A stretch of DNA of 64,000 nt. Source: Clostridia bacterium (GTDB lineage Bacteria; Bacillota; Clostridia; UMGS1840). The position numbers were made by a program, and so were the translations under genes. Under the pieces are notes generated by a model that was given only the letters and a program-made list of their open reading frames with translations, made no database searches and was not told the DNA's origin. This document shows, one piece after another, positions 1 through 64,000 of the stretch (the first letter of the stretch is position 1; each line of letters starts with the position of its first letter). The DNA lies in NCBI GenBank assembly GCA_045638525.1, contig JAZUBQ010000019.1, positions 8,418 through 72,417 on the forward strand, written 5' to 3'.

Positions 1-344
1 GATTTTTTCAGTTGTACCGGCGCCAATGTCATATTTTTTAACACTGTCATATTGGGAAACAGATTAAAATGCTGGAACACCATTCCAACTTTTTGTCTGT
101 GATAATTGATGTTGATTTTTCGATCGGTGATTTCTACATCTTCTAAATAAATTTTTCCTTCTGTGGGGACTTCTAAAAGATTTAAAGAACGAAGAAAAGT
201 AGATTTTCCACATCCGGATGGGCCAATAATAACAATTACTTCGCCTTTTGATACTTCCAGATCCACTCCGTTGAGAGCTTTAATTTCTCCGTTTTTATAA
301 TGTTTTTTCAATCCGGAAACCCGGATGATTTTATTATCGCTCAC
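1..344 (-). CDS. Polar amino acid ABC transporter ATP-binding protein (partial, runs off window start)
   Basis: Manual translation from GTG at 344: MSDNKIIRVSGLKKHYKNGEIKALNGVDLEVSKGEVIVIIGPSGCGKSTFLRSLNLLE...VGMVFQHFNLFPNMTVL. Walker A and GlnQ-type Q-loop; overlaps the permease stop. Confidence 0.92.
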   Translation of the reverse strand, partial: MSDNKIIRVSGLKKHYKNGEIKALNGVDLEVSKGEVIVIIGPSGCGKSTFLRSLNLLEVPTEGKIYLEDVEITDRKININYHRQKVGMVFQHFNLFPNMTVLKNMTLAPVQLKK

Positions 345-1062
345 TCTTTCTCAGTCTCCTTTCCAAAAGTTCTACCAGCCAAGTAAAGAACATTACCATT
401 ACCAGATAAATTGCCGCAATAGCAAGCAGTGGCCAAAAGCTTTGGTAGGTAATGCCTCGGATAATGTTGGCACCACGAGTCAGGTCAGTCACACCAACAT
501 AACCTGCAATCGCTGTTTCCTTCAGTAAAACGATAAACTCGTTTGCCAACGCCGGCAAAATATTTTTGAACGTCTGAGGAAGTACGATAAACCACATGGT
601 CTGCACATAATTCAATCCCAGCGAACGACCTGCTTCGGTCTGCCCGCCGTCAATACTCATAATACCGCCACGGATGATTTCTGCAACATACGCACCGGAA
701 TTGATACCAAATGCAATAATCCCGCACAGCATCTTGTTATCAGAGCTTGCCATAATGATAAAGAAAATAATCAGAATTTGCACCATCGCAGGAGTTCCAC
801 GAATGATGGTAAGATAAACTTTACAAATCCAGTTCCCAAGTGACAGGAAAAAACGACCGATGGGATTTCTCAGTTCTTGATACTGTTTATCATATGTAGT
901 TCTGACTGCCGCAATGACAACCCCTAATATAACACCCAAAACCAATGCACAAAAAGTCAGGACAATGGTGTTTCGAATCCCTTCAACCAGATATTTCCAG
1001 CGGTTGTCTTCTATAAACGCAACAACAAAATCTTTTTGCAGTTTTACAATCCATTCCGGCAT
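334..1062 (-). CDS. Polar amino acid ABC transporter permease (HisM/GlnP family)
   Basis: IIRGTP, AYVAEIIRGGI and EAGRSLGL (EAA loop) motifs. Confidence 0.93.
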   Translation of the reverse strand: MPEWIVKLQKDFVVAFIEDNRWKYLVEGIRNTIVLTFCALVLGVILGVVIAAVRTTYDKQYQELRNPIGRFFLSLGNWICKVYLTIIRGTPAMVQILIIFFIIMASSDNKMLCGIIAFGINSGAYVAEIIRGGIMSIDGGQTEAGRSLGLNYVQTMWFIVLPQTFKNILPALANEFIVLLKETAIAGYVGVTDLTRGANIIRGITYQSFWPLLAIAAIYLVMVMFFTWLVELLERRLRKSER

Positions 1063-1090
1063 AATCTATGATTCCTTTCAGAGAACAACA

Positions 1091-1126
1091 CAGATGTCAA
1101 CCAAGGAAATTTCCTTGGTTGACATT
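1091..1126. terminator. Intra-operon hairpin between binding protein and permease (partial terminator or mRNA stabiliser)
   Basis: ATGTCAACCAAGGAAA-TTTCCTTGGTTGACAT inverted repeat. Confidence 0.55.
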
Positions 1127-1166
1127 GTTTTGCATAAGTACTTTTTAATGGTTTTCTGCTAAAAAA

Positions 1167-1925
1167 TTATTCAGCAGGAATGTATTTTTCAATGATGGTT
1201 TGTACAGTACCGTCAGCAATCAGTTCGCCCAGAGCTTTGTCGATTGCTTCTTTTAATTCGGGCTGATCTTTGGAGACTGCAGCTGCGTAATCTTCGGTAA
1301 TGTATTCGGTATCTAAGATTTTTAAACCGGGGTTGTTTGCTACAAATACTTTTGCAGGTTCATTGTCGATAACTACGCAGTCAACTTTGTCAGAAGTTAA
1401 AGCCATAACTGCGTCTGCACCTTTGTTGTATCTTTCGATGGTACCTAAACCTTCATCTTCGATATCCCAAGTACAGTACAAGTCACCGGTAGTAGCCAAC
1501 TGAACACCAATTTTGGTGTTTGCACCTTCTTTGAACAGATCGTCAGCAGTGGTGATGGGAGAATCTTCTTTTACGATGATTACCTGAACGCCGGTAGCAT
1601 AGGTCTGAGTGAAATCAACCTGTTCTTTTCTGTCTTCGGTAACGGTCATACCGGCCATAACGAAATCGTATTTACCGGTCTGAACACCGGGAATCAGAGA
1701 ATCAAAATCAACATTTTCAATTTTTAATTCTTTGCCCAGTTTGGTTGCGATTGCCTGTGCGATTTCAGCGTCAATACCAACGATCTGACCGTTTTCCATA
1801 AATTCATAGGGGGGGAATTCAGCGTTAGTAGCCATAGTTAAGGTGTTGCTTTCGGTTTTGCCACAGCCTGCAAATAAAGTGATAACCAGAGCTGCAACTA
1901 AAGTGAGTAAAAGCGCTTTTTTCAT
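1167..1925 (-). CDS. Amino acid ABC transporter substrate-binding lipoprotein (SBP_bac_3)
   Basis: Start at MKKALLL after AAGGAGG RBS; lipobox FAGC; ATNAEFPPYE motif. Confidence 0.93.
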   Translation of the reverse strand: MKKALLLTLVAALVITLFAGCGKTESNTLTMATNAEFPPYEFMENGQIVGIDAEIAQAIATKLGKELKIENVDFDSLIPGVQTGKYDFVMAGMTVTEDRKEQVDFTQTYATGVQVIIVKEDSPITTADDLFKEGANTKIGVQLATTGDLYCTWDIEDEGLGTIERYNKGADAVMALTSDKVDCVVIDNEPAKVFVANNPGLKILDTEYITEDYAAAVSKDQPELKEAIDKALGELIADGTVQTIIEKYIPAE

Positions 1926-2085
1926 AATAATTTCCTCCTTGCACAAATATGTGCTGATTTTGTTTTTACAGATACTCCATGATATTATACTATAAGTCGG
2001 CATATTTTTCAATAGATTTTAAAAAATTTATTCGTTTTTTTGCATTTTTATTACATTTGCATAAGGAAATCGGAGTTTTCCCAAG

Positions 2086-2979
2086 CTACAATACAATCTT
2101 CACAGAAGATGCATATTCGGATGGAGTCATTTTGGTCATCTGCTTAAATTGTTTGGAAAAATAGTGAATACTGTCGTATCCCAAAATCCCTGCAATTTGC
2201 GTAAAGTTATAGTTATCTTCCCGAATCAGCATTTTAGCACGTTCAATTTTTAAAAAATTAAAATACTGCATAACACCCATTCCCGTTTTTTCTTTAAATA
2301 ACGTTTTCAAACTGGTGCTGCTGGTTTTGGAATATTTTAATACTTCAGAAAATGTCAAAGGATTTCCGATATTTTCATTTAAAAACTCAATGACATCCTC
2401 CACAATATCGTTATCCATCCGCTCTTTTAGCACAGAAAGAGAAGCTTTTTGCACATTGGAAATCATATTATTGCGATATAAAGAAAGCAAAAACTGCTGC
2501 AAATACAGCAAAAGCATCTGCTCTGCCCCAAAAAAAGATTCTTCTTTCCGCAATAATCCTGACGTTAAAGGGTCATTTAACGGCGTGGAAAACGCTTTGG
2601 TACTTTCTTTGATGATCGACGACAACAAATTTTTTTCTTCCTTTGTCACATGAAAGACCTTGTTTTTAAAAAACTGCATCGCTTTGGAATTGCACTCAAA
2701 AGAAACGATTGCAATATTAGGCGCAATGATACCGTTCGAAAATACGTTGTGAAATTCGTTGGGGTGATGAAAAATCACTTCCCCTTGCCGTAAACGGTGG
2801 GTAGTATCACCGGCAATGACGTTGATTTCGCCTTTATCTACATATAAAAATTCCCAGAAATTGTGTTGTTCTCCCGTAAATTTAAAGTCCTTACTATACT
2901 CCAGATAATGAACCGTTACCAAATGGCGAATCACAAATTCTTCTTTCAACCTGGTTTTTTTATATTGAATTTCTTTCAA
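2086..2979 (-). CDS. AraC family transcriptional regulator (N-terminal cupin domain)
   Basis: HNFWEFLYV cupin segment; C-terminal IAGILGYDSIHYFSKQFK..MTPSEY HTH. Confidence 0.92.
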   Translation of the reverse strand: MKEIQYKKTRLKEEFVIRHLVTVHYLEYSKDFKFTGEQHNFWEFLYVDKGEINVIAGDTTHRLRQGEVIFHHPNEFHNVFSNGIIAPNIAIVSFECNSKAMQFFKNKVFHVTKEEKNLLSSIIKESTKAFSTPLNDPLTSGLLRKEESFFGAEQMLLLYLQQFLLSLYRNNMISNVQKASLSVLKERMDNDIVEDVIEFLNENIGNPLTFSEVLKYSKTSSTSLKTLFKEKTGMGVMQYFNFLKIERAKMLIREDNYNFTQIAGILGYDSIHYFSKQFKQMTKMTPSEYASSVKIVL

Positions 2980-3000
2980 AAAGATTCCTCTCCATTCTGC

Positions 3001-3588
3001 CTAAAGTGAGGACTGCAGCCAAGGAAGAATTGCTGTTACGGGCAATCCGACCACATTGTCGAAATCCCCCTCAATTTCTTGCACAAATTTTGATGCAATT
3101 CCCTGGATGGCGTAGCTTCCGGCTTTGTCAAAAGGCTCTCCCGTGGCAATATAATCACGGATTTCTTCCTCGGTTAAGGGTTTAAAATACACTTTGGTTT
3201 CACATACGCTGGATTGGTAGGAAACGCCTGCAGAGTTTACCGTGGCAAGCGTAACTCCCGTAAATACACTGTGTGCTTTTCCACTCAGTTTACAAAGCAT
3301 CGAAAAAGCATCGGCCTCATTTGCCGGTTTCCCGAAAATTTCCCCATCCAATGCTACAACGGTATCTGCAGCTATAATCAGAACTTCCTGACTTTGAAAA
3401 TGCTCTGCCGCACTTTTTGCCTTTCTGAAAGAAAGTTCTGCCACCAGGTCTTTGGGTGCCATAGGTTCGTTAACAGTTTCATCCGCATCGGTAACAAACA
3501 CCTGAAAATCAATTCCGTGTTTTTGCAACAATTCCTTGCGTCTGGGTGACTGCGATGCCAAAATAATATTTATTTTTTTCGATTCCAT
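3001..3588 (-). CDS. maf: Maf family nucleoside triphosphate pyrophosphatase
   Basis: ILASQSPRR, AADTVV, DKAGSYAIQG and NVVGLP motifs; GGAG RBS before ATG 3588. Confidence 0.93.
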   Translation of the reverse strand: MESKKINIILASQSPRRKELLQKHGIDFQVFVTDADETVNEPMAPKDLVAELSFRKAKSAAEHFQSQEVLIIAADTVVALDGEIFGKPANEADAFSMLCKLSGKAHSVFTGVTLATVNSAGVSYQSSVCETKVYFKPLTEEEIRDYIATGEPFDKAGSYAIQGIASKFVQEIEGDFDNVVGLPVTAILPWLQSSL

Positions 3589-3617
3589 CTGTTTCTCCAT
3601 ATATTGCAACAAATTGT

Positions 3618-4379
3618 TTATTCAAACATCCATTTCAACACATACTGAATATACTCATCCCAGAAAGTCCAGCAATGGGTACCGGAAGATTCACGGTAGG
3701 TATAGTCAAAATCAAGTGTTTGCATTTTATCACGAAACGCTACATTACCTTCATACAGAAAATCTTCAGTTCCAACCCCCATATATACACGGGGTTTCAC
3801 TGCTTTTTTATTGGCTTCTTCCACAATGGCAAACAAATCTTCACTTGCAGGAACTTCGGGGTTTTCACCAAATACGGGAACCATCAAATCCGGACAACCT
3901 TTGGTCCATCCGGCAAGGTCAGCCACCGCTGAAAGCCCTGCACAAGCAGCATAACGGTCCGGATTTTTCAAACCGATTTTTAAAGCACCGTATCCGCCCA
4001 TGGATAGACCTGCAATGAAATTATTTTCTCTTTTTTGAGAAATACCGAAAAATTCTTCCATCAGACGGGGCAGTTCTTCTGCAATATAAGTATAATAATT
4101 TTCTCCGTATTTCATATCGGTATAAAAACTTCTGCCGCCAAAAGGCATCACTACGCAAATGCCGTATTCCTCAGCATAACGTTCAATGGAGGTACGACGA
4201 AGCCAAATGGACTGGTCATCGGTTAACCCGTGTAATAAATACAAACATTTATATTCCGAATTGCCCACTTTCCCTGCTACACCGATTTGCCCTTCGGTCC
4301 CTCTCTGGGGTAAAAAGACATTAACGGTTGTCTGAAGACCTAAAGCTTCACTATAAAAATTCGCTTCAAAAAATGCCAT
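3618..4379 (-). CDS. Esterase, alpha/beta hydrolase (tributyrin esterase / S-formylglutathione hydrolase-like)
   Basis: YLLHG, nucleophile elbow GLSMGG, GTEDFL and GTHCW catalytic His. Confidence 0.88.
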   Translation of the reverse strand: MAFFEANFYSEALGLQTTVNVFLPQRGTEGQIGVAGKVGNSEYKCLYLLHGLTDDQSIWLRRTSIERYAEEYGICVVMPFGGRSFYTDMKYGENYYTYIAEELPRLMEEFFGISQKRENNFIAGLSMGGYGALKIGLKNPDRYAACAGLSAVADLAGWTKGCPDLMVPVFGENPEVPASEDLFAIVEEANKKAVKPRVYMGVGTEDFLYEGNVAFRDKMQTLDFDYTYRESSGTHCWTFWDEYIQYVLKWMFE

Positions 4380-4560
4380 AATTTGTTTCTCCAATCTTAT
4401 AGTATTAAATAATCATACAATCGTTTCATTCGTATGTATCAAAAACATCACGAAAAATGATATCAGTAAACCTTAAATTTACCGAAACTATTTTACCACA
4501 ATTTGTGAAAAAAGTCAATCACTTTAGTTTTTTGGACAATAAAAAAATTACAAGCTCTCT

Positions 4561-4591
4561 GTCATAAATGAGGACAGCCTCTCATAAAAAT
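4561..4591 (+). promoter_or_regulatory. Putative sigma-E promoter of the spoIIIA operon
   Basis: TCATAAA-N14-CATAAAAA resembles the sigE consensus; spoIIIA is sigE-dependent in characterised spore formers. Confidence 0.5.
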
Positions 4592-4618
4592 ATAAAAAAC
4601 AAGGGAGGTGTTATCCAA

Positions 4619-5488
4619 ATGAGCCGTTCTCTTCCTCAATTACAAAACCTATTGCCGCCGTTATTAGCTCCGTACATCACCAAAACAACCGAAGAAATTC
4701 GGTTCCGGCGCAATCAACCGGTCATTGTGAGAGAATCAAACAAAGAAATCATCACACCGCTCATTTGCACCAATACTCTGCAAGAAGACCTGATTGACAA
4801 GCTGACAAAAAGTTCCTTATACAGTTGTTTTGACAGTATCGCGCAAGGATTTTTAACCATCGAGGGTGGACATCGGGCAGGCATTTGCGGAACCGGTGTC
4901 TACGAAAACGGAACGTTGGTATATGTAAAAGATATTTCTTCGGTCAATCTCCGGATTGCCAACGAAAAGAAAGATTGTGCCAAGCAGTTGTTTGAGCAAG
5001 TAATTTCGGAGTCTCAGATTCCGGGCATCCTGTTGATTTCTCCGCCCGGATGCGGAAAAACCACTCTGCTAAGAGATCTGATCAGACAACTTTCCAATAA
5101 AATTCCAAAAATACGCATATCAGTGATTGATGAACGAAGCGAAATTGCAGGAGTACATATTGGAGAGGCACAAAATGATTTGGGAAAACGGTGTGATATC
5201 TTAAACGGATATACAAAATCCGACGGCATCCGCCACGCCATCCGTGCTCTGTCACCGGATGTGATTGCTGTCGACGAAATCGGAACTTCAAAAGACGAGG
5301 ACAGCCTGCTGTATGCGGCTCAGGCAGGTGTTTGTATTTTGGCAACCATTCACGGAAATTCTGACGGAAATTTTCAAAAGAATATCCGTCGTTTGACCCG
5401 TGAACATATCTTTGACTACTATGTTTATCTCTCAAATAAAAATCCTGATAATCGCATTGAGCGAATCGTTTCGGTAAAGGAGGGATAA
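4619..5488 (+). CDS. spoIIIAA: Stage III sporulation protein AA (ATPase)
   Basis: EEIRFR, GFLTIEGGHRAGICG, SPPGCGKTTLLRD, VIDERSEIA, PDVIAVDEIG, ATIHG; GGGAGGTG RBS. Confidence 0.95.
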   Translation: MSRSLPQLQNLLPPLLAPYITKTTEEIRFRRNQPVIVRESNKEIITPLICTNTLQEDLIDKLTKSSLYSCFDSIAQGFLTIEGGHRAGICGTGVYENGTLVYVKDISSVNLRIANEKKDCAKQLFEQVISESQIPGILLISPPGCGKTTLLRDLIRQLSNKIPKIRISVIDERSEIAGVHIGEAQNDLGKRCDILNGYTKSDGIRHAIRALSPDVIAVDEIGTSKDEDSLLYAAQAGVCILATIHGNSDGNFQKNIRRLTREHIFDYYVYLSNKNPDNRIERIVSVKEG

Positions 5489-5489
5489 A

Positions 5490-5984
5490 ATGCTTCACTT
5501 ATTTGGCATTTCTTTCATTTTAACAGGAGATGTTTTGTTGACAAGATATCTGTTTCATGAAAAAAATAAAAAACTGGTCTGTGTTCTGGAGACGATGACA
5601 TTTCTTCGTGAACTCACCTGTCTGATGTATGAGTTCAAACTCCCTTTGGATGAAGCACTCAAGCGACAAGCCGACAACGGAGGTTTTTTTGAAGCTTTGT
5701 GGGAACAAATCCAACAAAATCCTCACCAAAACATCCGGTCTGCTCTGACAGAAGCCGTACAACAACTCCCCTTCCCCGAAAAAGAAACAAAAAACATTGT
5801 CATTGAATACTTAAAAAATCTCGGAAAATCGCCCAAAGAACAAACCACCGAACATTACGAAATCGTGTTAAAACACCTTAAAATGCTGTACACTGCAAAA
5901 AAAGAAGAATTTCATAAAAGCAACAAACTGTCGGCGGGTGCAATCTACGGAATCAGCCTTGCCGTCGCAATATTATTATGGTAA
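5490..5984 (+). CDS. spoIIIAB: Stage III sporulation protein AB
   Basis: Operon position; N- and C-terminal TM segments; PLDEAL and LGKS motifs. Confidence 0.8.
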   Translation: MLHLFGISFILTGDVLLTRYLFHEKNKKLVCVLETMTFLRELTCLMYEFKLPLDEALKRQADNGGFFEALWEQIQQNPHQNIRSALTEAVQQLPFPEKETKNIVIEYLKNLGKSPKEQTTEHYEIVLKHLKMLYTAKKEEFHKSNKLSAGAIYGISLAVAILLW

Positions 5985-5997
5985 GAGGGATGTAGCA

Positions 5998-6192
5998 ATG
6001 AACGTAGAACTGATTTTCAAAATAGCCGCTATCGGCATTATTGTTGCAATTTTAAATCAACTGCTGACCAAATCCGGTCGTGACGAACAAGCCACTATGG
6101 TTACACTTGCCGGACTTGTGGTTGTTTTGGTGGTCATTGTGAAAGAAATCGCATATTTATTTGACACCATTAAAGCGCTGTTCAATTTGTAA
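5998..6192 (+). CDS. spoIIIAC: Stage III sporulation protein AC
   Basis: MNVELIFKIAAIGIIVAILNQLLTKSGRDEQA...LFDTIKALF, the canonical SpoIIIAC pattern. Confidence 0.96.
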   Translation: MNVELIFKIAAIGIIVAILNQLLTKSGRDEQATMVTLAGLVVVLVVIVKEIAYLFDTIKALFNL

Positions 6193-6205
6193 GAGGTGAA
6201 GCACA

Positions 6206-6592
6206 ATGGATATTCTGGCAAAAATTATAGGAATTGCGCTCATCGGCACAATCCTTGCCATTGTTTTAAAAGAAAGAACGCCGCAGTATGCTCTGGCTGT
6301 TTCTTTGGTCACGGGAATCTTAATTTTCACGCTGATTGCCACAAAGCTAGAATCGGTCATCCAACAAATGAAAGCTATCGTGTCCGAAGCCGGAATGGAA
6401 TCGGAAACAGTCAATTTGGTACTTAAAATTTGCACAATGGGAATGGTCTCAGAATTTTTTTGTAATCTGATTGCGGATGCCGGAGAAGTTGCTATTGCTA
6501 AAAAGGCTGAACTTTCAGTCAAAATCATTATGTTTTTGATGATTCTTCCTCTGATGGGAAAGGTTGTGGATATGGTATGGTCTTTGTTTTGA
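6206..6592 (+). CDS. spoIIIAD: Stage III sporulation protein AD
   Basis: IIGIALIG...LK...PQYA and DAGEVAIAKKAEL..K motifs. Confidence 0.92.
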   Translation: MDILAKIIGIALIGTILAIVLKERTPQYALAVSLVTGILIFTLIATKLESVIQQMKAIVSEAGMESETVNLVLKICTMGMVSEFFCNLIADAGEVAIAKKAELSVKIIMFLMILPLMGKVVDMVWSLF

Positions 6593-7662
6593 CAGACACT
6601 CGTAAAAACGCAATCAAAAAATTCATTCTGATACTGATCCTTTTACTATCCCTTCCCACCTTCGCAAATGCAAAAGAACCGGAAAATCCCACGCAAAAGA
6701 TTCTGTCACTTGCCCAGGACAGTCCGTCATATCAACAAAACCAAGATGACAAGCCGTCGTTTGCAAATCTATTAAACCAAACAAAACAGCTGTTTTTCGG
6801 AGAATTAAAAGCAATGCTTTCCAGAGTAAAAATGTTGTTTATCGTACTGATGTTTTTGGGAATCAAAGGCTGTATGAATTTTCCGCTCAGCTTAAACAGA
6901 ACCGTCACCTTAGGCTGTATGGCTCCAATTTTATACCTGACAAGTGAAATTTTTACAGAGCTTTCCAATGTGGCTACAGATATGATAGACAAACTGTCTC
7001 AATTTGTCTATCTGATTATCCCTATGCTCACCGGGCTGATTGCCAACGGAGGACGCATGCTCAGTTCCGCAAAAAGCACCTATTTTATTCTGGGATTTAT
7101 GAACATACTGATATATTTAATCAATCACATCTTTGTTCCGGCAATTCTTTTATACTTCATATGCTCGGTGATGTCAGCTTTGGTAGAAAAAGATTATTTT
7201 TCGGCTCTCAAAAAAGCACTTCTGTCACTCAACAAAACTGCACTTCCTCTGTGCATCGGGATTTTCACCACATTGTTAACCGTTCTTACCACCGTATCCA
7301 AATCCTCTGATGCACTTACCCTTCAAACCGCAAAAATGGCACTTGGAAACTGCATCCCCTTTCTGGGCTCTGCACTGTCTGATTCAGGAGAGTATCTGAT
7401 TCAGACAGTTTCACAAATCAAAGCTCAGGCAGGTCTGGCAGGCATTGTGGCATTATGTTATATTTTTCTGGTCCCCATTTTGAAAATTCTGTGCGGAATT
7501 TTAATTTTGAAAGGCCTCACGGTTTGTGCCGGTTTTTTATGCGAAGAAACCGTGACCGAATTTTACGACAACGCTCAAACCGCTCTGGGAATGTTGGCAG
7601 GAATCACAGCAACGGCATCGGTGATTGCTATTTTGGGAATTATGATTCTGATGGGGCTATAA
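6577..7662 (+). CDS. spoIIIAE: Stage III sporulation protein AE (polytopic membrane protein)
   Basis: Operon position; TAKMALGNCIPFLGSALSD motif; multiple TM helices. Confidence 0.88.
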   Translation: MVFVLTDTRKNAIKKFILILILLLSLPTFANAKEPENPTQKILSLAQDSPSYQQNQDDKPSFANLLNQTKQLFFGELKAMLSRVKMLFIVLMFLGIKGCMNFPLSLNRTVTLGCMAPILYLTSEIFTELSNVATDMIDKLSQFVYLIIPMLTGLIANGGRMLSSAKSTYFILGFMNILIYLINHIFVPAILLYFICSVMSALVEKDYFSALKKALLSLNKTALPLCIGIFTTLLTVLTTVSKSSDALTLQTAKMALGNCIPFLGSALSDSGEYLIQTVSQIKAQAGLAGIVALCYIFLVPILKILCGILILKGLTVCAGFLCEETVTEFYDNAQTALGMLAGITATASVIAILGIMILMGL

Positions 7663-7675
7663 GAAAGGAACTTCT

Positions 7676-8122
7676 ATGCTGTCACTAATTATGAAACTAA
7701 AATCTGTGGTTTTTGTGATACTACTCTGCGAATTTTTAAAAGAATTACTTGTTGGCGAAAAATTCAAACAGTATATTCAATTTGCGGTCAGTCTTTTTCT
7801 GTTTACTTTTTTTCTTTCCGCATTTTTACACACGGATTTTTCATTCGTGCCATTATCTGAGCTGATGGTTTCGTATGAAAGTGAAAATCTGCTTCTTCAG
7901 CAATACGAAACGCAAATTGAAACTGCTGTTTCCGAAGAATTGTCCAAAAACCAATGTTCGTTCCAAACAGTCAGCGTTACCCTGTCGGATTCCTACGAAA
8001 TTAAAAACATCCGCATTATCTCGGAAGAAGATCCGAACAAAATTCATTCTCTGTTGAAAGGAGACGTCCCCTATGAAGTGGTACACCCGACTTCTGAAAT
8101 TCCTGCCCAAAAATCTTACTGA
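7676..8122 (+). CDS. spoIIIAF: Stage III sporulation protein AF
   Basis: Operon position; two N-terminal TMs around FKQYIQF, then a soluble domain; divergent and short. Confidence 0.7.
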   Translation: MLSLIMKLKSVVFVILLCEFLKELLVGEKFKQYIQFAVSLFLFTFFLSAFLHTDFSFVPLSELMVSYESENLLLQQYETQIETAVSEELSKNQCSFQTVSVTLSDSYEIKNIRIISEEDPNKIHSLLKGDVPYEVVHPTSEIPAQKSY

Positions 8123-8603
8123 TAAAAAAAACAAACTGATTTTAATTCTTTTCCTTGCGGGATTTCTTTGTCTGTTAGTTCCGCAAAATCAAAAAAAAGA
8201 GGAATCTTCTCCTGTGGAAGTGAATATGATAAACCATCAGAATCACACAAAAAAAGAGTTGGAAAAGCTTCTCACAAAACTGACGGGCGTTACGGTCAAA
8301 ATAGTCTTTACATACAAGGACACCGGAGATATCAGCGTAGTGACCGAAGAAAGTTTATCGGTAGAAACCAACCCAAACGACGGAACATCAAATATGCAAA
8401 AAGACACCAAACCGATTACCGACAGCAATAAAAATATTATGATAAAAAACCGTCAGCAACCAACCATCAAGGGGGTATGTATTTTTTATTTCGGAACGTA
8501 TCAAAAATCAGTGGAAGATCTGCTGTATCGGGCTGCCAAAAGTGCCTTAGGTGCAGAAATTCACACAGTAGAAGTTATTTTTAAACCAACTGAAAGGAAC
8601 TAA
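8073..8603 (+). CDS. spoIIIAG: Stage III sporulation protein AG
   Basis: N-terminal TM; LEKLLTKLTGV and PTIKGV ring-building motif segments. Confidence 0.8.
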   Translation: MKWYTRLLKFLPKNLTDKKNKLILILFLAGFLCLLVPQNQKKEESSPVEVNMINHQNHTKKELEKLLTKLTGVTVKIVFTYKDTGDISVVTEESLSVETNPNDGTSNMQKDTKPITDSNKNIMIKNRQQPTIKGVCIFYFGTYQKSVEDLLYRAAKSALGAEIHTVEVIFKPTERN

Positions 8604-8608
8604 TTATT

Positions 8609-9115
8609 ATGTTGTTATTACAAAAACGAAAAGTAGCCGCTGTTATTTGTACTGCTCTATTGGCAACTGCAGGTGTGGTCAACTATATCAATCATACCGA
8701 AACGGAATCCGTCTCATTGTCCTTACCTCCTGCAGATGAAAGTTATGATGAAGAAACAAACTACGGAGAAGCAAAATACGTTTCTCAGGAAATCGACTTA
8801 GAAAAAAACAGAAGCGAAGCAGTGGCACTGTTAAAAACCGTATCGGAAGATGAAGGCGCCGACCCTGTGAAAAAAGCAGAAGCACAAGGGGAAATCATCC
8901 GAATCGCCAAAGATATGGAAAAAGAAGCTGTGGTGAAAGAAATTTTATCGGAGAAAGGGTTTTCGGATGTCAGCGTCTATTTAAATTCTCCGCAGGCAAC
9001 CGTCAGCGTAAAATCAGATGGATTAACCGATCAACAACTGGCACAAATCCGTGACACTATGCGAAATGATGCAAATATTGAGCCCCAGAATCTGAAAATA
9101 ATTGAAGCAAAATAA
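8609..9115 (+). CDS. spoIIIAH: Stage III sporulation protein AH
   Basis: N-terminal TM; YGEAKYV, E.ILSEKGFSDVSV, LT...AQIRD and IKII-like C-terminus. Confidence 0.88.
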   Translation: MLLLQKRKVAAVICTALLATAGVVNYINHTETESVSLSLPPADESYDEETNYGEAKYVSQEIDLEKNRSEAVALLKTVSEDEGADPVKKAEAQGEIIRIAKDMEKEAVVKEILSEKGFSDVSVYLNSPQATVSVKSDGLTDQQLAQIRDTMRNDANIEPQNLKIIEAK

Positions 9116-9120
9116 TGAAC

Positions 9121-9149
9121 TTGTGATATTTTAAACTATTTGCTACAAT
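9121..9149 (+). promoter_or_regulatory. Sigma-A-like promoter upstream of the small ORF/portal pair
   Basis: TTGTGA-N17-TACAAT with extended -10 TG. Confidence 0.5.
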
Positions 9150-9197
9150 ACCTCATGAGTAGTTCGGAGTTTACTATAAACGATATGAGGTGAAACC

Positions 9198-9443
9198 ATG
9201 AGCACAACCAATCAGGAAAAGCAGGAATATTTAGAAAAACGCAGATATTTTTACTCCGTTACCCCCACCTATTACGGAAACGGTAATTTTGCTGCAAGAA
9301 AAAAGAAAGAAGCAGAACAGGAAAAACGTGCAAAAACTTTGTTAAAGTATCTTAACGAAGCAAAAAAATCTGCTATCAAACGAGGAATGTACAACCAAAA
9401 ACCCTATCAAACTGTAGTATCGGAGGCAGAGAAAAATGTCTGA
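9198..9443 (+). CDS. Small basic hypothetical protein (81 aa), coupled to the portal-like gene
   Basis: GAGGTG RBS; stop overlaps the next start by 8 nt. Confidence 0.7.
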   Translation: MSTTNQEKQEYLEKRRYFYSVTPTYYGNGNFAARKKKEAEQEKRAKTLLKYLNEAKKSAIKRGMYNQKPYQTVVSEAEKNV

Positions 9444-11289
9444 AAATCTGGCAAAATTTGTCTGCCACGAATTTAGTGAACGTTCGGAAAAGCGAAATCA
9501 ACTGGAATTAAAATGGAACTTAAATATCAATTTTTTAAACGGCAACCAATATTGTGATGCCGATTATAATCAAAAAAAGATTTTTTCCATCGAAAAACTG
9601 TATGATTATCAGGAAAGAGCTGTTTACAACAACATTGCGCCGATTATCGAAACCCGTATCGCCAAGCTGTCGGATGTGGTTCCCCAAATCGGTGCAATCA
9701 CAAACAGCTCGGATTTAAACGACATTTCCAATGCAAAAATCTCGACGGCAGTTTTAAAAAGCATTCATAAACAATTAAACTTCCCTGAAAAAATAGCACA
9801 AGCAGTTTCCATTTCCGAAATGCTGGGCACCGCCTTTTATAAAATTATCTGGCAAAAAGATTACGGAGAATTTTTATATCAGTTCGGTGAGGAAACTGTG
9901 AAAACCGGCGAGGTAGACACCTTAATTTGTACCCCGTATGAAATTTATCCGGAAAGCCTGTATGTGGAACAAATTTCCGAACAAAGAAGCATCATTCATG
10001 CTCATCCCTATCATGTGGATGAAATCAAAGAAAAATGGGGCATCGAAGTCAAACCCCATCGGGTCAATTTATTTTCAATGACAAATCTCACCAACATAAC
10101 CGGTGGTCTTGGGTGGACAAGCACTGCCGAAAGTGTGTGGCAGGATGTCAAAGACAACTACGATATCGTATTGGAATACTACGAAAAGCCATCGAAAAAG
10201 CATCCCGATGGCAGATTGCTGATTGTGGCATACTACAATCAAACTTTACTCTATGAAGGTCCCCTCCCCTACATCAACGGAAAATACCGCACCCGCGGAT
10301 ATCCCTTTGTAAAACAAACCGCCATCACACGCCCCGGATGTTTTTACGGAATCAGCATCATTGAACGTCTGATTCCCATTCAAAGAGATTATAATGCCAT
10401 TCAAAACCGTATTAACGAATATTTAAATCGTGCGGCATTGGGAATCCCCGTCATTGAAGACGGCAGTGTGGATGTTGACAGTCTGGAATACTACGGAATG
10501 CCACCGGGAATGCCTATTGTATACGGCAGAGGAAGTGAGCCGCCCCGTTTTATGGATACGCCTGCACTGCCTTACAGTTTCTTATCGAAGCAAGACCGTC
10601 TGGAGGAAGCCTTCATTTCTGTTTCCGGCATTTCCGAATTAACACAATTTTCCAGAGCCCCTTCTAATGTCACTTCGGGAACTGCTTTGGGAATTTTAGC
10701 ACAACAGGATGATAACCGTCTGACAGTCAGCGCAGAAAACATCCGAAATGCTGTTTTGGAAGTAGCCAAACAATGGCTCAGACTCTATCAGCAATTCGCT
10801 CTGTTTGAACGAATGTTAAAATTAGGTGGCGACGAGCTTGATAATGCACTCATTCGTTGGAATCAAAGCAATTTATTGCCCGAAAGTCTGGAATTAACCA
10901 CCCAAAATGAAATTGAAAATTCTCTGGCAGTCAAACGAGAACTCATTCGGGAATTATATGCCATGGGACTGTTTACCGACCCGAAAACAGGCAGAATCAC
11001 AGCTTCGGCAAAATCCAAAATTTTGTCTCTGTTAAAAATGGGGGACTGGGAAAATCAAATGGAGCTGGAAACCTTAAATTCCACTCGTGCAACCCGTGAG
11101 AATTTAAAATTAAGAGAAGGCATTTGTTGTTCCGTAAAAACAAGAGATCATCACGAAATTCACATAGAAGAACACACCAAATATCTTCTGACAGGTGAAT
11201 TTGAAGAACTGGAAAAATCAAATCCCACAATTTCAGAATTGTTTGAGCAGCATTTAAAAGAACACGAAGCATATCTGTGCAAAGCATAA
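9436..11289 (+). CDS. Phage portal-like protein (P22/podovirus-type portal)
   Basis: 617 aa. Segments WNLNINFLNGNQY, NNIAPIIE, GTAFYKIIW, PYEIYP, YPFV...FYGISIIERLIPIQRDYN, SGISELTQ...NVTSGTALGILAQQD and QWLRLYQQF follow the P22-like portal pattern; GGAGG RBS. Confidence 0.75.
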   Translation: MSENLAKFVCHEFSERSEKRNQLELKWNLNINFLNGNQYCDADYNQKKIFSIEKLYDYQERAVYNNIAPIIETRIAKLSDVVPQIGAITNSSDLNDISNAKISTAVLKSIHKQLNFPEKIAQAVSISEMLGTAFYKIIWQKDYGEFLYQFGEETVKTGEVDTLICTPYEIYPESLYVEQISEQRSIIHAHPYHVDEIKEKWGIEVKPHRVNLFSMTNLTNITGGLGWTSTAESVWQDVKDNYDIVLEYYEKPSKKHPDGRLLIVAYYNQTLLYEGPLPYINGKYRTRGYPFVKQTAITRPGCFYGISIIERLIPIQRDYNAIQNRINEYLNRAALGIPVIEDGSVDVDSLEYYGMPPGMPIVYGRGSEPPRFMDTPALPYSFLSKQDRLEEAFISVSGISELTQFSRAPSNVTSGTALGILAQQDDNRLTVSAENIRNAVLEVAKQWLRLYQQFALFERMLKLGGDELDNALIRWNQSNLLPESLELTTQNEIENSLAVKRELIRELYAMGLFTDPKTGRITASAKSKILSLLKMGDWENQMELETLNSTRATRENLKLREGICCSVKTRDHHEIHIEEHTKYLLTGEFEELEKSNPTISELFEQHLKEHEAYLCKA

Positions 11290-11374
11290 AATATCAAAAA
11301 AAACGGTATAAATGGATTCCATTGGGAATATAATGAAATAGAAACAATAAACTGACAGAAAGGCGGTTCCAAAA

Positions 11375-11614
11375 ATGGAAAAGCTTCTTAAAAAAATATC
11401 TGCATTATTTTCCCGGCCAAATGTATCTCCCACACTGGATGCATTGATGGAAGCCAAACGTGAAGTTGAAATCGCATGGATTAATTTCAATGAAGCAACC
11501 AAAGATGAATACGTAGACATTGCGATTATGAATTTAAATCTTGCGAAGAAAAAACTGGATGTTGCAATTAAAGAATCAAAAGAAGAAACCAACATTCAGG
11601 TCGCAGGACTATGA
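11375..11614 (+). CDS. YaaL/DUF2508 family protein
   Basis: AKREVEIAWINFNEAT..EYVDIAIMNL..AKKK pattern typical of DUF2508. Confidence 0.75.
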   Translation: MEKLLKKISALFSRPNVSPTLDALMEAKREVEIAWINFNEATKDEYVDIAIMNLNLAKKKLDVAIKESKEETNIQVAGL

Positions 11615-11651
11615 CACAACATTTCCCGTTTTCAGTTTTTTTAAATCCTCT

Positions 11652-11700
11652 CTTTAAGAAAAAAGGAACTGCTTTTTTTGCAGTTCCTTTTTTCTTAAAG
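11652..11700. terminator. Bidirectional intrinsic terminator (copy 1 of duplicated hairpin)
   Basis: CTTTAAGAAAAAAGGAACTGC-T7-GCAGTTCCTTTTTTCTTAAAG perfect inverted repeat. Confidence 0.85.
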
Positions 11701-11937
11701 ACCGCTGACAAACTCGTTCTACCGCAAGTAATAAAATAAAGAGAACACTTTCGTGCAATTAAATAACAAATAATATACACAGAAAATGGTGCGGTTTTCA
11801 TCACAAAACCGCACCATTACTTACTTTCTTCGAATTTGAACTCTACCGTACCAGTGTACGCCGACGAATTCAAATTCGAAAAATATACCTTCGTTTCTCA
11901 GTGTCTGTCTAGCTTGATGACTTTGTCATCAAGCTGA
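11698..11937 (+). mobile_element. MITE-like structured repeat, family A, copy 1
   Basis: About 240 bp, homologous to the reverse complement of 56228-56467; imperfect terminal IRs; flanked by a duplicated terminator. Confidence 0.75.
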
Positions 11938-11939
11938 AT

Positions 11940-11978
11940 AAAAAAGGAACTGCTTTTTTTTGCAGTTCCTTTTTTCTT
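11940..11978. terminator. Intrinsic terminator, direct-repeat copy 2 (probable target duplication)
   Basis: AAAAAAGGAACTGC-T8-GCAGTTCCTTTTTTCTT matches 11659-11696 apart from loop length. Confidence 0.8.
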
Positions 11979-11986
11979 GTATTTTT

Positions 11987-12628
11987 TTACAGTTCACTTT
12001 TTAACGCACAATCATAAGGGATTGCACGAAGAATTTCTTCTTCGTTGATTTTATGCGGAATTTCAACGTAAAACACATATGTAAAAACACCGTTCTTTTT
12101 CACAATATTAGTATCATATACAAGGATGCCGTTTTGGGCAAAGATTTCTTTGATAACATCTGCATTTTCAATATTCTTCACAGTTAAAATCTTGCTTTTT
12201 GGTTTTTCTGCGAAGGGAAGATGAAAATGAAGCAAAGTCTGCGCCAACAGAATCAAAATCGTTCCGGATATCCCAATCACATACATTCCGCATCCGATAG
12301 CCATCCCAATTCCCGCAGTTGCCCAAATCCCTGCCGCTGTAGTCAAGCCACTGATATTCTGATGTTTCACAAACACCATACCGGCACCTAAAAAGCCGAT
12401 ACCGCTGACAATCTGAGCCGCAATTCTGGCAGGGTCACGATTGACAACGTTGGGAATGTTCATAAATCCATAAATGGAAACCAACATCATCAGGCAAGAC
12501 GCACATGCCACAATACAATGGGTTCTAAGCCCCGCTTCTTTTGCACGGTTAGTTCTCTCCCAACCAATCAAAACGCCGCAAACACTTGCAATCACCAAAC
12601 GAAGTACATACATAAAATACTGTTCCAC
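11987..12628 (-). CDS. MgtC/SapB family membrane protein
   Basis: IGWER...AGLRTH, DPARIAAQIVSGIGFLGAG, GLTTAAGIWATAGIGMAIG. Confidence 0.93.
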   Translation of the reverse strand: MEQYFMYVLRLVIASVCGVLIGWERTNRAKEAGLRTHCIVACASCLMMLVSIYGFMNIPNVVNRDPARIAAQIVSGIGFLGAGMVFVKHQNISGLTTAAGIWATAGIGMAIGCGMYVIGISGTILILLAQTLLHFHLPFAEKPKSKILTVKNIENADVIKEIFAQNGILVYDTNIVKKNGVFTYVFYVEIPHKINEEEILRAIPYDCALKSEL

Positions 12629-12774
12629 TTTTCAATTTCTCCTATCATAATTATTTTTATGATACCACATTTTCAAAAAAATGTCGAAACTCTTTCTCTG
12701 AAAATATAAGAAACTTGCATAGTTTTCCGAGATACTGCTACTATATGCATGAAATGTGGTGTGTATACGCAATC

Positions 12775-14223
12775 TTATACGTGATGTTCTTTTAACATTT
12801 TATCACGAATATCCCAAAGCTGCTGGGATAAATCCACATAATAGGTGTGCGGATTTTCAAATCGTTTCACTTCGTCCCACAGTGTGGCAACTTCCTGGGT
12901 GCAATATTCTTTAATTTCTTTTAATGTGGGAGAGTGATACACCTGATTCCCGTTTTCAAAAATAGGAATCAGGAGTTTTTTTGCAGTAAAATTGGATATC
13001 GTTTTTCTCTTCCAGGTATACTGAGGATCAAACAACTCATATTCCGTAACCCCGTCAAAATTCTCGCCGTGTTTGGTAAGAACGTCTGCAATCGCTTTTC
13101 CGGTTTCGTTGGAATACAAACGGTACAGACTTTTAAAGCCGGGAATGGTAATCTTAGATACATTTTCCGACAATTTAATTTTGGGGATTTCTGTTTCCCC
13201 GTCAAAGACGGAAACCAATTTATACACGCCGCCGAATACCGGTTCGGATTTCGAGGTAATCAACCGTTCCCCCACACCAAAGGTATCCACCTTTGCACCC
13301 TGGTTTAACATATCCCGAATGATATGTTCATCCAATGAGTTGGATGCCACAATTTTCACATCCGGATATCCTGCATCATCCAGCATTTTTCGTGCTTTTT
13401 TTGACAAATAGGTAATATCCCCGCTGTCGATACGAATCCCCTTGGGACGAAATCCACGAGGTACCACTTCGGTATCGAACGCTTTGATTGCATTGGGGAT
13501 TCCGGACTTCAATACATTATAGGTATCCACCAACAAGGTGCAATCGGCAGGATAACTTCTGGCATAGGTTAAAAATGCCTCAAGTTCGGTATCAAACATC
13601 TGCACCCAGCTATGTGCCATCGTACCAAGTGCCGGAATGTCAAACATCTGGTCGGTTACCGTACAGGCAGTTCCGGCACAGCCACCAATATAAGCAGCTC
13701 TTGCACCGTAGATAGCACCGTCATACCCCTGAGCACGACGGGAACCGAATTCCATCACAGCTCTGCCCTCTGCCGCCTGCACAATGCGGTTGGCTTTGGT
13801 GGCAATCAGAGACTGATGATTCACAGTAAGAAGCAACATCGTTTCCATCAGCTGTGCTTCGATGACCGGTCCTTTGACGCTCACTACCGGTTCCATCGGG
13901 AAAATAGGGGTTCCTTCCGGAATTGCCCAAACCGAGGAAGAAAAGGAAAAATTCTGAAGATACTCTAAAAACTCTTCCGAGAAAATCCCTTTTGCACGAA
14001 GATACGAAATATCATCTTCGGAAAATTTCAAATTATTGATGTATTCAATCATTTGCTCTAATCCGGCCATGATGGCATAACCACCATCGTTGGGAACTCT
14101 TCTGAAAAACAAATCAAAGGCAACAATGGTATCTTTCATTCCATTTTCAAAATATCCGTTTGACATAGTAAATTCATAAAAATCAGTGAGCATTGAAAGA
14201 TTAATGTTGGGATTAAATTTCAT
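12775..14223 (-). CDS. pncB: Nicotinate phosphoribosyltransferase
   Basis: LTDFYEFTM, EFGSRRAQG, GTMAHSWV, LLVDTY, GIRIDSGD, GVYKLV. Confidence 0.95.
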   Translation of the reverse strand: MKFNPNINLSMLTDFYEFTMSNGYFENGMKDTIVAFDLFFRRVPNDGGYAIMAGLEQMIEYINNLKFSEDDISYLRAKGIFSEEFLEYLQNFSFSSSVWAIPEGTPIFPMEPVVSVKGPVIEAQLMETMLLLTVNHQSLIATKANRIVQAAEGRAVMEFGSRRAQGYDGAIYGARAAYIGGCAGTACTVTDQMFDIPALGTMAHSWVQMFDTELEAFLTYARSYPADCTLLVDTYNVLKSGIPNAIKAFDTEVVPRGFRPKGIRIDSGDITYLSKKARKMLDDAGYPDVKIVASNSLDEHIIRDMLNQGAKVDTFGVGERLITSKSEPVFGGVYKLVSVFDGETEIPKIKLSENVSKITIPGFKSLYRLYSNETGKAIADVLTKHGENFDGVTEYELFDPQYTWKRKTISNFTAKKLLIPIFENGNQVYHSPTLKEIKEYCTQEVATLWDEVKRFENPHTYYVDLSQQLWDIRDKMLKEHHV

Positions 14224-14242
14224 AATAAACCTCTTTCTTACA

Positions 14243-15517
14243 TCAGATTTCCAGTTCTGTTTCTTCCGAAAGTTCGGGAACCTCCGGCAAAATTGCCCGG
14301 GATTCTTCTTCCGACAAGGAAGAAACGCTGTTTAACTTACGCACAATGGCACGGGTTCTTACGCCCACCAGTTTCTCCAGTTCTCCGTGTGCCTGATCCA
14401 GCCGCTGCTGCGCAGATTTGATCACGGTTGAGAATTTTTCAAACTCTGTTTTCACCGCACCCAATACATTCCAGACTTCACCGGAACGTTTCTGAATGGC
14501 AAGTGTTTTAAATCCCATCTGCAAACTCTGTAAAAAGGCACAAATGGTGGTGGGACCTGCCAGATTGATTTTATAATCACGCTGCAACACTTCCACCAAT
14601 CCGTGACGAACCACTTCGGCATACAAGCCTTCCACCGGTAAAAATAAAATTGCAAAATCGGTGGTTTCCGGAGGCGAAATGTACTTTTCGCTGATATCTT
14701 TTGCAAACTGTTTGATTCGGCGATCCAACGCAGTTTTCGCCGCTTCAATTTGCGCAATATCGCCGGTATCATAAGCATCTGTCAGCTGCGTATAAGCATC
14801 CACAGGGAATTTTGCATCAATGGGCAGATATACCGGTTCTTTCCCGTCACCGGGCAAACGAATGGCAAATTCCACCACGCTGGAACTTCCTTTTTTTACG
14901 CAAACATTTTGTTCATACTGTTCGGGAGAAAACATTTGCTCCAAAATGGCACCCAACTGAATTTCGCCCAAAATCCCACGGGTTTTCACGTTGGATAACA
15001 CTTTTTTCAAGTCTCCGACACCTGAAGCAAGGGTTTTCATCTCACCAAGACCTTTATAAACTTCTTCCAGTCGTTCGGAAACCAATTTAAAGGACTGACC
15101 GATGCGATCTTCCAACGTTTTTTGTAATTTTTCGTCCACGGTGGCACGCATTTTTTCCAGTTCTTTGTTATTGTCCTCTTGCATTTTGGAAAGCTTATTT
15201 TCCACTGTTTCCCGAATGTGTTCCAGCTTTTTCTCGTTGTTTAACGAAAACTGATTCAACCGCTCTTCCGAAGAACGCAACCGTTCGGAAATTTCTTTCT
15301 GAAAGGACTCAAAACGAAGATTTAATTCCTTGATTCTGACGTCTTGCTGTTGAGACGACTGTTGCTGAGTCTGCGACAACATATCAGACATATTTCGTAA
15401 CTGATTGGCAAGTTCCATTCTGAGATTGGTTAAATCATTCTGATTGTTTTTTGTAGCTAACAAAATAATCAAAAGCACCACAATTACAATGGACAACGCC
15501 AAAAGGATGTATTCCAT
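14243..15517 (-). CDS. rmuC: DNA recombination protein RmuC
   Basis: N-terminal TM plus coiled coil; KTRGILGEIQL, IDAKFP, TTDFAILFLPVEGLYAE. Confidence 0.94.
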   Translation of the reverse strand: MEYILLALSIVIVVLLIILLATKNNQNDLTNLRMELANQLRNMSDMLSQTQQQSSQQQDVRIKELNLRFESFQKEISERLRSSEERLNQFSLNNEKKLEHIRETVENKLSKMQEDNNKELEKMRATVDEKLQKTLEDRIGQSFKLVSERLEEVYKGLGEMKTLASGVGDLKKVLSNVKTRGILGEIQLGAILEQMFSPEQYEQNVCVKKGSSSVVEFAIRLPGDGKEPVYLPIDAKFPVDAYTQLTDAYDTGDIAQIEAAKTALDRRIKQFAKDISEKYISPPETTDFAILFLPVEGLYAEVVRHGLVEVLQRDYKINLAGPTTICAFLQSLQMGFKTLAIQKRSGEVWNVLGAVKTEFEKFSTVIKSAQQRLDQAHGELEKLVGVRTRAIVRKLNSVSSLSEEESRAILPEVPELSEETELEI

Positions 15518-15540
15518 GTCAAAAACTCCTTTCCCGCAAT

Positions 15541-16638
15541 TTACCGATATTCTCTTTGGATGGCGGAATCAATCAACAAAGGATTGCACTCTACTTTCAC
15601 AATATCGTTGGGTTTTAGGGTACCATCATTTTTCACAATGGCACAATACATTCCCACACGCCCCAAAATCTCATACTTTCCTTGATATAACCAGGTTTTC
15701 TTGCCCAAACTTTTTAAATCGGTATAAACATATCGCAAAATGTCAATCAAACGGAAAGCATCATTTAATTTTGTGGTTCCAAAACCGTCTTTATAGCCGA
15801 TTCCAATCACCGCAGTATCAATATCTTCCTTTGCAGTATAGGTGTTACCGTAAGCAATGTTATCCCCTTTTTTCAGTCTTCTCACATCCAATACCATCGT
15901 TTCCATATAGGCAATCCGATGAAGCCGAACAGGCGATTTCATAGGCAACCGTCCCAAAAACGCAGAACCGATTCTTACAGCATTGCGATTTTTATTGGGA
16001 TACAGCAAAGCTCCGCAGGAATTTGCACTGTGAATCAAAATCCCGCTTAGCAACTCGGGATACTCCGCTTTTAACACGGACAGAATTTTGTCGAAGCGTT
16101 CGTCCTGAATTTTAGTCAGCTGATATTTTGATTCAAAAGAGCAGGAATAATGGGTAAAAATCCCTGTAATACAAAAAGATTTTTGATGTTTCTGTATCGT
16201 TTTAAGAATTTCATCGGGAGCCCGGTCATCAAAGCCGAATCTTCCGAATCCGGTATCAATTTTCAAATGAACGGATGCAGCAATTTCAAGCTCTTTGGAA
16301 ATTTCTGCAATCAAAGAAGCGTGTTCCAAACTGCCTACCGTTAAGGTAACGCCTTTGTGAATCAGTTCCTTCACTGTTTGCGGATGATTCTGTGGTGTCA
16401 TCAATAGTACCGTAGCATCACAAAAACGTTCATCCTCTTTTAAACGAATTGCCTCTGCCGCTTCCGAAACCGCAAAATGAGTAATTCCCTGTTCTGACAG
16501 AAGGGTTGCATACGGTATCAGTGATAACCCGTATCCATCCCCTTTTACCACCGCAATCACAGTGTTATCCTGACAGAAGGATTTGATATTTTGGATATTT
16601 TCTTTTAATTTATTGGTTTCAATCACCATTTTTTTCAT
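15541..16638 (-). CDS. alr: Alanine racemase-like PLP enzyme
   Basis: AVVKGDGYG (PLP Lys), VHLKIDTGFGRFG, HSANS, VRIG, IAYG, GYKDG. Confidence 0.8.
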   Translation of the reverse strand: MKKMVIETNKLKENIQNIKSFCQDNTVIAVVKGDGYGLSLIPYATLLSEQGITHFAVSEAAEAIRLKEDERFCDATVLLMTPQNHPQTVKELIHKGVTLTVGSLEHASLIAEISKELEIAASVHLKIDTGFGRFGFDDRAPDEILKTIQKHQKSFCITGIFTHYSCSFESKYQLTKIQDERFDKILSVLKAEYPELLSGILIHSANSCGALLYPNKNRNAVRIGSAFLGRLPMKSPVRLHRIAYMETMVLDVRRLKKGDNIAYGNTYTAKEDIDTAVIGIGYKDGFGTTKLNDAFRLIDILRYVYTDLKSLGKKTWLYQGKYEILGRVGMYCAIVKNDGTLKPNDIVKVECNPLLIDSAIQREYR

Positions 16639-16665
16639 GGGATTTCTCCTTTCCTAAAAAAGGAA

Positions 16666-18501
16666 TTAACGAGTGTTACACACGCTGTTACACTGATAAC
16701 GGTTAGCACCGCAACCTGCACATTTATCCTGACAGTTGGGAGTGGTGACAACCTCTTTTGCCGCCATCAGTTCCCGTTTGAAGAAGTCCTTGGTAACGCC
16801 ACAGAAGGTAACATCCCATGGAAGCACTTCATCCAGCGAACGTTCTCTTTCATTATAGAAACTCATATCCACACCGGCATTCTGGAAAGCTTGCTGCCAT
16901 TTTTCAAAGGAGAAATATTCATTCCAGCCATCCAACTTACAGCCTAATTTATGCGCCTCCAAAATGACCTTGCCCAGTTTTCTGTCTCCACGGGCAAAAG
17001 CTGCTTCTAATACAGAAGTTTCAGCATCATGCCAGTTTAAGCGAATATTTTTAGAACGCAAACTATCTTTTAACAGATTTTGTTTTCGTAAAATGGTTTC
17101 AAAAGAATCCTGCGGTGCCCACTGGAAAGGAGTGTGCGGTTTGGGAACAAAGGTAGAAACAGAAACGGTGATTCCAAATCGTTTCCCACGCTTTTCTTTG
17201 GGGACAGCATAATATAAAGATTCAATTTTCTTTACCAGTTCGCTGATGCCCAAAACGTCTTCATCGGTTTCAAAGGGAAGTCCAATCATAAAATAGAGCT
17301 TCACGGTGGACCATCCGTTTTCATAGGCAAACTGCATGGTGTTTAAAATCGTTTCTTCTGAAATATTTTTGTTGATAATGTCTCTCATCCGCTGAGTTCC
17401 CGCTTCGGGAGCAAAGGTCAAAGAGCTTTTTCTGACTTCGGAAAGGCTTTCCAGTGCCTCCTCGTGGAAATTATCAATACGAAGAGAAGGCAATGCCAGA
17501 TTAATCATATTTTCTTTTGTGAAGGTATTTAATTTTGCTTTTAAATCTTTTAAGCCCAGATAGTCACTGGTACTTAAAGAAGAAAGTGAAATTTCTTCAT
17601 ATCCGGTATGACAGAACGATAATTTTGCAAGTTCAGACAGCTTGTCTGCGTCTTTTTCACGTTTGGGACGATAAATATAACCTGCCTGACAGAAGCGACA
17701 ACCTCGCATACAACCGCGCATCACTTCCAAGGTGATTCGATCGTGTACCGCTTCGGTAAACGGAACTACCAATTTTGTGGGAAATACGGCATTTGATAAA
17801 TCGGTAATTACCGTTTTTTCCACAGTTTTGGATACCGATTTCACGGTACCGTCTTCGTTATATTCTACCTCTACTAAGGACGGTACATATACGCCCTGCA
17901 AGGTGGAAAGTTTTTCTAAAATTTGAGTCTTTGTCCAGCCTTTTTTCTTGCCTTCCAAAATGATATCGGAAACCAGAAGAATCACATCTTCCCCTTCCCC
18001 AATCATAAAAAAGTCGATAAAATCAACCAATGGCTCCGGATTGTATGCACAAGGACCCCCTGCACAAACCAGCGGAAATGTGTCATCACGATCTTTTGCC
18101 AAAAGCGGAATTTCTGCAAGAGAGAGCATAGACAAAATGGAAGAATATGACAACTCATACTGCAACGTAAACCCAATCACATCGTGAGCTTTCAAGGGCA
18201 TTTTGCTTTCCAGAGAATACAAAGGTATTCCGTGTTCTTTCATTTTGTCTTCCATATCCTGCCCAACCATAAAAGCACGTTCCGCCCAGATATCTTCACG
18301 ACGGTTTAAAATTTCATATAAAATTTTGATTCCCAGATGGGACATTCCGATTTCGTACAAATCAGGAAAACAGAAGGTAAAATGCAAATCTGTTTTATCC
18401 CAATCTTTTTCCACGCTGTTATATTCTCCGCCGGCATACCGGGCAGGTTTTTCCACCTCGGACAGAATTTCTTCCAGCTTGTATTCTAAATTGTTTGTCA
18501 T
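16666..18501 (-). CDS. TIGR03960-type B12-binding radical SAM protein
   Basis: VEKPARYAGGEYNS, FPDLYEIGMSHLG, RGCMRGCRFCQAG (CxxxCxxC), TFAPEAG. Confidence 0.92.
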   Translation of the reverse strand: MTNNLEYKLEEILSEVEKPARYAGGEYNSVEKDWDKTDLHFTFCFPDLYEIGMSHLGIKILYEILNRREDIWAERAFMVGQDMEDKMKEHGIPLYSLESKMPLKAHDVIGFTLQYELSYSSILSMLSLAEIPLLAKDRDDTFPLVCAGGPCAYNPEPLVDFIDFFMIGEGEDVILLVSDIILEGKKKGWTKTQILEKLSTLQGVYVPSLVEVEYNEDGTVKSVSKTVEKTVITDLSNAVFPTKLVVPFTEAVHDRITLEVMRGCMRGCRFCQAGYIYRPKREKDADKLSELAKLSFCHTGYEEISLSSLSTSDYLGLKDLKAKLNTFTKENMINLALPSLRIDNFHEEALESLSEVRKSSLTFAPEAGTQRMRDIINKNISEETILNTMQFAYENGWSTVKLYFMIGLPFETDEDVLGISELVKKIESLYYAVPKEKRGKRFGITVSVSTFVPKPHTPFQWAPQDSFETILRKQNLLKDSLRSKNIRLNWHDAETSVLEAAFARGDRKLGKVILEAHKLGCKLDGWNEYFSFEKWQQAFQNAGVDMSFYNERERSLDEVLPWDVTFCGVTKDFFKRELMAAKEVVTTPNCQDKCAGCGANRYQCNSVCNTR

Positions 18502-18507
18502 TGACAG

Positions 18508-19839
18508 TTACACTTCCCCTCTTAAAACTTGATGTTCCAAAATAAATTCTTTCATTTTATCCAATGCAATGTTGGCGATTTTTTCATATCGCTCCTGCTT
18601 GGATTTGATTCGTTCGGTAAGCTTCGGTAAAATTCCGAAATTCATATTCATCGGCTGAAAATTTTCAATCGATTCATCGGTTATGTAGGTCATCAAAGAC
18701 CCCAGTGCCGTTTCTCTCGGGAATACCACCGGCTCTTGTTGATTTAAATATAACCAGGCATTTACCCCTGCTAAAAAACCGGATGCCATAGATTCCACAT
18801 ATCCTTCCACGCCGGTCATCTGTCCTGCAAAGAACAGATTGGGATGCTGTTTTAGCTGATTGGTGGGACAAAGATTTTTCGGTGCGTTCATATAGGTGTT
18901 TCTGTGCATCACGCCATAACGCAAAAATTCTGCATTTTGAAGCCCTGGAATCATCGAAAAGACCCGTTTTTGTTCCGGGAAGGTCAGATTTGTCTGAAAT
19001 CCTACCAGATTATACATGGTGTCTTCGGTGTTTTCCTGACGAAGCTGTACCACAGCGTGATACTCTTTGCCGGTTTTGGGATCGGGCAATCCAACCGGTT
19101 TCATAGGACCAAACAATAAGGTTTTTTCACCGCGTTTTGCCATAACTTCCACCGGCATACAACCTTCAAACACCTTGATTTTCTTTTCTTCTTCCAAATG
19201 AAGTGGTGCCAGTTTGGCTTCCACCAACGCCTGATAAAACGCATCATATTGCTCTTTTGTGAATGGGCAGTTGATATAGTCAGCCGTACCTTTACCGTAT
19301 CGTGCCATTTTATAGCAAACCGACATATCAATGCTGTCTTTTGATACCACCGGTGCCGCAGCATCAAAAAAATACAAACTTTCTTCTCCTAAAAGAGAAG
19401 CAATTTCTTTTGCCAACCCTTCACTCGTCAAGGGACCGGTTGCCAGAATACAAACGCCATCCGGAATTTCGGTGATTTCTTCGGAAATTACCGTAATATT
19501 CGGATGATTTTTTATTTTTTCTGTGATATATGCAGAAAATTTATCCCGATCCACCGCCAGCGCATCCCCGGCAGGAACCTTGGAAAGTTCTGCACTTTCC
19601 ATACACAACGAACCCAAAAGGCGAAGTTCCTCTTTTAACAATCCGCAAGCATTGGAAATGCGATTGCCTTTTAAAGAATTGGAACACACCAGTTCAGCCA
19701 GCATCTCGGAATGATGTGCCGGAGAATATTTTTTGGGTTTCATTTCGTATAGGGTGACTTTCGCCCCCAAACGGGCAGCGGCATACGCAGCTTCTACGCC
19801 TGCCAAACCTCCACCCACAATCGTGATTTTCTCGTTCAT
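18508..19839 (-). CDS. trmFO: Folate/FAD-dependent tRNA (uracil-54-C5) methyltransferase
   Basis: GGGLAGVEAA, ELVCSNS, FEGCMPVE, GFQTNL, RYGVMHRN, GVEGYVES. Confidence 0.96.
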   Translation of the reverse strand: MNEKITIVGGGLAGVEAAYAAARLGAKVTLYEMKPKKYSPAHHSEMLAELVCSNSLKGNRISNACGLLKEELRLLGSLCMESAELSKVPAGDALAVDRDKFSAYITEKIKNHPNITVISEEITEIPDGVCILATGPLTSEGLAKEIASLLGEESLYFFDAAAPVVSKDSIDMSVCYKMARYGKGTADYINCPFTKEQYDAFYQALVEAKLAPLHLEEEKKIKVFEGCMPVEVMAKRGEKTLLFGPMKPVGLPDPKTGKEYHAVVQLRQENTEDTMYNLVGFQTNLTFPEQKRVFSMIPGLQNAEFLRYGVMHRNTYMNAPKNLCPTNQLKQHPNLFFAGQMTGVEGYVESMASGFLAGVNAWLYLNQQEPVVFPRETALGSLMTYITDESIENFQPMNMNFGILPKLTERIKSKQERYEKIANIALDKMKEFILEHQVLRGEV

Positions 19840-19842
19840 AGT

Positions 19843-21999
19843 TTATTCCTTTGCACGGGATTTTTTGGTAGTTGTTTTTTTAGTTGCCGTCTTTTTCACG
19901 GTCTTTTTCTCTGTTTTTGCTTTCGGCTTAGGTGCACAAAGTTCACAAGCCTCATTGGAACAATATTCCTTACCGCCACGCTGATATTTTTTTAATATCA
20001 TATAGCTTCCGCACTTTTCACACAATTTTCCGGTGGGTTTATCCCAGGATGCAAAATCACAAGTGGGATACGTTTCACAACCATAGAAAATTTTCCCGGT
20101 ACGGGATTTTCTTTCCAAAATTTTATTACCGCATTTGGGACAAGGAATGTTTTCAATTTCCTTCACCAAAGGTTTGGTTGTTTTACAATCCGGATAGTTG
20201 GGACAAGCTAAAAATTTACCGAATTTTCCGCTTTTTATCACCATATTGGCACCGCATTTGTCACAAAGCACATCCGAAACCTCAGGTGTTTTTTCCACAG
20301 TCTCGTCAGCGGTTTCCAACTCTTTTTTAAAGTCTTGATAGAAAGAATCCAGAACTTCTTTCCAATGTTTTCCGGATTCAATTCCGTCCAAATCTTCCTC
20401 CATTTTTGCTGTGAAATGCTCATCCACAATATTGGAAAAGCTTTTTTTCATTACATCGGTAACCAGACAGCCCAACTGAGTGGGTTTTAAAGTTTTTCCT
20501 TCTTTTTCAATATATTCACGGCTTAAAACAGTGAAAATAGTGGGTGCATAGGTAGAAGGACGACCAATTCCTTTTTCTTCCAATGCTTTAATCAAACTTG
20601 CTTCGGTATATCTTGCGGGAGGCGTTGTAAAATTCTGCTTTTCGCTCAATTTTGCGATGCTTAAAGCTTCTCCTTCACTCAAAGAAGGAATCTTCACTTT
20701 ATCATCTTCTTCCTCATCGGGAGAAAGATAAAATTTCATACAACCGTCAAAGGTCATATTCTGCATAGAAGAACGGAACTGATAGGTTGTCTGTTCTCCT
20801 TCTGCTTCAATTTCCACGGTCAACACGTCAAACAATGCCGGTTTCAGCTGAGAAGATACAAAACGGTTCCAAATCAACTTATACAGCTTATACTGGTCGT
20901 TGGTTAAGGAGGATTTTATCATATCCGGTTCCAGCTCAATATAGGTAGGACGGATGGCTTCGTGTGCATCCTGTGCGTTGGCACCTTTTTTCTTATACAC
21001 ATTGGGTTTATCCGGATAATACTCTTTTCCGATATTAGAAATGGTATATTCTTTTGCTGCCTGAACCGCTTCTGCCGCAATACGCAAACTGTCCGTTCTC
21101 ATATAGGTAATTAACCCCAGAAGACCTTTTCCGGCAACATCTACCCCTTCGTACAATGCCTGTGCCACAGACATAGTTTTCCGGGAAGTAAAATTCAACT
21201 TACGGGACGCATCCTGTTGCAAGGTACTGGTGCTGTACGGCGGAAATGCATAACGTTTTTTCACCGATTTTTTCACGCTTTTTACCGTAACGGATGCTTC
21301 TTTTAACTGTTCTAATACCAAACGGGTTGTTTCTTCATCGTGAAGTTCCAGTTTTTTGCCGTTTTTGCCATACAAACGAGAAGAAAACTTTTTCTTATCT
21401 GCGGTAGCAAAGGTGGCATCCACCGTCCAGTATTCTTCGGGCTTGAACTGATTGATTTCGTCTTCTCTGTCACAAATCATACGAACGGTTACGGACTGTA
21501 CCCTACCGGCAGACAACCCTTTTCTGATTTTTTTCCAGAGGAAGGGACTTAATTTATATCCCACAATACGGTCCAGCACACGACGCGCCTGCTGTGCATC
21601 CACCAAATCCAAATCAATTTTACGGGGAGCTTTCATTGCCTCGGTAACTGCCGTCTTTGTAATTTCGTTAAATGTAACACGACAAGGCTCATTTTCATCT
21701 ATTTTCAAAATATTTGCAATATGCCAACTGATCGCTTCTCCTTCGCGGTCAGGGTCCGTCGCCAGATAGACACGGTCTGCACTTTTGGAAAGCTGGCTGA
21801 GTTTTTTCACCAACTCCTTACGCTCCGGCATAATCTGATATTTGGGTTCAAAATTGTTTTCAATGTCAACCCCCATGGTTTTCTTGGGCAAATCACGCAA
21901 ATGCCCCATGGAAGCAATGACTTCAAAATCACTTCCCAAATATTTTTCAATGGTTTTCGCCTTAGCAGGCGACTCCACAATGATTAAATTCTGTGCCAT
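19843..21999 (-). CDS. topA: DNA topoisomerase I
   Basis: IVESPAKAKTI, ATDPDREGE, SAGRVQS, ITYMRTDS, AHEAIRPT; C-terminal C4 zinc ribbons. Confidence 0.97.
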   Translation of the reverse strand: MAQNLIIVESPAKAKTIEKYLGSDFEVIASMGHLRDLPKKTMGVDIENNFEPKYQIMPERKELVKKLSQLSKSADRVYLATDPDREGEAISWHIANILKIDENEPCRVTFNEITKTAVTEAMKAPRKIDLDLVDAQQARRVLDRIVGYKLSPFLWKKIRKGLSAGRVQSVTVRMICDREDEINQFKPEEYWTVDATFATADKKKFSSRLYGKNGKKLELHDEETTRLVLEQLKEASVTVKSVKKSVKKRYAFPPYSTSTLQQDASRKLNFTSRKTMSVAQALYEGVDVAGKGLLGLITYMRTDSLRIAAEAVQAAKEYTISNIGKEYYPDKPNVYKKKGANAQDAHEAIRPTYIELEPDMIKSSLTNDQYKLYKLIWNRFVSSQLKPALFDVLTVEIEAEGEQTTYQFRSSMQNMTFDGCMKFYLSPDEEEDDKVKIPSLSEGEALSIAKLSEKQNFTTPPARYTEASLIKALEEKGIGRPSTYAPTIFTVLSREYIEKEGKTLKPTQLGCLVTDVMKKSFSNIVDEHFTAKMEEDLDGIESGKHWKEVLDSFYQDFKKELETADETVEKTPEVSDVLCDKCGANMVIKSGKFGKFLACPNYPDCKTTKPLVKEIENIPCPKCGNKILERKSRTGKIFYGCETYPTCDFASWDKPTGKLCEKCGSYMILKKYQRGGKEYCSNEACELCAPKPKAKTEKKTVKKTATKKTTTKKSRAKE

Positions 22000-22026
22000 A
22001 TATTTTCTCCTTCTTATGTTTGGGTG

Positions 22027-23160
22027 TTACAGTTTCAGGGCATAGGAATTTCCCGGAACCATATATACAATATCCTTGATCATTAACAAGGTAAGAATGC
22101 CATTCACTTTTCCGGCCGGAAGCCCGGTTTTTCTGACAATATCATCAATATAACGAGGCTTTTCGGAAAGATGCTCCAAAATCGCCTTTTCTTCCGGGGA
22201 TAATTCCCGTAATGAACGAAGATATTGCTCGTGAGGCACCGTATGCTTTTTCGCTTCCTGATACAAATATTCCGGAAAACGGTCTACGTATCGTTCCACA
22301 ATATCCGAAGGACAGGTTGCCATCAATGCAAATTCTTTGAGTAACTGATTGGTACCACGACTGTTTTCTGCATAAATATTGTTGGGGATGGCAAAAACGT
22401 CTTTCCCTTGATTGTTGGCATGATCGGCAGTAATTAACGAACCACTGTCCAAATCGCCTTCTACCACCAGAGTTCCCATGGTAATTGCACTGATAATTCG
22501 ATTTCTTTGAGGAAAGCTGTAATGGGTGGCTTTGGTTCCCGGCGGATATTCACTTAGCACACAACCAAATTCCAAAATATATTCATATAACTCCTGATTA
22601 CTTTTGGGATAAACCACATCCACACCGGTCCCTAACACCGCTACGGTTGGTTTTCCTGCTTTTAGAGCTCCCAAATGTGCCTGTGCGTCACATCCGTCAG
22701 CCATTCCACTGACCACCAGCAAACCGCTTTGGGATAAGGCTTTCCCAAAATCAAAAGCAGTTCTTCTTCCATATTCGGTCAAATCTCTGGTACCGACAAT
22801 GGCAAAGGCAGGAATTTTATCAAACTCAAAGTGTTTTCCTTTTTCATAAAGCACCAAAGGCGGTGCATAAATTACCGATAAACAATCGGGATATCCTTCT
22901 TCTCCATAACAATAGACAGAAATTCTTTTTTGCTTGCAATCTTCAATTACACCATTGGCGTAATCCAGATTTTTATTCTTTAAGGCTAATTTTTGTTTTT
23001 CGGGCAGAAAGGAGATTTTATCAATTTCGTCCGCAGTTAAATCATACACCGCTCTCGCAGAACCATATGTTGTGGGTAACTGTTTGATGCGCTGATTTCC
23101 AAATCCAACCAGCTGATTTAACCAAATGGCATAGTTAGCATTGTTCGCTATGGTTATCAT
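22027..23160 (-). CDS. dprA: DNA processing protein DprA/Smf
   Basis: AIVGTR, VVSGMADG.D, YPK, FPQRNRIIS, SGSLITA; upstream of topA; start MITIA after AAAGGAG. Confidence 0.94.
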   Translation of the reverse strand: MITIANNANYAIWLNQLVGFGNQRIKQLPTTYGSARAVYDLTADEIDKISFLPEKQKLALKNKNLDYANGVIEDCKQKRISVYCYGEEGYPDCLSVIYAPPLVLYEKGKHFEFDKIPAFAIVGTRDLTEYGRRTAFDFGKALSQSGLLVVSGMADGCDAQAHLGALKAGKPTVAVLGTGVDVVYPKSNQELYEYILEFGCVLSEYPPGTKATHYSFPQRNRIISAITMGTLVVEGDLDSGSLITADHANNQGKDVFAIPNNIYAENSRGTNQLLKEFALMATCPSDIVERYVDRFPEYLYQEAKKHTVPHEQYLRSLRELSPEEKAILEHLSEKPRYIDDIVRKTGLPAGKVNGILTLLMIKDIVYMVPGNSYALKL

Positions 23161-24082
23161 CTTCGGGTAAAACTCCTTTCTTTGTGATATCAGAAGCATT
23201 TTCTGCTTCTTGCAGATTTTCGGTTTCTTCTTCACTGTTTGCTGCAGCTTCTTTTGGTATTTCTCTTCGACGGAACAGCACAAACAGTACAATTCCAATC
23301 ACAAAAGTAACCACCGCCACACATTGTGAAATGCGAAAACTAAAGAATGTCAAGCTGTCGGTTCGTAAGCCTTCGATAAAAAACCGCCCCAAACCGTACC
23401 AACTAATATAGAGCCAAAATATTTCTCCGTGATGTTTTTTCTTTTTATGAAAGAGCCCTAATAAAACGACTCCTACAAGATTCCACACAGATTCATACAA
23501 AAAGGTGGGATGAACTCCCAATTCAGGAGTCACTGCCATTCCCTGAAGCTGCAGTTGTTTCAGTTTTTGTCTGATTACGTTGCCACTCATAGCGAACAAA
23601 GAATTTGTATTGGTGCCAAAGGCCTCCTGATTCACAAAATTGCCCCATCTGCCAATGGCTTGACCAACAATCAGACCAAATGCACCCATATCAAACAACT
23701 GAAGTACACTTCTTTTTTTCACCCGAGCGTATATGTAGGTGGAAATCACCGCTCCGATGACAGCACCGTAAATAGCAATTCCACCTTCCCAGATTTTAAA
23801 TACGTCCCATAAATTATCCCGATAAGCTGAAAAATTAAATACTACATAATACGCACGTGCCGCAACAATGGCGCTGGGAAGCCCCCATAACAGCACATCA
23901 TACAAAATTTCGGTATCCAGCTTTTCTTTTTTTGCAAACCAACAAGCATAGGAGAAACCCAAAATGACTCCCAACAAAATAATAACGGCATACCAATGAA
24001 TGGTAATTCCCGTATTCCACAAAGAAATGATAGGATTGATATGAAACTCAAGACCAAGTTTGCTAAAAGTAATGGTGTCCAT
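23135..24082 (-). CDS. lgt: Prolipoprotein diacylglyceryl transferase
   Basis: HWYA, ARAYYV, IWEGGIAIYG, GQAIGRWGNFVNQEAFG, HPTFLYES, RFFIEGLRTD. Confidence 0.96.
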   Translation of the reverse strand: MDTITFSKLGLEFHINPIISLWNTGITIHWYAVIILLGVILGFSYACWFAKKEKLDTEILYDVLLWGLPSAIVAARAYYVVFNFSAYRDNLWDVFKIWEGGIAIYGAVIGAVISTYIYARVKKRSVLQLFDMGAFGLIVGQAIGRWGNFVNQEAFGTNTNSLFAMSGNVIRQKLKQLQLQGMAVTPELGVHPTFLYESVWNLVGVVLLGLFHKKKKHHGEIFWLYISWYGLGRFFIEGLRTDSLTFFSFRISQCVAVVTFVIGIVLFVLFRRREIPKEAAANSEEETENLQEAENASDITKKGVLPEDDNHSEQC

Positions 24083-24116
24083 AGACGGTATTCTCCTTTA
24101 TGCTACGGCTTCCGAG

Positions 24117-25400
24117 TTATTTTGCAATAGGCTGCATCTCGGAAACTGCATAATGCTCGTTAAAAATTTCCTGCATTCGTTTCATCAGGCTTTCTTCGGT
24201 AATGGTCGGATAAATTTCCACAAAATCGAAAGCTCCGATTTGATAAAAATAATTAGACGAAAACTGATTGGCAACCGCTTCCATCGAATCATAGGAACGG
24301 ATTTGCCGTCCGATTGCCGCTTTTTTATAACGTTCTACATCTTTTTTACTAAACCCTTCACGTTTTGCCTGTTCAATCCCCGAAAGCACAGCCTCCACGG
24401 TTCTGTCAACATCCTTTGCTTCCCCATTTAAGAAGGTTGCAAAATAGGTGTCGGAATTCAGGCAGTCAAACCCGAAGGTATCGTTGATCAAACCTTGTTG
24501 ATAAAGTTTGTTGTACAAAGGTGCAGACTGTGAAAACAGCATTTTTAAAATGAGACCGGTTTCCATATTTTTTCTGAGCAACTCTTTCCCAACCAATCCC
24601 ACATGATTTTCTTTAAAACCTAAAATAAAGCTGGGTTGAGATACGCTCATCTCTTTCACAATCCGTTTTTGCTTTACACAATCCGGCTCGGGATACTGTT
24701 TTCTAATGACAGAAAACGGTGTCTCTCTTTTTTTCACATTTTTGTCCACCAGTTTGGCAACATCCGAAATATCCACATCACCTGCCACAAACAGTACCAT
24801 ATTTTCCGGATGATAAAAGGTGTTATAAATCTGATACAACAACTCATGATTAATCTGGGCAATGGAATCCACCGTTCCCGCAATATCATTTCTTACGGGA
24901 TTGGTATGGTAGAGTGCTTCCAATGCATTGTTAAACAAACGCCATTCGGGGTCATCATCATACATTTTGATTTCCTGCGCAATAATTCCCTGTTCTTTGG
25001 CAACATTTTCTACCGTAAAATAAGGATCATTCACATAAGAAAGCAACACATCCAGATTTTCGTTAAAATGGTCACTGCAGGAAAACAGATAGCCGGTCAT
25101 ATCGTGAGAGGTGAAGGCGTTGGCATTTCCACCTGTTTTGGAAAACAAATCAAAGGCATTTCCGCCACCGGGCAACTCAAACAGCTTATGCTCTAAAAAA
25201 TGTGCTATCCCCATAGGGTCGTTGATTTCTTTCTCTCCCACATAATAGGAAGTATCAATAGAACCGTATTTTACAGAATAAATGGCATATTTTTTGGAGA
25301 ATCCTTTTTTCGGTAAAACAAAGACGTCCAGCCCACTTTCGTGGGTTCCGAAATATAGGGTTTCCCCCAATCGTTCTTCCACTATTTTTTGAAAATTCAA
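24117..25400 (-). CDS. ymfH: M16 family peptidase, YmfH-like (active HxxEH)
   Basis: GIAHFLEHKLFE, NAFTS, KEQGIIAQEIKMYDDDP, TFYHPENM. Confidence 0.88.
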   Translation of the reverse strand: MNFQKIVEERLGETLYFGTHESGLDVFVLPKKGFSKKYAIYSVKYGSIDTSYYVGEKEINDPMGIAHFLEHKLFELPGGGNAFDLFSKTGGNANAFTSHDMTGYLFSCSDHFNENLDVLLSYVNDPYFTVENVAKEQGIIAQEIKMYDDDPEWRLFNNALEALYHTNPVRNDIAGTVDSIAQINHELLYQIYNTFYHPENMVLFVAGDVDISDVAKLVDKNVKKRETPFSVIRKQYPEPDCVKQKRIVKEMSVSQPSFILGFKENHVGLVGKELLRKNMETGLILKMLFSQSAPLYNKLYQQGLINDTFGFDCLNSDTYFATFLNGEAKDVDRTVEAVLSGIEQAKREGFSKKDVERYKKAAIGRQIRSYDSMEAVANQFSSNYFYQIGAFDFVEIYPTITEESLMKRMQEIFNEHYAVSEMQPIAK

Positions 25401-25416
25401 TCAAATTCCTCCTCTC

Positions 25417-26682
25417 TTACGACAAATAATATTCTGTCTGCAAGGTAATCCGATTGGCTACTCTTATCAGATCTTCTTTGGTTAATGCTTCAATTTTTTT
25501 GATATATTCTTCAGGAGACAAAGGTTTTCCCGCTAAAATTCCGGTTAAATAAAAATCTGCCAGATTATGCTGATTGTCACCGGTTTGTTTTAAAATTCCA
25601 ACAATGAACTTTTTGGAAAATGCAATTTCATCCTCCGAAATTTCGCCATCCTGACACAGTTTTAACTGTCTTAAAATTTCATCATATGCTTTTTTAAAAT
25701 TCTCTTTATCGGTGCCGATTCCCACAAACATAGTCCCCTTTAAGCGGTTCAGACGGGAATACACATAATAACAAAGAGACATTTTTTCTCTCACATTCAT
25801 AAACAACTTGGAATGTGGACCGGAACCGAATACACTGTTTAACAGATTCAAAGCGTAGTAATCTTCACTTTCGGGAGAAATACCGGTTTGAAAGCCAAGG
25901 GCAAATTTTCCCTGAACAATATTTTCGTGTTCTTCCACTTTGTGCGGTGTGGGAAGATTTTTGGAATAAATCGAGTTTTTGGGCATAGGATTTCTTTTGC
26001 TTTCAAACAAAGCAGAGAAGGTATCCATAAATTTTTCTTCTTCCATATCGCCCGAAATAAACACCAGAAGAGGAGCAGTTGCAATGATCTGGCGATAGCT
26101 TTCATAAAGATCTTTTGCAGAAATATTCTCCAGATCAGAAACTTTTCCGTATTCATACAAAGCGTAGTTTTCACCACAAAACATTTCTTCGGTCAAACGA
26201 AGTGTGGTATACTCCCGTTTGTCGTTGATGATACCGTTGATATAATCGGTGAGATTTTCTTTTTCACGGTTCACAAATTCTTCTTTAAAGCCACCATCCT
26301 TCACCAAAGGATTGGTTAACATTTCTTTCATAAACAGGAGACAATTCTCCATCTGTTCGCTATCGGAATATTCCTGACGCAAAAACTCAAACACAAAGCT
26401 TAACATATGCAAATCGCCACGTTTGGCAACTCTCACATCAAACACGCCGCCATAGAGTTCCTGAAGTTTTTGGTTAACCGACAGCATATCGGGATATTGT
26501 TCACTTCCCAATTTCAAAAGAAACGGGAACAATGCGTTTTTGGTCACAGAATCTTCACTTAATTCGGTAAAAAAGTGAAAGCTGACCGAAAAGGTTTTAA
26601 ATTTATCTGCAGGTAGCATATAAACATCTGCATTTTTTTGAATTCGTTTTAATCCGCTGGGTGCAGGAGTTTGTGCAATCAT
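25417..26682 (-). CDS. ymfF: M16 family inactive subunit, YmfF-like
   Basis: KFKT, FGSGPHSKLFMNVREKMSLCYY; paired with ymfH. Confidence 0.86.
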   Translation of the reverse strand: MIAQTPAPSGLKRIQKNADVYMLPADKFKTFSVSFHFFTELSEDSVTKNALFPFLLKLGSEQYPDMLSVNQKLQELYGGVFDVRVAKRGDLHMLSFVFEFLRQEYSDSEQMENCLLFMKEMLTNPLVKDGGFKEEFVNREKENLTDYINGIINDKREYTTLRLTEEMFCGENYALYEYGKVSDLENISAKDLYESYRQIIATAPLLVFISGDMEEEKFMDTFSALFESKRNPMPKNSIYSKNLPTPHKVEEHENIVQGKFALGFQTGISPESEDYYALNLLNSVFGSGPHSKLFMNVREKMSLCYYVYSRLNRLKGTMFVGIGTDKENFKKAYDEILRQLKLCQDGEISEDEIAFSKKFIVGILKQTGDNQHNLADFYLTGILAGKPLSPEEYIKKIEALTKEDLIRVANRITLQTEYYLS

Positions 26683-27767
26683 CTGTATTCCTCCTCAATA
26701 CTGATATAGGGAATTGCGTTTAAGGATGTATCCCCAAACAACTGTTTTTCGTATTTATAATAAGCAAAGCTTCCAATCATTGCCGCATTATCTCCACAAA
26801 GAGAAATGTGCGGACACACGGTTTTCAGTCCCATTTTTTCTCCACGCTTAAAAAATTCTTTGCGTAAAAACGAGTTGGCACTGACACCACCTGCCATACA
26901 AACGGTGGAAATATTTTTTTCTTTTGCCAATTTGAAAAATGGATCCAAAAGCATCTTGGTCACAGTTTTGGAAAAAGAGGCTGCCACATCGTTTTTGGTG
27001 ATTCCGCCGGCTTCCACTTTCAGTCCAAGTCCGCTAAAACCTTCTTCGGTTAAAAATTCGTCATCGCCATACTCCAAAATCGGTTTTGTAATGATTTTCT
27101 TAATATAACAATTTACTGCAGTTTTTATTCCACTAAAGGAAAAATCATCGGTATCGCCTAATTTTGGTTTTGTGAAAGTGATTTTATCGGGATTCCCCTG
27201 CTGTGCCATTTTATCCACTCTCACACCGCCGGGATAAGCAAGTCCCAACACTCTTGCCACTTTATCAAATGCTTCACCGATGGCATCGTCACGGGTTTTT
27301 GCCAGAATTTCAAACGAAAGATAGTCTTTCACGTGAACAATCTGAGTATGTCCGCCTGAAACCACCAAGCATAAAAAAGGCGGTTTCAAGGTTTTGTCTT
27401 CAATATAGTTGGCTGCAATGTGTCCTTTGATGTGGTGAACCGAAATCAAGGGAAGTCCTCTTGCATAGCTTAACGCTTTTGCATAGGATACTCCGGTCAG
27501 TAAAGCACCCACAAGACCGGGACAAGAGGTCACGGCAATCGCATCAATCGAAGAAAAGTCATTCCCCGATTGCAGCAATGCTTCATCCACCACTTTATCA
27601 ATGGCTTCAATGTGCTTACGGGATGCAATTTCCGGTACAACTCCACCAAATTTTGCGTGTAAATCCGCTTGGGAATATATGATATTGGAATGAACATATC
27701 TGCCATCTTCGACAACCGCTGCCGCAGTTTCGTCGCAAGAGGTTTCAATTGCAAGAATTTTTGCCAT
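26679..27767 (-). CDS. tsaD: tRNA N6-adenosine threonylcarbamoyltransferase
   Basis: LAIETSCDET, GGVVPEIASR, HHIKGH, VSGGHT, DDAIGEAFDK, GGVSAN, DNAAMI. Confidence 0.96.
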   Translation of the reverse strand: MAKILAIETSCDETAAAVVEDGRYVHSNIIYSQADLHAKFGGVVPEIASRKHIEAIDKVVDEALLQSGNDFSSIDAIAVTSCPGLVGALLTGVSYAKALSYARGLPLISVHHIKGHIAANYIEDKTLKPPFLCLVVSGGHTQIVHVKDYLSFEILAKTRDDAIGEAFDKVARVLGLAYPGGVRVDKMAQQGNPDKITFTKPKLGDTDDFSFSGIKTAVNCYIKKIITKPILEYGDDEFLTEEGFSGLGLKVEAGGITKNDVAASFSKTVTKMLLDPFFKLAKEKNISTVCMAGGVSANSFLRKEFFKRGEKMGLKTVCPHISLCGDNAAMIGSFAYYKYEKQLFGDTSLNAIPYISIEEEYR

Positions 27768-27782
27768 AAAAAGTTCCTCGCT

Positions 27783-28217
27783 TTAAAAAGTTAAGGTCAT
27801 TAAAATTGCGTCCTCACGTCGTTCGTAGTATTTTTTTCGTCTTCCTACTTCCAAAAATCCGACTGATTCATACAAAGAAATAGCGCCCAGATTGGAAGCA
27901 CGAACCTCCAGGGTAAGAAAGGTTAATCCGTTTTCTCGTCCATAGGCAATCAGCTGTTCTAACAATACTGTGGCATAGCCTTTTCGACGATAGTCCGGAA
28001 GAACAGCAATGTTATTGATATTGCCTTCCGAAAAACTTTGCCACATTCCTACATAGCCAATCACTTTGCCGTCATCTTCCAAACAGAAGTAAACAGCATT
28101 TTCATTGGTAACATCTTTTTGGAAAGACTCCAAACTCCAGGGAATGGAAAAACAGGCTTTCTCCACCTGATAAACGCCTTCGGCATTCTGCGAAGTCAAA
28201 GTGGTGACTGCAATCAC
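27783..28217 (-). CDS. rimI: Ribosomal-protein alanine N-acetyltransferase
   Basis: FSIPWS, NIAVLPDYRRKGYA, TLEVRASN, GRRKKYY, EDAILM. Confidence 0.93.
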   Translation of the reverse strand: MIAVTTLTSQNAEGVYQVEKACFSIPWSLESFQKDVTNENAVYFCLEDDGKVIGYVGMWQSFSEGNINNIAVLPDYRRKGYATVLLEQLIAYGRENGLTFLTLEVRASNLGAISLYESVGFLEVGRRKKYYERREDAILMTLTF

Positions 28218-29221
28218 AGCACAAGCACCTTCCCTCCGCTGGATTTTTTTAACCGGTTCATAATGGAAAGACCGATGCCTTCTTCTTTGACTGCCGGAAG
28301 ATATACCCTCCGATATCCTTCCACATCCACCTGCTTGAGCCGTTTAAAAATAAGGTGTGCCATCTGATTCAAGTCACTCCGGCTTCCTAAGTGCATTTTA
28401 TTCCCGGAAAAGCAGTCATATTCCTCTAAAAACAGACACAAACACTCATCTGCCTGTAACGATGTTTTAAAATGAGAAAGAATGGTTTCTGTTGTGCCAT
28501 ACACCAAAACCACTTCCGCTCTGGGAGAATAATGTGTGTATTTCATTCCCGGAGAAGCAGGTCGTTCTTCCGTTTTGTTACCCAAAAGCGACGGATGAAG
28601 CTGTGTGGTAGGAATCACCGTTTGCAGCATTTCTAACGTGATGCTTCCGGGACGCAAAATTACAGGAACTTCACCGGTAACATCCACCACCGTAGATTCA
28701 ATGCCAAATTCACAATCTTCCCCCTGAATCATACCGCCCACTCTGCCGTTTAAATCACGCCATACATCAGAAAATGTGGTAGCCGAAACGGTTCCGGAAA
28801 GATTGGCAGAAGGTGCCGCAATGGGCGTGTTACAAAGAGAAATGAATTCTCTTGCAATGCTGTTTTTCGGAAAACGAACTCCAACGGTGGGAAGTCCTGC
28901 CGAAACTTCTGACGGAATCTTTGGTGTTTTTTTCAAAACCAGGGTGATAGGGCCGGGCATAAAAGCTTTTGCAATCGCCTGTGCAGTCGGATTAAAATCA
29001 GTTGTAACAGAAGCTATCATATCAAAAGAAGAAATATGCACAATCAACGGATTATCTGCAGGACGGTTTTTTGCTTCAAAAATTTTTAAAACTGCCTGTG
29101 GATTAAAGGCATCCGCCCCCAAACCGTAAACTGTCTCCGTGGGAAACACCACAGTTTCACCCATAGCAATCAACTCTTTTGCCACTTGTAAGCGGGTTGA
29201 TTCGATGTGCTTGGTTTGCAT
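28214..29221 (-). CDS. sua5: L-threonylcarbamoyladenylate synthase (Sua5/TsaC2 with C-terminal domain)
   Basis: FPTETVYGLGA, KNRPADNPLIVH, PGPITL, AAPSANLSG, GIESTVVD, SPGMKYTHYSP. Confidence 0.94.
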   Translation of the reverse strand: MQTKHIESTRLQVAKELIAMGETVVFPTETVYGLGADAFNPQAVLKIFEAKNRPADNPLIVHISSFDMIASVTTDFNPTAQAIAKAFMPGPITLVLKKTPKIPSEVSAGLPTVGVRFPKNSIAREFISLCNTPIAAPSANLSGTVSATTFSDVWRDLNGRVGGMIQGEDCEFGIESTVVDVTGEVPVILRPGSITLEMLQTVIPTTQLHPSLLGNKTEERPASPGMKYTHYSPRAEVVLVYGTTETILSHFKTSLQADECLCLFLEEYDCFSGNKMHLGSRSDLNQMAHLIFKRLKQVDVEGYRRVYLPAVKEEGIGLSIMNRLKKSSGGKVLVL

Positions 29222-29430
29222 TATTTCTTCCTCCTTTTTTTGCAATCTTCTTTTCAAAATTTTTTTTGCTATATATAATAGTATATACTCTCAATATACT
29301 ATTGTAACACATTTTTTTAAAATGTCTATAGAAAACGAACATATTTTTTTAATTTTTTCATATTTTTAACTGAACAGGACAAGAAAACAATCTTCGTTTT
29401 TATTATCTCAACCAAAAAGGAGCTGTCAAA

Positions 29431-30030
29431 GTGAAAAGAATCAAATCACAAAAAGCCGAACCTCAACGAAAACCCGGTGGTTGCCTGCCTCTGATTCTGT
29501 TGGTGGGACTGCTTCTAATTCTGCTCACCGCAGGAAAAATGCCGTGGAAAAAAAATCTGGACTATTTCATGCGGGGTGAAGCTGATATCAAACAGTTTTT
29601 TAAAGATATTCAAGTTTCCTACCAAAAAAATCTCACGTATCCCAATTTCATTTATCCGCTTTCCGGCACCATCACCTCTCCCTTCGGAGAACGTCTGAAT
29701 CCCATCAGTTCCCAACCGGAACAACACACCGGCATCGACATTGACCTTGGCGGTGGAACCGAAGTAAAAGCCTCTGCAGACGGAACAGTTATGAAAATCG
29801 GTGTGGATGAGCGATTCGGAAATTTTCTGATCATCTCCCACAACGACTTGTTCTCCACCTGTTACTCTCATCTGGAGCAAATTGACGTAACAGAAGGAGC
29901 ATATGTTCATCAAGGCGATCGGGTTGCCATTGCCGGAAATACAGGAGTCACAACAGGTCCACACCTTCATTTTGAAATCCGAAAAGGAGAAAAACGGATG
30001 AATCCCGTTCCGTTTTTACAAAAAGAATGA
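29431..30030 (+). CDS. spoIVFA: M23 peptidase family membrane protein, SpoIVFA-like
   Basis: N-terminal TM; TSPFG.R..P, HTGID, YSHL, TGPHLHFE; overlaps the spoIVFB-like gene. Confidence 0.7.
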   Translation: MKRIKSQKAEPQRKPGGCLPLILLVGLLLILLTAGKMPWKKNLDYFMRGEADIKQFFKDIQVSYQKNLTYPNFIYPLSGTITSPFGERLNPISSQPEQHTGIDIDLGGGTEVKASADGTVMKIGVDERFGNFLIISHNDLFSTCYSHLEQIDVTEGAYVHQGDRVAIAGNTGVTTGPHLHFEIRKGEKRMNPVPFLQKE

Positions 30031-30851
30031 AGCATTTAAGCGTAAATCCCTGGCTGTTTTTCGTAATCGGAATTGCCTTCATCACTAAAAATTTCAACGC
30101 TTTTCTTGTCACTTATTTATCACTTTTATTTCACGAACTGGTGCATCTTCTGTTTTTATGCCGTGAAAAAGTTTTGCTTCACCGCATCGTTTTTGAGCCG
30201 TTTGGAATTTGTATTGAAACCGAAAACGAACCGAAAAACGGCGTAATGGTTTACCTCTCAGCCCCGCTTGCCAACCTGATGGTGGCATTTTTTCTTTTCA
30301 TCGGACATCAAAAGGGATGGTTTCCTTTTTATTCTCAATGGTTTTTTGCCAATCTGTTTCTGGGAGGACTCAACTTACTTCCCTGCCTCCCTTTAGATGG
30401 CGGAAGATCACTGATGGATTGGTTACAATCCATCTACCCGAAACAAAAAGCCAAACAGATTGTGAACCTTTTATCCGCGGTTCTGTCCATTGGGCTTATC
30501 CTGATTGGTGGTTGGTTATTTCTGATCACAAAGCAAAATCCTTCTCTTCTGATGGTCGGAATTTTCCTATGCTACACTTGTATGACAAAAAATTCACTCA
30601 CACATCAAAAAAGCATCTGTCACGCATTTCAACGGATGGAATCCGAACTATGGAACAGCCCTCTGCCCGTTATTTCTCTGATTGCTCCAAAAAATTATTC
30701 TGCCAGAAAAATCCTTCCAAAATTCCGGGAAAGCTGTTACTATACTGTAACGTTAATTTCAAACGGACACATTATAAAAACTCTGACCGAAACGCAAATT
30801 CTCAAAAAAATCCTTTCCTCAGATTCGGATGTTTTACTGGAAGAGTGTTAA
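30027..30851 (+). CDS. spoIVFB: M50 intramembrane metalloprotease, SpoIVFB-like
   Basis: FHELVH (HExxH), PFG, NLLPCLPLDGG; C-terminal CBS-like region. Confidence 0.82.
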   Translation: MKHLSVNPWLFFVIGIAFITKNFNAFLVTYLSLLFHELVHLLFLCREKVLLHRIVFEPFGICIETENEPKNGVMVYLSAPLANLMVAFFLFIGHQKGWFPFYSQWFFANLFLGGLNLLPCLPLDGGRSLMDWLQSIYPKQKAKQIVNLLSAVLSIGLILIGGWLFLITKQNPSLLMVGIFLCYTCMTKNSLTHQKSICHAFQRMESELWNSPLPVISLIAPKNYSARKILPKFRESCYYTVTLISNGHIIKTLTETQILKKILSSDSDVLLEEC

Positions 30852-30857
30852 AACAAA

Positions 30858-30906
30858 AAAAGACAGAAGCGATGCAACTATAAAAAATTGCATCGCTTCT
30901 GTCTTT
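30858..30906. terminator. Bidirectional terminator between spoIVFB and yneA
   Basis: AAAGACAGAAGCGATGCAA...TTGCATCGCTTCTGTCTTT. Confidence 0.8.
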
Positions 30907-30912
30907 AGGTTA

Positions 30913-31197
30913 TTATTGCGGACAAGCAATCAATAAACGGGTTCCCACCATCAAAGAAGAGCTTTCCAATTGATTTAACTTTTTAATTTCATACATTGTC
31001 TGTCTGATATCTGCATCCCCTCCAAATTCTTCTGCAATGCTCCACAGAGAATCATTAGGCTGCACGATATAAGAGATATATTCCGAACCGATTTCTTTAT
31101 TGGCAAAGGCGCTCATTTGGCTAATCGCAATCACACTCATCAAAACAACAACAGAAACAAAAAGCAAACATCTTTTTCCTTTTTTCGTTAATTTCAT
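30913..31197 (-). CDS. yneA: LysM-domain SOS cell-division inhibitor, YneA-like
   Basis: TM plus LysM (YIVQPNDSLWSIA...IKKLNQL); divergent from lexA; AAGGAGG RBS. Confidence 0.82.
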   Translation of the reverse strand: MKLTKKGKRCLLFVSVVVLMSVIAISQMSAFANKEIGSEYISYIVQPNDSLWSIAEEFGGDADIRQTMYEIKKLNQLESSSLMVGTRLLIACPQ

Positions 31198-31217
31198 TGC
31201 ATTTTCCTCCTTAAACC

Positions 31218-31332
31218 AAACATTTGTTTTCCTTTTGTGGTTGTAGTATAACACAAACATTTGTTCTTGTCAATAGATTTTTGAAAAAAATACAAACAAA
31301 TGTTTGACAAATCGTTTTTTATATGTTATACT
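31218..31332. promoter_or_regulatory. Divergent lexA/yneA sigma-A promoters with three SOS-box-like palindromes
   Basis: AAACATTTGTTT 31218-31229, AAACATTTGTTC 31255-31266, AAACAAATGTTT 31294-31305; TTGACA-17-TATACT on both strands. Confidence 0.8.
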
Positions 31333-31424
31333 GAAACTAACAAAGAAAAAATACCGAAAAAAACTGAAAAGATACAACAAATTCAGACTTTTTTTGACAA
31401 ATTTTTCCAAAAGGAGTTTTTGCC

Positions 31425-32057
31425 ATGGAAATGGAATTAACAAAAAAGCAGAAGCTGATCTATGACTTTATCAATGATTTTCAAAATAAAAACGGCTATC
31501 CACCCACTGTACGGGACATTTGCATCGGTGTTGGTCTTCGCTCTACTGCAACCGTCTTCACTCATTTAAAAAACCTGGAAGAAAAGGGCGTTTTAAACAA
31601 AAGTTCTTCCAAAAACAGGGCCATCTCAGTCGTCAAAGAATCTGCCATCAACCAGGTGGAACCCCAAGATGCCAAAGCATCCGATGTTTTTGAAATTCCT
31701 CTTCTTGGTAAGGTGGCGGCAGGCAGTCCTATCTTAGCTGTGGAAAATATCGAACGCACTTTTCCGTTGCCTCCGGATATGGCAACCAATCAGGATATGT
31801 TTATGCTCAGAGTGCAAGGGGAAAGCATGATTAACGCCGGCATTTTAAACGGAGATTTAATCATTGTTTCCCGTCAGCCAACTGCTGAAAACGGAGAAAT
31901 GGTAGTCGCTATGATTGACGGAGAAGCCACGGTCAAAACCTTCTATAAAGAAAATGGCTATTTTCGTTTACAACCCGAAAACGATGCTATGGAACCTATC
32001 ATTGTGACCCAACTGACCATTTTAGGTAAAGTTGTGGGACTGTTCCGAAAATATTGA
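31425..32057 (+). CDS. lexA: SOS repressor LexA
   Basis: GYPPTVRDI..GVGLRST, VAAGSP cleavage site, GESM (Ser), ATVK (Lys). Confidence 0.97.
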   Translation: MEMELTKKQKLIYDFINDFQNKNGYPPTVRDICIGVGLRSTATVFTHLKNLEEKGVLNKSSSKNRAISVVKESAINQVEPQDAKASDVFEIPLLGKVAAGSPILAVENIERTFPLPPDMATNQDMFMLRVQGESMINAGILNGDLIIVSRQPTAENGEMVVAMIDGEATVKTFYKENGYFRLQPENDAMEPIIVTQLTILGKVVGLFRKY

Positions 32058-32062
32058 TTTTT

Positions 32063-32105
32063 AAAAAACCACTTCAGAATCTCAGGATTCTGAAGTGGTT
32101 TTTTT
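32063..32105. terminator. Bidirectional terminator
   Basis: AAAAAACCACTTCAGAATC-TCAG-GATTCTGAAGTGGTTTTTT. Confidence 0.85.
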
Positions 32106-33375
32106 ATTTTTTTAACATTCGTTCCAACAAACTATCGTAAATCGGCTGATTTGCTAATCTGTGCGTCACCAGATAGCTGACAGTGCAAACCACAGCCATG
32201 GGTAAAATATTGCCAAAACTGCCCGTCATTTCACACAGCAGAAGAATTCCGGTAACAGGTGCGTGTACAATAGCAGTAAAATATCCTGCCATTGCCATAA
32301 TCACAAAGGCAAAGAGCATATCAGTCGGAAGTGACAATGCCGAAATTGCAACAGTTGCAAAAATGGCACCGATATAGGCACCCAATACCAAAAGCGGGAA
32401 AAAGATGCCACCGGGTGCTCCGGAACCAAAACTCAACATCGAGAATAAAAATTTTGCAATCAACAATATCAACATAGAAGAAAGCAACAGACCCGGTTGT
32501 TCCAGATGTTCCACCATTTTATGACCGCCACCTAATACCAAAGGCAGCATAATACCCAGTACACCTGCCAATAAGAATGGAATCAAAAGCTTTAAAAAAG
32601 GATATTTCAACTTTTGATACTGTTTTTGAGTCCAAAGCAGTGTCTTATTATAACACAAGCCTAACACTCCGAGTATCAGTCCCAAAAGGAGTAACAACCA
32701 ATAGCAGGACAATGGAATTTCAGAAAAAGCAGGAAATGAAAAAACAGAACCGGTGCCAAAAAACAATTTGGAAATAAAATCTGCAGTCACAGAAGAAACC
32801 ATTACAGAAAATAACAAGGAAGGAGAAATGGTTTTATAAACTTCCTCCACCGCAAACAGAACGCCTGCCAATGGTGCATTAAATGCTGCAGACAGACCGG
32901 CAGATGCACCGCATAAAAGCAGAAAATTCTTTTCCTCACCATCTCGTTTGAAACCATCGGATAGAATTCTTCCTCCCATAGCACCCAACTGAATGGAAGG
33001 ACCTTCTCTTCCCAAAGATAATCCGGAAAAAACGCTTAAAGCTCCACCAATCATTTTGAGCGCCAACACCTTAAATGGCTTTGCCACAAACTTTCCGTGA
33101 AATTCACCTTCCAATTGGGGGATTCCACTTCCTGAAATCATAGGTTCAGATTTCAACAGCCGACTGACAACCCAAGCAATCGCAACCAAAAGCAAAAACC
33201 AAACGATCATCAGCGCCGGTGTTTTCTGTAAAAATTGCAACACCTGATTTCTGCCATCTTCCGATACCCCTAACAGCCAACGATAAAAAACAGCCATAAG
33301 ACCTGAAAAAATTCCAATCAAAATACCTTGCCAGATCAAGCGGTATTTTGGTTTTTCGAGTGTTTGATGTTTCAT
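32104..33375 (-). CDS. ClC family H+/Cl- exchange transporter (EriC-like)
   Basis: GSGIP, GREGP, AAFNAPLAG, GIFFP and C-terminal IY motif; no C-terminal cytosolic domain. Confidence 0.92.
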   Translation of the reverse strand: MKHQTLEKPKYRLIWQGILIGIFSGLMAVFYRWLLGVSEDGRNQVLQFLQKTPALMIVWFLLLVAIAWVVSRLLKSEPMISGSGIPQLEGEFHGKFVAKPFKVLALKMIGGALSVFSGLSLGREGPSIQLGAMGGRILSDGFKRDGEEKNFLLLCGASAGLSAAFNAPLAGVLFAVEEVYKTISPSLLFSVMVSSVTADFISKLFFGTGSVFSFPAFSEIPLSCYWLLLLLGLILGVLGLCYNKTLLWTQKQYQKLKYPFLKLLIPFLLAGVLGIMLPLVLGGGHKMVEHLEQPGLLLSSMLILLIAKFLFSMLSFGSGAPGGIFFPLLVLGAYIGAIFATVAISALSLPTDMLFAFVIMAMAGYFTAIVHAPVTGILLLCEMTGSFGNILPMAVVCTVSYLVTHRLANQPIYDSLLERMLKK

Positions 33376-33472
33376 AATACTTCACCTTACTTAAAAAAAC
33401 GGATAAGCAAAAATGTCCACAAAAAAGCTGTATCACTCAAGATGATACAGCTTCTCGTTTGTACAAAATCAA

Positions 33473-33748
33473 TTAGATAGCGTATACGCTAACCTGTTTT
33501 TTGTCTCTTTTGGTTTCGAATCTTACTTTACCGTCAATCAAAGCGTATAAAGTATCGTCAGAGCCTTTACCAACGTTGTTACCGGGGTTGATTTTGGTAC
33601 CTCTCTGTCTAACCAGAATGTTACCTGCTAAAACAAACTGACCGTCTGCTCTTTTCGCACCCAGTCTTTTGGATTCACTGTCTCTGCCGTTTTTGGTGCT
33701 ACCTACACCTTTTTTATGAGCAAATAACTGGAAATTAATTTTAAACAT
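33473..33748 (-). CDS. rpmA: 50S ribosomal protein L27 with Prp-cleaved N-terminal extension
   Basis: [30 protein letters not shown]. Confidence 0.98.
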
Positions 33749-33751
33749 AGT

Positions 33752-34084
33752 TTATTCCTCCACTTCAATCATTTTTACATATTCCGAATAAGCAGCTTCT
33801 GCCTGGCGTAAAGTTAACACCATTGTTTCCAATAAAATGTTGACCTTTTCCAACACCAGCTGATCGGAAATTTCAGGAATCTCGCACTCTAAGTGCCCAT
33901 CGTCAATGATAATATTCAAACGAATTCCCAAAAGCTCCGACATTCCCAAAATCACGGACTGTGTTGCTGTAGAAACGTTTGCACAAACAATATCTTTGCC
34001 GATTTCCTCATAGCCGGAATGTCCGTCCACAACAAATCGGTTCACATTGCCGATGTAGTTCCTGTTAATTTCAATGTTTATCAT
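33752..34084 (-). CDS. prp: Ribosomal-processing cysteine protease Prp (YsxB)
   Basis: GHSGY...DIVCA motif; lies between rplU and rpmA. Confidence 0.93.
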   Translation of the reverse strand: MINIEINRNYIGNVNRFVVDGHSGYEEIGKDIVCANVSTATQSVILGMSELLGIRLNIIIDDGHLECEIPEISDQLVLEKVNILLETMVLTLRQAEAAYSEYVKMIEVEE

Positions 34085-34089
34085 AAAAA

Positions 34090-34401
34090 TTAACCGTTGA
34101 TTTTTTCAATCTGAACTTTGGTATAAGCCTGTCTGTGACCCTGTTTTTTGTGATAACCTTTTTTCGGTTTGTACTTGTAAACAATGATCTTTTTGCTTCT
34201 GCCTTCTTTTAAAGCTTTTGCGGTTACAGTTGCACCTGCAACATAAGGAGCACCAACTTTGATGCCGTCATCGGAACCGATTGCCAACACTTCGTTGAAA
34301 GTGTAGGTTTCGTTTTCTTCAAGACCTAATTTTTCGATGTAGATTACATCTCCTTCTGCTACTTTGTACTGCTTTCCGCCGGTTTTTAAAACTGCGTACA
34401 T
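34090..34401 (-). CDS. rplU: 50S ribosomal protein L21
   Basis: [14 protein letters not shown]...KQGHRQAYT. Confidence 0.98.
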
Positions 34402-34404
34402 AAA

Positions 34405-34516
34405 AGCACCTCCCAATTAAATTTTTTGCACCCTTTCGGGTGGTTATTTAGGACACGCCCGGATGATGGTGATTTCACCGAAGCAAAATTCTTATGCCAC
34501 TCCAGAGCGGTTACCA
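34405..34516 (-). promoter_or_regulatory. L21 ribosomal protein leader RNA
   Basis: 5' UTR of rplU with ACCGC...GGGCG pairing elements and a CACCC-GAAA-GGGTG hairpin before the GGAGGTG RBS. Confidence 0.65.
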
Positions 34517-34520
34517 CAGT

Positions 34521-34549
34521 ATTATACATTCTATTTTCAAAAATGTCAA
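34521..34549 (-). promoter_or_regulatory. Consensus sigma-A promoter of the rplU operon
   Basis: TTGACA-N17-TATAAT. Confidence 0.85.
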
Positions 34550-34588
34550 GCTTTTTTTTATTTTTATTCAATTTTTTTAAAAATTCCG

Positions 34589-35629
34589 TTATTCTGCCAT
34601 AATATCTTTGATGAAATAGGCATTGGTATCTGCCGGTTTTCCTGTTTTATCAAACACAGTCACTCTTACATAAATATCATCGGGACGGATTTCAAATGCC
34701 GCTTCATTCATGGTGTCCCCTTCCGGAGGATAAAAACAATAGCTGTGACGAAGACCTGTGGTGAACACAATTCTTGAAGCATCGGAAGTTTTAATGTGCA
34801 CTTTGTTATCCTCTATATATAAGCTATGAATTTCGGGCCCTTGTGATGCATAGAAGTCACCTTTCACCAAGGCATCAGTGATCGCTTTATATTCTAATTT
34901 TTCTGCCTTAATCATAGTGAAACCGCCAAAGGAATCACAGCGGGGTCCATCTATAGGATAATGATTATGGTTATCATCGGTAGCAATGGCGTAGAGCTTC
35001 TTTCCCTGACGAAGAAGTTCGTCATACACTTCAGGATTATACTCATCATACCCTTCCGTCACACATCCGTAGTTACAGATTTCCATGGCATTCATACCTT
35101 CATATTTGCCATAGATGGCATACCCTTCCAATGACCAGGTGGGATGATTGTATGTCACAAAAAATCCCTTTTCACGAGCAGTTTTTATGATATCATTAAT
35201 ACATTCCGGTGTATAAGAACGCTCATAGAACGGTAAAGATTCATCGTATGTTACCGTATAACGGGGATCCTCCATCCCCTTCACCTTGTCGTAGTATTTG
35301 GTGGGCATAAAACAAGGCTGCACCACATTATCGGGGTCCAATGCAATCATACAAATATGACAAACAGGAATCAGGTGATACGGATTTTCTTCGGATTCGT
35401 TGTCAAAATCGTATTCGGTTCCCATCAGGGCAACAAAATTTTCGTCCGTTAATTCGGGATGAGGAACCATTACATTATGGTCGGTATACGCAATGACCGA
35501 ATAGCCACGTTTTTGGTATTCCTCTTTCATTTGTTCGGGAGTCATTTTACCATCAGACATGGTAGAATGAGAATGTAAATTTGCTTTATAAAATTGACCG
35601 TTTTCGGGCAGTAAATATTTTTTCATCAC
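34589..35629 (-). CDS. PHP-domain metallohydrolase (CehA/McbA-like), paralog 1
   Basis: KANLHSHSTMSDG, AYTDH, YNHP.WS, EICN, ATDDNH. Confidence 0.85.
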   Translation of the reverse strand: MMKKYLLPENGQFYKANLHSHSTMSDGKMTPEQMKEEYQKRGYSVIAYTDHNVMVPHPELTDENFVALMGTEYDFDNESEENPYHLIPVCHICMIALDPDNVVQPCFMPTKYYDKVKGMEDPRYTVTYDESLPFYERSYTPECINDIIKTAREKGFFVTYNHPTWSLEGYAIYGKYEGMNAMEICNYGCVTEGYDEYNPEVYDELLRQGKKLYAIATDDNHNHYPIDGPRCDSFGGFTMIKAEKLEYKAITDALVKGDFYASQGPEIHSLYIEDNKVHIKTSDASRIVFTTGLRHSYCFYPPEGDTMNEAAFEIRPDDIYVRVTVFDKTGKPADTNAYFIKDIMAE

Positions 35630-35641
35630 AAATCCCCTCCC

Positions 35642-36667
35642 TTATTTCAACAAATCTTCCACAAAGTAGGCATTGGTATACGCTTTTCTGCCCTCTTTGT
35701 CGGTAACGATAATTCTTACGAATTTATCCTGAGGCCACACATCAAAAATGGTACCGTTTAAGTGATTCCCCTCCGTAGGGAATTCCGTATAACAATGGCG
35801 GATTCCCGAAGTAAAGGTAATGGTTGCCGCATCGGAGGTTTTGATATGTAATTTGTTACCTTCAAGAAACAAGCTGTAAATTTCGGGACCGCAAGAAGCA
35901 TAAAACTGCCCTTTTAAAAGTGCATCGGTCACCGAACGGTATTCCAGCTTATCTGCCTTAATCATAGTGAAACCACCAAAGGAATCGCAATAGGGACTTT
36001 CCATAGAAAAGCCGTTATGGTTATCATCGGTAGCCACACAATAAATCTTTTTCCCCTGCTGCAGCAATTCCTGATACACTTTGGAATTATAATCGTGATA
36101 ACCTTCGGTCACACAACCATAGTTACAGATTTCCATGGCGTGCATCCCTTCATATTTGCTGTAAATCTCATATCCCTCCTGAGACCAGGCAGGATGATTG
36201 TATGTCACAAAATATCCTTTTTCACGAGCATCTTTTATCATATTGTTGATATACTCTGCGTTATACTCATACTCATAAAGCGGAAGCGATTCATCGTATT
36301 TTACCAAAGATTTATCTTCCATATGGTCATAAATCCAAGTCTTACGGAAGTATGGCTGCACCACATAATCCGGATCGGTTGCAATCAAACAAATATGACA
36401 AGTTTTCAGTTGATGAAACCCTGCTGCATCCGGCTTGTTTTCAGTAATATCATATTCAGTACCGTACAATGCAAGAAAATTTTCATCAGTTAATTCCGGA
36501 TGCGGAACCAGTACATTATGATCGGTATAGGCAATGATGGAATATCCGTGTTTTTGATATTCTTCTTTCATTTCACCGGGAGACAGTCTTCCGTCCGATA
36601 CATTGGTATGACAATGCAGGTTCGCTTTATAAAACTGACCGCCTTCAGGTAACAAATATTTTCTCAT
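35642..36667 (-). CDS. PHP-domain metallohydrolase, paralog 2
   Basis: KANLHCHTNVSDG, AYTDH, YNHPAWS, ATDDNH; collinear with paralog 1. Confidence 0.85.
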   Translation of the reverse strand: MRKYLLPEGGQFYKANLHCHTNVSDGRLSPGEMKEEYQKHGYSIIAYTDHNVLVPHPELTDENFLALYGTEYDITENKPDAAGFHQLKTCHICLIATDPDYVVQPYFRKTWIYDHMEDKSLVKYDESLPLYEYEYNAEYINNMIKDAREKGYFVTYNHPAWSQEGYEIYSKYEGMHAMEICNYGCVTEGYHDYNSKVYQELLQQGKKIYCVATDDNHNGFSMESPYCDSFGGFTMIKADKLEYRSVTDALLKGQFYASCGPEIYSLFLEGNKLHIKTSDAATITFTSGIRHCYTEFPTEGNHLNGTIFDVWPQDKFVRIIVTDKEGRKAYTNAYFVEDLLK

Positions 36668-36685
36668 TGTGAGTGTTCTCCTTTA

Positions 36686-36790
36686 TTATAATTCTTTTAA
36701 CAAATCTTAAATAAAATAAGCAGTGATATCTGCTGTTTTTCCCTCTTTGTCAAACACGGTCACTCTCACAGAAATGTCATCGGGATATTT
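36686..36790 (-). pseudogene. 3' remnant of a third PHP paralog
   Basis: Translates YPDDISVRVTVFDKEGKTADITAYFI*DLLKEL*, compared with RPDDIYVRVTVFDKTGKPADTNAYFIKDIMAE in paralog 1. Confidence 0.85.
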
Positions 36791-36813
36791 TTATTTTTTT
36801 ATTTCTTTATTTC

Positions 36814-37914
36814 TTAAATGCTGTCTCCCAACAGCTTAATGGTTTCTTTAATCTTAATATTCTGGGGACAATGTTTTTCACAAACACCGCATCCAACACA
36901 ATCTTTTACATTCGCATATTTTTTCTGTAAAATTGCTTTGGTTTCTTCCCAAACAGCTTCTGCCGCCAAGTGTTTGTTATATACTGAAAATACATCAGGA
37001 ATCTGAATTTTTGTGGGACAATCATCCACACAATAGCGACATTTGGTGCAAGGAATCTGACGAACGGTACGAATTACGTTTCTCAGTTTCTCAGAAAGAG
37101 CAAGTTCCGCCTCACTAAAAGGTACAAAATTACCCATAGCGGAAATATTGTCTGTTACCATTTCCATATTTCCCATACCGGATAACACCATTTCCACACC
37201 AGGGAAACTTGCCGCAAAACGAAGTGCAAATGCAGCCTCGCTGTCTTTGGTATTCTCCGACAACAAAGCTTTCGCTTCTTTGGGAAGATTTACGAGATTC
37301 CCACCCTTCACAGGTTCCATCACGATAATTTTTTTGCCGTGTTTTCGGCACACATCATAACAAGCCTTGCTCTGAATTCCTGCATCATCATAATCCAGAT
37401 AGTTAAACTGAATCTGCACAAATTCAATCATCGGCTGCTCGGTGAGAATTTTATCCAGCACATCAGCCGTATCGTGGAAAGACATCGCAATGTGTTTGAC
37501 CTTCCCTTCATCCTTCAGTTGTTTTACGGTTTCAAAAGAATTGCAACGAAGATTTTTTGCATACAATTCTTTGTCCATACAATGGAAGATGTACACATCA
37601 AAAAAATCCACACCGCAGGATTCCAACTGACTTTCAAATAACGGACGGATTTCTTCCTCGGAATTATAAATCCAGGGAGAAAGCTTATTGGCCAGAATAA
37701 AACTTTCACGGGGATACCGTTTTGCCACACATTCACGGATGGCAATTTCACTTTTTCCGTCCAAATACACACGGGCAGTATCAAAATAATTAAAACCGGC
37801 ATCCATAAAGGTATCCACCAGCTGATTCACCTGCTGGTAATCCACATCATTTTCAATCATCGGAAGTCTCATAAATCCGAATCCGAAATTTTTCTTTACG
37901 CCTTCAAATAACAT
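36814..37914 (-). CDS. Aldo/keto reductase with C-terminal 4Fe-4S dicluster domain
   Basis: FGFGFMRLP, NYFDTA..Y, MEPVKGG, CTKCRYC..C, CVGCGVCEKHCP. Confidence 0.92.
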   Translation of the reverse strand: MLFEGVKKNFGFGFMRLPMIENDVDYQQVNQLVDTFMDAGFNYFDTARVYLDGKSEIAIRECVAKRYPRESFILANKLSPWIYNSEEEIRPLFESQLESCGVDFFDVYIFHCMDKELYAKNLRCNSFETVKQLKDEGKVKHIAMSFHDTADVLDKILTEQPMIEFVQIQFNYLDYDDAGIQSKACYDVCRKHGKKIIVMEPVKGGNLVNLPKEAKALLSENTKDSEAAFALRFAASFPGVEMVLSGMGNMEMVTDNISAMGNFVPFSEAELALSEKLRNVIRTVRQIPCTKCRYCVDDCPTKIQIPDVFSVYNKHLAAEAVWEETKAILQKKYANVKDCVGCGVCEKHCPQNIKIKETIKLLGDSI

Positions 37915-37940
37915 AGGATATTCTCCTTTTTCTATAAAAT

Positions 37941-37997
37941 AAAAATATGGTACAATGTCGTTCGTTTCATTGTACCATATTTTATTAAAAGTTTCAA
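37941..37997 (-). promoter_or_regulatory. Sigma-A promoter with a palindrome overlapping the -10 box (operator or terminator)
   Basis: TTGAAA-N17-TACAAT; ATATGGTACAATG-N10-CATTGTACCATAT. Confidence 0.5.
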
Positions 37998-38225
37998 GTG
38001 ATTATAAAATTCTTTAAAATATTTTTTAATGTTGTTCTTTTGTTTTGACTCTAAAATCATCACCTCTTGTGTCATAAAAACAATCACCGGTAATCAAATC
38101 ACAAAAAATGCACTCTATTTGTCCAATAAAAAACAATACCCCCAAAGAATCATTTGTCAATACAACAAAGATGATATTTTGGGGGATATCGATAAGAACT
38201 TTCGCTTATTTTAATGAAACTTGAG

Positions 38226-38732
38226 TTATTTTCTGATAGAACTTATATTTTTACTGTTTGCAGTAAAATAACAGGTGGGAAGATAAGGCGCAACCCAATG
38301 AGCTGATGAATTATACTTTCCGCCTATATAAGTTCCTATTGTAGATGTTTTCCATGAATATACACGAACCTTATATTCCTTATAACCTTTCATGGATATG
38401 CTGGAAGAAGCAGAATTTTTCATATTTGTTTTCGAAATCTGTACCCATTGACCATTGGATTTTTTTCCGTAAACCAACACTTCAAAATATCCGTATTTTC
38501 CTACCACCGGGACTGTTCCGTCTTTTCTTGAAAGTCTGCCGGCAGTGCTTGAATATCGAAGTGTTGCTTTGTTTGTATTCGTAGTTTTCACATAAAACAC
38601 AGTAGCACTACCACCTCCATATTCAGTAGAGGAATGACTAATATCCGCAGCTGCAACTGTAGTGGAAATCAATGAGATACAAAGAATGCATACCAACAAA
38701 ACAGACAGCATTACCTTAGTTAAATTTTTCAT
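38226..38732 (-). CDS. Secreted hypothetical protein (basic, beta-rich)
   Basis: Signal peptide MKNLTKVMLSVLLVCILC...VAAA; GGAGG RBS; no recognised domain. Confidence 0.75.
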   Translation of the reverse strand: MKNLTKVMLSVLLVCILCISLISTTVAAADISHSSTEYGGGSATVFYVKTTNTNKATLRYSSTAGRLSRKDGTVPVVGKYGYFEVLVYGKKSNGQWVQISKTNMKNSASSSISMKGYKEYKVRVYSWKTSTIGTYIGGKYNSSAHWVAPYLPTCYFTANSKNISSIRK

Positions 38733-38890
38733 AACAATTACCTCCGAAAGCGAAAATTCTTATCTTTAACATAATTATATGGCTTTTCTATGCAAATGTC
38801 AAGAATTTTTCCAATCTTTAACACAAATTAAAGCAGAAAATATGGTAAGCTTAAAAAGTGAAATGAAATCAATTTCTGAGGGACAAGATT

Positions 38891-39133
38891 ATGAAAATTT
38901 ATGATTATAACGGCAAGAAAAACATCTGCGGAGAGCGTATTCACGAAGCCAGATGCAGACTTCGATTAACGCAGGCAGATTTAGCCGCTCAGCTTCAAGT
39001 AAACGGCATTATCATCGAACGTGACAGTATCTCCCGAATTGAAATCGGAACCCGATTTGTAGCAGATTATGAATTGCGTGAGCTTTCAAAAATCTTAAAA
39101 GTAAGCGTAAATTGGTTATTGGGAACAGAATAA
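38891..39133 (+). CDS. XRE family HTH transcriptional regulator
   Basis: GERI..AR...LTQADLAAQL...ISRIEIG.R...LSKILKVSVNWLLG. Confidence 0.9.
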   Translation: MKIYDYNGKKNICGERIHEARCRLRLTQADLAAQLQVNGIIIERDSISRIEIGTRFVADYELRELSKILKVSVNWLLGTE

Positions 39134-39180
39134 AAAACAACCCGACTTTTTTGGAAATAAAAAAGATGGGTTGTTTTTTA
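39131..39180. terminator. Bidirectional terminator
   Basis: AAAAAACAACCC...GGGTTGTTTTTT. Confidence 0.7.
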
Positions 39181-39195
39181 GTTAAGCTTTTTAGG

Positions 39196-40200
39196 TTATT
39201 TCAACATATTTTCAATAAAAATGCCATATCCTTTGGTGGGGTCATTTACAAAAACGTGTGTTACGGCTCCCACAAGCTTCCCATTTTGAAGTATCGGTGA
39301 GCCGCTCATTCCCTGCACAATACCGCCGGTTTGTGCAAGTAATGCTTCATCGGTGACTTCAATAATGAAATTCTTGTTGTCAGGTGAATCCAGAATTCTT
39401 ACAATTTCAATTTGATATTCCCGGGTTCCTGCATCAGAAACAGTAGACAAAACGGTTGCTTGTCCCGTTTTGATTTCACTTTTTGGACAAATGGGAATGG
39501 CTTTATTTTTAATGAAATCACCTCGAGTTAAGTTTCCATACAATCCTTGGGAATTGTTGGAACAAATTTCTCCAACCGCAGTTCCTGACAACACTCCAAC
39601 CAGTTCTCCCGGATGATTTTTTTCGCCCCGTTTGGCACCTTTCACCTCTACAAGTTCCAACTGTCCATCTCGAACGGGATAGGTTTTGTCGGTATCCATA
39701 TCATTGATGGGATGTCCAAGTGCCGCAAAGTGCTTTTTATCTTCCGTAAAAAATGTGACGGTCCCAATTCCCGCAGCGCTGTCTCTTAACCACATTCCGC
39801 ATACAAACTGATGACTTCTGTTATATTGCGGTGTTAAAGAAAGTGTTTTTTTCTCTTCCCCACGAAGGATAGTTAAATGGACGGTTTCTCCACCCACCGC
39901 CTTTAAAATTTCTTCAAAATGGCGGGTATTTAACACCAAAACCTCATTCACTTTCAAAATGATATCCCCGTTTTTCACTCCTGCTTTTTTTGCCGGAAGA
40001 TTCCCTTTTTGTTCCACACCAACCACCATGACGCCTTTGGTTTTTAATTTCATTCCAACTGCCTGTCCGGATGGTATCAAACGCAAGGTGGTTTGTTGAC
40101 TGCTGACCTTTAATTTTGGCGTATATAATCCACTAATGAAAGAAAAAATAAGAAAAAACGCAAAAATACTAATACTGATTTTTAGGTTTCGGTTTTTCAT
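39196..40200 (-). CDS. spoIVB: Stage IV sporulation protein B (PDZ plus S55 peptidase)
   Basis: LIPSGQAVG, PAKKAGVKNGDII, W.RDSAAGIGTVTF, ALGH, GGIVQGMSGSPI.QNGKLVGAVTHV. Confidence 0.94.
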   Translation of the reverse strand: MKNRNLKISISIFAFFLIFSFISGLYTPKLKVSSQQTTLRLIPSGQAVGMKLKTKGVMVVGVEQKGNLPAKKAGVKNGDIILKVNEVLVLNTRHFEEILKAVGGETVHLTILRGEEKKTLSLTPQYNRSHQFVCGMWLRDSAAGIGTVTFFTEDKKHFAALGHPINDMDTDKTYPVRDGQLELVEVKGAKRGEKNHPGELVGVLSGTAVGEICSNNSQGLYGNLTRGDFIKNKAIPICPKSEIKTGQATVLSTVSDAGTREYQIEIVRILDSPDNKNFIIEVTDEALLAQTGGIVQGMSGSPILQNGKLVGAVTHVFVNDPTKGYGIFIENMLK

Positions 40201-40308
40201 ATACAAAAAATTCTCCACATTCGTATTGTTTCATGTTCTACCTGCAATCTTAGTTTGACCGATTGCAAAAAAAATACGAATGTAATTTTTTGTTTTTTTA
40301 TAAAAAAA

Positions 40309-42090
40309 TTATTTCACCATGCACCAAACCAATAAATCAGTTGCCGCTCGGTTGGCAAACGAAAAATAAGGAATCAATCGTGCTGTAAAAAATTCCCGTT
40401 CGGGAGATTTTATGCGATAAATTTTATCGGTAACCACACGACGGCAAGCATCCAGATATAAAACCGGTGCCGGAATTCCATCTTCTGTGCCCAACCGAAC
40501 GTCAGAAGATTCCAACAGAGTAATATCCCGAAGATTTTCTCCATTGTCAATTCCTTCCATACAATATACAATGGGGCCACGCATAACGGCATATCTTCCT
40601 GCGTTATCCTGAATATTGGGATTTGCCTCCATAAAATGAACATGCATCGGAAGCGACAATTTCACCTTTTCCCCATCTTTTACCTCATAAACCGCAAATC
40701 CGTTTTCGGTTGCCCCTTCATATTCCACACACCAGGCAGGCACACGAATGTGCAAGATGGCAGGTTCTCCAAAATAGGTAAAATTCAGTTCACCATCGGT
40801 GGGATAGTTGGTTTCCAGACAAATTTTCGCCTCTTTTCCTCCAATCTCCAAGGTAGTTTCTCCGCAGATGAACTGATTGCAATAAATGTGATTCCCGTCC
40901 ACTGTGTAGGCATATCGGGGAATACTTGCCAACATTCTCACAAGGTTGGGCGGGCAACAGGAACATTCAAACACCTTTGCACGCTCACAACCTGCCTGAA
41001 AGGTGCTGCGCCGGTATTTTTTTAAATCCAGTTCCAACGGATTGGTATAAAAGAAGCTGTCACCACTTAAAGAAACCCCTGAAAGGAAGTTATTAAAGAA
41101 AATCTGTTCAATCAAATCTCCATAGTTGGAGTCAATCTTCGCTTCCTGCAATTCACCGGCAAACATCGTCATAGAGATGGCTGCACAAGTTTCATTATAG
41201 GTATCTGCATTCGGCAAATCGTATGCATAGGAAAACTGTTCGTCCATACGCTCCGAGCCAAAACCACCTGTGATACTCATTTTTTTGGTAGTGATATTTT
41301 CATACAGTCTGTCACAGGCATCTTGCAATTTGGTATCTCTATCAATTTTTGCAAGCATCGCCATAGCGGTGTAAAGATAACCTGCACGAACCGAATGCCC
41401 CACCGCTTCTGCCAACTCCCTCACAGGAAGATTGGACTGGTCGTAGGTGGTGTTCGGTTCCACGTCGTTATTCCCTCTTTGATTTAAGAAAAATCTTGCC
41501 AGCTCCAGATGTTTTTCGTTTCCTAAATACTGATAGAGTTTTAACAGAGCAATTTCAATTTCTTCGTGACCGGGCGTTTGAAATTTGGCTGTTTTTTCTT
41601 CCACAAACGCACGGTAAATGCAATCAATATTTTTTAACATACAGTTTAAGAGCGTATCTTTCCCTGTTGCCTTATGATAGGAAATTGCCGCCTCAATCAG
41701 ATGCCCTGTGCAATAAAGCTCGTGGTCTCCACGGTTATGATAAATTTCATCCGGTTTCACCGTTAAAAAATAGGAATTGAAATAACCATCTTCTCTTTGG
41801 TTTTTTGCGATATCATCAACCATTTCATCCACCAAGGCTTCCAAATCGGAAGATGGATTCTTCATCAGAATATATCCAACGCCTTCTATCCATTTTGCCA
41901 CATCGGAATCCCAGAAAATATGAGGCTGCTGCTCATCACCCTCTTTCCAGGTGCATTTTAAGGCATCAAAACGACCGGTTTCTTTGAAACGATCATACAC
42001 GCTTTTTACTACTTGATTTTGGTTTAACTCTTCGTAAAATTTCCAAAATCCGTCTTTTATCACAGTATTTTCAAAACTTAGATTCTTCAT
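40309..42090 (-). CDS. GH127 beta-L-arabinofuranosidase family protein
   Basis: DSDVAKWIE, HELYC.GHLIEA, GHEEIEIAL, GHSVRA.Y, NETCA, CCPPN. Confidence 0.9.
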   Translation of the reverse strand: MKNLSFENTVIKDGFWKFYEELNQNQVVKSVYDRFKETGRFDALKCTWKEGDEQQPHIFWDSDVAKWIEGVGYILMKNPSSDLEALVDEMVDDIAKNQREDGYFNSYFLTVKPDEIYHNRGDHELYCTGHLIEAAISYHKATGKDTLLNCMLKNIDCIYRAFVEEKTAKFQTPGHEEIEIALLKLYQYLGNEKHLELARFFLNQRGNNDVEPNTTYDQSNLPVRELAEAVGHSVRAGYLYTAMAMLAKIDRDTKLQDACDRLYENITTKKMSITGGFGSERMDEQFSYAYDLPNADTYNETCAAISMTMFAGELQEAKIDSNYGDLIEQIFFNNFLSGVSLSGDSFFYTNPLELDLKKYRRSTFQAGCERAKVFECSCCPPNLVRMLASIPRYAYTVDGNHIYCNQFICGETTLEIGGKEAKICLETNYPTDGELNFTYFGEPAILHIRVPAWCVEYEGATENGFAVYEVKDGEKVKLSLPMHVHFMEANPNIQDNAGRYAVMRGPIVYCMEGIDNGENLRDITLLESSDVRLGTEDGIPAPVLYLDACRRVVTDKIYRIKSPEREFFTARLIPYFSFANRAATDLLVWCMVK

Positions 42091-42206
42091 CAGATTCTCC
42101 TTTTGTAACTATTGATTTTTCTAAAAGGATATGCTATACTCATACTAACACTTTTCCTTGAAAAACGCAACCTTAATTTTGGTATGAAAGGTAGGAAAAA
42201 CCGACA

Positions 42207-42968
42207 ATGTTTGAACAAGTGAAAAACTGCGGTGCAGGCAAATTCATCTCCAACGACTGTTGGATGCATCCCGACCGTATCATTGATTCCTATGAAATCA
42301 TCTTTGTGACAAAAGGGTGTGTATATCTTCATAACAACGGCAAAAACTACACATTATATGCCAATGATATTCTCTTATTGGAGCCTGACAAACGGCATTT
42401 CGGGTATCAAGAAAGTTCCGACACCCGGTTTTTCTGGCTTCATTTTTCTGCACCTGAAAACCCACTATCTCAATCATTCTACACCGCTCCTGAAAATCCC
42501 TACCGTATTTCTCTGTATTTCCGACAGTTGATTGAAGCCCGTGTGATGAATATGCCTTCGGAAACATTGGATTATCTCACTCGCCTGATTTTAATCGAAC
42601 TGTATGTGAATGCAAAAAAAGAAAACACCAACGCCACCGCAGAAAAAATACGGGCTTGGATTAAAGCCAACTGCAACTCCCCCATCACCGCAAGCGAAAT
42701 TGCCAATCATTTTGGCTACAATGTGGATTACATCAATCGTCTATACAAATCCAATTTTAAGCAAACCATCAAAGAATCCATTGATGAAGAACGAATCCGC
42801 TACATAAAAATGCTGATGCTTTATGATAATCTCCCCTTAAAAGAAGTGGCAATGAAAGCAGGGTTTTCCGACTACAAATACTTCCTGCAATTCTTTAAGT
42901 ATCACGAAGGCATCACTCCAACACAATTTTATAAACAGTTTGCAAAAATTTATATCAATTCCCGCTAA
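42207..42968 (+). CDS. AraC family regulator divergent from GH127
   Basis: HP.R..DSYEII; C-terminal EVA..GFSD..YF..FK..GITP. Confidence 0.9.
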   Translation: MFEQVKNCGAGKFISNDCWMHPDRIIDSYEIIFVTKGCVYLHNNGKNYTLYANDILLLEPDKRHFGYQESSDTRFFWLHFSAPENPLSQSFYTAPENPYRISLYFRQLIEARVMNMPSETLDYLTRLILIELYVNAKKENTNATAEKIRAWIKANCNSPITASEIANHFGYNVDYINRLYKSNFKQTIKESIDEERIRYIKMLMLYDNLPLKEVAMKAGFSDYKYFLQFFKYHEGITPTQFYKQFAKIYINSR

Positions 42969-42976
42969 GAGATATC

Positions 42977-43019
42977 AAAACAGCCTATCCGATTCAATGA
43001 ATCGGATAGGCTGTTTTTT
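42977..43019. terminator. Bidirectional terminator
   Basis: AAAACAGCCTATCCGATTC-AAT-GAATCGGATAGGCTGTTTT. Confidence 0.85.
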
Positions 43020-43025
43020 CGTTTT

Positions 43026-43997
43026 TTAATACACACTTTCGTCCGCTAAGATTTCATCAATATAGTTTTTCACATCCGAAAGAGTTAACAAATTTGCCAC
43101 TTTTAATTTATAGGGTTTTGCATTGTGCAAGCCTTTTAAATACCACAGGATATGACATCTGGCTTCTTTGATAGCATTTTTTTTCGTCGCACACATTTTT
43201 TCAACCTGACGGTATAAAACCTGCATTTTTTCCGTTTTGGAAATGACCCGTTCAGGATTTTTTATCAAATCGAATACAAAAGGATTTCCCAATGCGGCTC
43301 TGCCAATCATTACGCCATCACAACCGGTTTCTGCTTTCATTCTAAGATAGCTTTCCCGATTGCAAACATCGCCATTTCCAATGACGGGGATTTTGACAGC
43401 TTCCTTCACTGCTTTGATGAAAGATAAATCCGCAACGCCCGAATACTGCATTTCACGGGTTCTGCCGTGTACTGCAAGAAAATCGGCACCTGCTTCTTCG
43501 CAAAGTTTTGCACATTCCACCACGTTTTTATGCTCACTGTCAAAACCGATACGAAGTTTCACACTTAGCGGTAACTTTGTTGCCTTTCGCATCCCACAGA
43601 CAATTTCATACAACAGTTTGGGGTTTTGCATCAGGGCAGAACCGTCGCTGTTTTTCACGATTTTCGGTGCGGGACAACCGGAATTTAAGTCTATCATAGA
43701 AAAGCCCATTTCTTCGATTTGCTTCACCGCTTCGGATAACACCTCCGGCTCGTGACCGAACAGTTGCACCGATAAAGGGGTATCTTCGGGAGAGGTTTTC
43801 AACAAATCGAAGGTATGTTTATCCCGATAGGTTAAGGCTTTGGCACTAATCATTTCGGAAACTGCAAGGAGAGCACCCTGCTCCCTTGCAATTTCACGGT
43901 AAGGCAAATCCGTTACACCTGCCATAGGTGCCAGAACCAAATCATTTTGAGACAAAATTTCTGAGATATTAAAAAATTTCAAAGAATTATAACTCAT
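43026..43997 (-). CDS. dusB: tRNA-dihydrouridine synthase
   Basis: [35 protein letters not shown]. Confidence 0.93.
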
Positions 43998-46602
43998 TTA
44001 AACTTTCTTCCACTTTAGCCAGTTTTTCCAGGAAGGACTGTTCTTTCGCTTTTTCAGCCTGCACCAGTTTTTCGGGAGCTTTGTCCACAAAGCCTTTATT
44101 GGAGAGCTTACTGCGAACCAGATCCAGTTCTTTTAATAAGAATTCTTTTTCTTTGGTTAAACGAGCCAGTTCTTTGTCTTTATCAATGAGTTCCGCTAAG
44201 GGAATCATCACTTCGATGCCCTGACCAACCACGTTAACAGATTTTTCAGTTAATGCCTCTTTGGAATCCACCAAAATCATTTCGGAAGAATAGGTCAGTT
44301 TGGTTAAAAATTCAGAACAAGCAGAAACAAAATCCTTATCTTCGCATAACACATACAGTTTTGTTTTATTCTTGGGCGGAACATTCATTTCGCTTCTTGC
44401 ATTTCTGACAGAAGTAATCAATTCAATGTAAGCTTCCACTTTAGCTTCTTCTGCCGCAAAATTCAATTCTTCGCTGTATTCCGGGAAAGAAGAAATCATA
44501 ATGCTTTCCTCTTCCACAGGTAACGCCTGATAAATTTCTTCGGTGATAAAAGGCATAAAGGGATGGAGCAATTTTAAGAATCCGCTCATAACATAGCAGA
44601 GCACATTCTGTGCCGCCTTGTCTTCCCCTGCCATCAGACGGGGTTTCACCATTTCGATATACCAGTCACAGTATACGTTCCAGATGAAGTCATACAGCTT
44701 GGAAACTGCCATACCCAATTCAAATTTATCCAAGTTTTCATTGACATCTTTTGCCAACGCATTAAATTTGGATAAAATCCATTTGTCTTCGGGTTCTAAA
44801 GAGCCTAAATCCAATTCAATTTTATCAATGGTCAGATTCATCAGCACAAAACGGGAGGCATTCCAGATTTTGTTTGCAAAGTTACGGGATGCTTCCACAC
44901 GTTCGGTGTAAAAACGCATATCGTTTCCGGGAGAGTTACCGGTAGCCAAAGTGAATCTTAACGCATCGGCACCATACTGGTCGATGATTTCTAAGGGATC
45001 GATACCGTTTCCTAAAGATTTGGACATTTTTCTGCCCTGAGAGTCTCTTACAATACCGTGAATGAACACATGTTTAAAGGGTTCTTTGCCCATATGTTCC
45101 ATACCGGAGAAAATCATTCTTGCCACCCAGAAGAAAATAATGTCATATGCTGTTACCAACACACTGCTGGGATAGAAATATTTTAATTCTTCAGTGTTGT
45201 CGGGCCAACCTAAGGTAGAGAAGGGCCACAATGCAGAAGAGAACCAGGTATCCAGCACGTCTTCTTCCTGCTTCATCTTACCGCCACATTTGGGACAGGT
45301 ATGAACATCTTCTTTGGAAACCACCATTTCACCACAAGCTTCACAGTAGAAAGCAGGGATTCTGTGTCCCCACCACAACTGACGGGAAATACACCAATCG
45401 TGTACATTTTCCATCCAGTTTAAGTAAGTTTTGGAGAAACGGTCGGGAACAAACTGAATGGTTCCGTCTTTTACCACACGGATTGCTTCTTCTGCCAGAG
45501 GTTCCATTTTTACAAACCACTGACTGGAAGTGATGGGTTCCACGGTGGTACCGCAACGATAACACTGGCCCACATTGTGAGCGTGTTCTTCGATTTTCAC
45601 CAATAAGCCCTGTTCCTGCAAATCAGCAATCATCGCTTTTCTTGCTTCATAGCGGTCCATACCTTCATATTTTCCGCCATAGTGATTGATGGTTGCATCA
45701 TCATTCATCACTTTGATAACTTCTAAACCATGACGTTTTCCAACTTCAAAGTCGTTGGGGTCATGAGCCGGAGTGATTTTCACACAGCCGGTTCCGAAAT
45801 CTTTTTCAACATATTCATCGGCAACCACCGGAATTTCTCTGCCAACCAAAGGCAGAACCAGCATTTTGCCAACCAAATGCGCATATCTTTCATCTTCGGG
45901 ATGTACGGCAACCGCAGTATCACCCAGTAAGGTTTCAGGACGGGTGGTCGCAATTACCACAAACTCGTCAGAATCCTTCACGGGATACTTAATGTGCCAG
46001 AAATGACCCTGCTGTTCCGTATATTCTACTTCCGCATCCGATAATGCGGTAATACAATTCGGACACCAGTTGATGATTCTGTTGCCTTTATAAATCAGAC
46101 CTTTTTCATATAAGTTTACAAACACTTCACGAACCGCTTTGGAGCAACCCTCATCCATAGTGAAGCGTTCTCTTTCCCAGTCACAGGAAGAACCTAATTT
46201 CTTCAACTGATGGATAATTCTGTCACCGAATTTTTCCTTCCAGTCCCACACACGTTTGATAAACTCTTCTCTGCCTAAGTCATAACGGGTTAAGCCTTCG
46301 TTCACACGGAGAGCTTCCTCTACTTTAATCTGAGTTGCAATCCCTGCATGGTCAGTACCCGGAAGCCACAACGCAGAAAAACCTTTCATTCTTTTATAAC
46401 GGATTAAAATATCCTGCAAGGTTTCATCCAGAGCGTGTCCCATATGAAGCTGACCGGTTACATTCGGAGGGGGAATCACGATGGTATAGGGTTCTTTTTT
46501 GGAATCGGGTTCCGCATGGAAATACCCTTTTTCCTCCCAGGTTTTGTACAGACGATCCTCAACAGAAGAAGGATCATAAGTTTTGGAAAGTTCTTTTCTC
46601 AT
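43987..46602 (-). CDS. valS: Valine--tRNA ligase
   Basis: [13 protein letters not shown] (HIGH-like), [16 protein letters not shown]; C-terminal coiled coil. Confidence 0.98.
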
Positions 46603-46643
46603 ATTTATCATTCACCTTTCGTGTAATATACAAACTAAAGCGT

Positions 46644-46832
46644 TTATCCGAAAAACACAAACAAAATGCCGATGACGGCAATCAAAAGTCCCAAAAGTTT
46701 GGTGTTTAGAATTTCTTTATCAGATGCCTCGTCCGTCTTTTTGACAACTTTCACAAGCCAACTTGCCAAAAACGAAAACAAGGCTCCCAAAATCACAATC
46801 ACCAATCCTAAAATTTTCAAAAGACGCCACAC
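46644..46832 (-). CDS. Small two-TM membrane protein
   Basis: 62 aa with two hydrophobic helices; AAAGGAG RBS; upstream of valS. Confidence 0.65.
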   Translation of the reverse strand: MWRLLKILGLVIVILGALFSFLASWLVKVVKKTDEASDKEILNTKLLGLLIAVIGILFVFFG

Positions 46833-47010
46833 TCCTTTCGGACATAATACACTATTTTTAATTATATACTATTATAACAAAAATTTCAAGTGATTTTTAG
46901 GAATCGCACAATTTTTTTTACAAATTGGAAATTTTCCGAACAATTCCCCTGTTTTTTTCCGCTTTTCTGACAGTTTCTGTTAACTTTTTAGAACTTTTTT
47001 CAAAAAAGAC

Positions 47011-47039
47011 TTGACAATTTTAAAATTATTCATTATAAT
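47011..47039 (+). promoter_or_regulatory. Consensus sigma-A promoter of rpsT
   Basis: TTGACA-N17-TATAAT. Confidence 0.85.
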
Positions 47040-47158
47040 ATCAAAGGTTATATTGGTAATACTATTTGAGTGCAATACCAAGTCGTTCTTGGTGCGCAAC
47101 CTCTGACTCAAATAATACTTATAAAAAACTTAATTTTAAGAAAAGGAGTATTTTTGAA

Positions 47159-47425
47159 ATGCCGAATATCAAATCCGCTGAAAAAAGAGTAAAAGTTATC
47201 GCAACCAAAACTCTGCAGAACCAGATGATTAAATCTAACTTAAAAACTACTTTAAAAACTTTTGAAGCAGCTTGCGAAAACAAAGCTGACAACTTAGCTG
47301 AAGTGTTCCAGAACACCGTAAAAACCATCGACATGGCTTGCACCAAAGGTATTCTGAAAAAGAACACCGCTTCCAGAAAAAAATCCAGCGTTGCAAAAAA
47401 ATACAACGCAGCAATCAAAGGTTAA
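47159..47425 (+). CDS. rpsT: 30S ribosomal protein S20
   Basis: MPNIKSAEKRV...KGILKKNTASRKKS; AAGGAG RBS. Confidence 0.97.
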   Translation: MPNIKSAEKRVKVIATKTLQNQMIKSNLKTTLKTFEAACENKADNLAEVFQNTVKTIDMACTKGILKKNTASRKKSSVAKKYNAAIKG

Positions 47426-47441
47426 TTCTAACCCAAACATT

Positions 47442-47478
47442 AAAATCCCGTATGGAACTTCCATGCGGGATTTTTTGT
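47442..47478. terminator. rpsT terminator
   Basis: AAAATCCCGTATGGAA-C-TTCCATGCGGGATTTTTT. Confidence 0.8.
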
Positions 47479-47484
47479 TTTTAT

Positions 47485-47610
47485 TTACGATAAACCGAGC
47501 AATTTCTTTGCATTGATTGAAAAAATCTTTTCCTTTTCAGTATCGGTTAACAGATTGTCAAACAATATTCCACCTAAGTACATTCCCGGATTGCAGGTTG
47601 GATAATCAGA
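47485..47610 (-). pseudogene. 3' remnant of an amidohydrolase_2 family gene
   Basis: Translates SDYPTCNPGMYLGGILFDNLLTDTEKEKIFSINAKKLLGLS*, matching the (G)SDYP ... EKEKI...NA..LL C-terminus. Confidence 0.7.
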
Positions 47611-47615
47611 CAATA

Positions 47616-48533
47616 TTAAAAAATACTTAAATCCAATTCTTTGCTTAACAGTTCCAGTGCTTTGATTCCGGCAACGCTGTTTCCTTTGGCATCCAGAGCA
47701 GGCGAATAAATACCAATTCCCATTTTATTGGGAACAATCGCCATAATTCCGCCACCTACTCCACTTTTGGCAGGAACCCCAACATTCACCGCAAATTCAC
47801 CCGAACCGTCATACATTCCGCAATTCATTAAAACTGCATTAATATAGCGGGCATATTTTTTATCAAACAAAGTTTCCCCTGTTCGTAAATTTATCCCCTT
47901 ATTTGCAAATACGGAGGCAATTTTTGCTAAATCGGCACAACTGACTTTAATGGAACAGGCACGAAAATAACAATCCACCACTTCCTCAACATCAGATTCC
48001 AACATTCCATATGCCTTTAACATATAGGCAAGGGCTCTGTTTTTATTACCGGTTTCTTTTTCGGAGCGATACACAGCTTCATCCATTTTAAGATTAGGAT
48101 TATCGGAAATCCTTCGTGTTAATTCCAAAAGTCTTTCAAATCTTTTCAAATAGCCGTCCCCTTTAATTAAGGTACAAAGAGCAATGGCACCTGCATTCAC
48201 CATCGGATTGATATGCTCGCTTCTTAGCGCCTGGTCACTGTAATTAAAAGCATCAAACGGCTTACCGGTTGCTTCCACACCCACCAGAGAACGAACCCGT
48301 TGCTCCCCGTTGTCCATCAAAGCCTGCAGTAAAATCATAGGCTTTACAATACTTTGCATCGTGAAAGTTTTGCCATAATCTCCAGCAAAGCATAATTCTT
48401 TTGTATCTGTGGTAAGACAGATTCCAAAATCGTTGGTATCTACCTTTGCCAGTTCCGGAATATAATTGGCAACCTTCCCACATTTTGTATATTGTTCACA
48501 TTGTTTCAAAACAGATTGCAGTAACGCATTCAT
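47616..48533 (-). CDS. glsA: Glutaminase
   Basis: GKVANYIPEL, FTMQSIVK, NPMVNAGAI, CGMYDGSGEF, PAKSGVGGG, GNSVAG. Confidence 0.95.
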   Translation of the reverse strand: MNALLQSVLKQCEQYTKCGKVANYIPELAKVDTNDFGICLTTDTKELCFAGDYGKTFTMQSIVKPMILLQALMDNGEQRVRSLVGVEATGKPFDAFNYSDQALRSEHINPMVNAGAIALCTLIKGDGYLKRFERLLELTRRISDNPNLKMDEAVYRSEKETGNKNRALAYMLKAYGMLESDVEEVVDCYFRACSIKVSCADLAKIASVFANKGINLRTGETLFDKKYARYINAVLMNCGMYDGSGEFAVNVGVPAKSGVGGGIMAIVPNKMGIGIYSPALDAKGNSVAGIKALELLSKELDLSIF

Positions 48534-48565
48534 TGTATCATTCCTCTTTTTTGGACTTATTTCTG

Positions 48566-48759
48566 TCAGTTTCTGAAAACTACGTTTTTTCTTTATCATC
48601 CATAGCATCGACAATGGCAAGAGATTCTAAACACTATCCCATTTCACGAATTGTTTTTCCACCAGGTTGGAAGCCTTTTTCAATCAAAATTCCAATCCCA
48701 AAAACTTGGGCACCTGCTTCTTTGGTAATCGAAATCAGTCCTTGCAACGCACAAACGTT
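48566..48759 (-). pseudogene. xpt: 3' remnant of xanthine phosphoribosyltransferase
   Basis: Translates NVCALQGLISITKEAGAQVFGIGILIEKGFQPGGKTIREMG*CLESLAIVDAMD...VVFRN*; Xpt IEKxFQxG and ESLA motifs with an in-frame TAG. Confidence 0.85.
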
Positions 48760-49700
48760 TAATTTGGGCAATCTTCAATCCAATCTCCCAAAATATTATC
48801 AGCAACAAAAATATCGGACCCTTGCATAGAATCTGCCACTTGTTCCGCTGTACGACCGCCGATGATGGGAAACACATCCACTTGAGAAATGGAGCAAAGA
48901 ATTGCACAAACTACGGATGCCACGCTACAGTTTTGTTCTGCTGCCACTTGCTTGATAATTTCCAATCGTCTCAGATTTTCCTGACATAAATACCGTTTTT
49001 TTGCTTTTTCGGACAGTCCGCTTTCTCCCTGCTCTGCCATTTTAGAGAAGAATCCCTTTGCCTGAGCGGAATAGGCCGCCACGGGCATAGAATTATTTTT
49101 ATAAAATTCAAATTCTTTGGAATCCATTCCCACAAGTCCGCCTCTCTCTCCTAAACAGAAGGCCGGATTAAACCGTATCTGACTTGCCGAAAATCCCATC
49201 AAATTGTTTTCTTTAGCATATTGATTTGCCTGTCCGATTCTTTCCGAACGCCAGTTAGACGCCCCGAATTTCTTAATTTTGCCTTCTTTTACCAAAACAT
49301 TCATATAATCAATAATCTGAGAAACAGGCATACTCTCATCATCACGATGAAGCCAATAAAAATCGACACAGTCCAGTCCCAACGCAGTAAGACTCTGCTC
49401 TAAATCCCAACGGATGTCCGACTCCTGTAATCTGGGGGTATCGCCTGCATCCACATCATAATATCCACCTTTGGTAGAAACAAAAATATCGGCAGGTCTT
49501 CTGTCTTTGAGCCATTTGCCGACTACCTTTTCCGCTTCTCCGTCGGCATACAAACGAGCGGTATCAATGTGTCTTCCACCCATTTCATAATAAGTATCCA
49601 TAATATGAAAAGATTCCGCTTCTGTGATGGTGTCACCGAAATAACCGGTTCCTAAAAGTATCTTAGAGCTTCGTTTGCCAAAACTGTCTGAATATTTCAT
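48759..49700 (-). CDS. Aldo/keto reductase
   Basis: LGT, IDTARLY, STKGG, YWLHRDD, GASNW, YSAQAKGFF. Confidence 0.9.
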   Translation of the reverse strand: MKYSDSFGKRSSKILLGTGYFGDTITEAESFHIMDTYYEMGGRHIDTARLYADGEAEKVVGKWLKDRRPADIFVSTKGGYYDVDAGDTPRLQESDIRWDLEQSLTALGLDCVDFYWLHRDDESMPVSQIIDYMNVLVKEGKIKKFGASNWRSERIGQANQYAKENNLMGFSASQIRFNPAFCLGERGGLVGMDSKEFEFYKNNSMPVAAYSAQAKGFFSKMAEQGESGLSEKAKKRYLCQENLRRLEIIKQVAAEQNCSVASVVCAILCSISQVDVFPIIGGRTAEQVADSMQGSDIFVADNILGDWIEDCPN

Positions 49701-49781
49701 AGGTTTTCTCCTTGCGATAAAAAATTCTTTAATTAGATTGATTATAGCACCTTTTTTACCAAAATGCAATAAATATACAAT

Positions 49782-49963
49782 AAAAAGGATTCCGCAAAAT
49801 AGCAGAATCCTTTTTTTATCATTCTGTATGACAGGCGTGGAAAAACGGACAAGAATTCATCAACCGAACACCCAACGAGTGGAAATACCACTCCGAAGTC
49901 GTACATTGTGTACGCCGAGTGATGAGGTTGGTGAATGGCAAAGCGCTCTCGTTCATTTTTCAA
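49782..49963. repeat. Structured intergenic repeat, family B, copy 1 (includes terminator)
   Basis: Shares AGAATTCATCAACC, CCGAAG..GTAC...GTAC..CGAG, GATGAGGTTGGTGAAT and GCGCTCTCGTTCATTTTTCAA with 52327-52508. Confidence 0.8.
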
Positions 49964-50575
49964 TTAATACCCTAAACTTTCATCAATTAAAATGATTTCA
50001 TATTCCGCTCCTGCAGGCTTTGTCCACAACACAGAAAGATTTCTGCAGATACGATCAGGACTGTTGCAATCGTAACATTTGTCGGCATTCACAGCACAAG
50101 GCGTATTGCGGTTTAAGCGTTTAGCATTCATGGGTGCTGCAATGTTTCTTGCCCGTTGCAATGCCGAAGCATAATCGGGTGCTGCTTTGTTGGATCCAAC
50201 CACCAGATATACTTTGGAAGGTCCGTAAGAAATTGCTGCCACACGATTGCCGGTGTGGTCAATATTGATAATTTCCCCTTGTTCCGAAATCCCATTAACC
50301 GAACTTAAGTAAATTTCCGCTTGCGATGCCACCGTACGGGTTTCGGCAACACTCAAGTGTTCCGGCTTTTTGGCGTGCCAATATACAGTGTTATGGGTCG
50401 CAAGTTTTTCGAATATATCCAACTCCTGCAAGGTAACCGAACCACCCATTCCAACAGTTTTTCCGTCAATTTCCCGGTTGAGATATTCTGCCGCACTTTC
50501 TTTAGTGGAAAATACGGATACTTTGTATCCTTTTACTTCTAAATTGTTTTTTAACAGTGTAAAATCATATGCCAT
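49964..50575 (-). CDS. LUD-domain (lactate utilization / YkgG-like) protein
   Basis: GGSVTL, SSVNGI...GEIINID.TGNRVAA..YGP; C-terminal C..C.DC.SP.RIC. Confidence 0.85.
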   Translation of the reverse strand: MAYDFTLLKNNLEVKGYKVSVFSTKESAAEYLNREIDGKTVGMGGSVTLQELDIFEKLATHNTVYWHAKKPEHLSVAETRTVASQAEIYLSSVNGISEQGEIINIDHTGNRVAAISYGPSKVYLVVGSNKAAPDYASALQRARNIAAPMNAKRLNRNTPCAVNADKCYDCNSPDRICRNLSVLWTKPAGAEYEIILIDESLGY

Positions 50576-50716
50576 ATTTCATACCTCGATTGTTTATGAT
50601 GTTTTATTGTATCACATTTCTACCCAAATTTCAAGATAGAACAAAATTATTCCAAAACATCTTGCAAATTAAGCAACAATATGCTACAATCAAACCATAG
50701 AAAGGATGTGTATTTT

Positions 50717-52315
50717 ATGAAACTGCGAGAATTTTTCAAAAACTTTTTTACCAATGTCAAAGACGGAATCTCACGCTATTTCATTGCATTTATCTGCTCG
50801 ATACTGTTGTTTCTGACCATATCTTATCAAATTTTATCAGAATCAACTGCAGATGAAATCATAGTTCCTTTATGTATGACCTACGGATTGGTGGGTCTGT
50901 TCTCGGTTATGTTAAAAAGTGTGCAAGAGTATCTTTTTGAAAAACTAAGCATTTTAATTCAAGCCATTGTATGTACCCTTGCTGCCATTGCAGGGTTCTT
51001 GCTGATTTACACGCATTACGAATCTCTCTATATGATTATGGCTTACAGCGGTATTATGATTGCACTGATTTGCTTTATCTTTTTTGTCTTAATGCGTGGC
51101 GAGAACCGTGATACGGTCTTTCCGAAGTTGGTGACATCCGCCATTTTCGTATTTGCGGTCTGCGATGTGCTGTCTATCGGACTTTCCACCTGTATCTGGG
51201 CATTTCAATCGTTGATATTTAATTTCGATGACAGTTATAAAACATACGTTGTTGTCAATCTTTTTGTATGGACAATCGGCTACATCAACATTTTTCTCTC
51301 TTTCATCCCTAAAAAAGATGTTCCCGCACCACAATCCAAAATATTCCGAATTTTCGTTTTGTTTGCAGGATTGCCCTTATACATACTGTTAATTGTCATT
51401 CTTTTGGTGTATCTTGCAAAAATTGTGGTTACCTGGAATATGCCCATTGGCGAAATCAACTGGTTTGCTTCCTTTGCATCACTTTTCTTTATTTTCTTTG
51501 TATTAAGCGTACTGCAATATAAAGAAAAGTTTGCCAAACTGTTTGTGAAATTTGGCGGATATTTTTTAATTCCCGTACTGGTAATGCAAGCGATTGCCGT
51601 GTTTGAGAGAATCAATGCATACGGCCTTACCACCCCCCGAAGTATTTCCTTAGTGTTGATTTTGATTAGTATTCTGTTTATTGGCGGAACAATCATTGCA
51701 CCGAAACATTTAAACAAAATCGCTTTGGCATCCGGGATCATTGTACTGGTGGTTACGGTAACACCATTGAATGTAATTGATATGCCGATTGCCAGCCAAA
51801 CCGCCATTTTGGAAAACACCTTATTAAAAAATGATATGCTAAAGGACGGAGTGGTTACTCCAAATAAAAATGTGAACGAGGAAGATGCCGAAGCCATCCG
51901 AAGTTCCTATAACTATTTAAAATACAATGCAAACAAAGTTCCTGAGTTTATCGCAGATTCCAAAAAAGAGTTCGTCGATATTTTTGGATTCGTTGAATAT
52001 CAAAACGACTCCAAATACCATTACTTTCACTATACAACAAAAGATTCTGTGGATATTTCCGGCTATGACAGTATGATAAAGGTTGTTAACAATGATGATA
52101 CCATCACTTTTATGCACAACAATCAGCAATATCAAATCAACACAAAAGAGATTGCACAAGAATTATATGACCAATTTGGCACCGAACAAATTAAATTGGA
52201 ACTTTATAAAGTGGATGAATCTGTGGCATTGTATTTTGATTCCCTTTCAGGAGACGCAGAAGAAAACGTAGTAACATATCATCATTTCAACGGATATGCT
52301 TTGATAAAAAATTAA
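50717..52315 (+). CDS. DUF4153 family multi-pass membrane protein
   Basis: About 12 TMs; PLY...L.VYLAKI...W.MP.G and R..AYGLT..R motifs. Confidence 0.75.
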   Translation: MKLREFFKNFFTNVKDGISRYFIAFICSILLFLTISYQILSESTADEIIVPLCMTYGLVGLFSVMLKSVQEYLFEKLSILIQAIVCTLAAIAGFLLIYTHYESLYMIMAYSGIMIALICFIFFVLMRGENRDTVFPKLVTSAIFVFAVCDVLSIGLSTCIWAFQSLIFNFDDSYKTYVVVNLFVWTIGYINIFLSFIPKKDVPAPQSKIFRIFVLFAGLPLYILLIVILLVYLAKIVVTWNMPIGEINWFASFASLFFIFFVLSVLQYKEKFAKLFVKFGGYFLIPVLVMQAIAVFERINAYGLTTPRSISLVLILISILFIGGTIIAPKHLNKIALASGIIVLVVTVTPLNVIDMPIASQTAILENTLLKNDMLKDGVVTPNKNVNEEDAEAIRSSYNYLKYNANKVPEFIADSKKEFVDIFGFVEYQNDSKYHYFHYTTKDSVDISGYDSMIKVVNNDDTITFMHNNQQYQINTKEIAQELYDQFGTEQIKLELYKVDESVALYFDSLSGDAEENVVTYHHFNGYALIKN

Positions 52316-52326
52316 CTTCATAACAC

Positions 52327-52508
52327 AAAAAGGGTTCCGCAAATTGCGGAACCCTTTTTTATTTGTTTTGTATGGTAAGACGCAGAGAAAATGATGCAGA
52401 ATTCATCAACCAAGCCCGTAGGGGTTATCCGAAGCTGTACCATGTGTACAGCGAGCGATGAGGTTGGTGAATAGCAAAATCAATTTTGCGCTCTCGTTCA
52501 TTTTTCAA
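52327..52508. repeat. Structured intergenic repeat, family B, copy 2 (includes terminator)
   Basis: Homologous to 49782-49963, same orientation. Confidence 0.8.
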
Positions 52509-52511
52509 GCC

Positions 52512-55500
52512 CTACTGATTGGCTTTGGTGAGGTAGGACTGATATCTATCCTTCGCTGCTGCCTCTGCCGCTTCAAACAATTCTTTTGCTTCTTCGGGGA
52601 ATGCTCTCTGCAGAGCAGTGTAACGAACTTCAGTCTGCAAGAATTCCTGGAAGGATGCGGTAGGTTCTTTGGAATCTAAGGTGAAGGGATTTTTGCCTTC
52701 GTCTTTTAATGCGGGGTTAAAGCGATATAAGTGCCAGTAGCCACATTCCACAGCTTTCTTTTCCTGCATCTGTGCGCCGGATAAACCACCTTTGATACCA
52801 TGGTTGATACAAGGAGCGTAAGCGATAATGATAGACGGGCCTTTATGTTTTTCAGCCTCTCTGAACGCTTTTAAGGTCTGTGCCTGATTTGCACCCATTG
52901 CAACCTGAGCCACATATACATAACCGTAGCTCATTGCAATCATACCCAAATCTTTTTTCTTCACTTTCTTACCGGATGCCGCAAACTGAGCAACTGCACC
53001 GATAGGAGTAGATTTGGACGCCTGTCCGCCGGTGTTGGAATACACTTCAGTATCAAATACCAACACGTTGATATCTTTGCCGGAAGCTAACACATGATCC
53101 AAACCGCCAAAGCCGATATCATACGCCCAACCGTCACCACCAAAGATCCACTGAGATCTCTTGATTAAGTCACGTTTGTTTTCTAAAATATATTTTTTGT
53201 TATCGCAATCACAGTCACAAGCTTCCAATGCAGCAACTAACGCATCCGACAATGCTCTGGTGTTTTCGCCGTCATCAAATCCATCTACCCAAGCTTGAGC
53301 TGCCGCTTTCACGTTGTCATTTTTTGCGTTTGCAATCACATCTTTTACTTTTTCTAAAATTGCAGCTCTGGCAGTTTCACAAGCGGTATACATACCGAAT
53401 CCAAATTCAGCATTATCTTCAAATAAGGAGTTTGCCCAGGCAGGACCTTGTCCCTTCTGATTGGTGGTATAAGGCATTGCCGGAGCGGAACCTGCCCAGA
53501 TGGAGGAACAACCGGTCGCATTGGCAATCATCATTCTGTCACCATACAACTGAGTTACCAGTTTTGCATACGGAGTTTCACCACAACCTGCACAAGCACC
53601 GGAGAATTCCAGATACGGAACTTCAAACTGAGAACCTTTTACGGTGTCTTTGTTCATGGGGTTTTTCTTTTCAGGCAGAGCGATTGCGTAATCCCAGTTG
53701 GGAACTTCCACATCCACCTGACTTTCGATGGGTTCCATTACCAAAGCTTTCACTTTAGCAGGACAGTTCTTCGCACAAGCACCGCAACCGGTACAATCCA
53801 GTGCAGTAACCTGTACTCTGAATTCATAGTTATCGTAAGGTTTCAAGCCTTTTTTGGTGACAAAACCTTCCGGAGCATTCGCTTTTTCTTCTTCGGTTAA
53901 CAAGAAAGGTCTGATTGCCGCATGCGGACAAACATAAGAACACTGATTACACTGAATACAGTTTTCCGGAATCCAACGGGGTACATCTACTGCAATACCA
54001 CGTTTTTCATATTTTGAAGTACCCTGCGGGAAGGTACCGTCTTCTCTGCCTTTGAATGCAGAAACGGGCAATTTATCACCTTCCTGATTGTTGATCACTT
54101 CTACAACTTCTTTTACAAATGCAGGTGCATCGTTTTCTTTGGATGCTTTCGCTTCGGAAACTGCATTTGCCCAATCTGCAGGAACGATGATTTCACGAAC
54201 TTTGTCAACACCTGCATCCACAGCGGCGTTGTTCATGTTCACAATGTCATCACCTTTTTTACCGTAGGATTTTTTGATGGCTTCTTTCATATAAGAAACA
54301 GCATCATCTAAATTCATAACATTGGCAAGTTTAAAGAATGCCGCCTGCATGATGGTGTTGATTCTGCCGCCAAGGCCAATTTCTTTTGCTAAAGAAACTG
54401 CATCAATTACATAGAATTTAATCTTCTTCTGTGCCAGATGTTTCTTCACGTTGGCAGGTAAGTTTGCCATAATTTCTTCATCGGTCCAATGGGTATTCAG
54501 TAAGAAAGTACCATTTTCTTTCACATCGGCTAACATATCATACTGACTGATATAGGAAGCTTTATGACAAGCCAAAAAGTCTGCTTTTTTAATCAGATAA
54601 GTGGAGCGGATGGGAGTATTACCAAACCGCAAGTGAGAAACGGTGATACCACCGGATTTTTTAGAGTCATAGGAGAAGTATGCCTGTGCATACATATCGG
54701 TATGGTCACCGATGATTTTGATGGAGTTTTTATTTGCACCAACGGTACCGTCTGCACCAAGACCCCAGAATTTGCAACTGATGGTTCCTTCGGGAGCCAC
54801 ATCTACAGGAGCGGCATCCGCTAAGGACAGATGGGTTACATCATCATTGATACCGATGGTGAAGTTGTTTTTCGGTTCTGCCTCGGATAAATTGTCTAAC
54901 ACAGCAATAATCTGTTCGGGATACGTGTCTTTAGAACCAAGACCATATCTTCCGCCAACAATCAGAGGTTTATTTGGTGCACTTGCATATGCTGCACAAA
55001 CATCCAGATATAAAGGTTCACCCAAAGAACCGGGTTCTTTGGTTCTGTCTAATACCGCAATTTTCTTAACGGTTGCAGGAATGGCATCCAAGAAGTGTTT
55101 TACAGAGAACGGTCTGTACAAACGAACTTTCAGCATACCAACTTTTTCGCCTTTTTGGGTCAGATAGTCAATCACTTCTTCTGCCGCATCACAAACGGAA
55201 CCCATTGCGATAATGATTCGTTCTGCATCTGCTGCACCGTAGTAATTGAACAAGTCATAATTTCTGCCGGTCAGTTTAGAAATTTCTTTCATATAGTTAC
55301 GGCAGATTTCGGGAACTGCATCGTAGTAACCGTTACAAGCTTCTCTTGCCTGGAAGAAAATATCAGGATTCTGAGCGGTACCACGCAAAACGGGAGCATC
55401 CGGATTTAAGCTTCTTTCTTTGAATGCTTTCACGGCATCCAAATCGGTCAGTTTTTTCAAATCTTCATAATCTAACACTTCAATTTTCTGAATTTCGTGA

Positions 55501-56030
55501 GAAGTTCTGAACCCGTCAAAGAAATGCAGGAACGGAACTCTGGATTTGATAGTGGTTAAATGTGCCACGGACCCCAAATCCATAACTTCCTGTACGCTGT
55601 TTGCCGCCAACATTGCAAAACCGGTCTGACGACAAGCCATAACGTCGGAATGGTCACCAAAAATAGATAATGCGTGAGACGCCAATGCTCTTGCGGAAAC
55701 GTGGAATACACAAGGCAAGAGTTCTCCGGCGATTTTATACATATTGGGAATCATCAGTAAAAGCCCCTGAGATGCGGTATAGGTGGTGGTTAAAGCACCT
55801 GCCTGCAACGAACCGTGAACAGTACCTGCCGCACCTGCTTCTGACTGAAGTTCTACAACTTTTACTTCATTGCCGAAAATGTTCTTCTGCCCTTTTGCAG
55901 ACCACTGATCAACATTTTCTGCCATTGGGGAGGAGGGGGTAATCGGATAGATACCTGCCACTTCGGTGAACGCATAAGAAGCATACGCAGCAGCCTGGTT
56001 ACCATCCATTGTCATCATTTTTTTTGCCAT
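52512..56030 (-). CDS. nifJ: Pyruvate:ferredoxin (flavodoxin) oxidoreductase
   Basis: YPITPSS, SEAGAAG, GADGTVGANK, two 4Fe-4S motifs, GACAGCGE, GGDGWAYDIG, YSNTGGQ. Confidence 0.98.
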   Translation of the reverse strand: MAKKMMTMDGNQAAAYASYAFTEVAGIYPITPSSPMAENVDQWSAKGQKNIFGNEVKVVELQSEAGAAGTVHGSLQAGALTTTYTASQGLLLMIPNMYKIAGELLPCVFHVSARALASHALSIFGDHSDVMACRQTGFAMLAANSVQEVMDLGSVAHLTTIKSRVPFLHFFDGFRTSHEIQKIEVLDYEDLKKLTDLDAVKAFKERSLNPDAPVLRGTAQNPDIFFQAREACNGYYDAVPEICRNYMKEISKLTGRNYDLFNYYGAADAERIIIAMGSVCDAAEEVIDYLTQKGEKVGMLKVRLYRPFSVKHFLDAIPATVKKIAVLDRTKEPGSLGEPLYLDVCAAYASAPNKPLIVGGRYGLGSKDTYPEQIIAVLDNLSEAEPKNNFTIGINDDVTHLSLADAAPVDVAPEGTISCKFWGLGADGTVGANKNSIKIIGDHTDMYAQAYFSYDSKKSGGITVSHLRFGNTPIRSTYLIKKADFLACHKASYISQYDMLADVKENGTFLLNTHWTDEEIMANLPANVKKHLAQKKIKFYVIDAVSLAKEIGLGGRINTIMQAAFFKLANVMNLDDAVSYMKEAIKKSYGKKGDDIVNMNNAAVDAGVDKVREIIVPADWANAVSEAKASKENDAPAFVKEVVEVINNQEGDKLPVSAFKGREDGTFPQGTSKYEKRGIAVDVPRWIPENCIQCNQCSYVCPHAAIRPFLLTEEEKANAPEGFVTKKGLKPYDNYEFRVQVTALDCTGCGACAKNCPAKVKALVMEPIESQVDVEVPNWDYAIALPEKKNPMNKDTVKGSQFEVPYLEFSGACAGCGETPYAKLVTQLYGDRMMIANATGCSSIWAGSAPAMPYTTNQKGQGPAWANSLFEDNAEFGFGMYTACETARAAILEKVKDVIANAKNDNVKAAAQAWVDGFDDGENTRALSDALVAALEACDCDCDNKKYILENKRDLIKRSQWIFGGDGWAYDIGFGGLDHVLASGKDINVLVFDTEVYSNTGGQASKSTPIGAVAQFAASGKKVKKKDLGMIAMSYGYVYVAQVAMGANQAQTLKAFREAEKHKGPSIIIAYAPCINHGIKGGLSGAQMQEKKAVECGYWHLYRFNPALKDEGKNPFTLDSKEPTASFQEFLQTEVRYTALQRAFPEEAKELFEAAEAAAKDRYQSYLTKANQ

Positions 56031-56227
56031 AATGAAACGAATCTCCTTTTCTTGTATTTTGAAGCGGATTTTTTAGGAAGGAAACTTGTCCCTTACCTTA
56101 AAATATCCAATATTCACAAAAATTATTAGTTTTTTTGTAAAAAACCGTCAAATTGCCTAATGAATATACTTCATCATACCATTTTTTTGTGAATTTGTCA
56201 ATACAAAAAAGGAGATTCGTAAGAATT

Positions 56228-56467
56228 TCAGATGGATGATTTTGTCATCCATCTGAACAGACGCTGAGAAACGAAAATATAGTTTTTGAATTTGAATTCG
56301 TCGGCGTATGATGGCACGTTAGAGTTCAAATCCCAATAAAGCAAGAATGGTGCGGTTTTCCTCACGAAACCGCACCATTACCTGTATGTTTCACTTGTTA
56401 TTCAAGGCAATCATAGTATTCACTTTGTTTTATTACCTGCGATAGACTGAGTTTTTCAACAGTCTGA
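56228..56467 (-). mobile_element. MITE-like structured repeat, family A, copy 2 (inverted)
   Basis: Reverse complement aligns end to end with 11698-11937; flanked by imperfect direct repeats ATTCGTAAGAATT / ATTCGCAAGGATT. Confidence 0.75.
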
Positions 56468-56494
56468 AATTCGCAAGGATTTTATAGCAGTATT

Positions 56495-58009
56495 TTACAG
56501 TCTTTTTTCTTCTGCTTCCTGAACATCGGGATACGCAGAAAGCATAGGTTTGATATCTTTGTTTTTAAAGTGTCTGTCACAATAGTTTTTGGTGATTTTT
56601 ACTACCAAGCCGGACAATGCCAATACACCAATCAAGTTGGGAATCATCATCAAACCGTTGAAGGTATCGGAAATATCCCAAGCCAGAGAAGAAGTCAGTA
56701 ATGCACCTAAGAAAATGGTTACCAAGTGAATCACTTTATACAGTTTGGTGGATTTGGTACCGAACAGATATTCCCAAGCTTTGGTACCATAGTGGTCCCA
56801 ACCAAGAACGGTGGTGAAAGCAAACAGTAAAATTGCAATCGCAATGAAACGTTCACCCCATACACCGAATAACAAAGAGAATGCTTTTGCTACTAAGTTA
56901 GCATCGGTTGCGCCTTCGATTAAAACACCGGTTTCCAGGTTGATAACGCCGGAAGTCAGAACTACCAGAGCAGTCATGGTACAAACTACCATAGTGTCAG
57001 CAAATACTTCGAAAATACCCCATAAGCCCTGTTTTACAGGTTCCACAACGTTGGAGTTACAGTGAACCATAACAGAAGAACCTAAACCTGCTTCGTTGGA
57101 GAACACACCACGTTTGCAACCATAAGTAACAATTTCTTTCACTGCGATACCGGCAACACCACCCCAAACAGCAGGACCGGTGAATGCATAACGGAAAATT
57201 GCGCCAAATGCAGCACCAATGTTACGGAAGTTTGCACCAACGATAATTAAGCTTCCTGCCATAAATAAAATTACCATGAAAGGAACAACAGTTTCTGCAA
57301 AGTTTGCGATACGTTTTAAGCCGCCAAGAATAATCAATGCCGCAATCACAACCAGAATGATACCGATAATCAGGTGATACATAGAAACCTGACCGAAGGG
57401 AATGTTAGCCAATGCAGGAACCTGGAACGCATCTACAATGTTCACAACGATTTTGTTAATCTGTCCCATTGCACCAATCCCGAAGGATGCTAAGATTGCA
57501 AAGATAGAGAATAAAACCGCCAGAACTTTACCAATGGTTTTACAGCCTTTGAAGCTGCCAAGACCTTCCTGCAGGAAGTACATACTGCCGCCGGACCATT
57601 CACCGTCAGCATTTTTCTTTCTGAAGAAAATCCCTAACACGTTTTCGGAATAGTTTGTCATCATACCTAAAAATGCAGCAATCCACATCCAGAATACTGC
57701 ACCGGGACCACCGGCTACGATCGCTGCCGCTACCCCTGCAATGTTACCAACCCCGATGGTTGCTGCCAATGCGGTACAAAGAGCCTGGAACTGAGAAATG
57801 GATTTTCCTTTTACGTGACCGGAAACATCTTTTTTCAGTAAGCTTCCTAAGGTCTGAGAGAACCAGTGACCGATTTTAGTAATCTGAAATACACCGGTAA
57901 TCACAGTCATTACAAGACCGGTCAGAAGCAAAAGGTACAAACCTTTTCCCCAGACAAAGCTATTAACATTGTCGTTAAAGTTTGTCAACCAAGTTAAAAA
58001 ATTGTTCAT
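56495..58009 (-). CDS. Sodium:alanine/glycine symporter (AGCS family)
   Basis: SQFQAL..ALAATIGVGNIAGVA, GGPGAVFWMW, RGVFSNEAGLGS, EVFADT, MMIPNLIG. Confidence 0.95.
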   Translation of the reverse strand: MNNFLTWLTNFNDNVNSFVWGKGLYLLLLTGLVMTVITGVFQITKIGHWFSQTLGSLLKKDVSGHVKGKSISQFQALCTALAATIGVGNIAGVAAAIVAGGPGAVFWMWIAAFLGMMTNYSENVLGIFFRKKNADGEWSGGSMYFLQEGLGSFKGCKTIGKVLAVLFSIFAILASFGIGAMGQINKIVVNIVDAFQVPALANIPFGQVSMYHLIIGIILVVIAALIILGGLKRIANFAETVVPFMVILFMAGSLIIVGANFRNIGAAFGAIFRYAFTGPAVWGGVAGIAVKEIVTYGCKRGVFSNEAGLGSSVMVHCNSNVVEPVKQGLWGIFEVFADTMVVCTMTALVVLTSGVINLETGVLIEGATDANLVAKAFSLLFGVWGERFIAIAILLFAFTTVLGWDHYGTKAWEYLFGTKSTKLYKVIHLVTIFLGALLTSSLAWDISDTFNGLMMIPNLIGVLALSGLVVKITKNYCDRHFKNKDIKPMLSAYPDVQEAEEKRL

Positions 58010-58074
58010 AAAGAACGCTCCTTCCGCTAAGTAAAACTGGAGGGTAAAAAACAAATTGCCTTGTTTTTGCCAAT

Positions 58075-58112
58075 AAAAAAGCAGAGTTTTTTCCAATACA
58101 AAAAAACTCCGC
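58075..58112 (-). terminator. Riboswitch-controlled intrinsic terminator
   Basis: GCGGAGTTTTT...AAAAACTCTGC-TTTTTT on the minus strand between aptamers and gene. Confidence 0.7.
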
Positions 58113-58135
58113 CTCAAAAAAAGCAGTTGAAAGCT

Positions 58136-58312
58136 TTTCTCCGTCCTTTTGCCTGAGAGATTAACCGTAACATCGGTTTTGCACCTTCGGCATCCTTTGG
58201 TTTCCGTAGAAACCGGACTTCTCCGGAGCGCTATCCGTTTGCAGTCTTTACTTTAAAAGCACCTGAGAGAGTTACTCCTTCGGCAAGGCACACGCCTTTC
58301 TCCTGCATCCTT
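58136..58312 (-). promoter_or_regulatory. Tandem glycine riboswitch
   Basis: Two aptamers, each GGAGA...CCGAAGG.G.AA...CTCTCAGG...GAC, upstream of an AGCS symporter. Confidence 0.93.
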
Positions 58313-58347
58313 CACTTAGCACACATATTAATTTTTATTACCGAAAC

Positions 58348-58376
58348 AGTATATACCTTTTTTCGCTGATTGTCAA
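58348..58376 (-). promoter_or_regulatory. Sigma-A promoter for the riboswitch leader
   Basis: TTGACA-N17-TATACT. Confidence 0.75.
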
Positions 58377-58453
58377 CAGTTTTTGATAAATTTGTTAAAA
58401 AACTGTCAATTCCAATGAGAAAACTTGCATTTGCTTTCAAATATACTGAAAAT

Positions 58454-59404
58454 TTATACTACCCGACAGCGATTTTCACCGTTTATAAAACTTTTGATGT
58501 TGGCCTCAATTTCGTCAACACATCTTTGACGGGCATCACAAGCACCCCACGCCATATGCGGAGTAAACAACACATCATCACGATGCAACAGTTTCTGATA
58601 AGGGCTGTCTGCCTGCATCGGCTCGGTAGAATACACATCCACTCCAAGTCCACCGATTTTTCCGTTTAATACAGCATTGGTTACCGATTCTTCATCAAAC
58701 ACAGCACCACGGGCAACGTTCACCAAAACTACCCCATCCTTCATTTGGGACAGACGGTTTTCGTTAATCAGATGGAAGGTTCCATCGTTTAACGGGGTAT
58801 GAACCGTGATGATATCGCTTTCTTGGCATAAAGTATCAATATCCACACATTCAAATTCTGAAACCGGATTCCGTTTGTATGCCAAAACCCGGCATCCCAT
58901 TGTTTTTGCGATGGATGCCACTTTAGCACCAATGTTACCAAGACCGACAACCCCCCAGGTCAAAGCAGACATTTCCCGGAACACAGGCTCCACACGGTTA
59001 AAAATACCGCTTTTGGTATAATCGCCGGACTTCACGAATTTATCGTAAGTAAGCAACTTGGTTGCCAACGAAAACGCCATTGAAACCGTCAACTGCACCA
59101 CGCTGTCGGTAGAATAGCCCACCACATTACAAACAGCGATTCCGTGTTCACGGCAATAGTCAATATCCACATTGTCAAAACCGGTTGCAGTGATGCAAAC
59201 AAGTTTTAAGTTTTTTGCATGAGGAAGATTGTCTTTTGTTAATTTTACCTTATTTAAAATCAGAACTTCCGCGTCCTGAATTCGTTCTATCGCCTGCTCC
59301 TGGGTTGTGAGGTCATAAACCGTCACATCTCCAAGCTTATGAAGTCCCGATAAATCCAAGCCATTCCCCAGTGTTTTGACATCTAATACAGAAATTTTCA
59401 TCAT
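58454..59404 (-). CDS. D-isomer specific 2-hydroxyacid dehydrogenase (glycerate dehydrogenase-like)
   Basis: ATGFDNVD, GVVGLGNIG, HTPL, NVARG, DVYSTEP, TPHMAW. Confidence 0.92.
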   Translation of the reverse strand: MMKISVLDVKTLGNGLDLSGLHKLGDVTVYDLTTQEQAIERIQDAEVLILNKVKLTKDNLPHAKNLKLVCITATGFDNVDIDYCREHGIAVCNVVGYSTDSVVQLTVSMAFSLATKLLTYDKFVKSGDYTKSGIFNRVEPVFREMSALTWGVVGLGNIGAKVASIAKTMGCRVLAYKRNPVSEFECVDIDTLCQESDIITVHTPLNDGTFHLINENRLSQMKDGVVLVNVARGAVFDEESVTNAVLNGKIGGLGVDVYSTEPMQADSPYQKLLHRDDVLFTPHMAWGACDARQRCVDEIEANIKSFINGENRCRVV

Positions 59405-59416
59405 ACTATCCTCTCT

Positions 59417-60298
59417 TTATAAATCCACGCCTAAAAAATGCTTCGCCAACAATCCAACACCAAAGGAAACCACAGCAACACCAATACTGATGAGCGTCAT
59501 TTCCCAGAATCTGGGTTTGAATTTTTCATCTTTTGCCACACTGATATAATAGGAAAAACCTGCAATAATCAGAACCACCATCCCCAGCATACAACCAAGA
59601 GCCGTTAAATATTGACTGTTATCACAAAGAAGATAGGGCAACACCAAAAGTGCAACCGTAATTAAATATGCAATTCCTGTATAAGTACAGGATTTTAACG
59701 CATCGTTTCTGCCCTCACTTCTGGCAGAGAGAAACTCACTGGATGCCATGGAAAATGTTGCGGAAATCCCCATAATCAGACCGGACAACGCAACCAGACG
59801 GGTGTTTTGCATTGCAAAGGTAAACCCTGCCAAAGAGCCGGTCAATTCCACCAAAGCATCATTCATCCCCAACACCATACTGCCAACATATTGCAAACTT
59901 TCTTCATCCAATATGGCAAGAAGTGCCTGTTCGTGTTCTTCTTCCTGTTGGCGAATCATCACACTTTCTGCCACCTCTTTTGCCAGAAGCTCATATTCTT
60001 TTTGCGCGCCTGCTTCCCCTTTTTCCATCAGTTTCACAGCAAAAGTAAACCCAAACAAACGAGCCATCAGTTGATAACGGAAAAATTTTCCTGTTTGAGG
60101 CTTCATTTCAATACCGGTATAGCTTTTCCAGATTTCATAATGGGCTTTTTCTTCTCTTGCAAGGCGAAGAAGAGTTTCTTTATTTTCCTCTCCTTTGGCA
60201 AACTTTGCAATTTTTTCATAAATAACACTTTCATTCAGCTCATTTTGTTGCATTTTTTTCACGATAGAAAGTGCTTTGTCTGACAATGTTTTTTTCAT
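59417..60298 (-). CDS. Rubrerythrin-like/VIT1 (CCC1) fusion membrane protein (MbfA-like)
   Basis: N-terminal ExxH motifs (EEKAH, EEEHE); VLGMNDALVE and SMASSEFLS VIT1 motifs. Confidence 0.88.
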   Translation of the reverse strand: MKKTLSDKALSIVKKMQQNELNESVIYEKIAKFAKGEENKETLLRLAREEKAHYEIWKSYTGIEMKPQTGKFFRYQLMARLFGFTFAVKLMEKGEAGAQKEYELLAKEVAESVMIRQQEEEHEQALLAILDEESLQYVGSMVLGMNDALVELTGSLAGFTFAMQNTRLVALSGLIMGISATFSMASSEFLSARSEGRNDALKSCTYTGIAYLITVALLVLPYLLCDNSQYLTALGCMLGMVVLIIAGFSYYISVAKDEKFKPRFWEMTLISIGVAVVSFGVGLLAKHFLGVDL

Positions 60299-60352
60299 AT
60301 CAGTTTCCTCATTTTGTCAATATTTTAGACAGTATTTTTTATTATAAAAAAT

Positions 60353-61063
60353 TTATTTTTGAAAATTAGGATACAATCCGGATTCGGACATTGGCTCTCC
60401 ACCAAAATACAAATGAGAAATATCTCCCACTCCCGTTGCACGAAAATGAGAACCACCTTCCCCATCTGTTTCGGTTACCAAGGTTGTCACAGAGGTAGGT
60501 GACAAAAAGAAGCTGTTTTGCGCAACCACAGGCGGAATCCCCAAAAGATACCCCATCACAAGACTTCCCAAGCCAAAGTGACAGAACAAGGCAATGGATT
60601 TATCTTCTCCACCACGGTATACCATTCCGTCACGGTTCCAACCGTAGCGGGATAAAAGCTCGTCAATCCCCTCTGTCACCTCAGGATATGCGTTCGGTGC
60701 GGTACTGTCTGCCATCCAGGAAACCTCTTTCCATTGGTCTAAGGTATAAAACTTCATTTCATTACACCACAATGACGGCGGAATGTCCCAGGCAACCCGT
60801 GTGGTTCCGGGAACCGCACCGGTTCGTCTGCCTTCAAATTCCCGAAGCCAGGGTAAAATTTCAAAGGTTTTCCCCGTTTTCTCAATGGTGGGTTTTAAGG
60901 TATCCTTTGCTCTACCCAAGGGAGAACAATAATAATCGTCAATGGGAATCTGTTTCATTCGTTCCGATAATAATTCTGCCTCACGCCAACCTTTTTCGGT
61001 TAAGGAATCAATGGAATAATCGGGATCCCCGTGACGAATAATATAAATTTTCACAAAATACAC
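60353..61063 (-). CDS. Histidine phosphatase superfamily protein
   Basis: IIRHGDP, LT.KG..EA, SPL.RA..T, LRE, FCHFG. Confidence 0.9.
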   Translation of the reverse strand: MYFVKIYIIRHGDPDYSIDSLTEKGWREAELLSERMKQIPIDDYYCSPLGRAKDTLKPTIEKTGKTFEILPWLREFEGRRTGAVPGTTRVAWDIPPSLWCNEMKFYTLDQWKEVSWMADSTAPNAYPEVTEGIDELLSRYGWNRDGMVYRGGEDKSIALFCHFGLGSLVMGYLLGIPPVVAQNSFFLSPTSVTTLVTETDGEGGSHFRATGVGDISHLYFGGEPMSESGLYPNFQK

Positions 61064-61325
61064 TCCTTTAATTTATTGTAAAAAACATCGTTTCTTTTAG
61101 ATATAAAAAACATCATAAGTGACCGATGAAATCCTGTAGGGTGCAGCGTTTACGATGCACCGTTGTATCAATGACAAAACCTGTCATTTCCTACAAATAC
61201 CTATGCGGTCAAATATTAAAAATCTTACTGTTATCCAAGGCTTGACAATCCGACGAGGCTTTTCTTTCGAGAATATTCGACATATCCATATTGCGGCACA
61301 TAAGGTTTAGATGCAAACCTTTTTG

Positions 61326-61518
61326 TCGATATGCAAACTTCGTTTGCTCGATATTTTTGTTATCACAAAATCGATATGTTTTTCACTTTGCTCAAAACTC
61401 GATATGATATGAATTCTCGTTGCCGCAAGGCAACATATCGAGCCGTCAGGCATATCGAGTGCAAGACACATATCGAGAATTCGTCAGAATTCATATCGAT
61501 GCGTTGCTATGCAACGCA
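61326..61518. repeat. TCGATAT x4 / ATATCGA x4 hairpin array
   Basis: Four TCGATAT followed by four ATATCGA heptamers, separated by distinct short palindromes. Confidence 0.85.
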
Positions 61519-61549
61519 ATAATTCGTGTCAAGTCAGGCTTAAAACATA

Positions 61550-61978
61550 CTATTTCCAGTTGATAAAGACCAAGCCTACAAGGCAAATCAAAACACCGAG
61601 GATTTTATTCCAGCTTAAGGCTTCGTGATACAATAACAATCCCACAAAAATCAAGGCAACTGCCAAAAATGCACTTTGCACCACCGAAGCGGTACTCACC
61701 TGCCAACCTGCTTTATAGGCGTGGATAAAGCCAACCTCAAGTCCCACAATCGCCAAACCGAGCACATAAGGCGCCCAATTCATTTTGGTAATTTCTTTTA
61801 CGAAATTCCCTTGACTATCCATCAAAAAGAACATAAGAGCAGAACATACGGCTCCAACCAAATACGTCACGGTTACCGAAGCGAAAGGATTCACATTGTG
61901 GGGAACGCTTTTTGCACAAATCTGATATACCACATTTGAAAATACAACCAAAGAAATCGGCCAGATATAATGAAACAT
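61550..61978 (-). CDS. EamA/DMT family small transporter
   Basis: Five TMs; YQICAK, GLEVGF..AYKAGW, E.LSW.KILG. Confidence 0.85.
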   Translation of the reverse strand: MFHYIWPISLVVFSNVVYQICAKSVPHNVNPFASVTVTYLVGAVCSALMFFLMDSQGNFVKEITKMNWAPYVLGLAIVGLEVGFIHAYKAGWQVSTASVVQSAFLAVALIFVGLLLYHEALSWNKILGVLICLVGLVFINWK

Positions 61979-62060
61979 TTGAGCGTCCCCCTTCCCAATA
62001 CTAAATTATGAAATGATAGAAACTATTCAGAGAATTAAAAGTATGAAAAAAATGAAAAAA

Positions 62061-64000
62061 TTAGATTTTTTCAAAAATCATCATTTTGCTTGCAAAGTCG
62101 CCACGGGTCACAACTGGGATTCCAAGATTGCAAAGCAGAGCACCACTGTATTCTTTGCCGGTATTTACATCACGATAAATAGCATTTTCATCCAGTCCTG
62201 CAAAATACAGACGGTCAGCATCTCTGTCCGCTTTGGATAAAATGGAAGCATAAACCACAATCACATAGCGTTCATCTTCGCTGACAAATTCTACCGCAAA
62301 GGTATTGCCTTCAAAGGGAGACTGCAGACGGTACATGGTGCTTTCGTGCAAAATCTGTCCCCACTGTTTGTAGGTTTTGATTTGTTCTTTTACAATTTCT
62401 TTTTCTTCGTCGGTTAACGTTGCCAAATCCAATTCATAGCCGAATCTTCCTGCCATTGCAATGTTACCACGGGTTTCGATTGAAGTGGTACGCCATACCT
62501 GATGATTGGGAACAGCAGAAACGTGAGCCCCCATTGTAGTGGTGGGATATAATAAACTGGTACCATACTGAATATACATTCTTTCTACTGCATCGCTGTC
62601 ATCACTGGTCCAGATCTGCGGATAATAGTAAAGCATACCCAAGTCAAAACGACCGCCGCCACCGGAACAACCTTCAAAGAGTACATCGGGGAAGCCGGTG
62701 GTTAAGGTTTCTAAAATGTGATATAAGCCAAGCATATATCTGTGAGAAAATTCCTGCTGTTTTTCCGCGGGTAATTCCAGAGAACCTGCTTCGGTAATAT
62801 TACGATTCATATCCCATTTCATATAGGAAACAGAACCGTCTTTTAATAAGCCGGAAACTACCGAAATAATATAGTCACAAACTTCCGGACGGCTTAAATC
62901 AAGAACAAGCTGACGTCTGCCAAGACTCATTTCACGGCCTTTCACCTGGATTGCCCATTCGGGATGTGCGCGGAACAAATCGCTGTCGGGAGATACCATT
63001 TCCGGCTCTACCCAAAGACCAAACTGCATTCCCATATCTTTGATGCTCTGTGCCAGATGTTCAATCCCTAACGGTAATTTATTACGGTCAACCACCCAGT
63101 CACCCAAAGAACAGTTATCATCATTACGTTTGCCAAACCAACCGTCATCCAGCACCATCAGCTCTACGCCAAGTTCTTTTGCAGTCGTTGCAATATTGAT
63201 GATTTTTTCTTCATTAAAATTAAAATATGTTGCTTCCCAGTTGTTAATCAAAACGGGACGGGTAGCATCACGGAATTTACCTCTGCACAAACGTTTTCTG
63301 ATGACACCGTGGAAGTTTTGAGACATTGTGTTAAAGCCTTTTGCAGAATAGGTCATAATAACTTCGGGAGTCTGGAACTCTGCATTGGGTTCCAAAATCC
63401 AACGGAAGTTAAAATCGTTGATCCCCATATAAGTACGCAACACTTCTTCCGAGTTCATTTCCGTTCCTGCGGTAAAGTTTCCGCTATACACCAAGCCAAA
63501 ACCGTAAGCCTCACCACAAAATTCGGTGGTATGTTTTTTTGCAAGACAAAGGAAGGGATTGTGATGATGGCTGCTGGCACCACGTTTGGAGTCAATCTGC
63601 TGAGTACCGTGCATTACAGGTCTGCGCTCAATATGGCGTTCTCTTGCCCAGGCACCGTGCAGATGCACCAGTTCATAGTCTCCGCTGTGAATGGCATCCA
63701 TACTCATACTCATCGCACGAAGAATTTCTACGTTATCTGCACCGCCGTTATGTACTAAAACGCTTCTGGTAATGATATCACGGTCGTTATATACGCTATA
63801 CTGTAAGGTCAGGCGAAGTTTGGTAAGGGAATCTTCCAGTTCCACAAACAAAGTATCTGCCTCGGTATCGTTTTCAACATAACTTGCAGGCAATCCGGTA
63901 AGAGCCGGTTTTCCTGCCACAATGCTGTGTCCTTTGTAATACAGCTTGGTTACGGTACTGCCGTCTGTATAACGAGCATGAAATGCCGGAACTCTCATAT
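62061..64000 (-). CDS. Alpha-galactosidase GH36 (partial, 5' end beyond window)
   Basis: YSGNF, NNWEATYF, VLDDGWFG, FGLWVEPEMV, YMKWDMNR, EGCSGGGGRFD, WTSD, GYELD. Confidence 0.96.
   Translation of the reverse strand, partial: MRVPAFHARYTDGSTVTKLYYKGHSIVAGKPALTGLPASYVENDTEADTLFVELEDSLTKLRLTLQYSVYNDRDIITRSVLVHNGGADNVEILRAMSMSMDAIHSGDYELVHLHGAWARERHIERRPVMHGTQQIDSKRGASSHHHNPFLCLAKKHTTEFCGEAYGFGLVYSGNFTAGTEMNSEEVLRTYMGINDFNFRWILEPNAEFQTPEVIMTYSAKGFNTMSQNFHGVIRKRLCRGKFRDATRPVLINNWEATYFNFNEEKIINIATTAKELGVELMVLDDGWFGKRNDDNCSLGDWVVDRNKLPLGIEHLAQSIKDMGMQFGLWVEPEMVSPDSDLFRAHPEWAIQVKGREMSLGRRQLVLDLSRPEVCDYIISVVSGLLKDGSVSYMKWDMNRNITEAGSLELPAEKQQEFSHRYMLGLYHILETLTTGFPDVLFEGCSGGGGRFDLGMLYYYPQIWTSDDSDAVERMYIQYGTSLLYPTTTMGAHVSAVPNHQVWRTTSIETRGNIAMAGRFGYELDLATLTDEEKEIVKEQIKTYKQWGQILHESTMYRLQSPFEGNTFAVEFVSEDERYVIVVYASILSKADRDADRLYFAGLDENAIYRDVNTGKEYSGALLCNLGIPVVTRGDFASKMMIFEKI

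Follow-up and report, generated by a model that had tools for sequence, protein, structure and literature searches.

A solitary phage portal gene downstream of spoIIIAH points to a dispersed, probably domesticated podovirus-derived packaging system in uncultured gut Clostridia

The phage portal gene that lies downstream of the spoIIIA operon in this genome (G000) has terminase and capsid partners at two other loci. From sequence comparison, the three loci probably constitute a domesticated, SOS-wired, podovirus-derived head-and-packaging system whose product would be a particle resembling a gene transfer agent (GTA) or PBSX, most likely the former. The original prediction had suggested that the portal gene might belong to a Clostridial GTA-like head system whose loci are dispersed, and this idea gained support from partner genes that are syntenic, evolve under purifying selection and yield a tree congruent with that of the host.

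The 617-aa portal ORF is uninterrupted, as had been noted, and profile searches identified its product as a portal of the P22/SU10 type. It matched Pfam P22_portal (PF16510) at 1.3e-15 (57.4 bits against a cut-off of 26.1), SU10_portal (PF23899) at 3e-9 (36.3 bits, cut-off 30) and PHROG 156, a portal family, at 5e-29, and a profile built from the portal and 26 relatives retrieved the solved portal 8jov at 1.2e-5. Its GC content of 0.37–0.47 falls inside the range of its neighbours (0.34–0.49), in agreement with the host-like composition described earlier. We screened the window, by which we mean the entire 64-kb stretch of DNA that was analysed, with 3437 ORFs from 84 viral or prophage loci. 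The portal is the only part of the window matched from many of these loci, and no further gene of its phage family was found; the claim that the window holds no other phage gene stands for that family, to which the screen was confined. Misassembly is excluded because identical junctions occur in nine of the ten other species' assemblies, the tenth contig stopping at the portal. The window stretch was present in no sequencing run recorded as RNA, and six DNA runs contained small shares of its sampled words only.

The portal gene and its small upstream partner, orf81, are inserted between two host genes (Table 1). The two are co-oriented with spoIIIAH and the 82-bp gap 3' of that gene contains no terminator-like hairpin, as a hairpin scan confirmed; because no terminator is seen there, read-through from spoIIIA into the orf81–portal operon is possible. 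A promoter scan placed TTGTGA-17-TACAAT, with its TG, at 9121–9149, a position conserved across 10 species, and in the alignment GA[AC]CTTG and the TTGnTAnnnT −10 of this promoter are kept in 10 of 10 species. The strong RBS, the overlapping 81-aa partner and the sigma-A-like promoter named in the original prediction were thus all recovered and are conserved in 10 species. The overlap between orf81 and portal takes the form ATGnnTGA in every one of the 10 aligned species, and all 9 relatives that could be assessed have a counterpart ORF of 80–85 aa, with 15 invariant residues. orf81 has a pN/pS of 0.46 and no match in Pfam, PHROG or NCBIfam, and it is a candidate for co-arrival with the portal. 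A profile comparison found no resemblance between it and the ~100-aa small ORF upstream of relatives' portals (hhalign probability 0.5%).

Table 1 Features in the window around the portal gene and at lexA
Feature	Position	Strand	Evidence or remark
spoIIIAH, final gene of host spoIIIA operon; upstream border of insertion	8609–9115	+	Pfam SpoIIIAH 7.9e-21
Promoter-like element of orf81–portal operon	9117–9149	+	GAACTTG, then TTGTGA-17-TACAAT, TG before −10
GAGTAGT, just 3' of −10	9157–9163	+	Invariant in 10-species alignment
RBS of orf81, GAGGTGA	9187–9193	+	GAGGTGA in 10/10 species
orf81, lysine-rich, 81 aa, translationally coupled to portal	9198–9443	+	ORF overlap with portal
Portal protein, 617 aa, P22/SU10 type	9436–11289	+	Pfam, PHROG and 8jov profile matches
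orf79, small host gene, 79 aa; downstream border of insertion, outside phage-derived set	11375–11614	+	Sister-genus synteny
Terminator-like hairpin, 14 pairs, bidirectional	11785–11818		Hairpin scan, 3' of orf79
Second terminator-like hairpin, then T run	11940–11975	+	Hairpin scan, 3' of orf79
lexA gene (31425–32057) with LexA-box-like sites at ~31219, 31256 and 31294	31216–32057	+	Pfam LexA_DNA_bind 5.4e-18

Downstream, the 79-aa ORF had been read as yaaL/DUF2508, an assignment that did not survive: searches relaxed to E≤5 brought up no DUF2508 hit in Pfam, and NCBIfam gave none. orf79 is 69–82% identical in 10 of 10 genus genomes, and a homologue (40% identity) stands directly 3' of spoIIIAH in two of the three sister-genus loci examined (L216 and L217), where the portal is absent; the third locus, L218, has no orf79 homologue beside spoIIIAH. 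The terminator anticipated after this gene corresponds to two hairpins (Table 1).

The original prediction had also proposed a search of the rest of the genome for dispersed partners, and there we found terminase, scaffold, capsid and portal-vertex genes at two other loci; in a genome screen with the 84 viral or prophage loci, these three regions are the only ones matched by many of them. The portal, TerL and capsid loci lie on three separate contigs of 110–232 kb, each among host genes, with 61 kb or more between any two whatever the arrangement of the contigs.

The terminase locus (locus 2; contig C2, ~43.2–46.0 kb) comprises a 68-aa zinc-ribbon ORF (zn68), TerL, a 95-aa ORF (t95), t139 and t178; its neighbours are a gene for a B12-binding protein and tRNA-Arg, with tRNA-Ser or tmRNA genes on the side opposite tRNA-Arg. 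TerL matched Terminase_6N at 2.3e-13, Terminase_6C at its cut-off and PHROG 2 at 9e-33. All 8 full-length sequences (G000 and seven relatives) agree fully in the motifs that we take to be Walker A, Walker B and the acidic nuclease motifs; next to the last of these, G010 has K-N in place of K-D. Neither G000 nor G010 has an ATG, GTG or TTG 5' of Walker A, a conserved RBS with ATC being the sole candidate start, and the level of TerL expression is uncertain because the canonical start codon is missing from these two genomes. The 139-aa product of t139 is small-terminase-like, its match to GP3_package (22.3 bits) lying below the Pfam cut-off of 29.4. The final gene of the operon, t178 (178 aa), matched PHROG 36 ('transcriptional regulator', 2.6e-10), PHROG 248 ('activator', 3e-7) and, weakly, sigma-70 region 4, suggesting that it encodes a sigma-like regulator. 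t178 has no match among deposited phage genomes, and a search of 160 related loci detected no relative of t178, t139, t95, zn68 or orf81, which may or may not be of phage origin.

The capsid locus (locus 3; contig C23, ~117.1–121.8 kb) holds genes for a scaffold protein and the major capsid protein (MCP) followed by ORFs of 129, 176 and 597 aa, with leuB-like and serC/serA-like neighbours. The MCP matched NCBIfam capsid_maj_Podo at 5.4e-63 and PHROG 14242 at 6e-52. Gene order, together with a single atlas lead in which 17% of a look-alike cluster carries Phage_stabilise, suggests that the 176-aa protein is probably an adaptor and the 597-aa protein a tail hub. Sequence and profile searches of the PDB with these two proteins and the MCP returned nothing meaningful, and the 597-aa protein has no match among deposited phage genomes. 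The capsid operon has a conserved leader of ~50 nt, for which a structured RNA found no support, its pairs being invariant without covariation (z-score +0.44), and Rfam had no family at any of the three loci.

In a different reading, also raised by the original prediction, the portal would have been recruited into sporulation; expressed by spoIIIA read-through, it might serve as a channel that works with the SpoIIIA–SpoIIQ complex. We consider this highly unlikely. Its orientation, its place 82 bp downstream of spoIIIAH with no hairpin between, and an adjacency retained in 9 of 9 assessable species are compatible with such a role, but conserved adjacency is expected from vertical descent alone. 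A part of the SpoIIIA complex would be conserved with the operon across sporulating relatives, whereas in the sister genus spoIIIAH is followed by orf79 without a portal, and the domesticated portal type was found in 0 of 5 sister-genus and 0 of 25 more distant genomes, G033 having one clustered copy. The portal moreover has its own conserved promoter, common to the capsid operon, and has kept its cognate partners: selection acts just as strongly on TerL, scaffold, MCP and vertex genes, whose loci adjoin no sporulation genes.

All three loci are conserved through the genus. Portal orthologues, 80–91% identical, are present in 10 of 10 other species and none is broken; the capsid cluster is likewise found in 10 of 10, one copy being truncated where its contig stops, and 8 of 10 have the TerL operon (one cut), both intact wherever assembled. 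The G008 assembly covers the syntenic site, and the TerL operon is missing from it; searches of G008 (92% complete) and G005 (77% complete) turned up neither domesticated-type TerL nor t178, although both genomes have intact portal and capsid genes. Twelve genes remain open in up to 11 species despite saturated synonymous sites (dS 1–2), and for the closest pair their dN/dS is 0.04–0.19, with 0.054 for the portal. Mean pN/pS is 0.15 for the portal, 0.13 for TerL and 0.11 for the MCP, alongside 0.08 and 0.15 for the host genes NAPRT and MgtC. Concatenated host and concatenated phage-like trees recover the same four supported groups, and the portals of the genus form a single clade (SH-aLRT 99) on a long stem, separate from viral sequences and from same-genus prophages. 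The portal is therefore maintained rather than decaying, as had been proposed: it is intact in close relatives, its dN/dS is far below 1, it does not nest among temperate phages, and all three loci are syntenic with a tree that follows the host. Vertically inherited, chromosomal, phage-derived structural genes under purifying selection are what a GTA would show; a prophage would be contiguous and patchily distributed, with integrase, replication, structural and lysis modules, and here three loci sit among core genes, those of portal and capsid in every species of the genus that was searched. True prophages of the family, such as L024, do not look like this.

It follows from the same data that the loci are exceedingly unlikely to be inert remnants of a decayed prophage, intact by chance. 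tRNA and tmRNA genes are typical phage integration sites, and genes of this kind flank the TerL locus, tRNA-Arg on one side and tRNA-Ser or tmRNA on the other; integrase, replication and lysis genes are absent, TerL has no canonical start codon in two species, and its operon was not found in G008, all of which would suit decay. This explanation is nevertheless contradicted by the open frames and low dN/dS at saturated synonymous sites, and the catalytic motifs are invariant and the promoters and the RBS conserved.

The regulatory sequences suggest how these operons could be coordinated. The promoter of the TerL operon matches the consensus at 12 of 12 positions. In all 9 species GCGAACATTTGTTCG comes after it, carrying one or two changes in G000, G010 and G001, and in 9 of 9 a LexA-box-like site, defined as a sequence motif, overlaps the start of this promoter. 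The recA box, AGAACATTTGTTCG, and three lexA boxes have the same core as GCGAACATTTGTTCG of the TerL operon, and this similarity of boxes makes the LexA encoded in the window the presumed repressor of the C2 terminase operon; that lexA lies inside this window is a coincidence. Searches for a LexA regulon by regular expression could not define one, a strict version being too sparse and a loose version too noisy. A second motif, TGAaCTTG-N20, is common to the portal and capsid operons and distinct from the TerL operon promoter: GA[AC]CTTG also heads the capsid operon, at the same 20-nt distance from a −10-like hexamer, in 10 of 10 species. The composite motif has 14 matches in the genome, of which the portal and capsid loci are the only phage-like ones. 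We also rejected the idea that GAAC in the promoters of the portal and capsid operons is half of a LexA site, as no GTTC partner follows it.

We infer the following course of events. The system would have been acquired by an ancestor of this uncultured gut Clostridia genus and inherited vertically since. On DNA damage, LexA would leave its box at the locus 2 promoter, and the last gene of that locus, the sigma-like t178, would switch on the portal and capsid operons through TGAaCTTG-N20. A procapsid would then assemble on the portal and be filled with DNA by the terminase. Because the three loci are at least 61 kb apart, no particle would carry the whole system and the packaged DNA would be host DNA. 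Consistent with a GTA, the genes include no integrase or replication genes and their full set would not be packageable, judged from the distance between the loci and from related contigs of 35–65 kb.

The arrangement in related phages shows what has been split. Viral contigs L140 and L141 carry the order portal-scaffold-MCP-p129-p176-p597, and prophages L024–L026 the order TerS-TerL-portal-...-MCP. At genome loci outside the genus, the MCP lies 2.3–3.8 kb downstream of the portal start in 72 of 76, the other four contigs ending first, and TerL is upstream of the portal in 46 of 76, a linkage that is broken in G000. IMG/VR contains 149 viral contigs, of 35–65 kb, with portals 33–44% identical and contiguous genes. 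These uncultured Clostridia podoviruses and P22/SU10 types share portal, MCP and TerL families with the present system; their genes are contiguous, whereas here they are split. Among 50,697 deposited phage genomes the best matches were 23% identical for the portal, 28% for the MCP and 30% for TerL, all to Arthrobacter and Microbacterium podoviruses. For the 'mid' clade portals P0024–P0026 (64–68% identical), a metagenome scan for context gave only a 44% relative. In five other small-genome Clostridia, a solitary TerL lies far from a compact portal–capsid cluster.

Related phages with portals 37–39% identical are integrated in two species of the genus itself (L024 and L025), an observation in favour of a reading in which the host keeps the structural genes against or for mobile elements, either as decoy or poison subunits acting on related podoviruses or as a capsid supply for satellites. 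We regard this as very unlikely, since a full co-regulated head and packaging set with intact terminase nuclease and ATPase exceeds what interference would need, and 10 proteins tested against PADLOC defence models gave no match but one weak one (0.0038).

The outcome of packaging is harder to read. Searches of the genome with proteins of same-genus prophages and of the 84 viral or prophage loci found no tail fibre, receptor-binding, holin, endolysin or clear small-terminase gene, relying as they did on related-phage proteins that divergent genes, and fast-diverging tail fibres in particular, may escape; the 84-locus screen also found no integrase or replication gene of the phage family. Of the tail, adsorption and lysis genes of a GTA, there are only the probable adaptor and tail hub. 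The same domesticated particle might therefore serve without gene transfer, in PBSX-like SOS-induced killing or altruistic lysis, in DNA disposal or eDNA release, or as a tail-less DNA-filled capsid. We think this unlikely, although the missing tail fibre, receptor-binding and lysis genes argue for it and the LexA box and sigma-like regulator resemble those of PBSX. PBSX, however, is a defective prophage in one contiguous piece that has lysis genes of its own and a long contractile tail, whereas here there are head, portal-vertex and packaging genes only, split three ways; tail fibres may have been missed, and nothing here separates killing from transfer.

A more elaborate scheme, which we consider improbable, retains the GTA-like system and gives it dual wiring: SOS control through the LexA box and sigma-like activator would be joined by sporulation control through spoIIIA read-through, with the lysing mother cell releasing DNA-filled capsids. 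Lysis genes would then not be kept because mother-cell lysis would release the particles, and podovirus-derived GTAs with unlinked terminase genes would form a widespread family, so far undescribed, in small-genome gut Clostridia, with this genus as its most fragmented case.

For the head-and-packaging system that we favour, the closest known system, likened by published description and not by sequence, is FpGTA of Faecalibacterium. According to its report, FpGTA of Faecalibacterium prausnitzii has TerS-TerL-portal-scaffold-MCP in one 10.5-kb operon and a second operon for tail fibre, RBP, holin and endolysin, and its particles and 8.4–8.9 kb of packaged DNA have been shown experimentally (PMC12946183, Nat Commun 2026); the same source reports GTA-like packaging in Christensenellaceae (PMC12946183). 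On that description, the two systems are alike in having chromosomal podovirus-like TerL, portal, scaffold and MCP genes at more than one locus, genus-wide in gut Clostridia, with no replication genes. They differ in that FpGTA has a single head operon plus a fibre and lysis operon, where we found three loci and no fibre or lysis genes, and in that FpGTA particles are demonstrated whereas the present system is known from genes alone.

The head–tail genes of RcGTA, from Rhodobacter capsulatus, lie in one ~15-kb cluster. Its wider 'genome' is described as multilocus, host-regulated and vertically inherited (PMC5026251), and LexA is described as influencing its production indirectly, through CckA (PMC6363796). 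On these accounts the present system resembles RcGTA in its several loci and vertical inheritance and, as sequence motifs suggest, perhaps in host regulation and LexA influence; RcGTA, however, is siphovirus-like and alphaproteobacterial, and LexA acts indirectly there, whereas here a LexA-box-like site lies on the terminase promoter itself. For PBSX of Bacillus subtilis, the published accounts call Xpf sigma-like (PMC4243946) and give packaged host DNA fragments of 13.4 kb (PMC12946183). PBSX, like the present system, comes from a Firmicute; it is SOS-inducible and equipped with a sigma-like factor (Xpf) for late genes, two features that motifs suggest here. There is no sequence kinship as tested, the NCBIfam PBSX-family terminase model matching at 5.9e-8, far below its cut-off.

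To our knowledge very few GTAs are known, and FpGTA, from 2026, is the sole podovirus-like one described. The genes reported here would provide a second, independent-looking podovirus-like case, in uncultured spore-forming gut Clostridia and with an unusually fragmented architecture. They also offer a testable circuit, from LexA box to sigma-like regulator to common promoter motif. A 'solitary' phage structural gene can mark a complete dispersed system, and prophage finders that depend on contiguity miss such systems. The five Clostridia with a solitary TerL suggest that such systems are common in gut Clostridia, where they may underlie GTA-like packaging signals in viromes.

The uninterrupted 617-aa ORF downstream of the host spoIIIA operon exceeds the cut-offs of two Pfam portal families (P22_portal, 1.3e-15; SU10_portal, 3e-9) and matches PHROG 156 'portal protein' over residues 6–497 (5e-29), and a profile of this protein with 26 relatives matches the solved portal 8jov (1.2e-5). 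These matches, together with the surrounding anatomy, bore out most of the original prediction. The portal ORF overlaps an 81-aa partner (orf81) that starts 82 bp after spoIIIAH, its GC content resembles that of neighbouring genes, and a consensus scan returned a sigma-A-like promoter and two terminator-like hairpins 3' of a 79-aa ORF (orf79) lying 85 bp beyond the portal, with none in the gap that separates spoIIIAH from orf81. Convergent MgtC, NAPRTase and RmuC genes follow. The reading of orf79 as yaaL/DUF2508-like failed, since no DUF2508 hit appeared with the threshold relaxed to E ≤ 5. In two sister-genus loci examined, an orf79 homologue directly follows spoIIIAH, which indicates that orf79 is a host gene and that promoter, orf81 and portal form a 2.2-kb insertion between spoIIIAH and orf79; no orf79 homologue was found beside spoIIIAH at a third sister-genus locus (L218).

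Features of the window, the TerL operon locus (L027) and the capsid cluster locus (L028)
Feature	Sequence	Position	Strand	Basis or remark
spoIIIAA–AH	window	4568-9115	+	host spoIIIA operon
spoIIIAH	window	8609-9115	+	Pfam SpoIIIAH, 7.9e-21
promoter-like TTGTGA-17-TACAAT, upstream TG	window	9121-9149	+	consensus scan
orf81	window	9198-9443	+	81-aa ORF
portal	window	9436-11289	+	617-aa ORF; portal profiles
orf79	window	11375-11614	+	79-aa ORF
lexA	window	31425-32057
lexA with three upstream LexA-box-like sites	window	31216-32057
glycine riboswitch aptamer	window	58131-58236	-	Rfam RF00504, 50.7 bits
tRNA-Arg(CCT)	L027	3925-4001
insertion specific to this genome	L027	4796-8908
TerL RBS and start region	L027	9215-9640
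tmRNA	L027	14402-14751
terminator-like hairpin and T run	L028	10910-10926	-
region of the near-invariant ~50-nt capsid leader	L028	12770-12870	-

A search of 40 related genomes recovered portal orthologues in all ten other species of the genus (80–91% identity); an apparent stop was seen only in G010, where it is the normal stop codon placed three codons early. Within the host family (16 species genomes), the domesticated-type portal is present in 11/11 genus genomes, G000 (the window's own) included, versus 0/5 of the sister genus. The locus is syntenic: spoIIIAH lies directly upstream in 9/9 assessable loci (a further contig stops at the portal), orf81, 80–85 aa long, was recovered in nine of nine, orf79 is downstream in all ten, and MgtC–NAPRT–RmuC come after it in nine of ten. 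In most species the portal is 80–82% identical, whereas spoIIIAA, AB, AE, AF and AG of the same species are 29–60% identical. As a separate observation, AB, AE, AF and AG are 29–59% identical between most genus species (window operon against L013–L022, the loci of relatives) while flanking enzymes remain at 86–95%, so spoIIIA evolves fast in this genus.

More distant portals (34–39% identity) in G008, G005 and G012 belong to TerS–TerL–portal–…–MCP modules (small terminase, large terminase, portal, major capsid protein), and proteins of these modules, used as queries, matched two other contigs of G000: C2, with TerL (41–51% identity), and C23, with a scaffold-like protein, MCP and the 129- and 597-aa ORFs. 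The order on C2 (L027) is a 68-aa CxxC...CxxC ORF (zn68), TerL, 95-aa (t95), 139-aa (t139) and, last, 178-aa (t178) ORFs. TerL matches Terminase_6N (2.3e-13), Terminase_6C at its cut-off and PHROG 2 (9e-33); t139 has a weak GP3_package match under cut-off (1.5e-4). PHROG families 36 'transcriptional regulator' (2.6e-10) and 248 'activator' (3e-7) match t178, as do, below cut-off, Sigma70_r4 (1.3e-4) and the NCBIfam sigma70-ECF superfamily (1.1e-5). On C23 (L028, minus strand) a 177-aa scaffold-like ORF is followed by MCP (capsid_maj_Podo of NCBIfam, 5.4e-63; PHROG 14242, 6e-52) and ORFs of 129, 176 and 597 aa (p129, p176, p597). The last is about 25% identical to 585–761-aa proteins at the same position in phages L024, L025, L140 and L149; proteins resembling it in the atlas are viral hypotheticals, with Phage_stabilise on 17% of members in one cluster, a lead only. 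Host genes flank both loci (tRNA-Arg and a B12-binding protein on C2; Iso_dh, Aminotran_5 and 2-Hacid_dh genes on C23), and contig sizes and positions place any two of the three loci at least 61 kb apart. The terminase, capsid and scaffold genes sought in the rest of the genome were thus found, in keeping with the predicted dispersed, GTA-like head system, which may serve gene transfer, killing or another role; the competing proposal, that the portal beside spoIIIAH was co-opted for sporulation, we regard as very improbable.

The surroundings of the TerL operon vary. In G000 it lies between tRNA-Arg(CCT) and tmRNA, and three relatives (L031, L033, L035) have tRNA-Ser(GGA) instead of tmRNA on the far side, a setting that would fit an old integration site; the downstream side is a variable, non-conserved stretch. 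Between the B12-binding gene and the operon, G000 carries an insertion, absent from the loci of eight relatives, made up of an ORF of 106 aa and a gene for a 1258-aa protein that contains Listeria-Bacteroides repeats and ricin-type lectin domains.

The start of TerL is unusual. In G000 and G010 the stretch from the upstream in-frame stop to the Walker A motif lacks ATG, GTG and TTG. A conserved RBS (AAGGAGG or AAGGGGG) with ATC AAA 8–10 nt beyond it is found in 9/9 species, and TerL is read in the -1 frame relative to the overlapping zinc-ribbon ORF zn68. TerL is therefore either initiated at ATC or produced by a frameshift fusion.

The partner loci are also maintained, with internal gene order and host flanks kept across the genus and portal, TerL and MCP on different contigs in each genome. 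Full-length TerL orthologues (84–93% identity) occur in 7/10 genus species; the G002 copy is cut by a contig end, and searches of G005 and G008 (77% and 92% complete, respectively) recovered only a prophage-type TerL, G008 also yielding no t178. The G008 assembly covers the syntenic site at the B12-binding gene (L215) but has no TerL operon there, and its portal and capsid loci are intact. Both G008 and G005 harbour a related prophage (L024, L025) that encodes a TerS and a TerL of its own. MCP is 87–91% identical in 9/10 species, with a cut copy in G005. Mean pN/pS (Nei-Gojobori) is 0.15 for portal, 0.13 for TerL, 0.11 for MCP, 0.26–0.36 for p176, p129 and p597 and 0.29 for the scaffold, and 0.08, 0.15 and 0.07 for the host genes NAPRT, MgtC and serC. 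Genus-wide dS is saturated (1–2); in the closest pair (dS 0.5–1.0) dN/dS is 0.054 for portal, 0.043 for TerL and 0.095 for MCP, and the portal is maintained rather than decayed, as predicted. The ATPase and nuclease motifs of TerL do not vary across 8/8 full-length sequences (G000 and seven relatives).

Concatenated-protein trees of seven host and six phage-like genes recover the same four well-supported groups. In a 47-row portal tree the genus portals form one clade (SH-aLRT 99, stem length 0.42), sister to three unplaced proteins (64–68% identity) and not nested among viral rows or same-genus prophages; beyond these, portal identity is at most 46%.

Outside the genus, head and packaging genes are linked. 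The portal family has at least 579 relatives in species genomes and 149 in IMG/VR (contigs up to 65 kb). Among 80 relative loci fetched, 76 are non-genus, with portals 36–43% identical, mostly from uncultured Clostridia and Christensenella-like MAGs; MCP follows portal in 72 of these (the other four contigs end first) and TerL lies upstream in 46. Two viral loci (L140, L141) retain the order portal–scaffold–MCP–p129–p176–p597. Four named genus records (L055–L058), possibly the same genomes as some already counted and so not re-counted, show the solitary arrangement. Deposited phage genomes reach only 23% (portal), 28% (MCP) and 30% (TerL) identity, and zn68, t95, t139, t178, orf81 and orf79 have no detectable relative in 160 related loci.

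Many of the 36–43% relatives (L059–L134, for example L075, L066, L093 and L114) are clusters of about 10–13 kb, ordered TerL ... portal–scaffold–MCP–~105aa–~189aa–~505aa–~300aa, with host-like genes within a few kb either side; being compact and so flanked, they look like GTA-type operons more than 40-kb prophages. Flanks are common to some pairs of species (L071/L096; L085/L095/L108). A compact portal–scaffold–MCP cluster with no TerL nearby was also seen in five other Clostridia genomes of 0.8–1.4 Mb (G041–G045; L220–L224, with L096, L071, L095, L108 and L085), each with one TerL elsewhere, 55–58% identical to that of G000, that stands alone among unrelated ORFs, begins with ATG and lacks a LexA box. 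An unlinked terminase is thus not unique to this genus.

The three loci differ in their regulatory sequences. The TerL operon has a 12/12 consensus promoter with TG, directly followed in 9/9 species by GCGAACATTTGTTCG (one or two changes in G000, G010 and G001). AGAACATTTGTTCG stands upstream of recA in G000, and three similar boxes precede lexA, about 20 kb from the portal; we take this to be the Cheo-type LexA box of Firmicutes. The G000 genome has 21 copies of its core AACATNTGTT, and such a box lies within 1.5 kb upstream of TerL in 8/58 relatives. No LexA-type box is present at the portal and capsid operons. Both carry GA[AC]CTTG 20–21 nt upstream of a -10-like hexamer that is weak (TAyryT at portal, CATACT at capsid) in 10/10 species at each locus, and a sigma-70 scan made no call at the capsid promoter; of 14 genome-wide matches to the composite motif, only these two head phage-like genes. 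From these motifs, LexA would control the TerL operon, including the sigma-like t178, which may then act on the portal and capsid operons. The capsid promoter is followed by a ~50-nt leader, near-invariant in ten species, without covariation, of ordinary folding energy (z +0.44) and with no Rfam match. A terminator-like hairpin directly after MCP, within the operon, may be an attenuating terminator setting capsid-to-vertex protein ratios. The window further contains a glycine riboswitch aptamer.

When 3437 ORFs drawn from 84 loci, viral or prophage, were searched against the genome, only three G000 regions were matched by many loci, TerL (69), portal (83) and the capsid cluster (74). The screen therefore turned up no tail fibre, lysis or integrase gene belonging to that phage family. 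Our literature search found no work joining 'portal protein' with 'spoIIIAH', and for 'gene transfer agent' with 'Christensenellales' only PMC12946183 and an unrelated preprint. Among systems already described, FpGTA of Faecalibacterium comes closest; PMC12946183 presents it as podovirus-like and conserved across its genus, with two operons 125 kb apart and with particles and 8.4–8.9 kb packaged DNA demonstrated. In that account TerS–TerL–portal–scaffold–MCP lie together and fibre and lysis genes form part of the second operon, whereas in G000 TerL, portal and capsid occupy three loci and the 84-locus screen found no fibre or lysis genes. RcGTA is likewise described as multilocus (PMC5026251), with an indirect LexA influence (PMC6363796), and the late factor of PBSX as sigma-like (PMC4243946). 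The solitary portal is probably one of three parts of a domesticated, podovirus-derived head-and-packaging system that has been inherited vertically.
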